Part shown: piece after piece, positions 1 through 64,000 of the stretch
Numbering within the stretch: the stretch's first letter is position 1
Layout: each line of letters begins with the position of its first letter
Origin: an uncultured Desulfosarcina sp.
GTDB lineage: Bacteria; Desulfobacterota; Desulfobacteria; Desulfobacterales; Desulfosarcinaceae
NCBI GenBank assembly: GCA_963674945.2
Contig: CAXXWQ010000004.1
Span: 1,344,001-1,408,000 of the forward strand
DNA length: 64,000 nucleotides
Direction of reading: 5' to 3'
Notes under the pieces: model-generated
The model's database searches: none
Told to the model about the DNA's origin: nothing
What the model saw: only the letters and a program-made list of their open reading frames with translations
Made by a program: the position numbers and the translations under genes

Positions 1-68
1 TAGCCCCCTGGGCTCAGGAGGCACCCAGGAGGCAAAAGGTGGGCAAAGGAGTCAAACACCCACCACAA

Positions 69-764
69 TCAATTATAATTCGGGTTTGGATTGAGCCCGC
101 GGGGATTGATGGCTTTTGCAATTCCCAACTGCCGATACGCCTCCTTTTCGGCATCCGGTGAGGTGCTCAATTGCCCTCCCTTTGGATTGACTGGTCCTTT
201 GCAACGGCCCTGGAGATTTCGCCAGTTAGAAACAAACACTTGTCTAAAATCCTCAACAATTTGCCCGTTACGGATTTTAAAATAACCTTGTGGGCTGTGT
301 TTTTTCAATTGCGCCGTAAGCTGCTCGATAGCCTTATCAATATCTTCAAGCCGTTTTTCGCGCTCGGCGTCGGAGAGGGCCTCCTCATTTTTTCCAGCGA
401 AGAGTACATCAATTGCCTTTTCCACATCCTCCCAATCAAGCTTGATGCAAACTTTTTGCAACTGTAAATTGCGTGTCGTTCGAATCATTAGCCTTGAAAA
501 AGGATCATTGGCCGAGCCATTGCCCTTTGCCAAGTACTTTGCCAAATAAGCTATTCTTTGATCTTCATAGGCTTGCCATGATGCTTTGTATCGTTTCAGC
601 ATATCTTCTTTAGCTGATTGGACCTTTTTGACCTCTGAGCACTTTGAACGAATGAATTTGATTTCATCCTTAATCTCTTGGCATCTTAAAAAATCGTCAA
701 CCCATTCATATGATGCAAGACTGTCATAATATGGTGGATGGAAGTTATATTTTACGTGTCCCAC
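69..764 (-). CDS. Hypothetical protein, 231 aa, predicted helical/coiled-coil
   Basis: Long ORF with GTG start and AAGGGGG RBS, tightly packed after 777..1067. Heptad-like stretch LSDAEREKRLEDIDKAIEQLTAQL. Confidence 0.75.
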   Translation of the reverse strand: MGHVKYNFHPPYYDSLASYEWVDDFLRCQEIKDEIKFIRSKCSEVKKVQSAKEDMLKRYKASWQAYEDQRIAYLAKYLAKGNGSANDPFSRLMIRTTRNLQLQKVCIKLDWEDVEKAIDVLFAGKNEEALSDAEREKRLEDIDKAIEQLTAQLKKHSPQGYFKIRNGQIVEDFRQVFVSNWRNLQGRCKGPVNPKGGQLSTSPDAEKEAYRQLGIAKAINPRGLNPNPNYN

Positions 765-776
765 GGTTACCCCCTT

Positions 777-1067
777 CTATTGGTTTTCTCGCTCGATATA
801 AGCCCTATGCACGTTGGGATGAAGGCGGATTACGGTGCGCATGGCGTCCACCTTACCGCAGCCATTGCGCTCCATGTGTTCGTCCACAAGCTGCTCAAAG
901 GACTTTGTTTCATCATCTTCTGTCCGGTCGATAGGACCGCCTCCGGATTCAAGATAAGCCTTGTGGGCCTCCGGATCGGATCGAACTACGGCTTTCATGG
1001 CCTTGGTCACGCCGCACTTGTGCTTCGTCCGGTACTCTCTGACTTGTGATTGAAAAGACTTACCCAT
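777..1067 (-). CDS. Hypothetical protein, 96 aa, made of two tandem copies of a 35-aa motif
   Basis: GAAAGGA RBS. Internal duplication F-x3-V-x8-C-x4-AM-x2-V-x-R-x2-P-x2-H. Confidence 0.8.
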   Translation of the reverse strand: MGKSFQSQVREYRTKHKCGVTKAMKAVVRSDPEAHKAYLESGGGPIDRTEDDETKSFEQLVDEHMERNGCGKVDAMRTVIRLHPNVHRAYIERENQ

Positions 1068-1078
1068 TTTTTTCCTTT

Positions 1079-1630
1079 CTACGAAAAGTCGACTTTAATG
1101 CCAGGGTTGAAGCTTTGTATAAACTCTCGATGAAGTCCGGGTTGCCTCCTGGCAACTTCCTGCATAGCCGAAGTCTTGCTGCATCGTCGTTTGGCCTGGA
1201 TAGTTGCAACAGCATCCATAAAATCGTTTTCATAAACATTACTGGACTGCTCAAGGTCCTTTAACAATCCATCTCTCACTTGTTTGAGCGCACTTACCTC
1301 CCCCGATGTATTCGTTGCCACAAGTCTCAACCCTTGAAACATTTCGTTTTCACCCAGCGCATCCCGGATATTCCTAAATTGATTGAGGGAAAGCCCAGCT
1401 TGTAAAATAGCCTCGAACCGCTCACACTGTTCGGGGCCAACAAAAGCTCGAAGCAATCCGATAATACGGGTTCTCTCGGCTTTGGAACTTGCGTCCCGTA
1501 TCTCCTGGTCGGCCTCCTGACGGGCATTTTCATAGATTTCACGGGCCTCCGCCTCATAAGGTGTCCCAATAAATTGAGCCAGCACGTCATTTTCTGAATC
1601 AGGTTTCTTTGGAAATTCAATTGTTTTCAT
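1079..1630 (-). CDS. Putative capsid scaffold-like protein (lambda Nu3/gpC C-terminal-like), 183 aa
   Basis: ATG at 1630 chosen as the likely start. The AERTRIIGLL segment resembles the Nu3-type scaffold region (recalled similarity, not searched). C-terminus carries a third copy of the 35-aa motif. Confidence 0.55.
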   Translation of the reverse strand: MKTIEFPKKPDSENDVLAQFIGTPYEAEAREIYENARQEADQEIRDASSKAERTRIIGLLRAFVGPEQCERFEAILQAGLSLNQFRNIRDALGENEMFQGLRLVATNTSGEVSALKQVRDGLLKDLEQSSNVYENDFMDAVATIQAKRRCSKTSAMQEVARRQPGLHREFIQSFNPGIKVDFS

Positions 1631-1713
1631 GCCTGCCCTTTCTTTTTGGATGGAAAAATGATTTGAAGTTTTTCCCTGATGATATCGAATCGATTCCCAA
1701 AAGTCTGGCAAGC

Positions 1714-1740
1714 CAGTCCATCTCAGTCCACCTCAGTCCC
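1714..1740. repeat. Three direct repeats CAGTCC at exact 10-bp spacing (putative activator-binding sites)
   Basis: CAGTCC begins at 1714, 1724 and 1734, overlapping the stop of the HTH_17 gene and upstream of the late ORFs. Confidence 0.6.
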
Positions 1741-1953
1741 ATTTTTTTCATGAATGTACGTCCCATTTTCCAATTGATAGGATTGGATGATTTTGTCGAT
1801 GTATGTATCCAGAGATTTTGAAGTGATTCGGACAGAACTTCCAATTTTGCCGCCTTCAAGCTTGCCAGCAGCCAAGAGTCGCCGGATGGTTTTCGGATGA
1901 CAGCTCAAAATTTCGGCTGCTTCATCAACCGTTAACAATCTTTTCACCGCCAC
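1723..1953 (-). CDS. Excisionase-like HTH_17 DNA-binding protein
   Basis: LLTVDEAAEILSCHPKTIRRLLAAGKL...KIGSSVRI is a typical HTH_17/Xis winged helix. Confidence 0.85.
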   Translation of the reverse strand: MAVKRLLTVDEAAEILSCHPKTIRRLLAAGKLEGGKIGSSVRITSKSLDTYIDKIIQSYQLENGTYIHEKNGTEVD

Positions 1954-1984
1954 CCCCTATTTTCTATCCAAAGGGAAAAGCTCG

Positions 1985-2292
1985 AACCATCGCAAAAGGA
2001 CTTGCGACCATTGTGTGAGGATCGAAAATCCGGAAAAAAGCCCAAAACGTTCTTTTTCTAAAAAAATCCAGTTCCTTATAATATATTACATATATTCTTT
2101 TGCGATGATGCGATGATTTTTCTAGTAAGTTTACTATAGAAAAATGTAAAAAATAGGATTTGGAGTTTATAGCAGGGGTAGTCGCATCCTCGCAGGTGAA
2201 GGGATTGAAAAATGACTTAACAACTTGTAATTTATTATAAAAGTACATTTTTTTAAGATTTTGTCCTATTTTTGATCCCCGCAATCCTCGCA
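1985..2292. other. Putative iteron-type replication origin of the element
   Basis: Nine TGCGANGA-like octamers in both orientations around AT-rich tracts, directly downstream of the helicase gene. Confidence 0.6.
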
Positions 2293-3915
2293 TCATATCC
2301 CGAACGGTGCATCGTCGGCCGTCGTTCCCATCGGCCGACCACCACTTGGGCCAGTTGGTGCCTGATCTTTCCAATTAGTGAGTAAACCGATTCCCCGGTA
2401 CCAAACCAGCCGATCCGGTACTCTTTCAAATCTTTTACCCAGGATCGTCCCGAACCGCTTCTGACTGATCGGCGTGTTGGAAATGTTTTCCAACCACCAC
2501 TCGCTGAAATTGTTGAAAAGATCCTTTGCACCTCCCCAGGCCTCATCATGAACGATGCAATTGGCCGAAAGCCACTCCCCGATCAAATCCTCTTCGGCCT
2601 GGTATTTTGCGGTAGCGTCACGAACCATCGCAGGTGGATCAAGCCCACGCTTCTGCCACTCTAAGCATCCGCGAATCATCCACGCCAAGATTCCACTGGC
2701 CTCGGCTTTGAGCTTTTCCGGCAGCGCCTTGTCCATCGGGAATTCATTGGGGTTTTGCGGATCATGATCGACAAAAACAGCATTGAAGGGTACCAGGTGC
2801 ATACGCCGCCAGAAGGCATAATCGTTGGCCGGCGCCCGTGGTTTGTCGTTGCAAATCAGAACGATCTTATGGGTTGGTGTGAAAGTGATTGGGTGTTTGT
2901 CGTGAGGATTTCTCCCGGTGAGTGAGTCGCCTCCGGTAAACCGTTTGACCGCCGACGCTGAAAACTTACGGCCATCATCGCTTTCGCTGGCCAAGGCCAG
3001 CCGTAAGCCTTTGAGCGCCATTATATCAGGCGAAGGCCCGGCGCTGTTTCTTATTCGGCCCTGGTCAAGCAGCATCTCAGGCTGTAAGACAGACGCGAGA
3101 GGTCCCATGACGTACTTGATCGTTTCGACTTCTGTTCCCTTGCCATTGCGTCCATCACCATAGAAGACCGGAAAAATGTGCTCACTGATATCACCGGTGG
3201 TAAAGTATCCTGCTAACCGCCTATGGTAGTTTTCCATTTCAACCATGGATAAGGTGACATCTTTCAAAAAACGGTCCCAGGTTGGCGCTGGATGATCGAT
3301 TCCTAAAAATTCAATTGGACTTGCCAACAGAATATTGTCTTCCGGCCTGCCTGGTCGCCCTTCTCCAGTTCGTAGGTCGATCACGCAGTTGGCGCAGCCA
3401 AGCAGCATCGGATCACGATCAAGCCTTTCAGACTCAATAACGATTCGATTATATTTGTTATTTGATGCAAAGCTCAGTGTTGATGATCGACCGTGCTCAC
3501 TCCTCAAGCGCTTAACCTGTTTGAAGATTTCGCTCTGGATGCGCTGGTAAAATGCAACCAACTTTTTATCTTCAGCCTCAGTTGCTTCAGAAATTTGATA
3601 TGCCGCGACATGAATCTGTTTGAGAAGCCAAATGACAACATCTTCAACAGAAGCCCGTGCCCTGCCAGTTGTGTCTCTCTTCCAGTGGTGGCCCTGCCAT
3701 TCAAGCCACTCGTCGGAAGTCGCATTGAAAATAAAACGCCCTTCAAACATATCCGCAAAGACCAGCCCACAGAATTGCTCACCACCATTGAGGATGTCGG
3801 TTATCTTGACCGTCCGAACCTGGTTAGCTTCCGGTTCTTCCTGGCCTTTGTCGGCAGCCTCTTCTTGGGCAACGCGGGCTTGAACTTTCCTTTTGATATC
3901 GTCAATCTCACTCAC
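2293..3915 (-). CDS. Phage/plasmid P4-family (D5-like) SF3 helicase, no recognisable N-terminal primase domain
   Basis: GTG at 3915 with GGAGG RBS overlapping the upstream stop. D5_N-like region (WLEWQGHHWKRD; LLGCANCVIDLRTG), Walker A GDGRNGKGT, SF3 motifs (LASES, VKRFTGGD, CNDKP, FWRR). Confidence 0.88.
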   Translation of the reverse strand: MSEIDDIKRKVQARVAQEEAADKGQEEPEANQVRTVKITDILNGGEQFCGLVFADMFEGRFIFNATSDEWLEWQGHHWKRDTTGRARASVEDVVIWLLKQIHVAAYQISEATEAEDKKLVAFYQRIQSEIFKQVKRLRSEHGRSSTLSFASNNKYNRIVIESERLDRDPMLLGCANCVIDLRTGEGRPGRPEDNILLASPIEFLGIDHPAPTWDRFLKDVTLSMVEMENYHRRLAGYFTTGDISEHIFPVFYGDGRNGKGTEVETIKYVMGPLASVLQPEMLLDQGRIRNSAGPSPDIMALKGLRLALASESDDGRKFSASAVKRFTGGDSLTGRNPHDKHPITFTPTHKIVLICNDKPRAPANDYAFWRRMHLVPFNAVFVDHDPQNPNEFPMDKALPEKLKAEASGILAWMIRGCLEWQKRGLDPPAMVRDATAKYQAEEDLIGEWLSANCIVHDEAWGGAKDLFNNFSEWWLENISNTPISQKRFGTILGKRFERVPDRLVWYRGIGLLTNWKDQAPTGPSGGRPMGTTADDAPFGI

Positions 3916-4480
3916 GGAGTGCGGCCTCCTTGTACGGACACTGGTTACACCAATCACCGTTTGGGTTGCGGCGGACCACAATTTTGATCTCATCCAGATG
4001 ACCGAGCTCGTCAAGCAGGTGCTCCACTTGTTTTAAGTAGAAGTCGTAGAGCAAATGGCCCTTTTCATGCTTACCGCCGACGATGATAATGGCATCCATT
4101 ATCGTTGTGCGGAACATGGTCTTCAGGCTTGCATCGAAAACCCCAATTGCCATAGCCTGGTTCAGTTCCACTTGAGAGCGCTCGACATACTTGCCTGCAA
4201 GTAGCTTGTTACGCATTTCTTGCTCTTCAGCCTTAGCTAGCAGCAGCCGGTTTTTTAGATCCAGGTTTTCAGTAGCGCTTTTCGGCGGGCGCTTATCGGT
4301 GAAAGGCAGGGGCTTTTTTTTAGCGTATTTGAGAAGGGATTTTTTGGGATATCTCCCACCTACACTTTCGATCAACCCAGGACGCTTGAGGTCTGAATAG
4401 AACGTTGAGCGGCTTACTTTGAACCCCTCGGCTTTCAAAAAAGCAATTGCTTCAGCTGCATTCAGTGTCTCTTCTGTCAT
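3908..4480 (-). CDS. Nu1-like terminase small subunit (wHTH + coiled coil)
   Basis: N-terminal HTH (AEAIAFLKAEGFKVSRSTFY) followed by RLLLAKAEEQEMRNKLLAGKYVERSQV, a pattern typical of Nu1/DUF1441-type TerS. A cos-like site lies immediately upstream. Confidence 0.65.
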   Translation of the reverse strand: MTEETLNAAEAIAFLKAEGFKVSRSTFYSDLKRPGLIESVGGRYPKKSLLKYAKKKPLPFTDKRPPKSATENLDLKNRLLLAKAEEQEMRNKLLAGKYVERSQVELNQAMAIGVFDASLKTMFRTTIMDAIIIVGGKHEKGHLLYDFYLKQVEHLLDELGHLDEIKIVVRRNPNGDWCNQCPYKEAALRE

Positions 4481-4664
4481 CTGTCCAATTTTCCGAGTTT
4501 TTTAGAAATTTCAAATGGATACGCCGATCGAGCCTTAGTCCGCCGCTCCATGGTATATTCCAGGAAGGACCCGCGAGGTCTACCCATCGATAGCTGTCGA
4601 TGCAGGGTTCATTGACCATTTGGCCGGAGAAAAATATGGGGGCGTGGGGGTTTCTCTCACCCAT
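4452..4664 (-). CDS. Possible small hypothetical ORF overlapping the cos-like site
   Basis: ATG at 4664 with GGAGG RBS overlaps the upstream stop, and the ORF end overlaps the TerS start. No recognisable domain. Confidence 0.3.
   Translation of the reverse strand: MGERNPHAPIFFSGQMVNEPCIDSYRWVDLAGPSWNIPWSGGLRLDRRIHLKFLKNSENWTDDRRDTECS
4537..4580 (-). other. Putative lambda-like cos packaging site (cosQ + cosN-like)
   Basis: Minus strand reads GACCTCGC-GGGTCCT-(17 nt)-GAGCGGCGGACT. GGGTCCT equals lambda cosQ, and the 12-mer matches the lambda cohesive end GGGCGGCGACCT at 9/12. Confidence 0.55.
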
Positions 4665-4863
4665 GGTTAAGATCCTCCACTTTGATACCTGGTGCATTCT
4701 GTATCCACCGCACTATCTCCGAGCGAATGAATAGCAGCCTACCGCCCGGTTTCCTGAAGGGTATCGCTCGACGCAATACAAGGTTGCGAACAGCGCCAGG
4801 CGATCTCTGGATCATCTCGGCGCATTGGTTGGTGTCCATGTATTCAGGCGGTAGCTGTTTCAT
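4657..4863 (-). CDS. AlpA/excisionase-like HTH_17 protein
   Basis: YMDTNQCAEMIQRSPGAVRNLVLRRAIPFRKPGGRLLFIRSEIVRWI is a typical HTH_17 pattern; GAAGGGA RBS. Confidence 0.85.
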   Translation of the reverse strand: MKQLPPEYMDTNQCAEMIQRSPGAVRNLVLRRAIPFRKPGGRLLFIRSEIVRWIQNAPGIKVEDLNHG

Positions 4864-4877
4864 TTCCCTTCATCCAA

Positions 4878-4929
4878 ATAAAAAGGCCCGATGACAGAAC
4901 GGTTTCAAACCGTTTCCATCACCGGGCCT
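4878..4929 (-). terminator. Long hairpin with U-tract (terminator/attenuator) upstream of the AlpA-like gene
   Basis: Outer stem AGGCCCG (4884-4890)/CGGGCCT (4923-4929), inner AACGGTTT/AAACCGTT, followed by a T-tract on the minus strand. Confidence 0.6.
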
Positions 4930-4973
4930 GTCAAGAATCCTATAAAAAGGGCTTGAGTGGTATCCGGTACCCG

Positions 4974-5132
4974 CTAAATGGTTCTGGATTTTATATCGAC
5001 ATCAATCTCCTGGGCATGGCGAATCCCGCCTTCGTGAAGCGACAACCGCAAAAAAACTTCACCAGAACGTCTTTTTGATTTAAGTTCTTTTATAAATTCC
5101 ATCAGTCGATCTTCTGGGCTCTTACTCTTCAT
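4974..5132 (-). CDS. Small hypothetical protein (52 aa)
   Basis: ATG at 5132 with AAGGGG RBS, within the element's gene cluster. Only faint resemblance to DUF2292/YezD-type small proteins. Confidence 0.5.
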   Translation of the reverse strand: MKSKSPEDRLMEFIKELKSKRRSGEVFLRLSLHEGGIRHAQEIDVDIKSRTI

Positions 5133-5170
5133 TTCACAAATCCCCTTTGAATTTTGAACCTTTCTAACTA

Positions 5171-5404
5171 TCAAAAAATCTTTTCAAGATACTTGTTAGC
5201 AGCATCTTTGTTTGGGAATACATAGCAAAGTAGGCCATTAGCACCGGATTTCTTGATCTTTTCCCACTGTCGTTCCCTTGCCCACTTCGCAATAACGGGA
5301 CCCTCATAACTTGGCCTTCCGGTTTCAACATTAAAAATGTTGGAAGTGATATATAAATCTTGTGAAAGCCCCATCAAGAAGCCCTTAGTTAATTTGCCGT
5401 GCAT
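5171..5404 (-). CDS. Hypothetical protein (77 aa)
   Basis: ATG at 5404 with strong AAGGAG RBS, just downstream of the MerR-like gene. Confidence 0.65.
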   Translation of the reverse strand: MHGKLTKGFLMGLSQDLYITSNIFNVETGRPSYEGPVIAKWARERQWEKIKKSGANGLLCYVFPNKDAANKYLEKIF

Positions 5405-5432
5405 GATTATCTCCTTTAATGCAGCGACTTGG

Positions 5433-6167
5433 TTATTTACTGTAAACAACCTTGTGAATTTCGTCGATGAAATCCCATCCGATTTCTTCAAATGTTCGCT
5501 CCCAAAAAGCATCTTCATCGAAATACATTTCGATTTGGTATTGAACATCCGAAACAGCCTTCCCAAGATTTAAGGCATGTGCCAAATCCTTGGTTTTGAG
5601 GGTTTGAGCCATAAGCATTAATTCTACGAATTCATCCGGAACCCTTTCAAAACTATCTTTTTCAATCACAGGGAAGCTCAATATCGTATTATGACCCTTC
5701 CAGTCTTGCTCAGAACAAAACCAAAGAAAAACACTACCATTTGGCTCCATTTCTTTCATTTTATTGAAAAATTTAGGTTGAATGATTTCCTTCTCTTCCG
5801 GTGACGCATCCAGATGGTCCGTTAGAAAATCCCATAGCGCACTGATTATGGTAAGTTTATGAATAATACCCTTTGATTCAGCATACCCTATTAATTTGAC
5901 AAGCTGTTTTTGGTCTATTTCGTCGATCATTTTGGCAACGGTTTTTCTGTCAAATCCAGAAGTCTTTAAGGTCTTGAACACCCCCAACTTATATAGGTCA
6001 TTTATTCCAAGCGTATGCGCAGGCCTCCCACGGCCACCAGACTTTTCACCTTCCTTTGGTTCGACGGCATCAAGGAAGCCAAGCCACTTGTTCAGCTCGT
6101 TTGTTGAAAGACTCAAAATGGCTTGAGCCTCTTTTTTGGAATATGTTCTAGAAAAGTCAAAACTCAT
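5433..6167 (-). CDS. MerR-like HTH regulator with uncharacterised C-terminal domain
   Basis: N-terminal YSKKEAQAILSLSTNELNKW...GRGR...INDLYKLGVFKTLKTSGF matches the MerR-type wHTH layout; GGAG RBS. Confidence 0.7.
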   Translation of the reverse strand: MSFDFSRTYSKKEAQAILSLSTNELNKWLGFLDAVEPKEGEKSGGRGRPAHTLGINDLYKLGVFKTLKTSGFDRKTVAKMIDEIDQKQLVKLIGYAESKGIIHKLTIISALWDFLTDHLDASPEEKEIIQPKFFNKMKEMEPNGSVFLWFCSEQDWKGHNTILSFPVIEKDSFERVPDEFVELMLMAQTLKTKDLAHALNLGKAVSDVQYQIEMYFDEDAFWERTFEEIGWDFIDEIHKVVYSK

Positions 6168-6174
6168 GATTTTT

Positions 6175-6243
6175 TCTCCACTCTGGATATTTAATAGACC
6201 ATCAAATAGTCATAGTCAAGTTTTTTTATCCAATGCGGATATT
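6175..6243 (-). promoter_or_regulatory. Sigma70-like promoter flanked by two palindromic operator-like sites
   Basis: TTGACT (6214-6219)-17 bp-TATTAA on the minus strand. TATCC-N5-GGATA at about 6227-6241 and TCTCC-N5-GGATA at about 6175-6189. Confidence 0.55.
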
Positions 6244-6362
6244 AATTAAAAATAGATAGGCTGAGGTGTTGTGGATTTTGATGGGACTTCATCGGCGAAA
6301 AGGGTACTTTTTGAGTATTTCTGTACTCTGAGTGATGTTTGCAGGTGAGAACTATGAAAAGC

Positions 6363-6389
6363 AAAAGGAGCCTTGTAAAGGCTCCTTTT
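6363..6389. terminator. Rho-independent terminator after tRNA-Cys (potentially bidirectional)
   Basis: Perfect inverted repeat AAAAGGAGCCTT-GTA-AAGGCTCCTTTT. Confidence 0.8.
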
Positions 6390-6423
6390 CTTTATAAATA
6401 TTCGGAATTTTGGGGCTTAGTTT

Positions 6424-6498
<75 letters not shown>

Positions 6499-6509
6499 CA
6501 TAAAAAAAA

Positions 6510-6584
6510 TGGAGCGGGAAACGGGATTTGAACCCGCGACTTCGACCTTGGCAAGGTCGCACTCTACCACTGAGTTATTCCCGC
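6510..6584 (-). tRNA. tRNA-Gly(GCC)
   Basis: GCGGGAA/TTCCCGC acceptor stem, anticodon GCC, GGTTCAAATCC T-loop, encoded CCA. Confidence 0.97.
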
Positions 6585-6598
6585 TCAGTTGAAATGGC

Positions 6599-6628
6599 AT
6601 TTTTATCGGTTTAACGTGTGCATGTCAA
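6599..6628 (-). promoter_or_regulatory. Sigma70 promoter for the tRNA-Gly/Cys pair
   Basis: TTGACA-17 bp-TAAAAA(T) about 15 nt upstream of tRNA-Gly. Confidence 0.6.
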
Positions 6629-6637
6629 CTGCAAATT

Positions 6638-7201
6638 TCATCCGCGGAGCAATTTTCTGAACCGCAAAAAGTAGTCCGTTCCCGACCAGAGCGTTAAAAC
6701 GAGTGCACACCAGAGAAAGAACATGCCCACCGCCTGAAAGTCGAACCCGAATGCCGGGTAGTGGAGCATCAGGGGAATGATGGCCGCGATTTGAAACCCG
6801 GTTTTGTACTTTCCGAGAACCGATGCAGAGACATCCATTTCATTTTGGGCGATGATGTTGCGCAAACCGCTGATGGCCAATTCACGCCCGATGATGACAC
6901 AGGCGATCCATGCAGGCATCCACCCCAAAGCCGACAGCATGATGAGCGAAAAGGAGACCAGCAGCTTGTCGGCCACGGGATCCATCACCTTCCCGAGATT
7001 GGAAACCAGTCCGTATCGCCGGGCAAGGTATCCGTCGAAATAGTCGGTGATGGCGGCGGCGCTGAAGATCACTCCGGCAAGAAAACCGGTAAGCCGGTTT
7101 GGCATCATCAACAACACCACGATGATCGGTGCCGAAAGGATTCGAAACAGCGTCAGCGTGTTGGGATGGGTGAGAAGTGATTGGACGGGCCTGTTTTTCA
7201 T
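6638..7201 (-). CDS. pgsA: CDP-diacylglycerol--glycerol-3-phosphate 3-phosphatidyltransferase
   Basis: PNTLTLFRI and TDYFDGYLAR...GKVMDPVADK CDP-alcohol phosphotransferase motif; classic pgsA-tRNA-Gly-tRNA-Cys linkage. Confidence 0.95.
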   Translation of the reverse strand: MKNRPVQSLLTHPNTLTLFRILSAPIIVVLLMMPNRLTGFLAGVIFSAAAITDYFDGYLARRYGLVSNLGKVMDPVADKLLVSFSLIMLSALGWMPAWIACVIIGRELAISGLRNIIAQNEMDVSASVLGKYKTGFQIAAIIPLMLHYPAFGFDFQAVGMFFLWCALVLTLWSGTDYFLRFRKLLRG

Positions 7202-7252
7202 GATGCGTCGCCTGTTATCTCATTTGGGTGAATTGTGGCTTCGCTTTTTCCT

Positions 7253-7897
7253 CTATTTTTTCGCCTTTTCCCAGTCCGCCAAGAAGGCGTCGAGCCCCTT
7301 GTCCGTCTGCGGATGGGCCGCCAGCTTGCTCAGCACGTTAAAGGGAATGGTGCAGATGTCCGCTCCGGCCATCGCGGCATCTAACACGTGCAGCGGATTC
7401 CGGATGCTGGCCACGATAATCTCCGTATCGTAGGAGTAATTGGCGTAAATCTCCACGATCTGCTCCACAAGCAGCATGCCGTTTTGGGCGATGTCGTCCA
7501 GCCGTCCCACGAAGGGGCTGACATAGGTCGCCCCGGCCTTGGCCGCCATGAGTGCCTGAAGGGGGGAGAAGACCAGGGTGACATTGGTCTTGATGCCTTC
7601 TTCGGTAAGCTGCCGGGTCGCCTTGAGCCCCTCCACCGTCATGGGAATCTTGATGACGATATTCTCGTGAATCTTGGAGAGTGGTCTTGCCTCATCGACC
7701 ATGCCTGCTGCTTCCAGGCTGATCACCTCGGCGCTGATGGGACCATCCACGATCTCGCAGATCTCTTTGATCACATCCTCAAATACCCGTCCCGACTTGG
7801 CGATCAGTGAGGGATTGGTGGTCACCCCGTCGACCATGCCCATGCTATGGGCCTCTTTGATTTCATCCACGTTGGCGGTATCGATAAAAAATTTCAT
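7253..7897 (-). CDS. tal: Transaldolase / fructose-6-phosphate aldolase family (TalC/FSA)
   Basis: [35 protein letters not shown]. Confidence 0.92.
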
Positions 7898-8002
7898 TCT
7901 TCACATTCCTTTTTCCGTCTGGTAAGGTGTTGAAAATTATCAGTATACTATTTTCGCGTCTATTCACGCCCGGACAAACGCAGGAAATCTGGAATTGTAT
8001 CC

Positions 8003-8257
8003 CTATTGCCGCTCCTTTAAGAACCGGTCCCGGCAGTCGGTAGAGCAAAACAGAAGCGTCTGACCTTCGTGTTCCAAGGCCACCCCTTCCCGCCGTGGAA
8101 AATGGATACCGCATACCGGATCCTTGACCATAACGTCGTCCAGACGGGAATTGGATGCGTTCCCGACAGGGCCTGAGGTCAGGATCTTTCCGATTGCCCA
8201 GGATTTTACGGCCCTGTACACCAGGTAAACGATGACGAGCAGCAATAAAAGCTTCAC
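8003..8257 (-). CDS. YHS/TRASH-domain small membrane protein
   Basis: N-terminal hydrophobic helix; VKDPVCG...FCSTDC motif. Confidence 0.8.
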   Translation of the reverse strand: MKLLLLLVIVYLVYRAVKSWAIGKILTSGPVGNASNSRLDDVMVKDPVCGIHFPRREGVALEHEGQTLLFCSTDCRDRFLKERQ

Positions 8258-8796
8258 AATGACACGCCTCCTATTTCCGCAGGCTGGTCTCTCAGCGGAT
8301 GAACCTGCTGGCCATCGCCGTCGAGTCGCGTGAGAAGGCGGACGACAGTCTCATCCAGCACGGGATGGACGACCGACGAATTTATATCACAGATGGGCTT
8401 CAGGACAAAAGCCCTTTTGTGCATGCGCGGATGGGGGATTGTGAGCCGATCTGTGTGAATCACCAGGTCGTCGTAGAGCAGAATATCCAGATCCAGCACC
8501 CGGGGGCCGAACCGAACGGTGTCCTTCGTCCGCCCCATTTTTCGCTGAATGACCTGCACTTCGTCCAGAAGATCAAACGGGGATAGCGTCGTTTCGATCA
8601 TCACGACCCCGTTGACGAACCAGGCCTGATCCGTATAGTCCACCGGCGAGGTGCGATAAAACCGGGATGATTTCAGAACCTTCGATCGGCCCGATTCGGT
8701 GAGTGCGGCGATGCCGGCCAGACAGTTGTCCAGTTTGTCGCCCATGTTCGAGCCGACGGAAATCAACGCCAGATGCGCTGTTTCTACTTCAGCCAC
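8254..8796 (-). CDS. folK: 2-amino-4-hydroxy-6-hydroxymethyldihydropteridine diphosphokinase
   Basis: GSNMGD, FGPRVLDLDILLY, IPHPRMHKRAFVL. GTG start at 8796 overlaps the dapF end. Confidence 0.93.
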   Translation of the reverse strand: MAEVETAHLALISVGSNMGDKLDNCLAGIAALTESGRSKVLKSSRFYRTSPVDYTDQAWFVNGVVMIETTLSPFDLLDEVQVIQRKMGRTKDTVRFGPRVLDLDILLYDDLVIHTDRLTIPHPRMHKRAFVLKPICDINSSVVHPVLDETVVRLLTRLDGDGQQVHPLRDQPAEIGGVSL

Positions 8797-9611
8797 GCCT
8801 CCTCCCACAATTCGCCGTTGTAGATCACCCGGGCGTCGCCTTCCAGGCATACCTCTTCGTATCCTGCTGCCGTGGGGGTAAAATGCACGGTCAGTCGTCC
8901 GCCGCTTCGGGTGGTCAGTATCACGGGTGATTCGACCTTGCCGCGTGCATGCAGAATCAGTGCTGCAGCCACGTTGCCCGTTCCGCAGGCCAGGGTTTCA
9001 TCCTCCACGCCCCGTTCATAGGTGCGGATGAAAAGCTCCCGGTTTTTCCCGAAAGCGACGAAGTTGGCATTGGTGCCGGCGGGGAAAAAATCGGCATGGT
9101 GCCGGATCAAACGGCCGGTTTCCACGACATCCACCGCATCGATGTCGTCGACGACGACCACTACGTGGGGAACGCCGGTATCGACGCTGCCCACCGAAAG
9201 AGAGCTGTCGGCCACGGAAAGTTCCCGTCGGGGCACGAGATTCACGGGATCGGTCATGCGAATCTTCACCCCTTCTCCCACGACATGCGCCTGGATGGTC
9301 CCCGCGAGTGTATCGAAGGAAAGATGGCGACCGCAAATCCCATGAAGAAATGCGAACCGGGCCGCGCAGCGGGCGCCGTTGCCGCACATTTCGGCGACGC
9401 TTCCGTCCGCGTTGAAGAACCGCCACATGAAATCGACCGTATCGGAAGGCTCGATAAGGATCAGGCCGTCGGCACCCGCGGAGACTCTTCTGCGGCAGGC
9501 ACCGACGATCAGGCGATGCAATCGATCTTCGGGAATTTTTTTGTCCCGGTTGTCGATGATGATGAAATCGTTACCGCTGCCGCTCATTTTGTAAAAAGAG
9601 ATTGGCTTCAT
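8784..9611 (-). CDS. dapF: Diaminopimelate epimerase
   Basis: FYKMSGSGNDF, EMCGNGARC, ERGVEDETLACGTG. Confidence 0.96.
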   Translation of the reverse strand: MKPISFYKMSGSGNDFIIIDNRDKKIPEDRLHRLIVGACRRRVSAGADGLILIEPSDTVDFMWRFFNADGSVAEMCGNGARCAARFAFLHGICGRHLSFDTLAGTIQAHVVGEGVKIRMTDPVNLVPRRELSVADSSLSVGSVDTGVPHVVVVVDDIDAVDVVETGRLIRHHADFFPAGTNANFVAFGKNRELFIRTYERGVEDETLACGTGNVAAALILHARGKVESPVILTTRSGGRLTVHFTPTAAGYEEVCLEGDARVIYNGELWEEAWLK

Positions 9612-9628
9612 GGCTCCTCAGAATCATT

Positions 9629-9647
9629 GACGGCTTCGTAAGAAGCC
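9629..9647. repeat. Remnant terminus of MITE-like family A
   Basis: TGACGGCTTCGTAAGAAGC matches the ends of the copies at 15071 and 59076. Confidence 0.55.
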
Positions 9648-9676
9648 TTTCGAAACCCTAATTTTATATCGATTCA

Positions 9677-10150
9677 TCAATCCGTGACCGGTGTTCGGGA
9701 CCAGACGTCGACATCCACAAGATCGGAATCGGGTCCGGTTCCACCGGGCATCACCAGGTTGACCTTGAAAACGTAGTGATAGTCCGATTCCACAGGAACC
9801 TGCAGTTCATACCGATTATCGTCGCGATCCACATATCCGATGGTGGCCATTTTCTCGAACACCTGGAGGCATCCTTGGCAAACCTCCATTTCAAGGGAAG
9901 ACTTTGCGCCGTAGATGACAAACTTCGCATGCTTCGCCTGTGTTCGGTGCAGTGGTTCAGACAAGGACCAGGTCAGTTTCACCCATGGCGCCTGTACGAC
10001 GCCGGCCAGGTCCACCACCCGGGGCACGGGCCGCTGCCAAAGGGGTTTCGGCGGCCCCTTGACGCCGCAGCCGGCAAACGACAAAACGCACAGCCAGCCA
10101 ATTACCGATAGCCCCAACCAGAAGGTGGTCTTACCCCTTTTCGACATCAC
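9677..10150 (-). CDS. Lipoprotein (LptM/LPAM-like lipobox)
   Basis: Signal peptide plus FAGCGVKGPP; conserved position downstream of argH. Confidence 0.8.
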   Translation of the reverse strand: MMSKRGKTTFWLGLSVIGWLCVLSFAGCGVKGPPKPLWQRPVPRVVDLAGVVQAPWVKLTWSLSEPLHRTQAKHAKFVIYGAKSSLEMEVCQGCLQVFEKMATIGYVDRDDNRYELQVPVESDYHYVFKVNLVMPGGTGPDSDLVDVDVWSRTPVTD

Positions 10151-11532
10151 GCCTTCTTGGCCAGCGCTTTCCTGGCGTCGGACAGGGCCTCGACGACCCG
10201 CTCGGTGGCCGTTCCACCGAGACTTTGACGGCGGTCGATCATGTGTGCGACGGTCAGGTGTTCAAAGATATCCGCCTGGATCAGCGAAGAGAACTCTTTC
10301 AGCTCATCCAGGGTCAATTGGTCAAGTTCCTTACCCGTGTCCAGTGCATAGGCCACGGCGCTTCCCACACAGGCGTGGGCTTTTCGAAACGGCATCCCCC
10401 TGGCCACCAGGTAATCGGCCATGTCCGTCGCGTTTAAAAATCCCGCAGATGCGGCCTTTGCCATGGCCGCTTTGTTGACGGTGATGTTGGGGAGCATCGC
10501 GACGTTGATGGAGAGACAGGCCCTAAGTGTGTCCACGGCATCGAACAGCGGCTCCTTGTCCTCTTGCATGTCGCGGTTGTACGCCAAGGGAAGGCTCTTC
10601 ATGATGGTGAGCAGGGATACCAGTGCCCCGAATACCCGTCCGGACTTTCCGCGCACGATCTCGGGGATATCCGGATTCTTTTTCTGGGGCATGATGCTGC
10701 TGCCCGTCGAAAAGGCATCGGACAAGGTGATGAATCCGAACTCCGATGTGGACCAGAGCACCAGTTCCTCGGAAAGCCGGCTTAAATGAACCATGCAGAT
10801 ACCGGCGTCGGCGAGAAACTCCATGACAAAATCACGATCGGACACCGCATCCATGCTGTTGGCGCTTACCTTGGGAAAATCCAGCAATTTGGCAACAAAT
10901 TCACGGTCGATGGGATAGGTGGTGCCGGCCAGGGCCGCCGCCCCCAAAGGCATGACGTCGATGCGTGCCAGACAGTCGGCGAAACGATCCTGGTCCCGGG
11001 AAAACATCTCGTAATAGGCCAGCATGTGGTGGGAAAAGAGTACGGGCTGCGCCCGCTGGGTGTGGGTGTAGCCGGGCATGACCACATCCTTGTGGGCGTC
11101 GGCCAGATCCACCAGCACCGTGCGCAGAGAGTGCAACAGATCGAGGATGCGACGGGTCTCTTCCCGCAGATACATGCGAACGTCCAGAGCCACCTGGTCG
11201 TTGCGGCTGCGGGCGGTGTGCAGTTTGAGGGCCACCTTCCCCGCCACCTGCAACAGACGGGCTTCGATGTGCATGTGGATGTCTTCCAGGCTGTCATCGA
11301 ATTCGAAATCTCCGCGATCCAACTCCCGTTTGATGGTGCCAAGCCCCTCCACCAGCTGTACCGCCTCCGCATCGGTGATGACGCCGACCTTGGCCAGCAT
11401 TTTACAATGGGCGATGGAACCTTTGATATCGTACGGATAGAGCTTGCTGTCATATGCGATGGAAGCGGTGAAGGCCTCCACGCTTTTATCCGTCTTCTCG
11501 GAAAAGCGACCGTCCCAGGGTTTTCCCACCAT
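10147..11532 (-). CDS. argH: Argininosuccinate lyase
   Basis: LHTARSRNDQ, GSSIMPQKKNPD. Confidence 0.97.
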   Translation of the reverse strand: MVGKPWDGRFSEKTDKSVEAFTASIAYDSKLYPYDIKGSIAHCKMLAKVGVITDAEAVQLVEGLGTIKRELDRGDFEFDDSLEDIHMHIEARLLQVAGKVALKLHTARSRNDQVALDVRMYLREETRRILDLLHSLRTVLVDLADAHKDVVMPGYTHTQRAQPVLFSHHMLAYYEMFSRDQDRFADCLARIDVMPLGAAALAGTTYPIDREFVAKLLDFPKVSANSMDAVSDRDFVMEFLADAGICMVHLSRLSEELVLWSTSEFGFITLSDAFSTGSSIMPQKKNPDIPEIVRGKSGRVFGALVSLLTIMKSLPLAYNRDMQEDKEPLFDAVDTLRACLSINVAMLPNITVNKAAMAKAASAGFLNATDMADYLVARGMPFRKAHACVGSAVAYALDTGKELDQLTLDELKEFSSLIQADIFEHLTVAHMIDRRQSLGGTATERVVEALSDARKALAKKA

Positions 11533-11540
11533 GGTCCTTC

Positions 11541-12752
11541 TTACCCTTTCCGTTCCATTAATTTGCGAATCCGCAGGCGCAGGGCATGAAGCCGGATGAA
11601 TCCTTCGGCATCCGCCTGCCTGTATACATCGTCATCCTCGAAGGTCGCATGGGCCTCACTGTAAAGGGAGCGGTCGGATTTTCTGCCTCTGACGATGCAG
11701 TTTCCCTTGTACAATTCGAGGCGGACCACCCCGGAAACGTTGGTCTGGGTACTGTCGATCATCTTCTGTAGTACCTCCATCTCCGGAGAGAACCAGAAGC
11801 CATTGTATATGAGCTCTGCGTATCTTGGAATCTGCGAATCTCTCAGGTGCATCACCTCACGATCCATTGTGATGGATTCCATGGCCATGTGGGCCAATCG
11901 CAAGATGGTGCCGCCGGGTGTCTCGTAGACACCTCTCGATTTCATGCCCACGAAACGGTTCTCCACGAGGTCGACGCGGCCGATGCCGTGCTTTCCGCCC
12001 AGCCGGTTCAACACGGCAAGCAAATTGGCCGGTGAAAGGGCCTTGCCGTCGATTGCCACCGGATCACCGGCGTCGAAGGTGATCTCTATGGTCTCGGGTT
12101 CGTTCGGGGCATCCTTGGGCGAGACCGTCAAGGTGAAGATGTCGTCCGGTGGTGCGGCCCATGGATCCTCAAGGATTCCACCTTCGTAGCTGATGTGCAA
12201 GAGGTTGCCGTCGGTACTGTATGGTTTGGCGTGGGTGGTGGGTACCGATATACCGTGTTTTTCCGCAAAGGCCATGAGGGCGGTCCGGGAAGTAAGGTCC
12301 CACTCACGCCATGGCGCCACGATCTTTATGGCCGGATTCATGGCGTAGTAGCCCAACTCGAAACGGACCTGGTCGTTGCCCTTTCCCGTGGCGCCGTGGC
12401 TCACCGCATCGGCGTCTTCCATGGCGGCGATCTCCATCTGCCGCTTGGCGATGAGGGGTCTGGCGATGGCGGTTCCCAGCAGGTATTGTCCTTCGTAAAT
12501 CACGTTGGCCCGAAAGGCGGGAAAGACATAATCCTTGACGAACGTCTCCTTCAGGTCATCCACATAGGCCTTGACCGCCCCGGTCTTCAAGGCATTGGCC
12601 TCCACATGGTCCATGGCATCGACCTGGCCGATGTCGGCGGAAAAGGTAACCACTTCGCATTCGTAGGTTTCGATGAGCCACCGCAAAATCACCGATGTGT
12701 CCAGACCACCCGAATATGCCAGCACCACTTTGTTTATTTTTTTATCACCCAC
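11541..12752 (-). CDS. argG: Argininosuccinate synthase
   Basis: [33 protein letters not shown]. Confidence 0.97.
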
Positions 12753-12779
12753 AATACAAAACTCCTATAGAACGTTATC

Positions 12780-12827
12780 AGTGCCCATCCAGAAATGGCC
12801 AATTTGCCCGATTTCTGAATAGACACT
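12780..12827. repeat. Internally deleted 48-bp copy of MITE-like family B
   Basis: Imperfect TIRs AGTGCCCATCCAGAAAT / ATTTCTGAATAGACACT. Internal GGCCAATTTGCCCGAT matches the reverse complement of the right end of the 55717 copy. Confidence 0.7.
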
Positions 12828-12829
12828 AG

Positions 12830-14008
12830 TTACAAAATCTCATCCAGACATTCAACCAGTCGATCGATATCACCTGTCTCGATGATGAGCGGCGGCACGA
12901 ATCGAAGGGTATCGCCCTGGACGCAGTTGATCAAAAATCCCTTTTCCATGACCGCGGGCACCAGTTCATCGGCCGGCCCATCCAGGCGAATGCCCAGCAG
13001 CAAACCTTCTCCCCGGACTTCGATCACACACGGGTGGTCTTCTTTCAATTGCCTGAGCCGGTCCTTGAAGTATCGGCCCACCTCGCGGGCACGGTCCACC
13101 AGTTGCTCCTCCAAGATGATCTTCAGGGTCTCCAGCGCCGCCGCCGACACCAGGGGTGTCCCGCCGAAGGTGGAGGCATGGGCGCCGAACCCGAAGGCGG
13201 CGGCCACCTGCTCGGTGGCCAGCATGGCACCGATGGGAAGACCGTTGGCAAGCGCCTTGGCCAGGGTCATGATATCCGGTGTTACACCATAGTGCTCGTG
13301 GGCGAACAACTTTCCGGTCCGTCCCATGCCCGTCTGGATTTCGTCCAGGATCATCAATATACCGCGCCGGTCGCAGAGGTCTCGCACATTTTTAAGATAT
13401 TGGGGATCCGGGCAACAGATCCCCCCCTCTCCCTGGATGGGTTCCAGCATGACCGCACAGGTGTGATCGTCAATGGCCGATTCCAGGGCATCCATATCGT
13501 TAAAGGGAACGAAGGAAAATCCCTCCAGGACCGGATCGAAGCCTTTTTTGATCTTGTCCTGCCCCGTGGCGGATAAAGTGGCCATGGTTCGTCCGTGAAA
13601 GGATCTTTCCATGCTCACGATGCCGAACCGCTGTGCCTCTCCCCGGTCCTTGAAATATTTTCGCGCCAGCTTTATGGCCGCCTCGTTGGCCTCGGCACCG
13701 GAGTTGGCGAAAAAGACCCGATCGGCAAAACTGTTCTCCACCAGCATCCGGGCCAGTTCAGTCTGGGGGATGGTGTAATACAGATTGGAGACGTGCACCA
13801 GTTTCCTGGCCTGATCGGCAACACACGCTGCGATGCGGGGATGGGCATGGCCCAGGCTGCAAACGGCAATGCCCGAGACGAAATCGGTGTATTGACGTCC
13901 CTTCGTATCCCAGACCGATGTCCCAGCCCCTTTTTCCAACACGATGGGAAAGCGTTTGTATGTCATAAAAATGGCTTGATCCGCCATTTGCATAATTTCT
14001 TCTGTCAT
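12830..14008 (-). CDS. argD: Acetylornithine aminotransferase
   Basis: NSGAEANEAAIKLA, DEIQTGMGRTG, TLAKALANG; arg operon context. Confidence 0.95.
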   Translation of the reverse strand: MTEEIMQMADQAIFMTYKRFPIVLEKGAGTSVWDTKGRQYTDFVSGIAVCSLGHAHPRIAACVADQARKLVHVSNLYYTIPQTELARMLVENSFADRVFFANSGAEANEAAIKLARKYFKDRGEAQRFGIVSMERSFHGRTMATLSATGQDKIKKGFDPVLEGFSFVPFNDMDALESAIDDHTCAVMLEPIQGEGGICCPDPQYLKNVRDLCDRRGILMILDEIQTGMGRTGKLFAHEHYGVTPDIMTLAKALANGLPIGAMLATEQVAAAFGFGAHASTFGGTPLVSAAALETLKIILEEQLVDRAREVGRYFKDRLRQLKEDHPCVIEVRGEGLLLGIRLDGPADELVPAVMEKGFLINCVQGDTLRFVPPLIIETGDIDRLVECLDEIL

Positions 14009-14032
14009 GAATTTTCTCCGAATATATGGAAA

Positions 14033-14149
14033 GAGTGTTAAGTGTAAAGTGATTAAGTTATGGTATTATATCGATTCATATTTTTGGCTACGAGCAAATA
14101 CTTGAACAATATAAAATCGATCTCCATCCTTCCCTTAACACTTAACACT
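14033..14149. repeat. Heptamer-armed palindromic element (family C, copy 1)
   Basis: (AGTGTTA)n left arm and (TAACACT)n right arm, internal ATCGAT...ATCGAT. Alignable with 26442-26572 and 55633-55867. Confidence 0.8.
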
Positions 14150-14153
14150 TTTT

Positions 14154-15050
14154 TTATTCCGTTACCTCCGTGCCAATCCCTCTATCCGTAAACAACTCTA
14201 ACAAGAGGGCGTGACGCCGCTTTCCGTTGATAATCGGCACCTTTTCCACGCCGTTTCGAATGGCGTGGAGGGCAAACTCGATTTTGGGAATCATGCCGCC
14301 ACTGATGCTGCCGTCGGCGATCATGCGGCCGATCGTATCCGCATCGATGGAGGAGATCAGCGCTCCCGTAGCGTCCAGCACCCCGTCCACATCCGTGAGC
14401 AGAAAGAGCCTTCCCGCGGACAGCGCCGTCGCCATGTGGCTGGCCACCAGATCCGCATTGATGTTATACGTCTCGCCGTTGGGTCCTGCGCCCACCGGTG
14501 CGATGATGGGAATGAATCCCTTTTGGGAAAGGGTGTGGATAATGTCCGGATTGATCCGGGTCACCTCTCCCACCATGCCCGGATCGATGATCTCCGGCGG
14601 GCTGTTGTCATCGGATCGATGGACGATCCGCATCTTCTCGGCCTGGATGAGCCCGCCGTCTTTGCCGGAAAGGCCGACCGCCTTTCCCCCCTGCTGGTTG
14701 ATCTGGGCCACGATCGCCTTGTTCACCTTGCCCCCCAGCACCATCTCCACCACGTCCATGGTGGGACCGTCGGTGAGCCGCATGCCACGTATGAACTGGG
14801 GCCGGATACCCATCTGGTCAAGCACCCGGTTGATTTGGGGGCCACCACCGTGGACCACGACGGGATTGAGTCCGATGAACTTCAAAAGGGTGATGTCCCT
14901 TGCAAAATCGACCTTGAGTTGCTCGTCCACCATGGCATGGCCACCGTATTTCACCACCACGGTCATGCCGGAAAACTTCCGGATATAGGGTAGCGCCTCA
15001 ATGAGGATATCAGCCACGGTGGAATTGGATGTGTGGGCTTGTTCAATCAT
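14154..15050 (-). CDS. argB: Acetylglutamate kinase
   Basis: VVKYGGHAM, VHGGGPQI, NINADLVA, GGMIPK. Confidence 0.96.
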   Translation of the reverse strand: MIEQAHTSNSTVADILIEALPYIRKFSGMTVVVKYGGHAMVDEQLKVDFARDITLLKFIGLNPVVVHGGGPQINRVLDQMGIRPQFIRGMRLTDGPTMDVVEMVLGGKVNKAIVAQINQQGGKAVGLSGKDGGLIQAEKMRIVHRSDDNSPPEIIDPGMVGEVTRINPDIIHTLSQKGFIPIIAPVGAGPNGETYNINADLVASHMATALSAGRLFLLTDVDGVLDATGALISSIDADTIGRMIADGSISGGMIPKIEFALHAIRNGVEKVPIINGKRRHALLLELFTDRGIGTEVTE

Positions 15051-15071
15051 TATGGTTTCCAGTTCAAGGTT

Positions 15072-15113
15072 GACGGCTTCGTAAAAAGCCCGATATCTTC
15101 ATTACGCTTCATC
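15072..15113. repeat. Truncated MITE-like family A copy
   Basis: TGACGGCTTCGTAAAAAGCCCGATATCTTCATTACGCTTCATC aligns with the left end of the 59076 copy. Confidence 0.75.
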
Positions 15114-15118
15114 ACACA

Positions 15119-16483
15119 TTACAAAATATAACGGCTCAGATCCTCGTCTTCCACGATCGCCTTGAGTTTATCCGAGACGTAGGCCGCATCCACGGTCAAG
15201 GCACTGTTCTGTGCATCCGGTGCATCGAAGAGGATGTCTTCCAGCAGCCGTTCCATCAGCGTGTGAAGTCGCCGTGCGCCGATATTTTCCGTTCGCTGAT
15301 TCACCGTCTCCGCGATCTCGGCGATCTTCTTTACCGCATCGTCGGAAAAAGAGAGGTCCACGTTTTCGGTTCTGAGCAGGGCGATATACTGCAGCAGCAG
15401 GGCGTTCTTGGGTTCGGTCAAGATCCGAAAAAAATCTTCTCGGTTGAGGGCATCCAGGGTCACCCGAATGGGAAACCGGCCCTGAAGCTCGGGGATCAGG
15501 TCCGAGGGTTTGATGGTGTGAAAGGCACCGGAAGCGATAAAAAGGATATGGTCGGTCTTGACCGGACCGTACTTCGTATTGACCGTGGAACCTTCCACGA
15601 TGGGAAGCAGATCCCGCTGCACCCCCTCCCTGGAAACATCCGGCCCGTGGCCGCCGCCGTTGCCGGCAATCTTGTCGATCTCGTCCAAGAAAATGATACC
15701 GGCCTGTTCCACCTTGGCGATGGCCTCCTGGATTACCTGGTCCATGTCCACGAGATTCTGGGCCTCCTCCGCAGCCATGGTATGCATGGCCTCGGGGACC
15801 TTGATTTTCCGCCGTCGTGTATTCTTGGGCATCAACGGCCCCAACATATCCTTGAAATTGATTCCCATCTCCTCCATGCCGACGTTGGAAAAAATCTCGA
15901 CCATGGGCATGTTTCGATCCGTCACATCCAGATCCACATAGCGGCTGTCCAGTTTCCCGGCCTTGAGCATCTTTCGCAGCTTCTCACGTGTCGACGAGGC
16001 GGTATCGGTGTCGGACGAAATCACCTCCAGACCACCTTCTGTGGAAGCATTTGCCCCGGGACGGTCGGACTTGGGCAATAAGAGATCCAGCATCCTTTCC
16101 TCGGCGATGCGCCAGGCTTTCTCCTTGACCGCCTCCTGCTGCGCGGCACGAAGGTTGTTGACAGTAAGTTCCAGCAAATCGCGGACCATGGACTCCACGT
16201 CCCGTCCCACGTATCCCACCTCGGTGAACTTGGACGCCTCCACCTTGTAGAAAGGAGAATCGCTCAAGCGTGACAGCCTCCTGGCAATTTCGGTTTTTCC
16301 GACCCCCGTAGGCCCGATGAGGATGATGTTTTTCGGTGCGATTTCGTCCCGCAGGGAATCAGGCACCTGTCGGCGACGCCAGCGGTTCCGCAAGGCGATG
16401 GCCACCGATCGTTTGGCCGTAGTCTGACCGATGACGTATTTGTCCAGTTCTGCGACGATTTCTGCTGGTTTCAGGTCTTTCAT
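15119..16483 (-). CDS. hslU: ATP-dependent protease ATPase subunit HslU
   Basis: [36 protein letters not shown]. Confidence 0.97.
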
Positions 16484-16486
16484 GGT

Positions 16487-17044
16487 TTATAGCTCTTCGA
16501 TGGTGATGCGGTCGTTTGTGAAAACACAAATGGAGGCAGCGATACTCATGGCCGTCTCGACGATCCGACGGGCATCCAGGTCGGTCTCCCGGCAAAGAGC
16601 CGTCGCCGCCGCCTGGGCCGCGACCCCACCGGACCCGATGGCGACCATGCCTTCATCCGGCTCGATGACATCTCCGTTTCCGGAAATCAGAAGCATGGCC
16701 TCACCATCCACGGCGATCATCAGGGCCTCCAGGCGTCGAAGATACTTATCCGCCCGCCAGTCCCGGGCCAGTTCCACGGCCGACCGTGTCAGGTTGCCAT
16801 TGTACCGCTCCAGCTTCTGTTCCAGCTTCTCGGTGAGGGTCAGGGCATCGGCCGTGGCACCGGCAAACCCCACCAGAATGGTATCGTTGTAAATTCGCCG
16901 TACCTTGCGTGCATTGTGCTTGATGACAGTATTGTTCAACGTCACCTGACCGTCGCCGGCCATCACCACGCGATCTTTTCCGCGCACGGCCAGGATCGTG
17001 GTCCCGTGAAAGCGAATGGAAGGTTCATTTGGATGAGGAATCAT
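16487..17044 (-). CDS. hslV: ATP-dependent protease peptidase subunit HslV
   Basis: GTTILAV...[20 protein letters not shown]. Confidence 0.97.
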
Positions 17045-17067
17045 GAGAAAAAAATAATCTCCTTTTA

Positions 17068-17279
17068 ATGTCCATCCATTAAATTTCTATCCAGAAATAG
17101 GCAAATTTGCTCGAGATCAAGGCGTACGACCAATTTTAGCTCAGGTTGTGCCGCAGGTGCCCCGAAGGAAATGCCCTTGGGGTGCATATGGTTGATATTC
17201 CGAGGATAAAATTTTCCGCGCTACGCCGATATCGGCCAAAGCCAAATATAATTGGCTTGGCCATTTCTGGATGTACATT
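17068..17279. repeat. MITE-like family B copy with extra internal hairpins
   Basis: ATCCAGAAATAGGCAAATTTG...GGCCATTTCTGGAT; aligns with 55717-55845. Confidence 0.8.
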
Positions 17280-17281
17280 TT

Positions 17282-18211
17282 CTATCGCCTGGGGTGCGCC
17301 TTGTCGTACGCAGCCATAAGGCGATCGATGCCCACATGGGTATATTTTTGGGTGGTCGAAAGGCTCTTGTGTCCCAAAAGCTCCTGGACCATCCGAAGGT
17401 CCGCCCCCGCATCCAGCATGTGGGTGGCGAAACTGTGTCGGATGCCATGGGGGGAGATGGGCACCGCCAGGCTGCATTGAGCAACCAGTTTTTCCAGGAT
17501 CCGTGCCACGGATCGACTGCTGAGCCGCCCTTTGTTTTTGTTCAGGAACAACGGGCCGTCTTCCGACATACCGATTCCGGTGCTGGCCGAAAGTCGCTTG
17601 CGGTAATCACGGATTCGCTCCAATGCTCTTCCGCCCACGGGCACGATACGCTGACGTCCCCCCTTTCCCGAGACTCTTATGCAGCCGCTGGAAGAATCCA
17701 CGTCGTAAACGTTCAGTGCTGTCAATTCCGAGACCCGGATACCCGATCCGTAAAGCGTCTCGAAGAGTGCACGGTTTCGCAATCCCAGGACGGTGTCATC
17801 CAGGGTCTGGTCCAGCAGTCGGAACATGTCGTCCACCGACAGATATGCCGGCAGTCGCCGTCCGTATTTGGGTGTCAGGATGGCGGCCGCGGGATCATCG
17901 TCGATCAGCCTGTGCTTGATCAGGTGACGGAAAAAAGAGCGAAGGGTCGACAGCTTTCGGGCAATGGTCGATTTTTCGTTTCTCCCGTGCAAAGAGGCCA
18001 GGTATCCTCGAATTGTCAGTTGGTCGATGGCATCGAGTGTCAATCGACGCGATTCACTTTCGTCGGGTCCGGCAGATTCCATGGCCGCATAGTCGGCGAA
18101 CGCTGTCAGGTCCTGAGCGTATGCGCGGATTGTGTGATCGGAGTACCCCTTTTCCGATGCCAGCGCTGCGAGGAACAGGTCGATCTGTTCGGAAAGCAAA
18201 GGTGGTGTCAT
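17282..18211 (-). CDS. xerC: Tyrosine recombinase XerC
   Basis: YGSGIRVSEL, GKGGRQR, SPHGIRHSFATHML, LLGH...TTQKYTH; upstream of hslVU; TAATG overlap gives the start at 18211. Confidence 0.9.
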   Translation of the reverse strand: MTPPLLSEQIDLFLAALASEKGYSDHTIRAYAQDLTAFADYAAMESAGPDESESRRLTLDAIDQLTIRGYLASLHGRNEKSTIARKLSTLRSFFRHLIKHRLIDDDPAAAILTPKYGRRLPAYLSVDDMFRLLDQTLDDTVLGLRNRALFETLYGSGIRVSELTALNVYDVDSSSGCIRVSGKGGRQRIVPVGGRALERIRDYRKRLSASTGIGMSEDGPLFLNKNKGRLSSRSVARILEKLVAQCSLAVPISPHGIRHSFATHMLDAGADLRMVQELLGHKSLSTTQKYTHVGIDRLMAAYDKAHPRR

Positions 18212-18798
18212 TAAAAATCGATCCACTGTTCCAGTTGCGCCCACGAATCCACCGACAGGTAGTCGTGGGGACGCGAGTTCCACGGCTGATTGAAAACGAT
18301 GGGAGCGATACCGGCCTCTTGAAGCAAATGACAGGTCTCCAGACGATCCTCCATGAACCAATCGATGCCATTTTGCATGAGGACGTCGATCTTGGCGTCG
18401 AAAGCGCCGGTGGCGACAATCTCTGAGTTCTCACGATGCCCGTCCAGAAGTTCTTCGATCCACGGTCCCATGGGCCCAGCGTAATGCCTTGCCGTGATCA
18501 GTAAGATGCGACCGGCAGACCCTCCGATACGCCGCAGCACACGTCCGGCACCGTCCATGGGCTTGAGTATGGGGCGATAGTTGCCATCCATAATCCGGTC
18601 GACGGCACCGGCCATCACCTCCGGGTCCAGATCCAGGCAATCTTCCAACTGGTAATCGGTGATGTCTTCGTAATGCACCGTGTGAACATTGTAGTGTTCG
18701 TGCAAAATATCGATGAATAGCCCCATGGTATCGGCGATGACCCCGTCGATATCGAAGGCGATTTTTCGTGGATCGATTGTTTTTGGTTTAGTTTTCAT
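18211..18798 (-). CDS. HAD-superfamily hydrolase (5'(3')-nucleotidase-like)
   Basis: FDIDGVIADT, ITAR, FMEDR, QPWN. Confidence 0.85.
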   Translation of the reverse strand: MKTKPKTIDPRKIAFDIDGVIADTMGLFIDILHEHYNVHTVHYEDITDYQLEDCLDLDPEVMAGAVDRIMDGNYRPILKPMDGAGRVLRRIGGSAGRILLITARHYAGPMGPWIEELLDGHRENSEIVATGAFDAKIDVLMQNGIDWFMEDRLETCHLLQEAGIAPIVFNQPWNSRPHDYLSVDSWAQLEQWIDF

Positions 18799-18896
18799 AT
18801 GTTAACACCCACAATGGGTCTCCGATACACCCTGCATCCAACGGATCGAAAAAAGTTTTTTATGTAATCCCATTGGACCTCGGGTGTCAATAGCCT

Positions 18897-19676
18897 TTAT
18901 TCATCGGCAATCGGTGCCTTTTCCGCCAATTTCAAAAAGGGACGGAACAGGTCCAGGGGAAGAGGAAAAACGGTGGTGGTATTGTTTTCCGCCGACATCT
19001 CCCGCATGGTCTGCAGATAGCGCAGCTGGATGGCCGTGGGGTAAGCATCGATGATCTTGGCCGCCTGGGCCAGGCGATCGGCGGCCTGGAATTCGCCTTC
19101 CGCGTTGATCACCTTGGCCCGCCTCTCCCTTTCGGCCTCGGCCTGTTTGGCCATGGCCCGCTGCATCTCCTGGGGAAGATCGATGTGTTTGAGCTCCACC
19201 GTGGCCACCTTGATGCCCCACGGATCCGTGTGGGTATCAAGGATTTCCTGCAACTGCGCATTGATCTTCTCACGGGCCGACAACAATTCGTCCAGTTCCG
19301 CCTGGCCGCAAACGCTACGCAAGGTGGTCTGGGCCAGTTGGGAGATGGCGAAGTTGTAATCCTCCACCTCCACGATGGCCTTGATGGGGTCGATCACCCG
19401 AAAATAGATGACGGCATTGACCTTCACCGACACGTTGTCCAGGGTGATCACGTCCTGGGGATCCACGTCCATGGCCACCAGGCGTAAGCTCACCTTGACC
19501 ATCTTGTCGATGACCGGGATGAGGATAATCAGTCCGGGTCCCTTGGCGTTGATCACCCGCCCTAAGCGAAAGATGACGCCCCGTTCATATTCATTCAAGA
19601 TCTTAAGGGCGGCGGACAGGAAAAGGACGATTAAGACGACGATACCGATATAAGGCAGCATGAGCCCCTCCTTCAT
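18897..19676 (-). CDS. SPFH/stomatin-like (slipin) protein
   Basis: [38 protein letters not shown]; follows nfeD. Confidence 0.93.
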
Positions 19677-19698
19677 CTTACGTTTTTCACATCTATTG

Positions 19699-21018
19699 TT
19701 ATTTTTCCGTTTTCTCCGTATCCGGCGAATCCGCCGTGACCAGCAGGGTCAATCCGTCCACGCCCGTCACCCGAACCCGCTGGCCTTGGGCCAATGGGGC
19801 CGTTGACCGGGCGAACCACAACTCTCCCCCAACCAGAACCGTTCCCTCGGGCAAATCCTCGGAAGCAAAGGGACGCTTGACCATGCCGGTCTTGCCCACC
19901 AGCCCCGAGGCACCGGTCATGGGCCGCCTGCTCCGGGAACGAAAGACCAGTCCTGCGACCACGATAAAAAAACCGCCGACGAAGACGATGGTGGGAATCA
20001 AAACGGTCCAGGAGACGCCCATTTGGCCATCGGTCCGGTCGAAAAGCATCAGGGAGCCCAAAAACAGGCTGGCGATCCCGGCCAGGCTGAGCAATCCGAA
20101 GCTGGCGACTTTCATCTCCAAGATGAAGAAAATGATGGACAGGACAATGAGAAGCAAACCCGCGGTATTCACAGGCAGGGTTTGAAACGAATAGAAGGCG
20201 AGTATCAGGGCGATGCTCCCCACGACACCGGGCAGTATCGTTCCCGGGTGGGAAAGTTCGAAGTAAAGCCCTGCCAGTCCGATCATCATTAAAATATAGG
20301 TGATATTGGGATCGCTGATAACTTTGAGAATTCGTGTTCGCAGGGATTCATCGATCCAGATCCGGTCATCGGGATCGATGTCGATGGCCCCCTTGTCCAG
20401 GATCTGGCGACCGTTGATTTGTTCCAGGAGATCGTCCAGGTCCTTTGCCACCAGATCGATGATTTTCTCATTAAGGGCTTCGGTCTCGGTTACCGAAACG
20501 CTTTCACGAACGGCTTTCTCGGCCCATGTTTCGTTCCGGTTGCGCTTCTGGGCGATGCTCTTCACGAAGGCCACCATGTCGTTGGTCACCTTCTCGGCCA
20601 TGGTTTCGCCCAGTTCCTTTCCTCCGGCGTTCACCGGATGGGCCGCACCGATGTGTGTGCCCGGCGCCATGGCGGCCACATCGGCGGCCATGGTGATCAT
20701 CACGCCCGCCGAAGCGGCCCGTGCTCCGGAAGGAGATACATAGACAACTACGGGAATACGGCTGTTGTAGATGGCCATCACCATCTTGCGCATGGATTCG
20801 GCCAGGCCGCCGGGGGTATCCATCACCACGACCAGACACCCGCCACGCTCCTCATTGGCCCGGTCGATGGCGGAAATCAGAAATTCTGCATTTCCCGGAG
20901 AGATGGGACCGTTGATGCGAACCAGGTGGACCGGAGCGGATGCCCGGACGCTATCGGCCGCGACCACAAATGCGGATAGGACAAAAAACGAGAGAACAAG
21001 GATGCGAAGTTTCATCAT
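19699..21018 (-). CDS. nfeD: NfeD family membrane-bound serine protease
   Basis: DTPGGL, ARAASAG, GAAHPV, C-terminal GELWFA OB fold; likely start ATG 21018. Confidence 0.92.
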
Positions 21019-21083
21019 TTTCCCCTTGGCGTACGGGTAAGGGGCTGCAAAAGATGATCCAACCAAATCAGTGTGACTGGGAC

Positions 21084-21785
21084 TCATGCCAGTATCTTCA
21101 TGATTTTCTGGACATCGTTCCACACATCCCGCTTTTTTTCGGGGGACCGAAGCAGGTACGCCGGGTGATAGGTCGGCATCACCGGCAGCCCCATGAAGGT
21201 TTGAAATTGCCCCCGCAATCGAGATACGGGCACCTGGGTCCCCAAAAGGGCCCGGGCGGCGACACTTCCCAGGGTACAGATCACCTTGGGATTGATGGCC
21301 GCGATTTGTCGTTTGATGAAGGGCAGGCATTTTTCGATCTCATCGGGTGTCGGGTTGCGGTTCTCGGGTGGACGGCACTTGACGATGTTGCCGATGTAGA
21401 CCTCTTCGCGGTTGAGATTCATGGCCTGGATGATTTTGGTAAGCAGTTGGCCGGCAGCCCCCACGAAGGGACGGCCGCATCGGTCCTCATCCGCACCCGG
21501 TCCCTCTCCCACGAATATCAGACGCGCCTTCGGATCCCCCTCTCCGAAAACGATGTGGTTTCGCCCCCTACAGAGGGGGCAACGGGTGCACTCTCCCAGA
21601 TCGGCCCTGATGGATGACAAGGATTCGGGACCGGCGGTTCGGGTGGCCGGCAAAGCCGTCAACCGTGCCAGACGATCCAGACACTCGGGATCGCACTCGA
21701 AACCGGTACAACCGATCTGTTTCAGATGAATCAGGCTTTCGCGAATTTGCCGGATCATCCGGACTCGTGGGGACGCCAAGGTCAT
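21084..21785 (-). CDS. Uracil-DNA glycosylase family 4
   Basis: CTRCPLC, GEGPGADED, KCRPPENR, TYHPAYLLR. Confidence 0.93.
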   Translation of the reverse strand: MTLASPRVRMIRQIRESLIHLKQIGCTGFECDPECLDRLARLTALPATRTAGPESLSSIRADLGECTRCPLCRGRNHIVFGEGDPKARLIFVGEGPGADEDRCGRPFVGAAGQLLTKIIQAMNLNREEVYIGNIVKCRPPENRNPTPDEIEKCLPFIKRQIAAINPKVICTLGSVAARALLGTQVPVSRLRGQFQTFMGLPVMPTYHPAYLLRSPEKKRDVWNDVQKIMKILA

Positions 21786-23047
21786 CGATTGACACGCTTT
21801 GACTTTTTCGATCCAGGGGTTTTCCGGCCGGTCCGTGACCTGTCTTTCATGATCGTAACAACGTGATCCAGGATCAAATGGGCCACGGCATCTTTTTCCA
21901 TCACCCCCAGGACCGTCTTATCACCATCGGGAAAAAAGAGGGTGATGCGGTTGGTATCTACGGCGAATCCGGAGTCCGGCTGTCCAACGCGATTGGCCGC
22001 AATCATGTCCAGATGTTTTTCCTTAAGCTTTTTCAGAGCGAATTTTTCCATGTCCTGGGTCTCTGCGGCGAACCCGACAATCACCTGATCCTTTCGCCTT
22101 TCCTTGCCGATGGTCTTCAAGATATCCGTCGTTTTCGTAAGGACCATCTCGACGGTGTCCTCGTCCTTCTTGATTTTGTGGGGTGCGATCTCGAGAGGCC
22201 GGTAATCGGAGACGGCGGCCACCTTTATCACCACATCGGATTGGTCCACCCGATCGAAAACGGCCTGGGCCATGTCATCCACGGTCTCCGTATGGACCAT
22301 CTCAACGTTGATCGGCGGGTCCAAGGCGACCGGCCCGGAGACGAGGGTGACCCGACCACCGCGGTGTTCTGCAGCCCGGGCGATGGCGTATCCCATCTTT
22401 CCCGATGAAGGGTTGCTGATGAATCGGACCGGATCAATGTATTCACGGGTGGGACCGGCTGTCACGAGAATCGCCTTTCCCGCAAGATCCTTGGGTGTGA
22501 CCAATCGGGTGAGGCGATCGACGATATCGGCGGGTTCGGGCAACCTTCCCGGCCCGGTGGTACCGCAGGCCAGTTCCCCCTCACCGGGTGAGAGGATCTG
22601 GCAACCGTCCTGTTCCAACTGCTTCAGATTTCGCCGATGGGCGGGATGCTCGTACATATTGGTATTCATGGAGGGACAGAGTAAAATCGGCGCGGTGACC
22701 GCCAGCATGAAGGTACTTACGGCATCATCGGCGATGCCATGGGCCAGCTTGGCCATCATGTTGGCCGTGGCTGGTGCGATCACCACGGCATGGGCATCTT
22801 CGGCCCATGAGATATGTCGGATCGCCGCATCCTCCTTGTCTTCGAACAGGTCCACACAAACCGGATTGCCGGACAGGACCTCGAAGGTCATGGGGCCAAC
22901 GAAAGAAGTGGCGCTTTTCGTCATGATCACCCGCACCTTGGCCCCTTTTTTTACCAACTGCCGCAAAAGCTCAACGCTCTTATACGCCGCGATGCCGCCG
23001 CACACGCCCAGAACAATGTTTTTTTCTTTCAGCGCACTCGTATTCAT
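21782..23047 (-). CDS. coaBC: Bifunctional phosphopantothenoylcysteine decarboxylase/ligase
   Basis: GGIAAYK, APATAN, TAGPTREYIDPVRFISNPSSGKMG; ATGA overlap at 23044-23047. Confidence 0.96.
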   Translation of the reverse strand: MNTSALKEKNIVLGVCGGIAAYKSVELLRQLVKKGAKVRVIMTKSATSFVGPMTFEVLSGNPVCVDLFEDKEDAAIRHISWAEDAHAVVIAPATANMMAKLAHGIADDAVSTFMLAVTAPILLCPSMNTNMYEHPAHRRNLKQLEQDGCQILSPGEGELACGTTGPGRLPEPADIVDRLTRLVTPKDLAGKAILVTAGPTREYIDPVRFISNPSSGKMGYAIARAAEHRGGRVTLVSGPVALDPPINVEMVHTETVDDMAQAVFDRVDQSDVVIKVAAVSDYRPLEIAPHKIKKDEDTVEMVLTKTTDILKTIGKERRKDQVIVGFAAETQDMEKFALKKLKEKHLDMIAANRVGQPDSGFAVDTNRITLFFPDGDKTVLGVMEKDAVAHLILDHVVTIMKDRSRTGRKTPGSKKSKRVNR

Positions 23048-23349
23048 TTTCTTTCCAATTGAGATAGGCCTTTTCCAATGGGTGTTTGTCCCAAACGTGA
23101 AATGCAGCCAAGCATCCGCTGGGCGATGATCAACCGCACCCACTCCTCTATGGTGCCGGTGATATCCTCCCAATTCCGTTCGTTTTCCGACAGCTTGGCG
23201 ACAACGTCATCCAGACAAGATGAAAGGTCCGTTCGCCGGGGATCCTGCTCCAGCAGGTAGCGATAAATGCGGGCAGCCTCTTCATATCGGCCTTGTTTTG
23301 ACAACAGGTCGGCCATGGTGGCCGTGAAAAATGTCTTGTCCCCGGTCAC
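23044..23349 (-). CDS. Small TPR-like protein
   Basis: TATMADLLSKQGRYEEAARIYRYLL TPR-like pattern; GTG start just after the ftsB stop. Confidence 0.7.
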   Translation of the reverse strand: MTGDKTFFTATMADLLSKQGRYEEAARIYRYLLEQDPRRTDLSSCLDDVVAKLSENERNWEDITGTIEEWVRLIIAQRMLGCISRLGQTPIGKGLSQLERK

Positions 23350-23350
23350 G

Positions 23351-23638
23351 CTACCTCTCCCGAGGCCGCAGTATGACGATATCGTCCTTGCCGACCATTC
23401 CCAATTCATTGCGTGCAATTGTCTCGATGTATTCCGGATCGTTCTTCAACCGGTCGACAATGCGGTACAGGTCGATGTTTTCTCTGGCCAAAGCCTGATT
23501 TTGCCCCGCCATCATTCTTTCCTTGGCCCGAAGCCGGGAAAGTTCGATCAAACCATTGTCCCCGAAGACAATCATCGACAGCACAGTCAGCAGGGCGCAT
23601 GCCGCGCCCACAACCAAAATTTTCTGTCCAAGGTTCAT
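23351..23638 (-). CDS. ftsB: Septum formation initiator (FtsB/DivIC)
   Basis: TM helix, FGDNG, coiled coil, IETIARNELGMV. Confidence 0.85.
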   Translation of the reverse strand: MNLGQKILVVGAACALLTVLSMIVFGDNGLIELSRLRAKERMMAGQNQALARENIDLYRIVDRLKNDPEYIETIARNELGMVGKDDIVILRPRER

Positions 23639-25242
23639 GATCGGTACAGACCCTTTTTGATCATTCCCACCACGACCCGCCATTCTCGAATTTTCAGTAT
23701 CCATGCCGCACAGAAGAAGACGACAATGCCGCCAACGACACCACCCGCGATTGCCGAAAACAACCGCACCGGCCCCCAATACAGATCAGGAGGGATGGTC
23801 AATCTGGCGATGGCCGCCACATACGCCGCCATGATGGCCGATGCAGCCAATGTCTTCATGCAGCTGCCCGCGATGACACGCCAGTGGATCGTCCCCATCT
23901 TCCTTCTTAGCATGAAGACCAATAATCCGAGATTCACCATGGATGCCAAAGAGGTGGCAAGGGCCAGCCCGCAGTGCGCCATCGGCCCCATGAGGATCAC
24001 CCCGAAGACGATATTGGCGATGATGGCCACGGTAGCCGTCATCACCGGTGTTCGTGTATCCTGCATGGCATAAAAAGTGGAAACAACGATTCGCACGGCG
24101 GAAAATGCCCATAGTCCTATAGAATAATACAAAAGCGCATCGGAGGTCAATCGCGTGGTCTGGCGATCGAAGGCGCCGCGCTCGAACAACAGGGCCACAA
24201 TGGGTTCCCGCAGCACGATGAGCCCCACCATCGCCGGAATGGTGACAAACAGCACCAGACTCATGGCATGTCCGAAGGTCTCTCCCATACCGGAGTGATC
24301 GTCGGCCGCAGCTTGCCGGGAGAGACTTGGCAACACCGCAGTGGCCAGTGCCTGGGCGAAGACTCCCAAAGGAAATTGAACCAGTCTGTCGGCGTAATAC
24401 AGGTAGGAAACGCTTCCACCGGGAAGAAAAGAGGCCAAAAGGGTTCCGACGAGGATGTTGATCTGGTAGACTGCCGAACCGAAGATGACCGGCAGCATGA
24501 GAGCACCGATCTGTTTCATGGCCGGGTGCCACAGTCCGGATGACTGATAGAATCGAACGCCGTGACGGAGCAGAAAAGGGAGCTGCAGTCCCAGTTGCAA
24601 GACGCCTCCCAGCAATACACCGCCAGCCAGCCCAAGAACCCGTACGGTCTCGGAATCGGAAAGGCGGGAGACGGCAAGAACGGCACCGATCATGGCCAAA
24701 TTCAACAGCACCGGGGCAATGGCCGGTGCGGCAAAGTGGCCCAATACGTTCAGAATGCCCATGCACAGTGCTACCAGCCCGACGAAGATCACATAGGGGA
24801 ACATGAGCCGCGTTAATGTTACCGTCAGGGTCATCTTTTCCGGCGTATGGAAAAACCCCGGTGCAACCAGGTGAACGATCAGCGGCGCTGCGACGATGCC
24901 GATGACCGAGACCACCGAGAGAAGGATCAGCAGCAATTTCAGACTGGAAACGGCCAGCCCCATGGCGTTCTCGCGACCGTGTTTCACCAGGGTCTGGGTA
25001 AAAACGGGGACGAATGCGATGCTCAAGGATCCCTCTCCGAACAACCGTCGCAGCAGGTTGGGAATCCGAAAGGCGGCGATGAAGGCGTCGGCCGCCATGC
25101 CGGCGCCGAAGAAAGAGGCCAGCACCATATCCCGTACGTAACCGAAGACACGGCTGACCAGTGTCGCGACACCCACGATGCCGGCCGCTCGCGTGACGGA
25201 TTGCCGCTCGCCTACGGCCGGAATGGTGGATGGCGAATTCAC
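23635..25242 (-). CDS. murJ: Lipid II flippase MurJ (MviN)
   Basis: SRVFGYVRD, AFRIPNLLRRLFGEG, YYADRLVQFPLG. Start is GTG 25242 (AAGGAG RBS) or ATG 25278. Confidence 0.95.
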   Translation of the reverse strand: MNSPSTIPAVGERQSVTRAAGIVGVATLVSRVFGYVRDMVLASFFGAGMAADAFIAAFRIPNLLRRLFGEGSLSIAFVPVFTQTLVKHGRENAMGLAVSSLKLLLILLSVVSVIGIVAAPLIVHLVAPGFFHTPEKMTLTVTLTRLMFPYVIFVGLVALCMGILNVLGHFAAPAIAPVLLNLAMIGAVLAVSRLSDSETVRVLGLAGGVLLGGVLQLGLQLPFLLRHGVRFYQSSGLWHPAMKQIGALMLPVIFGSAVYQINILVGTLLASFLPGGSVSYLYYADRLVQFPLGVFAQALATAVLPSLSRQAAADDHSGMGETFGHAMSLVLFVTIPAMVGLIVLREPIVALLFERGAFDRQTTRLTSDALLYYSIGLWAFSAVRIVVSTFYAMQDTRTPVMTATVAIIANIVFGVILMGPMAHCGLALATSLASMVNLGLLVFMLRRKMGTIHWRVIAGSCMKTLAASAIMAAYVAAIARLTIPPDLYWGPVRLFSAIAGGVVGGIVVFFCAAWILKIREWRVVVGMIKKGLYRS

Positions 25243-25535
25243 GGGAAGATGACTCCTTGGCCGTGGGGGGGAATACATGGCAGCCGCATTCGCATCGATC
25301 TGATTTGTTCACGGGTTTGTTCGCGGGCATGGCCCACTCCTACATCAATCAGTGGATTGGTTATTCGTCTCTTTTTGCAGGAGTTGGCCGTGCCGGGGAT
25401 AACGAATTTGAATATCGGATGCCAATTACGGTTAAACCGGTACAGAATCGTTTTTTCCTTGACTTGTCGAAGGAGTTTCGCTATCAGGAAGTTTTGCAAT
25501 TTTTCCAATTTATATGCCGAAAGGAGTCATAGAAG

Positions 25536-25796
25536 GTGGCCAACCATAAATCAGCATTGAAACGCGCCGGTCAGAGTCAACGCCGACGCATGCGGAACAA
25601 GGCAGTCCAAACCCGGGTAAAAAACGTCGTAAAGGATGTACGGCTTGCCGTAACACAAGGCGCTGAAGACGCCACCGACCGTCTCAACCAAGCCAAGTCC
25701 GTCATCGACAACGCGGCCAAAAAAGGCGTACTTCACAAAAAAACCGCCTCCCGGAAGATCTCTCGCCTGGCAAAGCAGGTTAACGACCTTTCATAG
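25536..25796 (+). CDS. rpsT: 30S ribosomal protein S20
   Basis: [10 protein letters not shown]...[16 protein letters not shown]. Confidence 0.97.
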
Positions 25797-25900
25797 TGTA
25801 GCATAGTTTCGACAGACCTCTTCGCCTGCCCTTGAAAGACGGATACGACGGACGCGCCAATGTCTCTCTTGCATCGTGCGAAAGGCATGGCAGACGCCAA

Positions 25901-26425
25901 TCAGAAGTCATCCGTCAATCGCGTGAAGGCGGACTCAGCCATTTTTCTGGAAAGCACGGCAACGGCATCGGACTTGTTCTGATCCGTTGCCGTCTTATCG
26001 TCTACTACCACCCTGTAGGCCTCACGCTCCACAATCGCACCCGAATTCCAAAGTATCCGACCGTCCGGTGATTCCAAGCGCAACTGCATCGTGCCGGTTA
26101 CCCGCCGCTCCACCGCCGTCGAAACGGTGGCCCGTGAGATGTTTTCTACGGCCAATGAAACGACGGTGCCGGTCAGGATGCCATCGGCCGAGGCGCGATC
26201 CGGAGCCAGGCTTTCCTTTCGGCTCCGGGTGAATTCATAGATCAGATCGTTGGTGAAAGTGCTCTCCACACCCGTCTCCGAAGTCCGGTTCTCCAGGATC
26301 GTGACATAAACCCGCGTCACGCCGGCGGGCAGGTGCCCGCCACCGGCGAAATGGTAGCCGCAGCTGCATAACAACGATAGTGGGATTACAGCCAAGCAAA
26401 AGGATATCGATAATCGTTTCACCAA
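25901..26425 (-). CDS. lptE: LPS-assembly lipoprotein LptE
   Basis: Lipobox LCSCGYHF; conserved position downstream of leuS. Confidence 0.85.
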   Translation of the reverse strand: MVKRLSISFCLAVIPLSLLCSCGYHFAGGGHLPAGVTRVYVTILENRTSETGVESTFTNDLIYEFTRSRKESLAPDRASADGILTGTVVSLAVENISRATVSTAVERRVTGTMQLRLESPDGRILWNSGAIVEREAYRVVVDDKTATDQNKSDAVAVLSRKMAESAFTRLTDDF

Positions 26426-26441
26426 AGTTCCAATAAAAAAG

Positions 26442-26572
26442 AGTGTTAAGTGTTAAGTTCTAAGTGATTAAGTTGAGGAATTCTATCGATTATAGACTAG
26501 GATCCATGCCGGGAGTATAAAATCGATCCCCATCCTTCCCTCAACACTTAACACTTCGAACTTAATACTTTA
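26442..26572. repeat. Heptamer-armed palindromic element (family C, copy 2)
   Basis: AGTGTTAAGTGTTAAGTTCTAAGTGATTAAG...CAACACTTAACACTTCGAACTTAATACT; alignable with 14033-14149. Confidence 0.8.
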
Positions 26573-26584
26573 TTTATATAACAA

Positions 26585-28241
26585 CCTGAATCAGTGGCCT
26601 AATTTTTGCTGTTAGGATTGGCGCGGGGCGATTGCCTCACACACCATCATTTGTTGATAATTTTTCTCACTATTTTCAAATTTCGAAGGAATTTTGCTCC
26701 TGTTTCTCATTCTTTAGCCATAGCAAATCACCAAGCAAATGCCTGTAAAATTGTTCTTTTAAAAATTATAGCTACTTCATAGCGGAAAGCAAATTCAGAC
26801 GAAGATAAATCCGATCCATCAGTTTGGAAAATGGATTGAGTTGGCCAAAGGATATGTACCATTTTCTACTTCTGGTTACTAATCGACCGGCCATATACAT
26901 CAAGTCCTGCATGACTGTCCGGATTCGACGCCGGGTAACTTTCTTCCGGCGTATACCGGGCAATTCAGTCGGATCACTCTCTTCGATGCTGATTTGTCCG
27001 ATAATCCGTAGCATGTTGTACGTCAGCATCGCCAAATGAAGAATCAAGCTATTGGTGGAAAAATGACCGCTCGGCAAGCGCTCCAGGCCCATGTCGGATT
27101 TGAGTTCGGAGTGAAACTGCTCGCTGGTACCGTGATCGTGATAAAGTCGAATCACCTCATCCGGTGGCAACTGTGCGAGGCTGCACCAATAGGTATCGAT
27201 CTGATACTCGGGGAACAGCAGTACTTGGCCCTTTTTGGTATGCCTTTCGGTAACCTCAAAGATGATTGGGTAGCGCAATGGATTGCCGTTGATGTCTTCA
27301 ATCGTCTTTCCGATCCATACACATTTTCCTGAGCGGCAATGCTGTTGCTTGCCGGATTTTTTTGCCAGATCAACCCACTTTTGAACAGATTCTCTACGCA
27401 AATTGCGTTTGATGATAAAGTGGACATTCTTTCGTGAATCGTCAGGAAAGTTGTCTTGACTGTCGTTTCCTGAATCCAACCTCATCAAAATAGGCTGATC
27501 GGTAATTTGCCTGGCATAATCCAAGGTGGCGTTGATAAATTCGGGGGTGTTTTTCTGGCAGTGTTGTTTTCCTTCTCTGAACTCAAGATTCACCAGATAC
27601 CCCTCGGTGCCCAGGTAGGCAAAGATCGGAGCGAAGCCATCCGTGCCTTTGTAGGTTCTGGAAACGCCTTCCTTTTGAGTCTTTGAGTTGTCAAACGGAC
27701 TCACATCCATATCCAAAGGAAGGAAATCACCCGCACTGGTTTGGATGGGTGAAATCGCCGGAGCGCAGGATCGAACCAAATCAACGCCTGCATCCTTAAT
27801 CAGCTTATCGGCTTGGTTGCCGATCAAATCGATTCGCTGACGCAATGTCGGGCTTGACGGGCATGCACGATTGCCAATGGCCTTGTTGAAAAATTCTTGC
27901 TTCTCACGAAAAATCTCGATCGCATCGTAATCAGGTTTACCAATACTCATGAGAGCAATCATCGAAGCTAAAATGTCACCATGAGAAATTTTCGGGTCTA
28001 CACAATGGACGCCGTTGATCTTTTCGAAACGGAACCTGAAATTTATCGCATCAAGTAATGCGCCGATATTGATCAATCCGCTATGACTGGCAAGTTTTTC
28101 CATCTCGTGTTTTATGGTGATCGGACGCCGCATTGATTTCACCTCCGAAGTGAGCGTTTAGTGCCCTAATATTACCATAATATATATGTTTTATCAATTG
28201 GTTATAGTGTTTTAATCAGGTTTTGTGCCACGGAAACAGGG
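26585..28241 (-). mobile_element. IS1380-family insertion sequence (about 1657 bp) with 5-bp target duplication AACAA
   Basis: Imperfect TIRs CCTGAATCAGTGGC / CCTGTTTCCGTGGC. AACAA at 26580-26584 and 28242-28246. One transposase ORF. Confidence 0.9.
26772..28142 (-). CDS. IS1380-family DDE transposase
   Basis: LDMDVSPFDN, TYKGTDGFAP, MRLDSGND, YHDHGTSEQFHSELK. Confidence 0.9.
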   Translation of the reverse strand: MKSMRRPITIKHEMEKLASHSGLINIGALLDAINFRFRFEKINGVHCVDPKISHGDILASMIALMSIGKPDYDAIEIFREKQEFFNKAIGNRACPSSPTLRQRIDLIGNQADKLIKDAGVDLVRSCAPAISPIQTSAGDFLPLDMDVSPFDNSKTQKEGVSRTYKGTDGFAPIFAYLGTEGYLVNLEFREGKQHCQKNTPEFINATLDYARQITDQPILMRLDSGNDSQDNFPDDSRKNVHFIIKRNLRRESVQKWVDLAKKSGKQQHCRSGKCVWIGKTIEDINGNPLRYPIIFEVTERHTKKGQVLLFPEYQIDTYWCSLAQLPPDEVIRLYHDHGTSEQFHSELKSDMGLERLPSGHFSTNSLILHLAMLTYNMLRIIGQISIEESDPTELPGIRRKKVTRRRIRTVMQDLMYMAGRLVTRSRKWYISFGQLNPFSKLMDRIYLRLNLLSAMK

Positions 28242-30827
28242 AACAATATTTACTAACTTGTTTTTAACAACAATCACCTTCTTAATAGGCTTACCATCAA
28301 CAAAACGATTGACCTTTTCCTCGGCCAGGGCCATTTTCTTCAAGGTCTCGCCGTCTGCATCCGCGGCGGCGGTGAACCGGGCACGCAATTTGCCATTCAC
28401 CTGGACCACCACTTCCACCTCTTCTTTCGCGGTGGCGGCCGGATCGAAGATGGGCCATGTCGTGAGCAAAATGCTTCGGTCGTGGCCCAATCTCTCCCAC
28501 AGCTCTTCGCAAAAGTGAGGCACGATGGGGGAAAGAAGCAGAACAGATGTCTTCAGTGCAAACCGCATGGTTTGACACAGGTCTGGCTCTGGATCGACTT
28601 CATCCATGGCCTGCATGGTATTGACCAACTCCATTACGGCACTGATGACCGTGTTGAAGTGAAACCGCTCCTCGATATCCTGGGTGACCCGGGAGATGGT
28701 TTCGTGGGTTTTTCGGAAAAGTTCCCTGGTCTGGACGTCCAGCGCCTCAATGCACGGTTGGCCGTTTGCTCCTTCCATCAGGGGAATCCAGCGTTGGGCC
28801 AGTCGCCAGACCCGCTGCAGGAATCGGTAGGAACCCTCCACCCCCTGTTCGCTCCACTCCAGGTCTCTCTCCGGCGGCGCCGCGAACAAGCAGAAGAGAC
28901 GGGTGGTATCGGCCCCGTATTGATCCAGCAGAACATTGGGATCGATGACATTCTTCTTGGATTTGGACATCTTTTCCACCCGTCCCAGGGTCACCGGTTG
29001 GTTGCATGAAACGCAGGACCGCGCCCCTTCGCCATCGTCCGTCACCTGATCGGGAAAGAGAAAGCCGTGTGTGGGACAACGCATGGTCTCTTTGCAGACC
29101 ATTCCCTGGGTGAGCAACCGGGTAAAGGGTTCCTTGAAAGTAACCAACCCCAGCGTTTCCAGCACCCGGGTGAAGTAGCGGGAATAAAGCAGGTGCAAGA
29201 TGGCGTGCTCCACGCCGCCGATGTACTGGTCCACCGGCATCCAGTAGTCCACCGTCTCCTTGTCGAACATGGCCGTATCACATCGGGGACTGCAGTACCG
29301 TTCGAAATACCAGGAGGACTCCACGAAGGTATCCATGGTATCCGTTTCACGTCGGGCATCCGTTCGGCCACAGCGTGGACATCTGGTTTTAGCGAATTCG
29401 GGCAACGTCGGCAGTGGCGATCGCCCCCCCGGCAACAGATCGACTTGTTCCGGTAAAACGATGGGCAGGTCCGATTCGGGAACGGGCACGACCCCACAAT
29501 CGTCACAATGGATCATGGGGATGGGGGCGCCCCAGTACCGCTGCCGGGAGATCCCCCAATCCCTCAGCCGGAAGCTGACGGTGCGTTTGCCGATATCGTT
29601 CTTTTCCATATAGTCGGCAATGGATTCCATCGCCTGGCGGTTGGCCATGCCGTCGAAATCCCCGGAATTTACCATGACCCCTTCGCCGGCGTATGCGGCT
29701 TCCATGGTATCTCCATTTAGGGATTCCCCTTTCGGGTTGACGACCACAACAATGGGCAGGCCGTACTTTCTGGCGAAATCGAAATCTCGCTGATCGTGGG
29801 CCGGCACCGACATGACCGCACCGGTGCCGTACTCCATGAGGGCGAAGTTGGCCGTGTAGACGGGCATGCGTCTGCCGTTCACGGGGTTGATGCAGTGGGC
29901 GCCGGTAAACACGCCTTCCTTCTCGTAGGTTTCGATGGCCTTACTGGATCGCTCCTGATGGGAAATCCGTTCGATGAAGTCCGCCACGGCCGCCGACTGC
30001 GGTGTACCGGCCGACAGTTCACCAACCATGGGATGTTCGGGTGCAAGGCACATGAAGGTGGCCCCGAACACCGTGTCCTGACGGGTCGTAAAGACACTGA
30101 TGACCGCATCGCTGCCTTCCACCGGAAAACGGATCTCTGCACCGACGCTCTTTCCGATCCAGTTACGCTGCATGGTGGTCACCTTGTCCGGCCAGCCGGG
30201 CAATTGATCGCAGTGCACCAAAAGATCTTCGGCAAAATCGGTGATCTTGAAAAACCACTGCCACAGTTTCTTCTGGCGAACCGGCTTGCCGCAACGCCAG
30301 CACATGCCCGCCTCCACCTGCTCATTGGCCAGCACCGTCTGGCATGGGTCGCACCAGTTTACATAAGACTCCTTTCGGTAGGCCATCTTTCGCTCGACCA
30401 TTTTCAGAAACAGCCACTGCTCCCATCGGTAATATTCGGGACGGCACGTGGCCAATTCACGTTTCCAGTCATAGGAAAACCCCAGCCGCTTGAGCTGCGC
30501 CCGCATGGTATCGATATTCTCATAGGTCCATTTGGCCGGATGGGTGTCGTTGGCGATGGCCGCATTCTCCGCCGGCATGCCGAAGGCATCCCAGCCCATG
30601 GGATGCAGAACGTTAAACCCCCGCATGCGTTTGTAACGTGCGACCACGTCACCGATGGTGTAATTTCTGACGTGCCCCATGTGGATCTTGCCCGATGGAT
30701 AGGGAAACATTTCCAGCAGATAATATTTTTCCTGGTCCGGTACGACCTTTACGTGAAATAATTTGTCCTGCTGCCACCGGTTTTGCCATTTGGCTTCAAT
30801 TGATTGGGGATGGTACCGATCGTCCAT
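28212..30827 (-). CDS. leuS: Leucine--tRNA ligase (last 9 codons and stop supplied by the IS)
   Basis: MFPYPSG, HMGH (HIGH motif), KMSKS, QVNGKLR, KLVNIV. Confidence 0.98.
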
Positions 30828-31339
30828 TTATCTTCCTATCTAATTATCAGTGTTGCGTCGGCAGTGCCATATTCGGTTTTCCCACGCGGGAGGATATCGT
30901 AATTTTTAAATATTGAGATGCTACACATCCTATGGAATCGCAGTTTTCTTAACCTGGGATCGTGGATTCTCTCATGCCACAAAGCCCGGTAAAGATCAAG
31001 AAGGGATAGGCGGCACCTTGCGAGCCAAGGCATTGAAAAAAATGGTATCTTCCACCCATGGGATCGTCCAAACCATCGGCCGAAAGGATCTTCCCTTCTG
31101 TGAAACGCATTAGCCGATACAAATTGAAAAATGCTTTTTATAAAAAGCTTTTCCCATTTCAACCAATCGGCAAAATAATTGAAGAATGAATTTCGTTCGT
31201 AATACTGTTTGGCGATCTATCGGTCTGGAAAAGCTTTTTCCGTATTGGCCGAAAATTCGTTGACTTGCATATAACAATCAATTATTTATACAGATTTGAG
31301 GTAGTCAACCTAAATGTGGAGGGTAATTTCGAAAAACGA

Positions 31340-32833
31340 ATGACCAGCAAAATTCTCATCAATGCAGTGGACCCGGAAGAGGTCCGGCTTGCCATTGTGA
31401 AAGATAGCCGCTTAGAGGAATTTCACATTGAAAGTGCTTCCAGGGAGATCCTGCACAGCAGTATCTACAAGGGCCAGATCACCCGTATCGAGCCCAGCCT
31501 GCAGGCCGTTTTCGTGGATTTTGGTGCAGAACGCCACGGATTCTTGCAAAAACAGGAGATTCACAGCGACTATTTCCAGGGAGCGCCATCCAATGGGAAA
31601 ACCATCCAGAACCTGGTCAAACGCGGTCAGGAGCTGATGGTACAGGTAACCAAGGACCCCATCATGAAGAAAGGGGCCATGCTCACCACCTATATTTCCC
31701 TGCCCGGCCGTTATGTGGTACTCATGCCGGGCAGTGATACGCTCGGTATTTCCCGCAAGATCGAGGACGAAAAGGAACGAAACCGGTTAAAGGAGATCCT
31801 GGAGAAATTGAATTTGCCGGAAGGGTTCGGCGTCATCGTTCGGACTGCCGGCCAGGGGTGCACCAAGACCGTGTTGACCAAGGATGTGCAATACCTTCTC
31901 CGGCTATGGAAGAACATCACCAACCGGGCCGTCAAAGCCCCCGCCCCTTCGACCCTTTACAAGGATCGAAACCTGGCCGTTCGCTCCATCCGTGATCATT
32001 TCACACCGGATATCAAGGAAATTCTCATCGACGATGAGGCCATTTACCAGGAGGTGAAAAATTTCGTTCATATCATTGCGCCCAAGCAGACCGGTATCAT
32101 CAAACTCCATACGTCGGATAAACCCATCTTCACCCGTTTCCAGCTGGAAGATCAGATCGCGACCATCTTCAACAACCGCGTACACTTAAAATCGGGCGGT
32201 TCCGTCGTATTGGAACGGACCGAAGCACTGGTGGCCATCGACGTCAACTCAGGCAAAGGGACCCAGAAAAAAAACATCGAGGAGACCGCATTGATGACCA
32301 ATCTCGAAGCGGCATCGGAAATCGCCCGCCAACTTCGGATTCGGGATCTGGGTGGACTCATCGTCATCGATTTCATCGACATGCGGGATCAAAAACACCG
32401 CAGTCAGGTGGAAAAAGCTCTTCGCAGCGCCATGAAACAGGATCGGGCCCGGGTAAAAATCGGAAAAATTTCCAAATTCGGCCTCTTGGAACTCTCACGA
32501 CAACGCCTGCGCCCCTCCATCGATTTCGGAAACATGGAGACCTGCGCCCGTTGCGGCGGCAAGGGCCAAGTACCATCGACGGAGTCGCTGGGCTTGAAAT
32601 TTCTTCGAAAACTGAAATTGGATACCCTGAAAGGGGATATCCTGCAAGTCACCGCCCAACTGCCGGTGTCCATCGCCACCTATCTGCTCAATCGGAAAAG
32701 AAAAGAGCTTTTTGCCCTGGAAGAAAAACGGGACATCTGCATCACAATCATAGCCCGGGACGATCTGATTCCCGGGCAGATGGAAGTGGCGTACGACAGG
32801 AAAAACAAAAGCGAAGAGAATACCAACGCGTAA
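31340..32833 (+). CDS. Rne/Rng family ribonuclease
   Basis: IYKGQITRIEPSLQAVFVDFG, AIDVNSG, DLGGLIVIDFIDM, CARCGGKG. ATG 31340; no long C-terminal scaffold. Confidence 0.95.
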   Translation: MTSKILINAVDPEEVRLAIVKDSRLEEFHIESASREILHSSIYKGQITRIEPSLQAVFVDFGAERHGFLQKQEIHSDYFQGAPSNGKTIQNLVKRGQELMVQVTKDPIMKKGAMLTTYISLPGRYVVLMPGSDTLGISRKIEDEKERNRLKEILEKLNLPEGFGVIVRTAGQGCTKTVLTKDVQYLLRLWKNITNRAVKAPAPSTLYKDRNLAVRSIRDHFTPDIKEILIDDEAIYQEVKNFVHIIAPKQTGIIKLHTSDKPIFTRFQLEDQIATIFNNRVHLKSGGSVVLERTEALVAIDVNSGKGTQKKNIEETALMTNLEAASEIARQLRIRDLGGLIVIDFIDMRDQKHRSQVEKALRSAMKQDRARVKIGKISKFGLLELSRQRLRPSIDFGNMETCARCGGKGQVPSTESLGLKFLRKLKLDTLKGDILQVTAQLPVSIATYLLNRKRKELFALEEKRDICITIIARDDLIPGQMEVAYDRKNKSEENTNA

Positions 32834-32946
32834 GGGCCGGTTTGCTTGCGCAAACCCTGTCACCTGGCTTGTAAAACCAGGATGATCGCATGTAGATTTG
32901 ATTCACGGCATAGGCTTGTCCGGCTGAACACGGGGAAGGCGGATGG

Positions 32947-33070
32947 AAGTGCCTATCGTGTGCGAAAGTGCCTAACGTTGATGTATTCTGCCTTTTACCA
33001 TAAAACGGGAAAGTGAAACGACTCCTGAACTTTAGCGCACCTTAGTTCGCTTTGGGCACTTGAGTTCACT
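32947..33070. repeat. Degenerate inverted-repeat element with about 10-bp periodic arms (AAAGTGCCT-like)
   Basis: AGTGCCTATCGTGTGCGAAAGTGCCTAACGTT ... AACTTTAGCGCACCTTAGTTCGCTTTGGGCACT. Confidence 0.5.
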
Positions 33071-33249
33071 ACATCATCGCCACTTGCGATTCCCCTGATC
33101 GCAAAACAAGAACCAATTGACGGGGCCGGTGTTTTGCAGTATACCAGCGCCACAGCCGGATGATGATCCTACGGCAAAAAATGGCCGCGTGTGCCCTACA
33201 AAATGGCACCGGGCCTTACTTTGTTACAACAGAGGAGGTTTTTTCACCG

Positions 33250-33612
33250 ATGAATATCGCTTATGCAATGGGACAGGCAGGAACAGGCGCCCAGGGGGGA
33301 GCTGGAGGATTCGCATCGTTTGTTCCGCTGATTCTCATGTTCGTTATTTTCTATTTTTTGCTGATTCGCCCCCAGCAGAAAAAGACCAAAGCACACCGGG
33401 AGATGATCGACAACCTTAAAACAGGTGACAGAATCATCACCAGCGGCGGCCTCCATGGCCGGGTCACCGGTGTATCCGACAACACCTTGACGGTGGAAAT
33501 CGCCGAGAAGGTTCGCGTAAAGGTGAACCGCGCCAGTGTATCCGCCCTTTTGCAGACCAACGCAACTGCGGCCCCGTCGAAAAAAGATAAAAAAGACAGC
33601 GGCAAAGCCTAA
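33250..33612 (+). CDS. yajC: Preprotein translocase subunit YajC
   Basis: FYFLLIRPQQKK, GDRIITSGGLHG; GAGGAGG RBS. Confidence 0.95.
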   Translation: MNIAYAMGQAGTGAQGGAGGFASFVPLILMFVIFYFLLIRPQQKKTKAHREMIDNLKTGDRIITSGGLHGRVTGVSDNTLTVEIAEKVRVKVNRASVSALLQTNATAAPSKKDKKDSGKA

Positions 33613-33748
33613 ATACACCTCGTTTTCCCTTATATTGCCCCAATGCCATCGATAAACCGCCCCTGTAGGCGCCCAATCGCCAGCGGTAGTGCACGGAATC
33701 AGGCGTCCAATGGGGTTTTGGCAGTAAGGTCATGAAAGGAACGATGCA

Positions 33749-35326
33749 TTGAAGAATCTTTCGTGGAGACTGGTACTGATTGCTGCAGTGATCGTGGTTG
33801 CGATCATCTATGTAATCCCGACATTCAAGCCCGGCATCTGGCCCCACAAGAAAATCAACCTGGGTCTCGATTTGCAGGGGGGGATGCACTTGGTGCTGGC
33901 GGTGGATGTCGAGAAGGCCGTCGAAAACACCGTGGAGCGCATCGAGCAGGAACTGCGGGAGCAGCTTCGGAAAGAACGAATCCGAACCCTTGGTATCGAT
34001 CGGGTGGAAGGCATCAAGTTGGCCGTGAAGGTGGAACAGCAGGATAGTATTCAGCGTTTCGACAATCTGCTCGATGACGAATTTCCCGACCTGCGCACGT
34101 CCCACCGCAAAGTCGAAAACGGAGTCCTCTCCCTGGTGCTTGACATTCCCGAAAAGGAATCCGAGCGGATCCGAAAACTGGCCGTGGACCAGGCCTTGGA
34201 GACCATACGCAACCGTATCGACCAATTCGGCGTCAGCGAGCCGGACATCCGCATTCAAGGAGAACGGCGCATCCTGGTCCAACTGCCGGGAATCAAGGAT
34301 ACCCAACGTGCCAAGGAGTTGATTGGCAAGACCGCATTGTTGGAGTTCAAACTTTTGGACGAGACCCACGATGTGGATGCCGCACTGGCCGGTAATGTAC
34401 CCGCGGGCAGTGAAATCCTCTACGAAACCGAGAAGGATCCGAATACCAATCGAACCCGCAAGATCCCCTACCTGGTCAAGAAACGGACCAGCCTGACCGG
34501 TGCATACCTGACCGACGCCAGGGTACAGATCGACAGCCAGTATAACGACCCTTATGTCTCCATCACCTTCGATCGAAAAGGGGCACGGCTCTTCGAGCGC
34601 ATCACCGAGGAAAACGTCAAGAAGCGCCTGGCCATCGTCCTGGACGACAATGTCTACTCGGCGCCGGTGATTCAGGAAAAGATCGCGGGCGGGGAAGCCC
34701 GTATCACCGGCAGTTTCACGACGGAAGAGGCGCGTGACCTGGCGATCATCCTGCGGGCCGGTGCCCTTCCGGCACCCGTTGAGATCCTGGAAGAACGGAC
34801 CGTCGGCCCCTCCCTGGGAACCGACTCCATCCGCATGGGTCTTTGGAGCATGTGCGTGGGAGGGATCCTGGTGGTGGTGTTCATGGTGATCTACTACAAA
34901 GGCTCAGGATTGGTGGCTGATTTTGCCCTGGTTCTCAACATTTTGTTAATCGCCGGTGGGTTGGCCGGCTTCGGCGCCACCCTCACCTTGCCCGGCATCG
35001 CGGGGATCATCTTGACCATCGGCATGGCCGTGGATGCCAACGTTTTGATTTTCGAACGCATCCGGGAAGAGATGACCCTGGGCAAGACACCACGGGCCGC
35101 AGTGGACGCCGGTTACGACCGGGCGACCTTGACCATCCTGGATGCCAATGTCACGACCTTGATTGCCGCACTCGTGCTTTTTCAATTCGGTACCGGACCG
35201 GTAAAGGGCTTTGCCGTAACCTTGAGTCTCGGGGTCGTGGCCAGTCTGTTCACCGCCCTGGTGCTCACAAAGGCGATCTTCGATTATTTTCTGATGTATC
35301 GAAAAATTCGTGCCATCAGTATTTGA
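33749..35326 (+). CDS. secD: Protein translocase subunit SecD
   Basis: LGLDLQGG, RNRIDQFGVSEP, GMAVDANVLIFERIREE. Confidence 0.97.
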   Translation: MKNLSWRLVLIAAVIVVAIIYVIPTFKPGIWPHKKINLGLDLQGGMHLVLAVDVEKAVENTVERIEQELREQLRKERIRTLGIDRVEGIKLAVKVEQQDSIQRFDNLLDDEFPDLRTSHRKVENGVLSLVLDIPEKESERIRKLAVDQALETIRNRIDQFGVSEPDIRIQGERRILVQLPGIKDTQRAKELIGKTALLEFKLLDETHDVDAALAGNVPAGSEILYETEKDPNTNRTRKIPYLVKKRTSLTGAYLTDARVQIDSQYNDPYVSITFDRKGARLFERITEENVKKRLAIVLDDNVYSAPVIQEKIAGGEARITGSFTTEEARDLAIILRAGALPAPVEILEERTVGPSLGTDSIRMGLWSMCVGGILVVVFMVIYYKGSGLVADFALVLNILLIAGGLAGFGATLTLPGIAGIILTIGMAVDANVLIFERIREEMTLGKTPRAAVDAGYDRATLTILDANVTTLIAALVLFQFGTGPVKGFAVTLSLGVVASLFTALVLTKAIFDYFLMYRKIRAISI

Positions 35327-35387
35327 GGATCCCGTATGCAGTCGGATATCGGACGGTAACGAAAAAAACCCATCGAGGAACGGATTC

Positions 35388-36422
35388 ATGCAGTTTATCA
35401 AGCCGGACATCAACATCGATTTCATCGGAAAACGGAAAATCGCCTTCGTCTTCTCCCTGATGATGATCATTATCAGCATCGCGTCATTGATTGTACACAA
35501 AGGCCCGCGTTACGGTATCGACTTTGCCGGCGGCACCCTGGTCCAGGTAAAATTCGAAGCCGCCGTTCCCATCAACCAGATCAAATCAGGACTTTCGGCC
35601 ATGGACCTGACGGCTTCGGCCGTCCAGCAGTTCGGCCATGCCGAAAACCACGAATATCTCATCCGCACCGATGCCACGATCTCGGCCATGGAGGATCTTT
35701 CCGAAAAGGTAGAAGATCAATTGAAGGCGGCAACCGGCGTACCCGTGGAAATCCGGCGTGTCGAAATGGTCGGACCGCAGGTGGGAAAGGATCTCCGGGA
35801 GAAGGCACTGTTCGCAATTTTCTACGCCCTTTTGTTCATCACCGTATACATCTCCGGTCGTTTTGAATTGAAGTGGGCCAAAAGCGCCATCGTCGCCGCC
35901 GCCATCATGGGAGCGGTTTACCTGCTCTCCCTGTTTCACGTATCCATTCCGTTTCTCATGCTGGCCGCGCTGGTGGTCTCCCTGGTCATCTTCTGGTTCT
36001 TCGAATTCAAATATGCCATGGGCGCCATCGTGGCCCTGATCCACGATGTCACCATCACCGTCGGCATTTTTTCCATCTTCGGCAAGGAGTTCACCCTGCC
36101 CATCGTAGCGGCGCTGCTGACCATCATCGGCTACTCCTTGAACGATACCATCATCGTATTCGATCGCATCCGGGAAAACCTGCGCAAGTATCACAAAGAG
36201 CCCTTGGGTACGATCTTGAACAAGAGCATCAACGAGACACTGAGCCGAACCATTCTCACCTCCATGACAACCTTGGTGGTGGTTATCGCCCTTTTCGTTC
36301 TGGGAGGCGGCATCATCCACGATTTTTCCTTCGCCCTCCTGGTGGGTGTCCTGATCGGAACCTACTCGTCTATCTACGTTGCCAGTCCCATCTTGCTGGC
36401 CTGGCAGGCCCGGAGAAAATAG
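35388..36422 (+). CDS. secF: Protein translocase subunit SecF
   Basis: GIDFAGG, VGPQVG, GYSLNDTIIVFDRIREN. Confidence 0.96.
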   Translation: MQFIKPDINIDFIGKRKIAFVFSLMMIIISIASLIVHKGPRYGIDFAGGTLVQVKFEAAVPINQIKSGLSAMDLTASAVQQFGHAENHEYLIRTDATISAMEDLSEKVEDQLKAATGVPVEIRRVEMVGPQVGKDLREKALFAIFYALLFITVYISGRFELKWAKSAIVAAAIMGAVYLLSLFHVSIPFLMLAALVVSLVIFWFFEFKYAMGAIVALIHDVTITVGIFSIFGKEFTLPIVAALLTIIGYSLNDTIIVFDRIRENLRKYHKEPLGTILNKSINETLSRTILTSMTTLVVVIALFVLGGGIIHDFSFALLVGVLIGTYSSIYVASPILLAWQARRK

Positions 36423-37535
36423 ATGTCCGGCCTGCGGCCCTGGTTCGCCTTAAAAAGCGTCCCGGGGATCGGCAACCTGTTATTTCGACGACTCGTTGAA
36501 CATTTTCAAACGCCGGAGTCCGTGTTTGACGCAGACGACAAGCAGCTTCTCGCCATTCGCGGCGTCACGGCAAAGGTGGTGGCGGGCATACGCCGGCACC
36601 GCAATGGATCCGATGCTATCGACAGGGAAATGGCATCGGTACGAAAAAAGGGATACACCGTCGTCACTTGGCAAGATCGGCGCTACCCCTCTCTTTTACG
36701 ACAGATACCGGATCCGCCCCCTTATCTGTATGTCTATGGCGCCCTGCCCGACACCGGACTGCACATCGCCGTTGTCGGCTCCCGCAATGCCACCGCATAT
36801 GGTATTTCGGCGACAAGACGGCTGTGCGGGGATTTAGCCAGACACGATGTCGCCATCGTCAGCGGCATGGCGCGTGGAGTGGATACGGCGGCCCATACCG
36901 GCACCCTCGCCGCAGGCGGTGTTACGATCGCGGTATTGGGAACCGGTTTGAACATCGTCTACCCTTCGGAAAACAGACGACTGTCCCATCAAATCGCGGA
37001 AAATGGCGCCGTCGTTACCGAATACCCCCTGGAAACCGGCCCGGATGCCCACCACTTTCCGGCCCGAAACCGCATCATCAGCGGCATGTGCCACGGCACG
37101 GTGGTGGTGGAAGCCACGGGGCGGAGTGGCTCGCTGATTACCGCCCGCCTGGCCGCCGAACAGAACCGGGAGGTATTCGCCGTTCCCGGCAATATCCACT
37201 CGTTCAAGAGCGTCGGTACCCATGACCTGATCAAACAAGGGGCAAAACTGGTGGCCCATGCCGGAGACATTTTAGAGGAATTCCAAAACACTGGAACCTT
37301 TGGTCCACCGCCATCCCAGCATTTTCCGCCTGAAGTTTCATTGACGGATGACGAAGAGGTGGTTATGGATAGTCTCGACGCCGAACCGGTTCACATCGAT
37401 GTACTGGTTCGGAAGCTGAACATGACACCGGGACGCCTGTCCGGCATCCTCGTGCAACTTGAACTAAAGGGACTGGTGGAAAACCATCCGGGCAAACGAT
37501 ACGCCCGGATTCCCGGCCCCCTGCGAAAAACGTAA
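36423..37535 (+). CDS. dprA: DNA-processing protein DprA
   Basis: AVVGSR, SGMARGVD, FPARNRIISG, SGSLITA. Confidence 0.95.
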   Translation: MSGLRPWFALKSVPGIGNLLFRRLVEHFQTPESVFDADDKQLLAIRGVTAKVVAGIRRHRNGSDAIDREMASVRKKGYTVVTWQDRRYPSLLRQIPDPPPYLYVYGALPDTGLHIAVVGSRNATAYGISATRRLCGDLARHDVAIVSGMARGVDTAAHTGTLAAGGVTIAVLGTGLNIVYPSENRRLSHQIAENGAVVTEYPLETGPDAHHFPARNRIISGMCHGTVVVEATGRSGSLITARLAAEQNREVFAVPGNIHSFKSVGTHDLIKQGAKLVAHAGDILEEFQNTGTFGPPPSQHFPPEVSLTDDEEVVMDSLDAEPVHIDVLVRKLNMTPGRLSGILVQLELKGLVENHPGKRYARIPGPLRKT

Positions 37536-37554
37536 AATAAAAAAGAGGTATCCA

Positions 37555-39831
37555 GTGAGTAAACCCCTGGTTGTGGTGGAATCACCCACGAAGGTCAGAA
37601 CCATTAAAAAGTATCTGGGAGGAGACTACAACGTCGCTGCCACGGTAGGCCATATCAAGGATCTGCCCAGCAAGGATCTCGGGATCGACATCGAAAAGGA
37701 TTTTACCCCCCACTACCGTACCATTCCCGGAAAGTCGAAGATACTCAGTCAGCTGAAATCCGCCGCCGGAGATACGACAGATGTGTATCTGGCCCCGGAC
37801 CCGGACCGGGAAGGGGAAGCCATCGCATGGCATACGTCGGAAGTTTTGAAGAAAAAGGGCCGCCGGTTCCACCGGGTGCTGTTTCACGAGTTGACCAAAA
37901 AAGCGATCCTGGAAGCCATGGGAAAGGCCCAGGAACTGGACCGTGACAAATACGAGGCCCAGCAGGCCCGACGGATTTTGGACAGATTGGTGGGGTACCA
38001 GATCTCCCCTTTGCTTTGGCGCAAGGTAAAAGGCGGCCTTAGCGCGGGACGGGTACAAAGTGTCGCCGTTCGCATTATCTGCGACCGGGAACGGGCCATC
38101 CATGCCTTTACACCCGTGGAGTATTGGTCCATCACCGCCAACCTCAAGGGCGAAATACCCCCCAATTTTTCCGCCAAACTGGCGCGAAAAGCGGGAAAGA
38201 AAATCGAGATTCCCGATGAGACCACTGCCAAGGCCATTTTGAAGGAACTGGAATCGGCCTCCTTCATCCTCGACAAAGTGGTCAAGCGTACCACCAAGAG
38301 AAACCCGCTGCCGCCGTTTATCACCAGCAAACTCCAGCAGGAATCCATCCGGAAACTTCGTTTTTCGGCCAAAAAAACCATGATGGTTGCCCAGCAGCTC
38401 TACGAAGGAATCGACCTGGGGCCCGGCGAGCCGGTCGGTTTAATTACCTACATGCGTACCGACTCTACCCGAATCGCCGACGAAGCGGCCTACGAGGCGC
38501 TCGGGTTAATCGAGGAAAAATACGGCAGAAACTACGCCATTGCCAAGCCGCGATTTTTCAAGAACAAAAACAAGGCCCAGGATGCCCACGAAGCCATTCG
38601 TCCGACATCGGTCTATCATACACCGGAGAAGCTCAAACCACATCTGAGCCACGATCAGCTTGCCCTGTACACCATTATCTGGCAACGATTCGTTGCCTCC
38701 CAGATGGCCCAGGCCCTGATCGACCAGAAGACGCTCTCCATCGCAGCCGGCGAATACACATTTACGGCCAGCGGCAGCTCGGTGAAATTTCCCGGATTTC
38801 TGGCAGTCTACCAAAGCGCCGACGACGAAGCGGAAAGCAATAAAAAGAGCCAGCCGCTGCCGGAATTGTCGGAGAAGACCATATTGACACTTCTGGGGAT
38901 CGACCCCAAACAGCACTTTACCCAGCCGCCGCCGCGATTCAGCGAAGCATCCCTGGTCAAGGAGCTGGAAGAGAACGGCATCGGCAGACCCAGCACCTAT
39001 GCCGCCATTTTGTCCACCATCCGGGACAAGGGGTACGTGGAAATGATCAATCGCTACTTTCGCCCGACGGAGCTTGGTTTCATCGTCAACGACCTGCTCA
39101 TGGACAACTTTCCGGAGATCCTGGACGTGGAATTCACCGCCCGTCTGGAAAACGACCTGGACCGTGTGGAACAGGCCGATGTGGAAGCACTGACCATTCT
39201 CAACCAGTTTTACGGCCCCTTCAGCAAAAAACTGGCCGAGGCCGCTGAAAACATGCTCAGCGTCAAAGGTGTCGGTATGCCCACGGACCTTACCTGCCCG
39301 TTATGTAAGAAAAATCCGTTGCGCATAAAGATGGGGAAAAACGGCCATTTTCTGGCTTGCAGCGGATATCCGGAATGTACCTATTCCAGCGATTACGAAA
39401 GGGACGAAAAGGGCGTCATCGCTCCGGTGGCGCCGGTTCAAAGCGAGGCCACCGATCAGGTCTGTGAGCTTTGCGGCAAACCTATGGTGATCAAGAGAGG
39501 CCGCTACGGCGATTTCATCGCCTGCACCGGTTATCCGGAGTGCAAGCACACGCAATCGCTCAACGGCGGTGCCAACGCCAAATCCATCGGCGTCCCTTGC
39601 CCCGAAAAAGAGTGTGATGGCGAAATCGTTGAAAAAAAATCCAAGCGGGGAAAGATCTTTTATGGTTGCAACCGCTATCCCAAATGTGAATTCGCCAGCT
39701 GGGATCGGCCCGTGGCCATCGAGTGCCCTGCCTGTAAGAATCCCTTTATGGTGGAAAAAACCACAAAGAAAGAGGGAACCATTCATGTTTGCCCCAACCG
39801 TCAATGCCGGCATAAGCAGCCGGTTGGATAA
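37555..39831 (+). CDS. topA: DNA topoisomerase I
   Basis: VVESPTK, DPDREGEAI, SAGRVQS, ITYMRTDS, three C-terminal C4 zinc ribbons. Confidence 0.97.
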   Translation: MSKPLVVVESPTKVRTIKKYLGGDYNVAATVGHIKDLPSKDLGIDIEKDFTPHYRTIPGKSKILSQLKSAAGDTTDVYLAPDPDREGEAIAWHTSEVLKKKGRRFHRVLFHELTKKAILEAMGKAQELDRDKYEAQQARRILDRLVGYQISPLLWRKVKGGLSAGRVQSVAVRIICDRERAIHAFTPVEYWSITANLKGEIPPNFSAKLARKAGKKIEIPDETTAKAILKELESASFILDKVVKRTTKRNPLPPFITSKLQQESIRKLRFSAKKTMMVAQQLYEGIDLGPGEPVGLITYMRTDSTRIADEAAYEALGLIEEKYGRNYAIAKPRFFKNKNKAQDAHEAIRPTSVYHTPEKLKPHLSHDQLALYTIIWQRFVASQMAQALIDQKTLSIAAGEYTFTASGSSVKFPGFLAVYQSADDEAESNKKSQPLPELSEKTILTLLGIDPKQHFTQPPPRFSEASLVKELEENGIGRPSTYAAILSTIRDKGYVEMINRYFRPTELGFIVNDLLMDNFPEILDVEFTARLENDLDRVEQADVEALTILNQFYGPFSKKLAEAAENMLSVKGVGMPTDLTCPLCKKNPLRIKMGKNGHFLACSGYPECTYSSDYERDEKGVIAPVAPVQSEATDQVCELCGKPMVIKRGRYGDFIACTGYPECKHTQSLNGGANAKSIGVPCPEKECDGEIVEKKSKRGKIFYGCNRYPKCEFASWDRPVAIECPACKNPFMVEKTTKKEGTIHVCPNRQCRHKQPVG

Positions 39832-39969
39832 TTAAGAATAGAGAATTGATAATTGAAACGGAATCACACCATCTTCCCAAATTCGGTGATCAGTTCTCAG
39901 TAAAAGAAACCATGCGCTTTCAACTTTCATTCATCAACAACCATGAACTGCGAACCGAGAACCGAGAAC
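39832..39969. repeat. Degenerate heptamer-repeat remnants between topA and tex
   Basis: AGAATAG-AGAATTG-ATAATTG right after the topA stop; GAACTGC-GAACCGA-GAACCGA-GAAC before tex. Confidence 0.45.
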
Positions 39970-42276
39970 GTGGAAATTAAAACCGTAGATCCGTCCCACA
40001 TCAACCGCATCGGTGGCGAACTTTCCATTAAGACCGCTTCCATCGAAGCCGTGGCCCGATTGCTGGAAGAAGGTGCCACCGTGCCATTTATCGCACGATA
40101 CCGAAAAGAGGCCACCGGCAGTCTGGATGAAGTGGCGGTTTCCAGCATCCGGGATCGACTGATCCAACTGCGGGAACTGGATGGCCGGCGGGAAACCATC
40201 ATAAAGTCCCTCGAACAACACGGTCATCTGAACGACGAACTCGAAGGAAAAATCATGTCCGCCGAGACCATGGCGGAGTTGGAAGATCTCTACCTTCCCT
40301 ATCGGCCCAGACGCAGAACAAAGGCCACTATCGCCCGTGAAAAGGGGCTCGAACCCTTGGCCATGACCATCCTGGCCCAGGACGGTACCGAACCGCAAAA
40401 GATTGCATCCGACTACCTGGATGCGGACAAAAATGTGGGGTCCATAGAAGAGGCCTTGGCCGGCGCCCGGGACATCATCGCCGAAACCATTAACGAGGAT
40501 CAGGAAGTACGCAGCCGGGTGCGGGAGCTTTTCTTTCAAAAGGCGGTCATCGAAAGCAAAGTGGTTACCGGCAAAGAGGCCGAAGGGGTCAAATACAAAG
40601 ATTATTTTGATTGGTCGGAGCCCGTTTGCCATGCCCCCTCCCATCGAATCCTGGCCATGCGGCGAGGTGAAAAGGAGGACGTGCTTAGCCTTACCATCGC
40701 TCCCGAACCGGAGCCGGCCATCGCCATTCTGGAGGATCTGTTCGTCAAAGGAAACGGCCCCGATGGTGAGCAGGTTCGACTCGCCGCCCATGACGCCTAC
40801 AAGCGTCTTCTGTCCCGCTCCATGGAGACCGAAATTCGCGTAGCCCTCAAGGAACGCGCCGACACGGAAGCCATCGGCGTTTTTGCCGACAACCTGCGGC
40901 AGCTTTTGCTGGCTTCTCCTTTGGGAGCAAAAAGGGTGATGGGCATCGATCCGGGTTTTCGCACCGGATGCAAGTTGGTCTGTCTGGACCGGCAGGGGAA
41001 ACTGCTGCACAATGAGACCATCTTTCCCCATGGCTCACAACACCAGGCCGATGAAGCCGCAAAGACACTCCAAAATTTGTGCCGACAATTTCATATTGAG
41101 GCGGTAGCGGTGGGAAACGGCACCGCAGGCCGTGAAACACAGACCTTCGTGCAGAAAACCATCGACGCCAAAGCGGTGCCGGTGATCATGGTCAATGAGA
41201 GTGGCGCTTCGGTCTATTCCGCCTCACAAATCGCCCGGGAGGAATTTCCCGACCACGATCTCACCGTCCGTGGTGCTGTTTCCATCGGTCGACGCCTCAT
41301 GGACCCATTGTCCGAGCTGGTCAAAATCGATCCCAAATCCATCGGCGTGGGGCAATACCAGCACGACGTGGATCAGTTCGCCCTCAAAGGGACGCTGGAT
41401 GACGTGGTGATCAGCTGTGTCAACGGCGTAGGCGTCGAGGTAAACCGGGCCAGCGTCCAGCTACTCACCTACGTCTCGGGTTTGGGACCGCAACTTGCCA
41501 AAAATATCGTTGCATACCGGGATGAAAACGGTGCCTTCTCCGACCGCAGGTCCCTTACAAAAGTAAAACGGCTCGGCCCCAAGGCCTTCGAACAGTGCGC
41601 CGGTTTCCTGCGGATCAAAGACGGCAACGACCCCTTGGATGCCAGTGCCGTACACCCGGAGAGCTATGCGGTGGTGCAGACCATGGCCGACGACCTGGGA
41701 TGCGACGTATCCGATCTGATCAACGATGACGCCCTGCGAAAGAAAATCGATCTGAACCGTTACGTTTCCGAAACCATCGGCATCCCCACGCTTACGGACA
41801 TTATGGAGGAATTGGCCAAACCGGGAAGGGATCCACGGGAACCCTTCGAGCATTTTGCCTTCGATGAAAACGTTAGTACCATGCAGGATTTGATTCCTGG
41901 AATGAAACTGCCCGGCATCATAACGAACGTCACCAATTTTGGCGCATTCGTGGATATCGGCGTCCACCAGGATGGTCTGGTGCACATCAGTGAACTGGCC
42001 GATCGCTTCGTGAAGACGCCTTCGGACGTGGTCCAGGTCCAGCAAAAGGTCCAAGTCACCGTAATGGAGGTGGATATCCCCCGCAGTCGTATCTCCCTTT
42101 CCATGAAGCGCCGACCTGGCGAAAAGCCTCAGCCCAAGTCCCATAACAAGCCCCAGTACAAAACGGCGCCGGGCAAACGTCGCAACCGGGGCAAACAACC
42201 ACGGAAAGAGCCGTCGGGACCAAAACCCTTCAACAACCCCTTTGCAGACGCCTTTGGCAAGGCGTCGGAGCGATAG
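39970..42276 (+). CDS. tex: Tex-family RNA-binding transcriptional accessory protein
   Basis: GATVPFIARYRKEATG, GIDPGFRTGCK, IGVGQYQHDV, S1 domain. Confidence 0.95.
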   Translation: MEIKTVDPSHINRIGGELSIKTASIEAVARLLEEGATVPFIARYRKEATGSLDEVAVSSIRDRLIQLRELDGRRETIIKSLEQHGHLNDELEGKIMSAETMAELEDLYLPYRPRRRTKATIAREKGLEPLAMTILAQDGTEPQKIASDYLDADKNVGSIEEALAGARDIIAETINEDQEVRSRVRELFFQKAVIESKVVTGKEAEGVKYKDYFDWSEPVCHAPSHRILAMRRGEKEDVLSLTIAPEPEPAIAILEDLFVKGNGPDGEQVRLAAHDAYKRLLSRSMETEIRVALKERADTEAIGVFADNLRQLLLASPLGAKRVMGIDPGFRTGCKLVCLDRQGKLLHNETIFPHGSQHQADEAAKTLQNLCRQFHIEAVAVGNGTAGRETQTFVQKTIDAKAVPVIMVNESGASVYSASQIAREEFPDHDLTVRGAVSIGRRLMDPLSELVKIDPKSIGVGQYQHDVDQFALKGTLDDVVISCVNGVGVEVNRASVQLLTYVSGLGPQLAKNIVAYRDENGAFSDRRSLTKVKRLGPKAFEQCAGFLRIKDGNDPLDASAVHPESYAVVQTMADDLGCDVSDLINDDALRKKIDLNRYVSETIGIPTLTDIMEELAKPGRDPREPFEHFAFDENVSTMQDLIPGMKLPGIITNVTNFGAFVDIGVHQDGLVHISELADRFVKTPSDVVQVQQKVQVTVMEVDIPRSRISLSMKRRPGEKPQPKSHNKPQYKTAPGKRRNRGKQPRKEPSGPKPFNNPFADAFGKASER

Positions 42277-42285
42277 AGGGATGGG

Positions 42286-42726
42286 ATGATCGCAGTTATT
42301 CAGCGGGTCACCCATAGCAGCGTCGCCGTGGACGGCGCCACGGTTGGTGCCATCGGCCCCGGCATCAACCTGCTGCTCGGGGTGGCCGAAGGAGACAAGA
42401 AGGCCGATGCCGAATACATGGCGGCCAAAGTGGCCAACCTTCGCATCTTCGAAGATGACAATGGCAAAATGAACCGTTCACTGTTGGATACACGGGGAGA
42501 AATGCTTGTGATCTCTCAATTCACTTTGTTGGGAGACTGTCGCAAGGGAAGACGTCCCTCCTTTGTCAAGGCAGCAGCGCCGGCGGTCGCAAAAGAGCTT
42601 TACGAATATTTCATCGACCGGGTAAAAGCCCTCGGCATCGAGGTTCAGGCGGGCCGGTTCGGCGCCATGATGCAGGTCCAAATCGCCAATGACGGTCCGG
42701 TCACGCTACTGGTTCACAGTAAGTAA
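42286..42726 (+). CDS. dtd: D-aminoacyl-tRNA deacylase
   Basis: QRV, SQFTL, GRRPSF, NDGPVT. Confidence 0.96.
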
Positions 42727-42761
42727 TTGTTCGTTCATCACCCTTTACGCAAAGGAGACGG

Positions 42762-43214
42762 ATGGTACCCAGTGTTCCTGGAACTTACATGCTCTTACTG
42801 AAACTCGCCGCTCCCCGTACGGTAAGAATCGGAAAAATCGGAGAGAACGCATTCGAGCCTGGCTATTACTGCTACGTGGGAAGTGCGCTCGGTCCTGGTG
42901 GACTCAAGGCAAGACTTGGCCGTCACGCCAGAATACCGCGCAAGAAACATTGGCACATCGATTACCTTCGGCCCCATGTCGAAGTGGTGGGCGCCCTGAT
43001 CAAACAGAGCCCCCGTAAAGCAGAGTGCCATTTCTCTCAGTGGGTTGCGAAGAGAGCAGCGGCTTGTATAAAAGGGTTCGGGGCCTCGGACTGCCTGTGC
43101 CAGGGCCATTTATACTACCTCGGCAGGTCTTTTAAGAAGGGTGTCTTCACGAATCCGGCCGTGGCCGATCTCCATGTTTCGTGGGTGACGCCAACGGCCC
43201 TTCGGTCTTTTTGA
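42762..43214 (+). CDS. GIY-YIG nuclease-family protein (DUF123-like)
   Basis: GTYML, YCYVGSALG, HWHIDYL, GFGASDCLC. Confidence 0.85.
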   Translation: MVPSVPGTYMLLLKLAAPRTVRIGKIGENAFEPGYYCYVGSALGPGGLKARLGRHARIPRKKHWHIDYLRPHVEVVGALIKQSPRKAECHFSQWVAKRAAACIKGFGASDCLCQGHLYYLGRSFKKGVFTNPAVADLHVSWVTPTALRSF

Positions 43215-43323
43215 ATGATCCTCTTCTGGCCGCATCGGTAACCACCCGCATTTGTTCCGATTTCCATTGCGAAGATCTCTATTTCGGCGTCCATCCCCTC
43301 GGCAGTACCGTGGATAGGGCGGT

Positions 43324-43806
43324 CTACCGATTGTATGGATTGGTCTTGGAAAAGAGATGAAAGTAGATATCCGCGATATAGATGAGCCCGATGGGTCTTT
43401 CATCTACCAAAACAGGCAGTCGACGAAACTTGTTTTTGATCAATCGATCCAAAACAATCATGATGTGATCATCCATATTGGCACCCTGAACGTTGTAGGA
43501 CATGATATTGTGAACTTTTTTCCCCTGAAAGGAATCGATAAGGCTCTTGATTTGCCCTCTCCAGTTCAACGTTTCGCCATCGATGCCACAGTTCAAGTAC
43601 TCCGGCCGGAGATGGTACAACACATCAAACATCGTCACGATGCCGACGAGCTTTTGTGTATCGTCGACAACCAATAGCGTATCGTTTTTGTGCCCGGACT
43701 TCCTTACAGCACCGTTGGAAATCTTGAATATGGCTTCTTCGGCATGTGCGTCTTCATGAATCGTATCAAAATCCGTGACCATAATGTCTTTGACGAATAA
43801 TGTCAT
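43324..43806 (-). CDS. CBS-domain protein
   Basis: VKDIM, LVGIVTMFDV, FRRLPVL...IGLIYIADI. Confidence 0.85.
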   Translation of the reverse strand: MTLFVKDIMVTDFDTIHEDAHAEEAIFKISNGAVRKSGHKNDTLLVVDDTQKLVGIVTMFDVLYHLRPEYLNCGIDGETLNWRGQIKSLIDSFQGKKVHNIMSYNVQGANMDDHIMIVLDRLIKNKFRRLPVLVDERPIGLIYIADIYFHLFSKTNPYNR

Positions 43807-43985
43807 ATTCTTTTATTGCTCCTTTACCAATGAAAAGAAGACCAAGGGTACGCTGTACCAAAAGACTGACCGAAAAGACGATATATACCTTTTAGCGTCC
43901 ATGAAATGCAAGAATCTATTGAGACTTTTCGCCGTAGTATAAAAGAAAAAACCGGATCCACACAATCCCCGATTGCGATTCGCTG

Positions 43986-44981
43986 CTATGGCATGCTGGC
44001 GGACCCTGCCGTCAATAGGCGGAACCGGTCGATCAGTCCTGCCATATCGTCCGGAATGGGGGCCGTTGCCGTTATGGGCACTTTCGTTACCGGATGGGTG
44101 ATGCGAAGACGAAAGGCGTGAAGCATCTGGCGGCCGGCTTGCACAGCCGAATCAGCCATGGACCTGCTCTCTTTTTCCAGTTGTTTGATCGCTCCCCGGG
44201 TTTTGTATATGGAATCTCCGATCACCGGATGGCCAAGTGCCTGGCAATGTACCCGGATCTGGTGGGTCCGACCGGTGCGGATGTCCAATCTCAGAAGAGC
44301 TGCACCCACAAATGTTTCTTGCACACGGTAATGGGTAAATGCCCCCCTGGGCGTATGGGTATGAATGGACATTTTTTTTCGATCGTTATGGTGTCGGCCG
44401 ATGGGCAGGTCGATGGTTCCCTCAGCGGAGGATGGGATACCGTAGACCAGTGCCAGGTAGTGCTTTTGAACGGCCCGCGATTTGAATTGTGCCGCCAGAT
44501 GGCGCATGGCGCAGGCGGTCTTGGCAACCACCAGCGCGCCGGAGGTGTCCTTGTCCAGGCGGTGAACGATTCCTGGCCGGACGGTTCCGGAAATGCCCGA
44601 AAGCTGAGGACAATGATGCATCAAGGCGTTGACCAGCGTTCCCGTCCGATGCCCCGGAGCGGTGTGTACCACCATGCCCGGTGGCTTGTTGACGATCAGA
44701 AGTTCATTGTCCTCGAAAAGAATATCCAGGGGGATCGCTTCTGCCCGATACGAAGATTGTGTATCAGGGGGTGGAATCCGACCGAGGATCTCTTCTCCGG
44801 CTTTGACCGAATAACCGGGCTTTTTGGTGGTGCCATCCACGGTAACGCTGCCCTGGCGGATCAATGTCGCGGCGAAAGATCGGGAGAGTTGTTCGATTTC
44901 AGCAGCGATGATCGTATCCAGTCGGTACCCGGCCTGGACTTGCGCCACGCGGATCGTAAAAGACGACGGTATACTGGCCAT
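43986..44981 (-). CDS. RluA-family (RluD-like) pseudouridine synthase
   Basis: S4 domain, NKPPGMVVH, VHRLDKDTSG, TGRTHQIRVH. Confidence 0.94.
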   Translation of the reverse strand: MASIPSSFTIRVAQVQAGYRLDTIIAAEIEQLSRSFAATLIRQGSVTVDGTTKKPGYSVKAGEEILGRIPPPDTQSSYRAEAIPLDILFEDNELLIVNKPPGMVVHTAPGHRTGTLVNALMHHCPQLSGISGTVRPGIVHRLDKDTSGALVVAKTACAMRHLAAQFKSRAVQKHYLALVYGIPSSAEGTIDLPIGRHHNDRKKMSIHTHTPRGAFTHYRVQETFVGAALLRLDIRTGRTHQIRVHCQALGHPVIGDSIYKTRGAIKQLEKESRSMADSAVQAGRQMLHAFRLRITHPVTKVPITATAPIPDDMAGLIDRFRLLTAGSASMP

Positions 44982-45005
44982 GTTGGGGGACGAAAGCGGT
45001 AAACG

Positions 45006-45554
45006 CTATGAGGCTTTATTGTCCTTGAAGAGTTTTTCGATCTCCTTTAGGACGGCCTTCTCGCTGGCATCTTTTGCCGTTGAAAGTTCTTTGACGAGGA
45101 GATTCTGGGCGGTATCATAGAGCTTTCGCTCTCCGAAAGAGAGATCCTTGGTCGTCTTCAAGAGAGACAGATCCCGGTAGACCTCGGCGACTTCGAACAA
45201 TGAGCCGGTCTTGATCTTTTCCATATACTCTCGGTAGCGTCGATTCCATGTCTGATTGTCCATGGGTTGTTCTTGCCTGGATCGCATCACATCGAATATT
45301 TTGGGAATTTCTTCCTTTTTAATAACGTCCCGCAATCCAACCGACTCGACGTTCCAAGTGGGAATCATGATGACCATGGCGTTTTCGATGATCTTCATGA
45401 TGTAAAAATTATGCTCTTCCCCATTTACCACCTTGGTTTCGATGGCTTCGATGCGCCCCACACCGTGGGCAGGGTAAACGGCGAGATCACCAACTTTGAA
45501 CTCTCTTTGTACTTCAGATTCTTTCGCGCTGTCATTGACCGATTTATCTGCCAT
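45006..45554 (-). CDS. CarD/CdnL family transcriptional regulator
   Basis: FKVGDLAVYPAHGVG, WNRRYR, LSFGERK. Confidence 0.93.
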   Translation of the reverse strand: MADKSVNDSAKESEVQREFKVGDLAVYPAHGVGRIEAIETKVVNGEEHNFYIMKIIENAMVIMIPTWNVESVGLRDVIKKEEIPKIFDVMRSRQEQPMDNQTWNRRYREYMEKIKTGSLFEVAEVYRDLSLLKTTKDLSFGERKLYDTAQNLLVKELSTAKDASEKAVLKEIEKLFKDNKAS

Positions 45555-45752
45555 GTAGGTACCACTATAGGGGGGAAACACCACCCGTAAGCGAAGGGTT
45601 TTCCCGAATCATGTATCGGGACTCTTGGCGGCCACACCAACTTGTATTCTGTAAGTCTATTCCGTATTCTTAGCTTCCCGCCGCCTTCGTTGGGAAACGA
45701 AAACAAACCTATGGAATAACAAAATATACCACTGCCACTGCCAATAATCAAT

Positions 45753-45790
45753 AAAAAAAGGATTGGCACCATCTCCGTGCCAATCCTTTT
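45753..45790 (-). terminator. Rho-independent terminator after hppA
   Basis: AAAAGGATTGGCAC / GTGCCAATCCTTTT 14-bp stem followed by a T-run. Confidence 0.8.
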
Positions 45791-45828
45791 GGACAACAAC
45801 CTATGCGGGAAATCCCGCAGGGTTCACA

Positions 45829-47868
45829 TTACAGCAAGAACGGAACCATCAACAAGGCGACGACGTTGAGGATCTTGATCATCGGGTTGATGGCAGGGCC
45901 GGCGGTATCCTTGTAGGGGTCGCCGACAGTGTCACCGGTAACGGCAGCTTTGTGGGCATCACTGCCCTTACCGCCCAGATGTCCGTCTTCGATGTATTTC
46001 TTTGCATTGTCCCAGGCAGCACCACCGGTGGTCATGGACAGGGCCACGAACACGCCGGTAACGATGGAGCCGATGAGCAGTCCGCCGAGGGCGATCTTGC
46101 CGAGCAGGAGGCCGACGATTAATGGAGCGACGACGGGCAGCAGTGCGGGCACCAGCATCTCCTTGAGGGCGAACTTGGTGACGATGTCCACGCATGCACC
46201 GTAATCGGGTTTGGCGTTTCCTTCCATGATCCCCGGGATCTCGCGGAACTGACGGCGCACTTCCTCGACCACGGCGCCACCGGCCTTACCAACGGCCTTC
46301 ATGGCGATGGAGGCGAACAGGTAGGGCAGCAGACCGCCGATGAACAGACCGACGATGACGTTCACGTCAGAGAGGTCAAACTTGATGGCCTTCTCGGCAC
46401 CCTGCATCTGGAATTCCATAACATAAGCGGCAAACAGTACCAAGGCGGCCAGGCCGGCAGAACCGATGGCGTATCCCTTGGTAACGGCCTTGGTGGTGTT
46501 ACCCACGGCATCCAGCGGATCGGTGACGGCACGGACGCTCTCGTCCATCTCGGCCATCTCTGCGATACCACCGGCGTTGTCGGTGATGGGGCCGTATGCA
46601 TCGATGGCGATGACCATACCGGTCATGGAGAGCATGGACATGGCGGCCATGGCGATACCGTAAAGACCGCCAAAATTATAAGCAAGAAGGATGGAAACAC
46701 AGATGGCCAGTACCGGAGCTGCGGTCGCCTGCATGGAGACGGCCAGGCCGGCAATGATGTTGGTGCCGTGACCCGTCGTGGAGGCGTCGGCAATGCCCTT
46801 TACCGGAGAGTAGATACCGGTGTAGAACTCGGTGATAATGACGATGACGACGGTCAGCACCAGACCGATCAGCGCACAATAATAGATATTCATCGGAGTG
46901 ATGGCTCTTTCCCCGATAACCAGACCCGCCTCGGGCATGAACTTGATGCAAGCATAGTAGAAAGCGACAGCCGCGAGGATAGCGGAACCGAACATACCCT
47001 TGTACAGTGCGCCCATGATGTATCCGCCGCTGCCCAGACGGACGAAGAAGACGGCGATCATGGAGGCGATGATGGAAATGGCGCCGAGGATCAGCGGAAA
47101 CTCGGTGGCCATGGGGACATCGGGGAAGAGCAGGTGGCCGATGAGCATGGCGGCCACGGCGGTGACGGCATAGGTCTCGAACAGGTCGGCGGCCATACCG
47201 GCACAGTCACCCACGTTGTCGCCCACGTTGTCGGCGATGGTGGCGGGGTTTCTGGGGTCGTCTTCGGGGATTCCGGCTTCGACCTTACCAACCAGGTCGG
47301 CGCCGACGTCTGCACCCTTGGTGAAGATACCGCCGCCGAGACGGGCGAAGATGGAGATGAGGCTGCCGCCGAAACCGAGGGCGACCAGGGCGATGACGTC
47401 ATGGGTAGCGGTGTAGTATCCGGCGACGGAGGTCAGGGCCAGCCCGGCGACGATCATCCCGGTAACGGAGCCGCCTTTGAAGGCCATGGACAGGCCGGCG
47501 GACATGCCTTTTTTGGCTGCTTCGGCGGTACGCACGTTGGCCAGAACCGAAACGCGCATGCCGATGTAACCGGCGCAGAAAGAGGCAACGGCACCGATCA
47601 GGAAGCCGATGGCGGTTTTGGCGCCCATGGTGGCGAAGATAACGCCGAAAATAATGATACCTGCGATTCCCATGCTCTTGAGCTGCCGGTTCAGGTAGGC
47701 GATGGCGCCTTCCTGGATAGCGCCGGCGATGGCCTGCATTTTCTCATTTCCAGCCGGAGCGCCTCTGACGACACCAGCAAGAATAATCGAGAAGAGCACA
47801 CCAGCACAGCCGACCAGCGTACACACGAGCGGTATGTTGTTCATTACACCTTCCATTCTTTCCTCCAT
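45829..47868 (-). CDS. hppA: Membrane-integral pyrophosphatase, K+-independent H+-translocating type
   Basis: [47 protein letters not shown]. Confidence 0.93.
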
Positions 47869-47886
47869 TCAGTATTTTGCGTGAAA

Positions 47887-48519
47887 TCAAGGTTTTCTGT
47901 TAAACCGATTCATAGCTTCCCTTGCACCTTCACAAAGGATCATGCGAGCAGCCTCCATGGCCCGTGATAGAAAAGGTTCCAGCGCCCTTTGCTGATCGGG
48001 ATCGAAACACCCGAGAACATAATCCACCACCCCAATGTCACCATCCGGCCGCCCAATGCCCATTCGCACCCTTACGAATGCGTCTGTCCCAAGGGCATCG
48101 ATTAGGGACCTTATTCCATTGTGTCCGCCATCCCCCCCTTTCTCTTTGATTTTTAATCTTTCATAAGCAAGGTCAATGTCATCATGGATAACGACCATAT
48201 CCTCGCATTGGATCCCATAGCGTTGAACGATCTTTCGGACCGGTTCACCGGACCGGTTCATGAAGGCCATTGGTTTTACCACCAGAACCGGTATGTCGTC
48301 GATTGTCCCTTCTTCAACCTCGGCATCGATCCGGCCACGCTCTCTTCTCAGCCCGTATCTCTTTGAGAGCCCGTCGGCGACCATGAAACCGATGTTGTGG
48401 CGTGTCGAAGCATATGCCGATCCCGGATTGCCGAGGCCGATGATCAGATGTCGCCGGAGAATCGACGCTTGACGGCGCCGCACCCGTTGCCAAAACCCGA
48501 AGAGACGTTTCCCTGGCAA
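47887..48519 (-). CDS. pth: Peptidyl-tRNA hydrolase
   Basis: GLGNPG, TRHNIGF, HDDID, GGHNG; start uncertain. Confidence 0.95.
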   Translation of the reverse strand: MPGKRLFGFWQRVRRRQASILRRHLIIGLGNPGSAYASTRHNIGFMVADGLSKRYGLRRERGRIDAEVEEGTIDDIPVLVVKPMAFMNRSGEPVRKIVQRYGIQCEDMVVIHDDIDLAYERLKIKEKGGDGGHNGIRSLIDALGTDAFVRVRMGIGRPDGDIGVVDYVLGCFDPDQQRALEPFLSRAMEAARMILCEGAREAMNRFNRKP

Positions 48520-48521
48520 CG

Positions 48522-49175
48522 TTACTCGGCGTCAGGTGCTTCCGTTGCATCGGCAGCTTCGGCACCTTCTTCGGCCATCTCTTCCTCTTCACCCTCTTCC
48601 TCTTCCTCTTCTTCCACCTTAGTGGAAAGGATCGTCAGAATGGTGAAATTGACGTCTGCGGCGATCTCTATATCGCCTTCCAGTTCCAGATCTTCCACAT
48701 GGAAGGAATCACCGATATCCATATCGGTGATGTCGATGACAATATTTTCGGGGATTTGATCGGGCAGGCAAAACACCTCCAACTCCCGACGGATGATCTG
48801 CAGCATCCCGCCCATTTCCACGCCAACGCTCTTACCGGTGGTTGTCACCGGCACCATGACTTTGATCTTGTGATCCATGGAAACTTCGTACAGATCCAAA
48901 TGAAGCAGCTTCTGGTTGACGGGATTGCGTTGTATTTCTTTGATCATTACGTTGCGGTCACCGCCGGTGCCTTCGATTTCCAGCTTCAACAATTTCTGTG
49001 CAACGGCACCTTTTTTGAAAATCGGATCGAGGGCCGTTTTATCGATTGTCAGCTTGATCGGCTCTGTTTTGGGACCGTATAAAATGGCGGGTATCTTTTC
49101 CTTGGCCCGCAGAACTCTTGCGGGACCGTTTCCCACAGACACCCGCTGACTCGCTTTTAAATGCATTATCTCCAA
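48522..49175 (-). CDS. rplY: 50S ribosomal protein L25/Ctc
   Basis: IPAILYG, HLDLY, acidic tail; prs-rplY-pth order. Confidence 0.94.
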   Translation of the reverse strand: MEIMHLKASQRVSVGNGPARVLRAKEKIPAILYGPKTEPIKLTIDKTALDPIFKKGAVAQKLLKLEIEGTGGDRNVMIKEIQRNPVNQKLLHLDLYEVSMDHKIKVMVPVTTTGKSVGVEMGGMLQIIRRELEVFCLPDQIPENIVIDITDMDIGDSFHVEDLELEGDIEIAADVNFTILTILSTKVEEEEEEEGEEEEMAEEGAEAADATEAPDAE

Positions 49176-49197
49176 AGGTCTGTACCTCCTTATTGGA

Positions 49198-50148
49198 TTA
49201 CACGAACAGGGATGTTACCGAATCCCCGGTGTAACTTCTGATGATGGCCTCCCCCACAAGATTGGATATGGAAAGCACTTTTATTTTCTGGCAAGATTTC
49301 GCCTTGGAATTCAATGGAATGGTATCCGTGCAAACGATGCTGGTGATAGGAGATGAATTGAGTCGCTCCACGGCGGGACCGGAGAGCACCGGATGGGTAC
49401 AGCAAGCGTGGACCTCCCGGGCCCCTTTTTCCACGAGTGCATTCACGGCTTCCATCATGGTACCGGCGGTATCGATCATGTCGTCTTGAATGATGACGGT
49501 CTTATCCTTCACTTCACCGATTACCGCCATGGCCTTGGCCTGGTTGGGAGCCGAACGTCGTTTGTCGATGATGGCCAAACCGGCATCGAGGCGCTTGGCA
49601 AAGGCACGGGCACGCTCCACACCACCAGCATCGGGGGAAACGACCACCAAACCTTCTCGAAATTTGTTTTTTAGGTATTCCAACAACACCGGTGCTGCAT
49701 ACAGGTTGTCAACCGGAATATTGAAGAATCCCTGAATCTGGCCGGCGTGGAGATCCATGGTGATCACCCGGGTGGCACCTGCTGTCGTCAACAGATCGGC
49801 GACGAGCTTGGCACTGATGGGTACCCGAGGCGCAACTTTTTTGTCCTGGCGGGCATATCCATAGTAGGGAATAACCGCGGTGATCCGACGTGCCGACGCC
49901 CGTTTCAGCGCATCCACCACGAGGAGAAGCTCCACGAGGTTGTCGTTTACCGGGTCACACGTGGATTGGACTACGAAGACATCTTTGGTTCGTACATTGT
50001 CTTCGATTTCGACTTGGATCTCGCCGTCGCTGAAACGATTCACGAGTGCGCCACACAAGGGACGGTCCAAATAACCGGCGATCTTGTCCGCCAGATCCGG
50101 ATTGGAATTGCCTGTGAAAATACAGAAATTATTCTTTTTTGAGGCCAC
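49198..50148 (-). CDS. prs: Ribose-phosphate pyrophosphokinase
   Basis: [42 protein letters not shown]. Confidence 0.97.
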
Positions 50149-50178
50149 TTTCTGAACGCGACTCCTGTTACGAAAAAA

Positions 50179-50253
50179 TGGCTGGGGCGGGAGGATTCGA
50201 ACCTCCGAATGCAGGAACCAAAATCCTGTGTCTTTCCACTTGACGACGCCCCA
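50179..50253 (-). tRNA. tRNA-Gln(TTG)
   Basis: TGGGGCG/CGCCCCA acceptor stem, anticodon TTG, GGTTCGAATCC T-loop, CCA; ispE-tRNA-Gln-prs order. Confidence 0.96.
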
Positions 50254-50301
50254 ACAAAAAAATGCCGGTGTCTGAATCCGGACCCAGATGACGACCGGCC
50301 C

Positions 50302-51174
50302 TCATGTCAACAAATCCGCGACATAAAGCGCCCAATTTTGACTTTGATGATTGTTTTGTAACGCTTTACAAGCTGATTCGGCTCGATGGGAATCTTCGAA
50401 AAGCCCGAATACCGTCGAACCACTGCCAGACATCGACGCCCCAGCCGCGCCATTGGCCAGCAGCAGACGCTTTACCTCATTGATGACCGGAAACGCCGCA
50501 GCCGTCACGGATTCCAGGTCGTTCACCAGCTGTGTGGCGACGTTGAAAAACCGACCATCAAAGTGGAATTTTTTAAGGTCTTTTTCAACTTTTGTCAATC
50601 GTAAATTAAGATTTTTATAAACCCATTGCGTCGATACGGCCAAGTCTGGATAGACCATCAATGCTGTCCAGGGAAGAGTGTGGACAAAGGGTTCGAGCCG
50701 ATCTCCGATACCCGTTGCCACGGCAGGCCTGCCCAGCAAAAAAAAAGGGACGTCGGCGCCCAGCCGGGAAGCCACTTCCACCAGGACAGGCTTGGCGATC
50801 GGTCGGCCAAATTGATCGTTCAAGGCGGATAAGACCGCGGCGGCATCGCTGCTACCACCGCCGAGTCCCGCTCCGACGGGAATTTTCTTTTCGATGTGAA
50901 TGGCCACGCCACCCGATGGTGGAATTTTTCCATTGAAAGCGACATCGTAAAAGCGAAGAGCCGCTTTGGCCGTTAGATTCGATTCGTCTCCGGGAACCAT
51001 CGGGTGGTCACAGGTGACGGAAATTGTATCACCACCGATGGTCAAGGAAAGGGTATCATACAGGGCGACCGGACACATGAGGGAGACAAGGTCGTGATAG
51101 CCATCCGGACGCTTGCCGACGATTCGAAGAAACAGATTGATCTTCGCCGGCGCTTTAAGGGTAACCGATACCAT
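50302..51174 (-). CDS. ispE: 4-diphosphocytidyl-2-C-methyl-D-erythritol kinase
   Basis: APAKINLFL, IPVGAGLGGGSSDAA, GADVPFF, MSGSGS. Confidence 0.96.
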   Translation of the reverse strand: MVSVTLKAPAKINLFLRIVGKRPDGYHDLVSLMCPVALYDTLSLTIGGDTISVTCDHPMVPGDESNLTAKAALRFYDVAFNGKIPPSGGVAIHIEKKIPVGAGLGGGSSDAAAVLSALNDQFGRPIAKPVLVEVASRLGADVPFFLLGRPAVATGIGDRLEPFVHTLPWTALMVYPDLAVSTQWVYKNLNLRLTKVEKDLKKFHFDGRFFNVATQLVNDLESVTAAAFPVINEVKRLLLANGAAGASMSGSGSTVFGLFEDSHRAESACKALQNNHQSQNWALYVADLLT

Positions 51175-51350
51175 GGTTGACGAACTCGCAAAAAACTTTT
51201 CCAGGCCAAAAATAACCAAATAACAGTATTACAAGAGTAACGCATTCTTCCATCATTTGGTCGATGGATAGGAAACGCTTTTTATAAAAAGTCGATTTGA
51301 ATTTGTTTGATGAAGGAGTTCCCTGTACGTCGGATTTCGGATGTCTGGCC

Positions 51351-51659
51351 CTACCCGGTCTCCTTCACATAGTGAATCCGAAGATCATAAAGGATATTTT
51401 TCAGCATGGCGGCCTCGTCCTTGTCCAGATTTCCCCTCGTTTTTTCTTCGAGCATGGAAAGGATGTCGATGGTCTGTTTCGCCATGGCCAGATCCTTTGT
51501 TTTCTTCCCGCTTAGGGGGTCATCCATCATACCCAGTTGGACCAATGCCGACGAGTTGAGAGAGAAAATAAAAGTCGCAAAATTAATCGCAGGCAAGGGT
51601 GAACCCGTCCTTTTGCCCGGGGCCGTGGTCGCTTTGTTCTCCTGGTTTTCTTCTACCAT
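51351..51659 (-). CDS. DUF1844-like protein
   Basis: INFATFIFSL...AKQTIDILSMLEEKTRGNL...LYDLR. Confidence 0.8.
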   Translation of the reverse strand: MVEENQENKATTAPGKRTGSPLPAINFATFIFSLNSSALVQLGMMDDPLSGKKTKDLAMAKQTIDILSMLEEKTRGNLDKDEAAMLKNILYDLRIHYVKETG

Positions 51660-51671
51660 GACCAAGTTTCC

Positions 51672-53252
51672 TTAAAATTCGAGTGGGGTGACTGTTTTTA
51701 CCAGAGAAAGGTGTCGCATCTCCTCGACCACATTTTCGGGAATGGGGGTATCGGTGGTCAGGAAAATGATGTTTCTGTCTCCATCCTCCTCTTGGCCCAC
51801 CTGCATCCGGCCGATATTGATGTTGTACCGGCCCAAAGTGGTACCGATCTCTCCAATGGAGCCTGGCTTGTCGATATTTTGAATCAACGCCATGTGACCG
51901 TGGGGAATCATCTCCAGCCGGAACTTATCGATCTTGACGATCCGTGGTTCCTTCTTTCCAAAAATTGTTCCGGAAACGACGCTTTCCATCTCGGTGGTAA
52001 TGGCGCGGACGGTAATCTGGTTCACGTAATAATCCGACTCGGCACTGCTCGTTTCCGTCACCTTGATGCCCCGCTGCTGGGCCAGGACCTGGGCGTTGAC
52101 ATAGTTGACGTCGTCTTTGACCACCGGGGTCAGAATTCCTTTGAGCACCGCCGTCGACACGGGAGTCAGGTCCAGATCCTCAAAATCGCCGTGAAACTCG
52201 ACGATCACTTCCTTGATGGGGCCCTTGACCAGCTGCGCCTGTAAGCAACCCATACGATCGGCCAGCGTCAGGTAGGGACCGATTCTTTCCAGTACTTCTC
52301 CGGTAACCGATGGCATATTCACCGCATTGGTGACGGTACCAACGGTCAGAAGATCGATAATCTGCCGGGCAATGGCCACGGCCACATTGGTCTGCGCCTC
52401 CTTTGTGGAAGCACCCAAATGGGGAGTACAAATCACCCGTTCATGGGTGATCAGGGGGGTCAGCCCCGGCGGTTCAGTCTCGAACACATCCAGGGCCGCC
52501 CCTGCCACCTTACCCGAAACCAGTGCATCGTAAAGCGCCGCCTCGTTGACAATGCCGCCCCGGGCACAATTGATCACCATCACGCCGGGCTTCATTTTTT
52601 CAAATGCAGCCGCATCGAGCATCCCGATGGTATTTTTCAGCTTGGGAACATGAACGGAAATATAGTCGGCGCGAGCGTAGAGGTCGTTTAATTCGACGCA
52701 CTCGAATCCGGCTTTTTGAATCATATCGGGTGTGACGAAAGGATCGTGAATGATCACGTTCATCTTCAGCCCACGGGCACGGTCAGCCACAATGGCTCCG
52801 ATCTTTCCATACCCGATGATACCCAGCACCTTGTTGAAAAGCTCCCGCCCCTGTAGCTTTTTCTTCTCCCAACGGCCATCTCGCAGGGAAGCGGTTCCCA
52901 TGGGAATATTGCGGGTCAAGGCCAGCATCATGGCGATGGCGTGTTCCGCCGTTGTGACCACATTGCCGGTAGGCGTGTTCATTACCACGACGCCGTGACA
53001 CGTGGCTGCCGGGATGTCTACATTGTCGAGACCAATGCCGGCGCGACCGACCACCTTGAGACGCTTCGCCGCTTGTAAAAGATCTTCGGACACCTTGGTG
53101 GCGCTGCGAATCACCAAGGCGTCATAGTCTCCGATGATCGCTTTCAGGGCCTCCGGTGCAAGACCCGTTTTTACGTCAACCTCAATTCCCTGGGCATCCT
53201 GGAACATTTGGATGCCATCCTCACCCAGATTGTCACTTACCAGCACCTTCAT
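51672..53252 (-). CDS. serA: D-3-phosphoglycerate dehydrogenase (with ASB and ACT domains)
   Basis: RSATKV, GRAGIGLDNVD, GYGKIG, TPHLGAST, C-terminal DKPGSIG. Confidence 0.96.
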   Translation of the reverse strand: MKVLVSDNLGEDGIQMFQDAQGIEVDVKTGLAPEALKAIIGDYDALVIRSATKVSEDLLQAAKRLKVVGRAGIGLDNVDIPAATCHGVVVMNTPTGNVVTTAEHAIAMMLALTRNIPMGTASLRDGRWEKKKLQGRELFNKVLGIIGYGKIGAIVADRARGLKMNVIIHDPFVTPDMIQKAGFECVELNDLYARADYISVHVPKLKNTIGMLDAAAFEKMKPGVMVINCARGGIVNEAALYDALVSGKVAGAALDVFETEPPGLTPLITHERVICTPHLGASTKEAQTNVAVAIARQIIDLLTVGTVTNAVNMPSVTGEVLERIGPYLTLADRMGCLQAQLVKGPIKEVIVEFHGDFEDLDLTPVSTAVLKGILTPVVKDDVNYVNAQVLAQQRGIKVTETSSAESDYYVNQITVRAITTEMESVVSGTIFGKKEPRIVKIDKFRLEMIPHGHMALIQNIDKPGSIGEIGTTLGRYNINIGRMQVGQEEDGDRNIIFLTTDTPIPENVVEEMRHLSLVKTVTPLEF

Positions 53253-53432
53253 TGCCTGCTTCCTTCTGCGTAACGGGTTTGTTGGCGATACGTGGGGAAA
53301 GCCCATAACTCCTTATGATCATATGGAAAAACAAAAGCCTATTTGCATTTCGATCGAGTAGGTATAGTAGTGAAAAGAATCGGAATATTCAACCCATAAT
53401 TTTCCCCAAGGCGCCCTCTCGTACCGCTCTTT

Positions 53433-53849
53433 TCAGGATAAGGATGACTCGTGTCCCCCTTCAAGCCAGGGTGTGATGGCCACCCGTTCATTTTCCAATA
53501 TGGGCCGCCAACTGACCGTATGATTGGTAAGGGCATCATGGTATCTGGGAGTAAAGACCGCTACATACATGTCGTCCGGAAGATGTGCGAATGTTTCCAC
53601 CCACAAAAGATCCTTCACCTGAAGATTGAAATCCGAAAGGATTCGTTTGCCCAGACTTTCCGCACAACTCGTTTTGAAAAAACCACCCTCTTGTGCTTTT
53701 GCCAGGAGGGCAAACGGTCGAATATGGGGGTGATTGGGATCGGAAAGGGATAAATCGACAATCTTCACGTGCCAGGCACAAGCATGGGCCGGATTCGCCC
53801 CCGGGTCGTCTTTTCTCTCGAGTTTATAAATTCCATCGAAGAGCAACAT
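53433..53849 (-). CDS. Hypothetical protein
   Basis: ORF with GAGGA RBS, fills the gap between serA and the divergent ligase. Confidence 0.65.
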   Translation of the reverse strand: MLLFDGIYKLERKDDPGANPAHACAWHVKIVDLSLSDPNHPHIRPFALLAKAQEGGFFKTSCAESLGKRILSDFNLQVKDLLWVETFAHLPDDMYVAVFTPRYHDALTNHTVSWRPILENERVAITPWLEGGHESSLS

Positions 53850-54011
53850 CGGATCCTCATTTCTTCCAGTACACAAGATGTGTTCCTTGATTGCATTTTG
53901 ACATTTTGCTATTGTCCCATTTTTGCAAAACAGCGGTTCACCATTGCGGGTCGCAACACATTCCCTTCAATCGAAAGGGGCAACCGGAAAAACCACCCGA
54001 GGACATTGACG

Positions 54012-55595
54012 ATGCTCATCACCGAAATCCTGGCCCGAAACGCCAGAATGTATGGCAGCGAGACCGCACTCATCGAGAGAGAGCCGGAAAAAAAGCACCG
54101 CCAAGAGATCGATTGGCGTACCTTCGACGACCGTGCAAACGCCATTGCCCAGGGCCTTTTGGCCAAGGGCATCAGAAAAGGGGATCGCGTCATTCACCTG
54201 ATGATGAACGGCATCCAGTGGCTGCCCGTCTATTTTGGCATTCTTAGAACCGGCGCATGGGCGGTTCCCCTAAATTTTCGGTTCGTCGCAAAAACCATTG
54301 CCAATTGCACCCGTATGGCGAAAGCCAAGGCCTTCATTTTTGGTGACGAATTCGTGGAACGGGTTTCGCAGATCCGGAATGAGATCGAAGATACCGTTCA
54401 CACTTTTATCTATACGGGGCAGGAAAATCAATGTCCAAATTGGGCAACCCCGCTGGACAAATTGATTGCCGATCACCCTTGTAGCGACCCGAAGGTTCCG
54501 TTGGCATTGACCGACGACGCAGCCCTCTACTTCACCTCCGGAACCACCGGCACGCCGAAGGCCACCTTGTTGACCCACCGAAACCTGGAACATGCCTGCT
54601 ACGTGGAAAACCGTCACCACAACCAGACCCATGGCGACAATTTTCTCTGCATCCCCCCCCTTTATCATACGGGTGCCAAAATGCACTGGTTCGGAAATTT
54701 CATCGTCGGCGCCAAGGCGGTGATTTTAAAAGGCATCGATCCACGGTGGATATTGGAAGCGGTCTCCGAGGAGAAGGTAACCATCGTATGGCTGCTTGTC
54801 CCGTGGGCCATGGATATTTTGTTTGCCATCGAAAGCGGTGAACTGAAATTGCATCAATATCAATTGGATCAGTGGCGTCTCATGCACATCGGCGCCCAAC
54901 CGGTTCCCGCTAGTCTGATCAAAGAATGGCGTAAGATTTTCCCCGATCATCAATACGATACCAATTACGGCCTCACGGAGAGCACCGGTCCCGGCTGTAT
55001 CCACCTGGGTCTTGAAAACATGCACAAGGTGGGCTCCATCGGCATTCCCGGTTTCGACTGGGAGTTTCGGATCGTCGACGATCATTTGACCCCGGTCGAT
55101 CCCGGATGTCCCGGCGAACTGATCATCAAGGGGCCCGGCGTGATGAAAGAATATTACATGAATGCAGAGGCGACGGAAGCCGCCATGAAAGACGGGTGGC
55201 TGCTCACCGGTGACGTCGCCCGGCAGGATGAAGACGGATTTATCTGGCTGGTGGATCGCAAAAAAGACGTCATCATCACCGGCGGTGAAAATATCTATCC
55301 GGTGGAGATCGAAGATTTTCTCATGGGACATCCGAAAGTCCAGGATGCGGCGGTAATCGGCCTTCCCAGCTTGCGGCTGGGCGAGATCGCCACGGCCATC
55401 ATCCAGGCAAAACCCGGCCATGAATTGACCAAGGCACAAATCGACGATTATTGCAGTGCCCTGGCCCGTTTCAAGCGCCCGAGAAAGATCATATTCGACG
55501 ACGTACCGAGAAATCCCACCGGAAAGATCGAAAAACCCAAACTGCGAAAAAAATATGGGGGGGCGACGGAGAGTTTTTTGTCGGAAAAAAAATGA
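54012..55595 (+). CDS. AMP-binding acyl-CoA synthetase (class I adenylate-forming)
   Basis: YFTSGTTGTPK, YGLTE, TGD, DRKKDVIITGGENIYP, PRNPTGKI. Confidence 0.93.
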   Translation: MLITEILARNARMYGSETALIEREPEKKHRQEIDWRTFDDRANAIAQGLLAKGIRKGDRVIHLMMNGIQWLPVYFGILRTGAWAVPLNFRFVAKTIANCTRMAKAKAFIFGDEFVERVSQIRNEIEDTVHTFIYTGQENQCPNWATPLDKLIADHPCSDPKVPLALTDDAALYFTSGTTGTPKATLLTHRNLEHACYVENRHHNQTHGDNFLCIPPLYHTGAKMHWFGNFIVGAKAVILKGIDPRWILEAVSEEKVTIVWLLVPWAMDILFAIESGELKLHQYQLDQWRLMHIGAQPVPASLIKEWRKIFPDHQYDTNYGLTESTGPGCIHLGLENMHKVGSIGIPGFDWEFRIVDDHLTPVDPGCPGELIIKGPGVMKEYYMNAEATEAAMKDGWLLTGDVARQDEDGFIWLVDRKKDVIITGGENIYPVEIEDFLMGHPKVQDAAVIGLPSLRLGEIATAIIQAKPGHELTKAQIDDYCSALARFKRPRKIIFDDVPRNPTGKIEKPKLRKKYGGATESFLSEKK

Positions 55596-55632
55596 GTGTT
55601 TTTGATCGGCGCGGTAAATACCGCAAAGATCA

Positions 55633-55867
55633 CAGTGTTAAGTGGTTACGTTTTAAGGGAAGAATAAAGATTCGATTTATATATCGAAAGCATTCCTTAA
55701 CTTATTAGTCTCAGTCGCCCAGAAATAGGAAAATTTGGTCGAGATCGAAGCGCAAGAAAAATTTTATCGGAGGCATATGGTTAATATTCCGAGGATAAAA
55801 TTTTTCTTGCAACAAAGATATCGGGCAAATTGGCCATTTCTGGGCATTAGCTTAACACTTAACACTG
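55633..55867. repeat. Heptamer-armed element (family C, copy 3, inverted) containing a nested family B copy
   Basis: Perfect 12-bp ends CAGTGTTAAGTG / CACTTAACACTG. Confidence 0.75.
55717..55845. repeat. MITE-like family B copy (129-bp imperfect palindrome)
   Basis: GCCCAGAAAT...ATTTCTGGGC ends; inner stem GCAAGAAAAATTTTATC / GATAAAATTTTTCTTGC. Confidence 0.8.
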
Positions 55868-55873
55868 AGTTGT

Positions 55874-57793
55874 CTATTTATTATCTTTCACCTCTTCGAA
55901 ATCGGCATCCACAACATCATCATCATTTTTGGCAGCCTGTTCACCGGCATCCGGCCCCATGTCCGGTCCGGCCTGGGCACCGGCTTCCGAGGCCTGCTTG
56001 TACATGGCTTCGGCGACCTTATGGGAGGCCTGGGTAAGCTCCTCGCTGAGTCGTTGGATCTCCTGGACATCATCTCCTTCCATGGCCTTTTTCAAGGCGG
56101 TGGATGCGGTTTCGATATTGCTTCGGGTGGCATCGTCGACTTTGTTGCCGAGATCCTTTAAGGATTTTTCGGTCGTGTAAATAAGGGTGTCCGCATGGTT
56201 TCGTGCCTCGACGAGTTCCCTCTTCTTTTTGTCTTCATCGGCGTGCAATTCGGCGTCTTTGATCAGCTGATCGATCTCTTCCTTGGAAAGACCGCTGGAG
56301 GCCGTAATCTGGATGGACTGCTCCTTTCCCGTGGCTATATCCTTGGCGGAGACGTTGACGATGCCGTTGGCGTCAATATCGAAGGTCACTTCGATCTGCG
56401 GAATGCCGCGGGGAGCGGGGGGTATGCCCACCAGTTCGAACCGCCCGAGGGTCTTGTTGCTGGCCGCCATCTCCCGTTCACCTTGCAGCACGTGGATGGA
56501 GACCGCCGGCTGGTTGTCTGCCGCCGTCGAGAACACCTGGCTTTTTCGCGTCGGGATGGTGGTATTTTTCTCGATAAGGCGCGTCATGACACCACCCAAT
56601 GTCTCGATGCCCAATGAAAGCGGGGTGACGTCGAGAAGCAGCACGTCTTTTACATCCCCCTTGAGCACGCCACCTTGAATGGCGGCACCCAGGGCGACCA
56701 CTTCGTCCGGATTGACGCCCTTGTGCGGTTCTTTTCCGAAGATCTTTTTGACCCTTTCCTGAACCGCTGGCATACGGGTCATGCCGCCGACAAGGATCAC
56801 CTCGTTGATATCGCCCGTGGAAAGACCGGCATCTTTCAAAGCAGTTCTGCAGGGCGGCTCCAGCTTGTCCAGAAGATCGGCCACCAACCCTTCCAGCTTT
56901 GCCCGGGTAATCTTGACGTTCAGGTGTTTGGGACCACTTGCATCGGCTGTGATAAACGGCAGATTCACGTCCGTCTCCATGGAGGAGGAGAGTTCCATCT
57001 TGGCTTTCTCCGCAGCCTCTTTAAGCCGCTGCAATGCCATCTTGTCGGCCCGCAGATCGATTCCCTGGTCTTTCTTGAATTCATTGGCGAGGTAATCGAT
57101 AATTCGCAGATCGAAATCTTCGCCGCCCAGATGGGTATCCCCGTTGGTGGCCTTCACCTCGAACACCCCTTCACCGATCTCGAGAATGGAAATGTCGAAG
57201 GTACCGCCACCCAAATCAAAGACTGCAATTTTCTCTTCGCTTCGTTTGTCCAATCCGTAGGCCAAGGATGCGGCCGTGGGCTCATTGATGATGCGCAGCA
57301 CGTTGAGCCCGGCGATCCTTCCGGCATCCTTGGTAGCCTGGCGCTGACTATCATTGAAATACGCCGGAACGGTGATGACGGCATCGGTGACCGTCTCTCC
57401 AAGGTAATCCTCGGCGTATTTTTTGATGTGTGCCAGGATAAAGGAGGAAATCTCCGCCGGGCTGTGGAGCTTGCCCCGCAAATCGATTCGGACATCCCCG
57501 TTTTCCGCCTGTTTAATATGGTAAGGAAGAATCTTGATGTCTTTTTGCACCTCGGGAGAGGCGAACTTTCTGCCGATCAGCCGTTTGACGGCAAATACCG
57601 TATTTTCCGGGTTCGTGATGGCCTGCCGCTTTGCCACCTGCCCGACGGTTCGTTCGTTGCTCTCGCTAACCGCCACGATGGACGGGGTAGTGCGACCACC
57701 CTCCTGGTTTGTAATCACTTTGGCGTCGCCGCCTTCCATAATGGCCACACAAGAATTGGTGGTCCCGAGATCAATTCCGATAATCTTACCCAT
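55874..57793 (-). CDS. dnaK: Chaperone DnaK
   Basis: [32 protein letters not shown]. Confidence 0.98.
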
Positions 57794-57846
57794 CTGCGTT
57801 CCTCCTTACCTTCGAAGATCCTTCGGTCATATTATTTAAGTTCTTG

Positions 57847-58506
57847 CTATGCTTTTGTATCGACACTTTTTTCGGCGGATTGTCCGTTTTGTGCGGCCTT
57901 TGAAACCACCACCATTGCCGGACGAAGCAGCCGGTCATGGATCAAATATCCCTTTTGAAACTCCTGCAACACGGTGTTCGGCGGATGTGCATCGCTCTCC
58001 TCCTGGCACATGGCCTGGTGAAACGAAGGATCGAATGGTTCACCCAGAGCCGTAATGGGGCTGACATGATGTTTCTCCAGAAGTTTCATGACATCATCCA
58101 ATGTCAAAGAGATGCCATCCACAACCCCCTTTTCGTTTTCACCGTTGGGTGTCGCCGAAGCGATGGCCCTTTCCAGGTTGTCTACAACGGTAAGCATCTG
58201 CCGGAGCAGATTCTCCGTGGCATACTTTTTCATATCCTCCAGTTCGCGAGCGGCCCGTTTCTTGTAGTTTTCAAACTCGGCGGCCATGCGGAGCATACGC
58301 TCATGGTTCTCCTTGGCTTCCTTCTGGGCTCGGGCGAGCTGCGCTTCCAAATCCGCCTCCCCTTCCGGGGCGACCTCGTCATTTCCCTCATCCGCATTCG
58401 TGTCGGACGATATGTTTTCCGTCTCCTGCACTTTTTTTTCGTCCTCGTCCTCAATCACAATTTTCTTCGTATTTGCCATCGGCTCCTGTGTCTCCTGGTT
58501 TTTCAT
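57847..58506 (-). CDS. grpE: Nucleotide exchange factor GrpE
   Basis: AEFENYKKR, FDPSFHQA, QKGYLIHDRLLRPAMV. Confidence 0.96.
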   Translation of the reverse strand: MKNQETQEPMANTKKIVIEDEDEKKVQETENISSDTNADEGNDEVAPEGEADLEAQLARAQKEAKENHERMLRMAAEFENYKKRAARELEDMKKYATENLLRQMLTVVDNLERAIASATPNGENEKGVVDGISLTLDDVMKLLEKHHVSPITALGEPFDPSFHQAMCQEESDAHPPNTVLQEFQKGYLIHDRLLRPAMVVVSKAAQNGQSAEKSVDTKA

Positions 58507-58600
58507 GATTGTCTCATCTTCACGGCGGTGGGGCCTCGATCATATTGAAACCCTTGAATATTAAGCTGTTGAATATGACCGGGTTGTAAATTTTGATAAA

Positions 58601-58628
58601 AAATAAGACCAGATGGTCGCTTGTCAAG
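58601..58628 (-). promoter_or_regulatory. Possible sigma32-like heat-shock promoter for grpE-dnaK
   Basis: CTTGAC-14 bp-TCTTATTT about 95 bp upstream of grpE; only a partial consensus match. Confidence 0.35.
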
Positions 58629-58711
58629 GAGACGTACGACCTCGAAGGAGGAATGATAAGGTATTGTAAATGTAACGGTTTGATGATGATGTAAAAGGCG
58701 GCGGGAAAGTT

Positions 58712-58960
58712 GGTTGTGCACCCCCCATCGAGATGATCCGATAAATCGGCGCCGAATTCTGACCGGGATCGATCCACGACACAGACCGCATCCCTTATCG
58801 CTGCTTCCTTCCGGACCTGACGAGGTTCGAGACCGTCTGTTGCATGGCGGCCGATCAGAGTGGCGCGATATGTTCGAAAAAACCCCTAAAGGGGGAGTTC
58901 AGCCCCGCATGAAGCGGATTTCGGGTAAAGGGCACCGCTGGCTCCCCGCCTAGCACAACC
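58712..58960 (-). ncRNA. ffs: Signal recognition particle RNA, large (Alu-domain-containing) type
   Basis: S-domain signature GTCAGGTCCGGAAGGAAGCAGC. 5' Alu-like GTGCTAGGCGGGGAG...GCGGTGCCCT as in Bacillus scRNA. Closing helix GGTTGTGC/GCACAACC; 249 nt. Confidence 0.93.
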
Positions 58961-59075
58961 GCCGTATCTATAGTACAATCACCGAAACCTTTTCAAGAGG
59001 GAAGTGATTTAAAATTTCCAACGATCTTGTAGTATTGACTTCACTCGTGTCATGCAATAAGTCTGTATCACCGAT

Positions 59076-59227
59076 GACAGCTTTGTAAAAAGTCCGATAT
59101 CTGCGTTACGCTTCATCCCTCGTCACTGCGGAGTACTATGTGTACGCCTCATTCCTCGGGATTCGCAAGCCTTGATCTCGAACTTTTTACATAGCCGTCC
59201 AAAATCCGACGTTTTACGAGTTCATCA
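59076..59227. repeat. MITE-like family A, full copy with an extra degenerate right end
   Basis: TIRs GACAGCTTTGTAAAAAGT (59076-59093) / ACTTTTTACATAGCCGTC (59182-59199), 16/18 match. Second end-like GACGTTTTACGAGTTCATCA running to 59227. Confidence 0.8.
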
Positions 59228-59267
59228 CCCATGGGCCAGAAAAAATGATTCGAAGGAGTCACGCGAG

Positions 59268-59657
59268 ATGATGCGAACCGCAGGAAAGATACTGTTACTA
59301 TGCGCTGCAATCGTCACGACCGGCTGTGCCGCCGTCGTTGTCGGTGCAGGTGCCGGGGCAGGCGTGTATACCTATGTGAAGGGAGAGTTGACACGTTCTT
59401 ACCCCACGGGCTTCGACCAAACCGAATCGGCTGCCCTCGAAAGCCTGGCGTACCTGAAGATGGTCGTCGATGAAAAGGTACAGCAGGAAAGTGGCACGAT
59501 CATCAAGGCGCACATGAAAGACGGTGAGCCGGTAACGGTAAAGATTCGAACGATCCGTAATGACATGACGGAAGTGGCCGTCCGGTGCGGACACGTCGGT
59601 TACTGGAATCGAGAGAATGCCGAACTGATCCATGCCACCATCCTCAACACCATGTGA
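59268..59657 (+). CDS. DUF3568-like lipoprotein
   Basis: Lipobox TTGCAAVVVGAGAGAG followed by YVKGEL; AAGGAG RBS. Confidence 0.8.
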   Translation: MMRTAGKILLLCAAIVTTGCAAVVVGAGAGAGVYTYVKGELTRSYPTGFDQTESAALESLAYLKMVVDEKVQQESGTIIKAHMKDGEPVTVKIRTIRNDMTEVAVRCGHVGYWNRENAELIHATILNTM

Positions 59658-61101
59658 CGCCAAAGATATCGAGACCACGGTCGAAAAGGCACTGACCGAC
59701 CACGCGATGGTAAGCCCTGGAGAACGTGTACTGGTGGGCGTTTCCGGTGGTCCGGATTCCATGGCACTTCTCTTCGTTCTTTATCGTTTACGGTCCCGGT
59801 TTCAAATTCAGATAGGTGTTGCCCATCTAAACCATTGCCTGCGGGGAGAATCTTCTGCCCAGGAGGCGACGTTCGTTCAACAGACGGCGGAGACACTGGC
59901 ACTTCCCTTTCATATGACCTCCGCCCGTGTGGCGAAAGTAAAAAAGAGACTCGGATTGTCCATGGAGGAGGCGGGACGCCTCTTGCGCTATGCCTTTTTC
60001 TCAAAGACCATGATGGACCATGGGTACGATAAACTGGCCCTGGGCCACAATTTGGACGACAACGCAGAACAGGTGCTATTGGCCCTGCTACGGGGAACCG
60101 GACCCCTTGGCCTCTCGGGTATCGCGCCAGCACGCAACAATCGGATGATTCGCCCCCTTTTGCGTGTCCGACGCGCACAAATCGAAGAATATCTCCGTGA
60201 AAAGGGAATTTCCGTCGTCCGGGATGCGTCCAACGAGGACCTCGCATTTCTTCGAAACCGTATCCGGCATCGCCTATTGCCCCTATTGGCCGAAGAATAC
60301 AATCCGCAGATCATCCCCGGGCTAGCCCATCTGGCCGACATCATGCGATGCGAGCAGGAGTGGATCGAATCCATGGTGGAGAAGTCATACGGAACCACCG
60401 TTACCGAGAATCAGGACGGAACCCTTTTGCTATCCGTTCCCCAGTTGCGCCTTGCACACCCTGCCCTGGCCCGCCGACTGGTTCGAATGGCCCTTTCTCG
60501 TCGTGCCGGATCCTTGCGTAAAATTACCTTCACCCACATTCAATCCGTGCTGGATTTAGTGTCCAAGGACATGGGAGAAAAAGGCATCCATCTGCCGCAA
60601 GGCATCCGCGTCCAGCGATCTGGAAATCGACTGGCGTTTTGCAAAACGGACGGACGGAAATCAAAGATGGCGGACGCATGGAATCCAAAGGCCGTTTCGA
60701 CCAGTATCGTTCCCTTTCCGCTGCCCACAACGATGGCCGTTCACCCTTTTGGCATCGGACTGCGGTTTTCCTGCTTTCGGTCCAGTCAATTGCCCTCTTG
60801 GGAACAGGTGGAACCAAACCAGGCCCACCTGGACTGGGCCAAGATATCGTTTCCACTCGTGGTTCGCCCCCCGGCACCCGGTGATCGATTCACGCCATTG
60901 GGCGCCGCGGGCTCTCAAAAGGTAAAGAAATACTTCATCGACCATCGTATCCCCCAAAAAATCCGGCGCTTCATTCCGATCCTTGCCGACCAGCGGCGCA
61001 TCCTTTGGGTGATGGGACAACGCATGGACGATCATTGCAAAATAACAAAAGAGACCGAAATCGTTCTCAGTATTGAATTTTTCTTGCTTGACAGTCGATG
61101 A
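59632..61101 (+). CDS. tilS: tRNA(Ile)-lysidine synthetase
   Basis: VSGGPDSMALL, HLNHCLR, GHNLDDNAE, RNRIRH; tilS-ftsH order; start uncertain. Confidence 0.95.
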   Translation: MPPSSTPCDAKDIETTVEKALTDHAMVSPGERVLVGVSGGPDSMALLFVLYRLRSRFQIQIGVAHLNHCLRGESSAQEATFVQQTAETLALPFHMTSARVAKVKKRLGLSMEEAGRLLRYAFFSKTMMDHGYDKLALGHNLDDNAEQVLLALLRGTGPLGLSGIAPARNNRMIRPLLRVRRAQIEEYLREKGISVVRDASNEDLAFLRNRIRHRLLPLLAEEYNPQIIPGLAHLADIMRCEQEWIESMVEKSYGTTVTENQDGTLLLSVPQLRLAHPALARRLVRMALSRRAGSLRKITFTHIQSVLDLVSKDMGEKGIHLPQGIRVQRSGNRLAFCKTDGRKSKMADAWNPKAVSTSIVPFPLPTTMAVHPFGIGLRFSCFRSSQLPSWEQVEPNQAHLDWAKISFPLVVRPPAPGDRFTPLGAAGSQKVKKYFIDHRIPQKIRRFIPILADQRRILWVMGQRMDDHCKITKETEIVLSIEFFLLDSR

Positions 61102-61172
61102 TGGTTAATATGATCCTTACATAAACAGCAAACCACGTCTCGCGCCAACGTTTCTCGAGGAGGAAATCGCTT

Positions 61173-63128
61173 TTGAATCCTTTTTACAAAAATCTCGCCC
61201 TGTGGCTCGTCATCACGCTGATGATGGTCATGCTGTACAACCTGTTCAACCAGCAGCAACTTTCCCAAAACGACATCAGCTATTCCGAATTCTTGTCCAT
61301 GATCGAAGCCGACCGTGTCGCGGAAGTCACCATTCAGGGACAGGAAATTCGGGTGACCGACATCAACCGAAGCCATTTCAAGATTTACGCACCACAGGAT
61401 CCGGCATTGATCCAACGATTGAAGGACAAGGGCGTCACCATCATCGCCAAGCCGCCTGCCGAATCCCCCTGGTACATGTCGGTGCTCATTTCCTGGTTTC
61501 CCATGATCGTACTTATCGGGGTCTGGATCTTCTTCATGCGCCAGATGCAAAGTGGCGGCGGAAAGGCAATGTCTTTCGGAAAGAGTCGTGCGCGCCTCTT
61601 GTCCGACCAGCAGGAAAAGGTAACCTTCGAGGACGTGGCCGGCATCGATGAGGCCAAGGAGGAATTGGGTGAGATCGTCGACTTTCTTCGGGACCCAAAG
61701 AAATTCACCAGATTGGGCGGACGCATTCCCAAAGGGGTGTTGCTCATGGGTCCGCCGGGGACCGGTAAGACCCTGCTTGCCAGAGCCATCGCAGGGGAAG
61801 CCGGCGTGCCGTTTTTCAGCATCAGCGGATCCGACTTCGTGGAGATGTTCGTCGGTGTGGGCGCCTCCCGGGTTCGGGATCTCTTCGTACAGGGAAAGAA
61901 AAACGCGCCGTGCATCATCTTCATCGACGAAATCGACGCCGTTGGCCGGCATCGGGGCGCCGGTCTCGGCGGCGGCCACGACGAACGGGAACAGACCCTG
62001 AACCAGCTTCTGGTGGAGATGGATGGATTCGAGTCCAACGAAGGAGTGATTCTCATATCCGCAACGAACCGCCCCGACGTTCTGGACCCGGCGCTGCTGC
62101 GTCCCGGACGATTCGATCGACAGGTGGTTGTCTCCCTGCCGGATATCAAGGGGCGGGAAAAGATCCTTCGGGTACACATGAAAAAGACGCCCATCGCATC
62201 GGACGTGGATCCTGTGGTTCTTGCCAAGGGAACCCCCGGCTTTTCCGGAGCCGACCTTGAAAACCTGGTGAACGAGGCAGCACTGCTTGCCGCCAAGCGG
62301 GACAAGGAGCGGCTGGACATGTTGGATTTTGAGGAATCCAAGGACAAGGTTTACATGGGCCTCGAGAGAAAATCCAAGGTAATCAGAGAGGAAGACCGGC
62401 TTACCACCGCATACCACGAGGGCGGACATGCCCTGGTCGCCCGATTCATTCCCGGCACCGATGTGGTAAACAAGATCACCATCATTCCCCGGGGCAGGGC
62501 CGCCGGCGTCACCTGGTTTCTTCCCGATGAGCGGGATTTCCGTTACAAGGACCAGTTGGAAGCCGAACTTGCCATCGCCTTCGGCGGCCGTGTCGCCGAG
62601 GAGATCGTTTTCAATCGCATCAGCACGGGTGCCGCAAATGACATCAAGAAGGCAACGGAACTGGCACAACAGATGATCCGCAGTTGGGGGATGAGCGAAA
62701 CCCTCGGACCGTTGTCCTTTGCCAAGGATGAGGAGCAGGTGTTTCTGGGCCGTGAAATCGCCCAGCACAGGGATTACTCCGAAGAGACGGCAAAGAAAAT
62801 CGATGCGGAAATCAATGATTTGGTCATGCGCGCATACGAGCATGCCAGAACCGTGCTGACCGATCATTTGGACGTCCTTCATGCTCTGTCCAAGGAGCTT
62901 TTGGAGAAGGAGACCATCCTCGGGGCGGAGATGGACGAAATCATCCGCAAGGTTCGGCCGGGCATCGAACTGCCGGAAAAGCCCACCGACAAGGAGGAGG
63001 CCGCAGATCCGGAGACAAATGCGGATGAAACGACCGGCCGCCCGGACACCACCGACGGCAATGATGACGGTTCGTCTCCAGATGATCCGGAGAAACCCTT
63101 CCCGGATGAAGATCCCGACACGCCGTAG
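61173..63128 (+). CDS. ftsH: ATP-dependent zinc metalloprotease FtsH
   Basis: Two TM helices, [20 protein letters not shown]. Confidence 0.98.
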
Positions 63129-63170
63129 TTCTTCCATCACAACCCATTGCACCGTCACCGGGAAATGTAA

Positions 63171-64000
63171 ATGAGCATTGCATCGCAAACGATTACCCTG
63201 ACGTGCGGCCCGTATATACTGACCTTGGGCCAAGGCACCCGAATTATGGGAATCGTCAACGTCACACCCGACTCCTTTTCCGACGGTGGCCACTTTTTCA
63301 CCACCCATCGGGCCGTGGACCAGGCCATGCGGTTGGTGGAAGAAGGCGCTGACATCCTGGATATCGGCGGTGAATCCACCCGTCCCTTTTCCGATCCGGT
63401 GGATGAGTCCGAAGAGATGGATCGCGTCCTTCCCGTCATCGAAGCGGTGGCAACACGCGTAACAATTCCCATTTCCATCGATACGACCAAGGCATCGGTG
63501 GCAAAAAAGGCGGTCGCCGCCGGAGCGACCATCATTAACGACGTAAGTGCCCTCCGAATGGATCCCAAAATGGCCGAAACAGCCGCCGAATGCAGGGTGC
63601 CCCTGATTCTCATGCACATGAAAGGATCTCCCAAGACCATGCAGGTGGCACCCGTTTACGATGACCTCATCGGTGAAATCTCGGCATTTTTCGCCACGGC
63701 CATGGATCGTGCCGTCGGGGCCGGTGTGGATCGCACCAGCATCATCCTGGATCCGGGCATCGGATTCGGCAAAACCATTGGCCACAACCTGACGATCCTT
63801 CGAGACCTCGAACAATTCTCGAAATTGGGGGCACCCCTCCTCGTCGGGCCGTCGCGGAAGATGTTCATTCGACAATTGCTGAAGCATCCAGAGGGAAAAG
63901 ACATGGATCCGCTCTCATTGGAAGTCGCAAGGGGAACCCAGGCCGCCATTGCTGCGGCTGCCATGAATGGGGCTCACATCGTCCGCGTGCACGACGTGGC
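63171..64000 (+). CDS. folP: Dihydropteroate synthase (runs off the window end; absent from the ORF track)
   Basis: Manual translation from ATG 63171 gives ...IMGIVNVTPDSFSDGG..., DIGGESTRP, DPGIGFGK; follows ftsH. Confidence 0.95.
   Translation, partial: MSIASQTITLTCGPYILTLGQGTRIMGIVNVTPDSFSDGGHFFTTHRAVDQAMRLVEEGADILDIGGESTRPFSDPVDESEEMDRVLPVIEAVATRVTIPISIDTTKASVAKKAVAAGATIINDVSALRMDPKMAETAAECRVPLILMHMKGSPKTMQVAPVYDDLIGEISAFFATAMDRAVGAGVDRTSIILDPGIGFGKTIGHNLTILRDLEQFSKLGAPLLVGPSRKMFIRQLLKHPEGKDMDPLSLEVARGTQAAIAAAAMNGAHIVRVHDV

Follow-up and report, generated by a model that had tools for sequence, protein, structure and literature searches.

Two adjacent genes in the window (the whole 64,000-nucleotide stretch of DNA that was analysed) encode proteins that sequence comparison shows to be homologous to the scaffold part of phage head-maturation proteases of the S49 family. 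The longer product, P0002 (183 aa), is a homolog of the part that follows the protease in those phage proteins, and the shorter, P0001 (96 aa), is made up of two copies of the domain with which that part ends (Table 1). Both genes are in one operon of an island that is, by its architecture, a P4/PICI-like satellite. On balance, we favor the reading in which P0002 and P0001 are satellite scaffold mimics that likely compete with the scaffold of a helper phage for the major capsid protein.

Table 1. Features of the island; positions are those of the window unless another locus is named
Feature	Position	Strand	Evidence
231-aa helical/coiled-coil protein, directly downstream of the P0001 and P0002 genes	69..764	-	conserved position
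P0001, two copies of the scaffold C-terminal domain	777..1067	-	alignment, AF2, profile
P0001 repeat 2, residues 56-90	798-902	-	
P0001 repeat 1, residues 4-38	954-1058	-	
P0002, homolog of the post-protease (Nu3-like) scaffold part	1079..1630	-	BLASTP, alignment, profile
P0002 C-terminal domain, residues 136-170	1121-1225	-	
HTH_17 (excisionase/AlpA-type), directly upstream of the cassette	1723..1953	-	Pfam E = 5e-14
D5_N / P4-alpha-type primase-helicase, replication gene	2293..4014	-	Pfam E = 1e-24, PHROG DNA primase E = 4e-86
190-aa protein, weakly small-terminase- or HTH-like	3908..4480	-	phrog_57, E = 3.5e-4 only
Second HTH_17 (AlpA-like) regulator	4657..4863	-	Pfam E = 4.5e-09
244-aa island protein	5433..6167	-	no family found (Pfam, PHROGs)
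Right-hand 49-nt attachment repeat, in the 3' part of tRNA-Cys (6424-6498, minus strand)	6424..6472		
Left 49-nt repeat, identical, 12,201 nt away, outside the window	L002 9223-9271		

The repeated motif and its relatives in head protease-scaffold proteins

A preliminary description of this DNA had reported one 35-residue motif, with nine invariant positions, three times across the two adjacent genes, and our alignments bear this out. The best ungapped 35-residue segments, two in P0001 and one in P0002, are identical to one another at 14/35, 11/35, and 11/35 positions; the corresponding BLOSUM62 scores are 78, 59, and 52. In 1000 shuffles no score reached the observed range (52-78), the top shuffled score being 31. 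The invariant residues are F, V, C, A, M, V, R, P, and H, exactly the nine listed, and the motif spans approximately 35-45 aa. P0001 and P0002 also match each other in BLASTP (E = 6e-06). A profile made from the three copies found no further meaningful match in the 7.08-Mb genome, where the next best scored 13 bits (E ~0.8).

Among 101 related genomes, the three-copy profile gave strong matches (E <= 1e-6) in eight, the present genome included; the matches at E = 0.01-0.1 in a further nine are probably due to chance. Those in the relatives fall at the C-termini of frames of 456-627 aa, and in four genomes (G020, G009, G032, and G010) the domain forms the extreme C-terminus of a 470-610-aa head-maturation protease of the Peptidase_S49/phrog_53 type. 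In the prophages of these relatives, the S49 protease-scaffold gene is followed by one for a Phage_cement_2 protein and then by one for a phrog_1005 major head protein, the same head gene order as in lambda, in which C with its nested nu3 is followed by D and then E. The C-termini of S49 head proteases beside major-capsid genes are the location that the preliminary description had predicted for relatives of a capsid-binding scaffold motif.

That description had also named an outcome that would count against a role in the head, namely that the motif would turn up in DNA- or metal-binding proteins, and this was not what the larger searches returned. A 16-copy profile compared with 1.84 billion representatives gave 1079 matches at E <= 0.001, with 201 of them at E <= 1e-10. 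The best 149 of these 1079 comprise 37 with Peptidase_S49, four with Clp protease only, and 108 without a Pfam family; no DNA- or metal-binding Pfam family occurs among them. About two dozen of the matches listed are two-copy proteins of at most 125 aa (24, or 21 by a stricter envelope rule). Some library proteins carry three or four copies, and since some library protease-scaffold fusions carry two, bivalency is not confined to satellites.

Five residues (F, V, A, P, and H) do not vary among the 16 domain copies, and four of these copies have S, V, or I in place of the cysteine. We rejected a Cys/His metal site because of these substitutions, and we likewise rejected a reading of the domain as a DNA-binding HTH, which found support neither in the library families nor in the fold search described below.

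Other searches returned little. A word-indexed search of 5.8 billion proteins yielded the query alone, and no match was obtained among 50,697 phage records when P0002, P0001, and a phage-type scaffold part were used as tblastn queries. A five-row domain alignment retrieved no relatives from the contigs of genomes, viruses, or metagenomes, and an Atlas search gave weak leads only (viral hypotheticals, 0.86; Mu-like_Pro, 0.80). For homologs of the helper-type capsid protein, the source labels read Desulfosarcina.

P0002 is collinear with the post-protease region of the phage proteins, the end domain included. BLASTP aligned its residues 27-175 with residues 322-462 of the 470-aa S49 protease-scaffold of G020 (E = 7e-13), and against a 470-position profile of full-length protease-scaffolds it matched positions 318-468 only. 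A 13-row alignment is collinear over the AE..RI.GL motif, a G.T.EQY motif, and the end domain, in that order. A Pfam scan detected no PF01343 in P0002, which agrees with the earlier view of it as a scaffold homolog lacking the S49 domain. The protease part (profile positions 1-300) has no match anywhere in the island, on the P0002 polypeptide or elsewhere, and the island has no portal, cement, or major capsid protein (MCP) gene, so that P0002 is not encoded between portal and capsid genes.

The segment AERTRIIGLL, which is present in P0002 as reported, had been likened to the scaffold part of lambda gpC/Nu3. The G020 protein is 29% identical to lambda gpC over 377 aa (E = 4e-39), in an alignment that runs into Nu3. 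Because this alignment includes lambda AENSRIMGIL, a form of the AE..RI.GI motif that is present also in P0002, the likeness holds in substance. The link is nevertheless transitive only, passing through a relative, as no similarity of Nu3 to P0002 or to the end domain could be detected. Direct homology of P0002 to lambda Nu3 was rejected (BLASTP E = 24, hhalign probability 0.1, and no HMM match).

P0001 had been described as a bivalent mini-protein made only of the end domain, and both the profile and the structural model agree with this. It matched positions ~423-468 of the protease-scaffold profile twice, which places its homology at the C-terminal end of the helper-type scaffold, and its two repeats are 44% and 48% identical to the end domain of the G010 prophage. 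An AF2 model from a 27-row alignment (pLDDT 83.9) has two three-helix units, with predicted helices at residues 5-16, 20-30, and 32-40 and then at 57-68, 72-82, and 84-95; the linker, residues 41-55, is predicted to be disordered. The ATG is preceded by an AAGGA ribosome-binding site. Foldseek comparison of the model with the PDB found nothing at E <= 0.001, the top and non-significant matches being IHF/HU at E ~5, and neither P0001 nor P0002 could be assigned to a meaningful Pfam or PHROG family.

The use of the domain in phages was surveyed in 939 kb of IMG/VR sequence, comprising 80 loci that surround relatives of the protease-scaffold. Forty-four of them carry the domain, in 41 cases within the protease frame, where it is always single-copy, and in the other three within separate scaffold-like frames of 173-190 aa. 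A stand-alone two-copy gene occurs in none of the 80. Where at least 2.5 kb of downstream DNA was available (62 loci), an A8-type MCP follows 34/34 domain-bearing proteases and 18/28 domain-less ones. This link between the domain and the A8-type capsid family is suggestive only, because the relatives in the sample are not independent.

The satellite-type island and its sister islands

The island is 12.2 kb long, or ~10.6 kb when the IS is subtracted, and it has perfect 49-nt direct repeats at both ends, at tRNA-Cys. A second perfect direct repeat, of 23 nt, lies just inside both ends (window 6267-6289 and L034 2331-2353), with one copy inside the C-terminal fragment of the integrase; it could be an arm-type site or the trace of an older insertion. 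All the island genes are on the minus strand, and those in the window encode, in order, the 244-aa protein, an HTH_17 protein, the 190-aa protein, a D5_N primase, the other HTH_17 protein, P0002, P0001, and the 231-aa protein. Left of the window the island continues with small ORFs, the gene for an HNH endonuclease, two genes without an assigned function, and the IS-split integrase gene. The HNH endonuclease (L002 13114-13836) has homing-endonuclease-associated repeats (PF18780 and PF01844).

The assignment to the P4- and PICI-like satellites rests on the integrase, the AlpA-type regulator, the P4-alpha/D5_N primase, a length in the range of ~10-15 kb, and the tRNA site. Judged by gene content, the island is integrative and self-replicating and lacks capsid genes: Pfam, PHROGs, and profile searches found no capsid, portal, or protease gene in it, and an MCP match is absent from all nine island loci (0/9). 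No Pfam or PHROG family of the P4 hallmarks sid, psu, and delta was found among the scanned island proteins.

The halves of the tyrosine integrase lie at L002 9301-9627 and 11310-12119, to either side of a DDE_Tnp_1_4 IS transposase (9757-11127), and since the gene is split in this way, this copy of the island probably cannot excise. At L034 7491-8024 (window -509..24), short ORFs lying in two different frames correspond to one and the same 178-aa gene in the sister island L033, and a 177-aa ORF at the same place has no match itself; the gene there is probably frameshifted. With an integrase split by the IS and a gene past the 231-aa gene that looks frameshifted, the copy may be decaying.

The genes for P0002, P0001, and the 231-aa protein are spaced by 11-12 nt and have ribosome-binding sites, and no terminator-like site was found within the block from 1953 to 69. 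The AF2 model of the 231-aa protein (pLDDT 73.7) is mainly helical, with long helices. Comparison with the PDB and BFVD gave nothing significant, the best match being an uncharacterised phage protein at E = 0.036, and an Atlas search gave nothing useful for this protein. It is likely the third member of the cassette.

The arrangement of HTH_17 gene, scaffold part, two-copy gene, and 231-aa gene also occurs in two related genomes, G010 and G004. The G004 island (L031) has the HTH_17 gene, a P0002 homolog, a two-copy gene, and a 244-aa homolog in the position of the 231-aa gene, after which host genes follow. Between its primase and HTH_17 genes, this island also has a 291-aa ORF (7205-8080) of three nearly identical tandem units of ~88 aa, for which no family was found. 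The order is the same in one G010 island (L030), in which the 231-aa homolog is cut by an IS and the protease part is retained, broken into three frames. These frames (10721-11683) correspond to profile positions 14-202, 204-303, and 345-468, and by its sequence the broken gene looks like an intermediate toward a protease-less scaffold.

A different cut-down of the same helper-type protein is found in the second G010 island (L033 3944-4996) and in genome G301 (L064 13295-14410), where the protease is fused to the end domain without the scaffold core; profile positions ~285-407 are missing in both, as judged by comparison with the profile. In L033 the protease-end-domain gene is followed by a 231-aa homolog, and in L064 tail genes are also nearby. 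In genome G286 (L063), the gene for a 342-aa protein with the end domain precedes one for a 222-aa homolog of the 231-aa protein, and integrase and primase genes adjoin them. Altogether, homologs of the 231-aa protein occupy the matching position in L031, L033, L030 (truncated), and L063, and HTH_17 homologs lie upstream of the cassette in L033, L061, L031, L063, and L030. In the three other contexts of two-copy small proteins that we examined (L060, L061, and L062), integrase, replication, and HTH_17 genes lie alongside. G010 has in addition an S49-type prophage with the domain (L032), and this genome thus contains a putative helper together with two islands.

The domain profile matched 22 of the 401 genomes in an order-level sample and four of the 401 in a phylum-level sample, and the cassette recurs across families of the order. 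Each of the three domain copies studied here is closest to its positional counterparts in the sister islands (55/43%, 55/36%, and 51/48% identity). A 75-row tree agreed in grouping the P0001 sub-family into a clade of first repeats (eight rows, support 91/88) and a clade of second repeats (six rows, 97/68), although with only 46 columns many forks of the tree are open. In several other mini-proteins, both copies pair with each other. The tree suggests that the mini-proteins may have arisen by repeated independent duplications.

Proposed function and alternatives

Analogy with the 80alpha scaffold and CpmB, with P22, and with P2 gpO suggests that the end domain is, most likely, the tip through which the scaffold binds coat protein. 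The operon of HTH_17, P0002, P0001, and 231-aa genes would be expressed upon infection by a helper or upon its induction. P0002 would then enter the assembly as an internal scaffold lacking a protease, while P0001, a single chain with two predicted binding units ~15 flexible residues apart, could staple neighboring coat subunits or capsomers and, like a CpmB dimer, alter the curvature of the shell. Together, the two might outcompete the helper scaffold and favor small shells, and the resulting small procapsids would fit the ~10.6-kb island and exclude the helper genome.

A profile search found no domain-bearing S49 protein in this genome. There is a Mu-like prophage (L029, G000:C4:1774001-1794000) ~430 kb from the island, with a module of portal (phrog_113), Mu-F-like protein, protease-scaffold (phrog_976), MCP (phrog_1005), and tape measure. 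Its MCP belongs to the PHROG family shared with the domain-bearing prophages, and the last 31 residues of its scaffold show weak similarity to the domain under a richer profile (12.1 bits, E = 8e-6 in a single test). It is a possible helper of the island.

The same genes could instead serve interference alone. The mimics would in that case poison helper capsid assembly, as an anti-phage decoy on behalf of the island or the host, and no small capsids would form; displacement of the protease-scaffold, for instance, could leave procapsids protease-less or unclosed. The homology and context evidence for this is identical to that for capsid redirection. P0001, having no scaffold core, could be a pure competitor, and in the domain-bearing phages the protease and the end domain enter the procapsid as parts of one polypeptide. 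We nevertheless consider interference alone rather unlikely, since an island of ~10.6 kb without its IS and a conserved multi-gene cassette suit packaging-oriented satellites, and since P0002 retains the whole scaffold core, which a simple decoy would not need. A further question is whether coat protein is the partner at all: the end domain might bind the portal, the protease itself, or DNA, and the island proteins would then be directed at that partner. The published account of P2 procapsids describes no ordered contact of gpO with gpN, and its authors suggest that gpO may bind the portal (PMC7552001); the domain is moreover a small three-helix unit in the AF2 model, the top fold matches of which, although non-significant, are those to IHF/HU. 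We think such a partner improbable, in view of the co-occurrence of the domain with head proteases only among the best 149 of its 1079 matches and the single MCP family that accompanies it in all 34 domain-bearing viral loci. The absence of any matched DNA-binding family argues in the same direction, as do the cysteine replacements in a quarter of the 16 copies in the case of a Cys/His site for metal.

Decay offers another explanation, in which the genes are leftovers of a captured phage head gene and are functionless in this genome. The IS-split integrase, the fragmented downstream gene, the protease part broken into three frames in the G010 sister island, and the failure to find a cognate helper in this genome are all consistent with it. 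Both ORFs, however, are intact, with ribosome-binding sites and a spacing of 11-12 nt; no domain copy has lost the invariant residues, and each has its own orthologs in three islands; and a cassette that recurs across families of the order is not what inert remnants would be expected to leave. Of the readings considered, we regard this as the least probable.

If scaffold mimicry is correct, a bolder proposal may be made, to which we attach a good deal less confidence. Proteins of the P0001 type might form a new and minimal class of capsid-size determinants, each a staple in one chain, composed solely of two coat-binding scaffold tips and produced by separate duplications in several lineages of satellites. 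Such a staple, a scaffold lacking the protease, and the conserved 231-aa coiled-coil partner would make up a set of three proteins that rebuilds lambda-type helper capsids to satellite size. Sister islands would use other cut-downs of the helper protein (protease plus tip, with no scaffold core).

Scaffold mimicry by this cassette would extend the strategy to helpers with a lambda-type protease-scaffold and to a sediment-type lineage of anaerobes. The end domain of the scaffold, newly defined here, has 1079 representatives in the library and belongs to no Pfam family; its profile could mark satellites and pair them with their helper phages in metagenomes. P0001, with two domains in 96 aa, could be a small system in which to study how the spacing of coat-binding sites sets shell curvature.

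Comparison with known capsid-redirection systems

To our knowledge, the only capsid-redirection mechanisms known are those of Sid, CpmA/B, Ccm, TcaP, and Rcm, all of which come from Proteobacteria or staphylococci. A literature search on satellite proteins related to Nu3 or to S49 protease-scaffolds found no relevant paper. P4 Sid is a capsid-size determinant encoded by a satellite, as is TcaP of PLE (PMC10945586). Sid and TcaP form external cages unrelated to the helper scaffold, whereas the proteins described here are homologs of an internal scaffold.

The helper-type prophages share with lambda the order of protease-scaffold, decoration or cement protein, and major capsid protein, but lambda Nu3 lacks the 45-aa end domain of their scaffolds. 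P0002 differs further from Nu3 in being encoded by a separate gene, in an island without head genes. In P2, the C-terminal domain of gpO is the scaffold, gpO being reported as a protease-scaffold fusion (PMC7552001).

The nearest parallel to P0001 is SaPI1 CpmB and its model, gp46 of 80alpha. According to the report on that system, the C-terminus of CpmB copies the coat-binding helix-and-hook of the 80alpha scaffold, and CpmB dimers straddle two capsomers (PMC5644958). Like CpmB, P0001 is a small helical protein encoded by a satellite-type island, putatively bivalent, and with a C-terminus resembling the end of a helper-type scaffold. It differs in having, in the model, two tandem three-helix domains in one chain in place of a dimer of helix-and-hook tails. 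It differs also in the type of helper, which here would have a lambda-like S49 protease-scaffold fusion, and the function of the proteins in the present island is putative. A second mimic that retains the scaffold core (P0002) is present here, unlike in the CpmB system.

For P0002, the closer comparison is with Rcm of SaPIpT1028, which reportedly interacts with coat protein and redirects the size of capsids (PMC12409344). Rcm resembles the multi-helical scaffold of its own helper, and its authors propose that the topology of a switcher mirrors that of the cognate scaffold (PMC12409344). As a putative switcher, P0002 fits this rule, although Rcm belongs to another fold family and another bacterial phylum. 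By analogy with these two systems, we judge the cassette of P0002 and P0001 to be a putative variant of the scaffold-mimic strategy of CpmB and Rcm.
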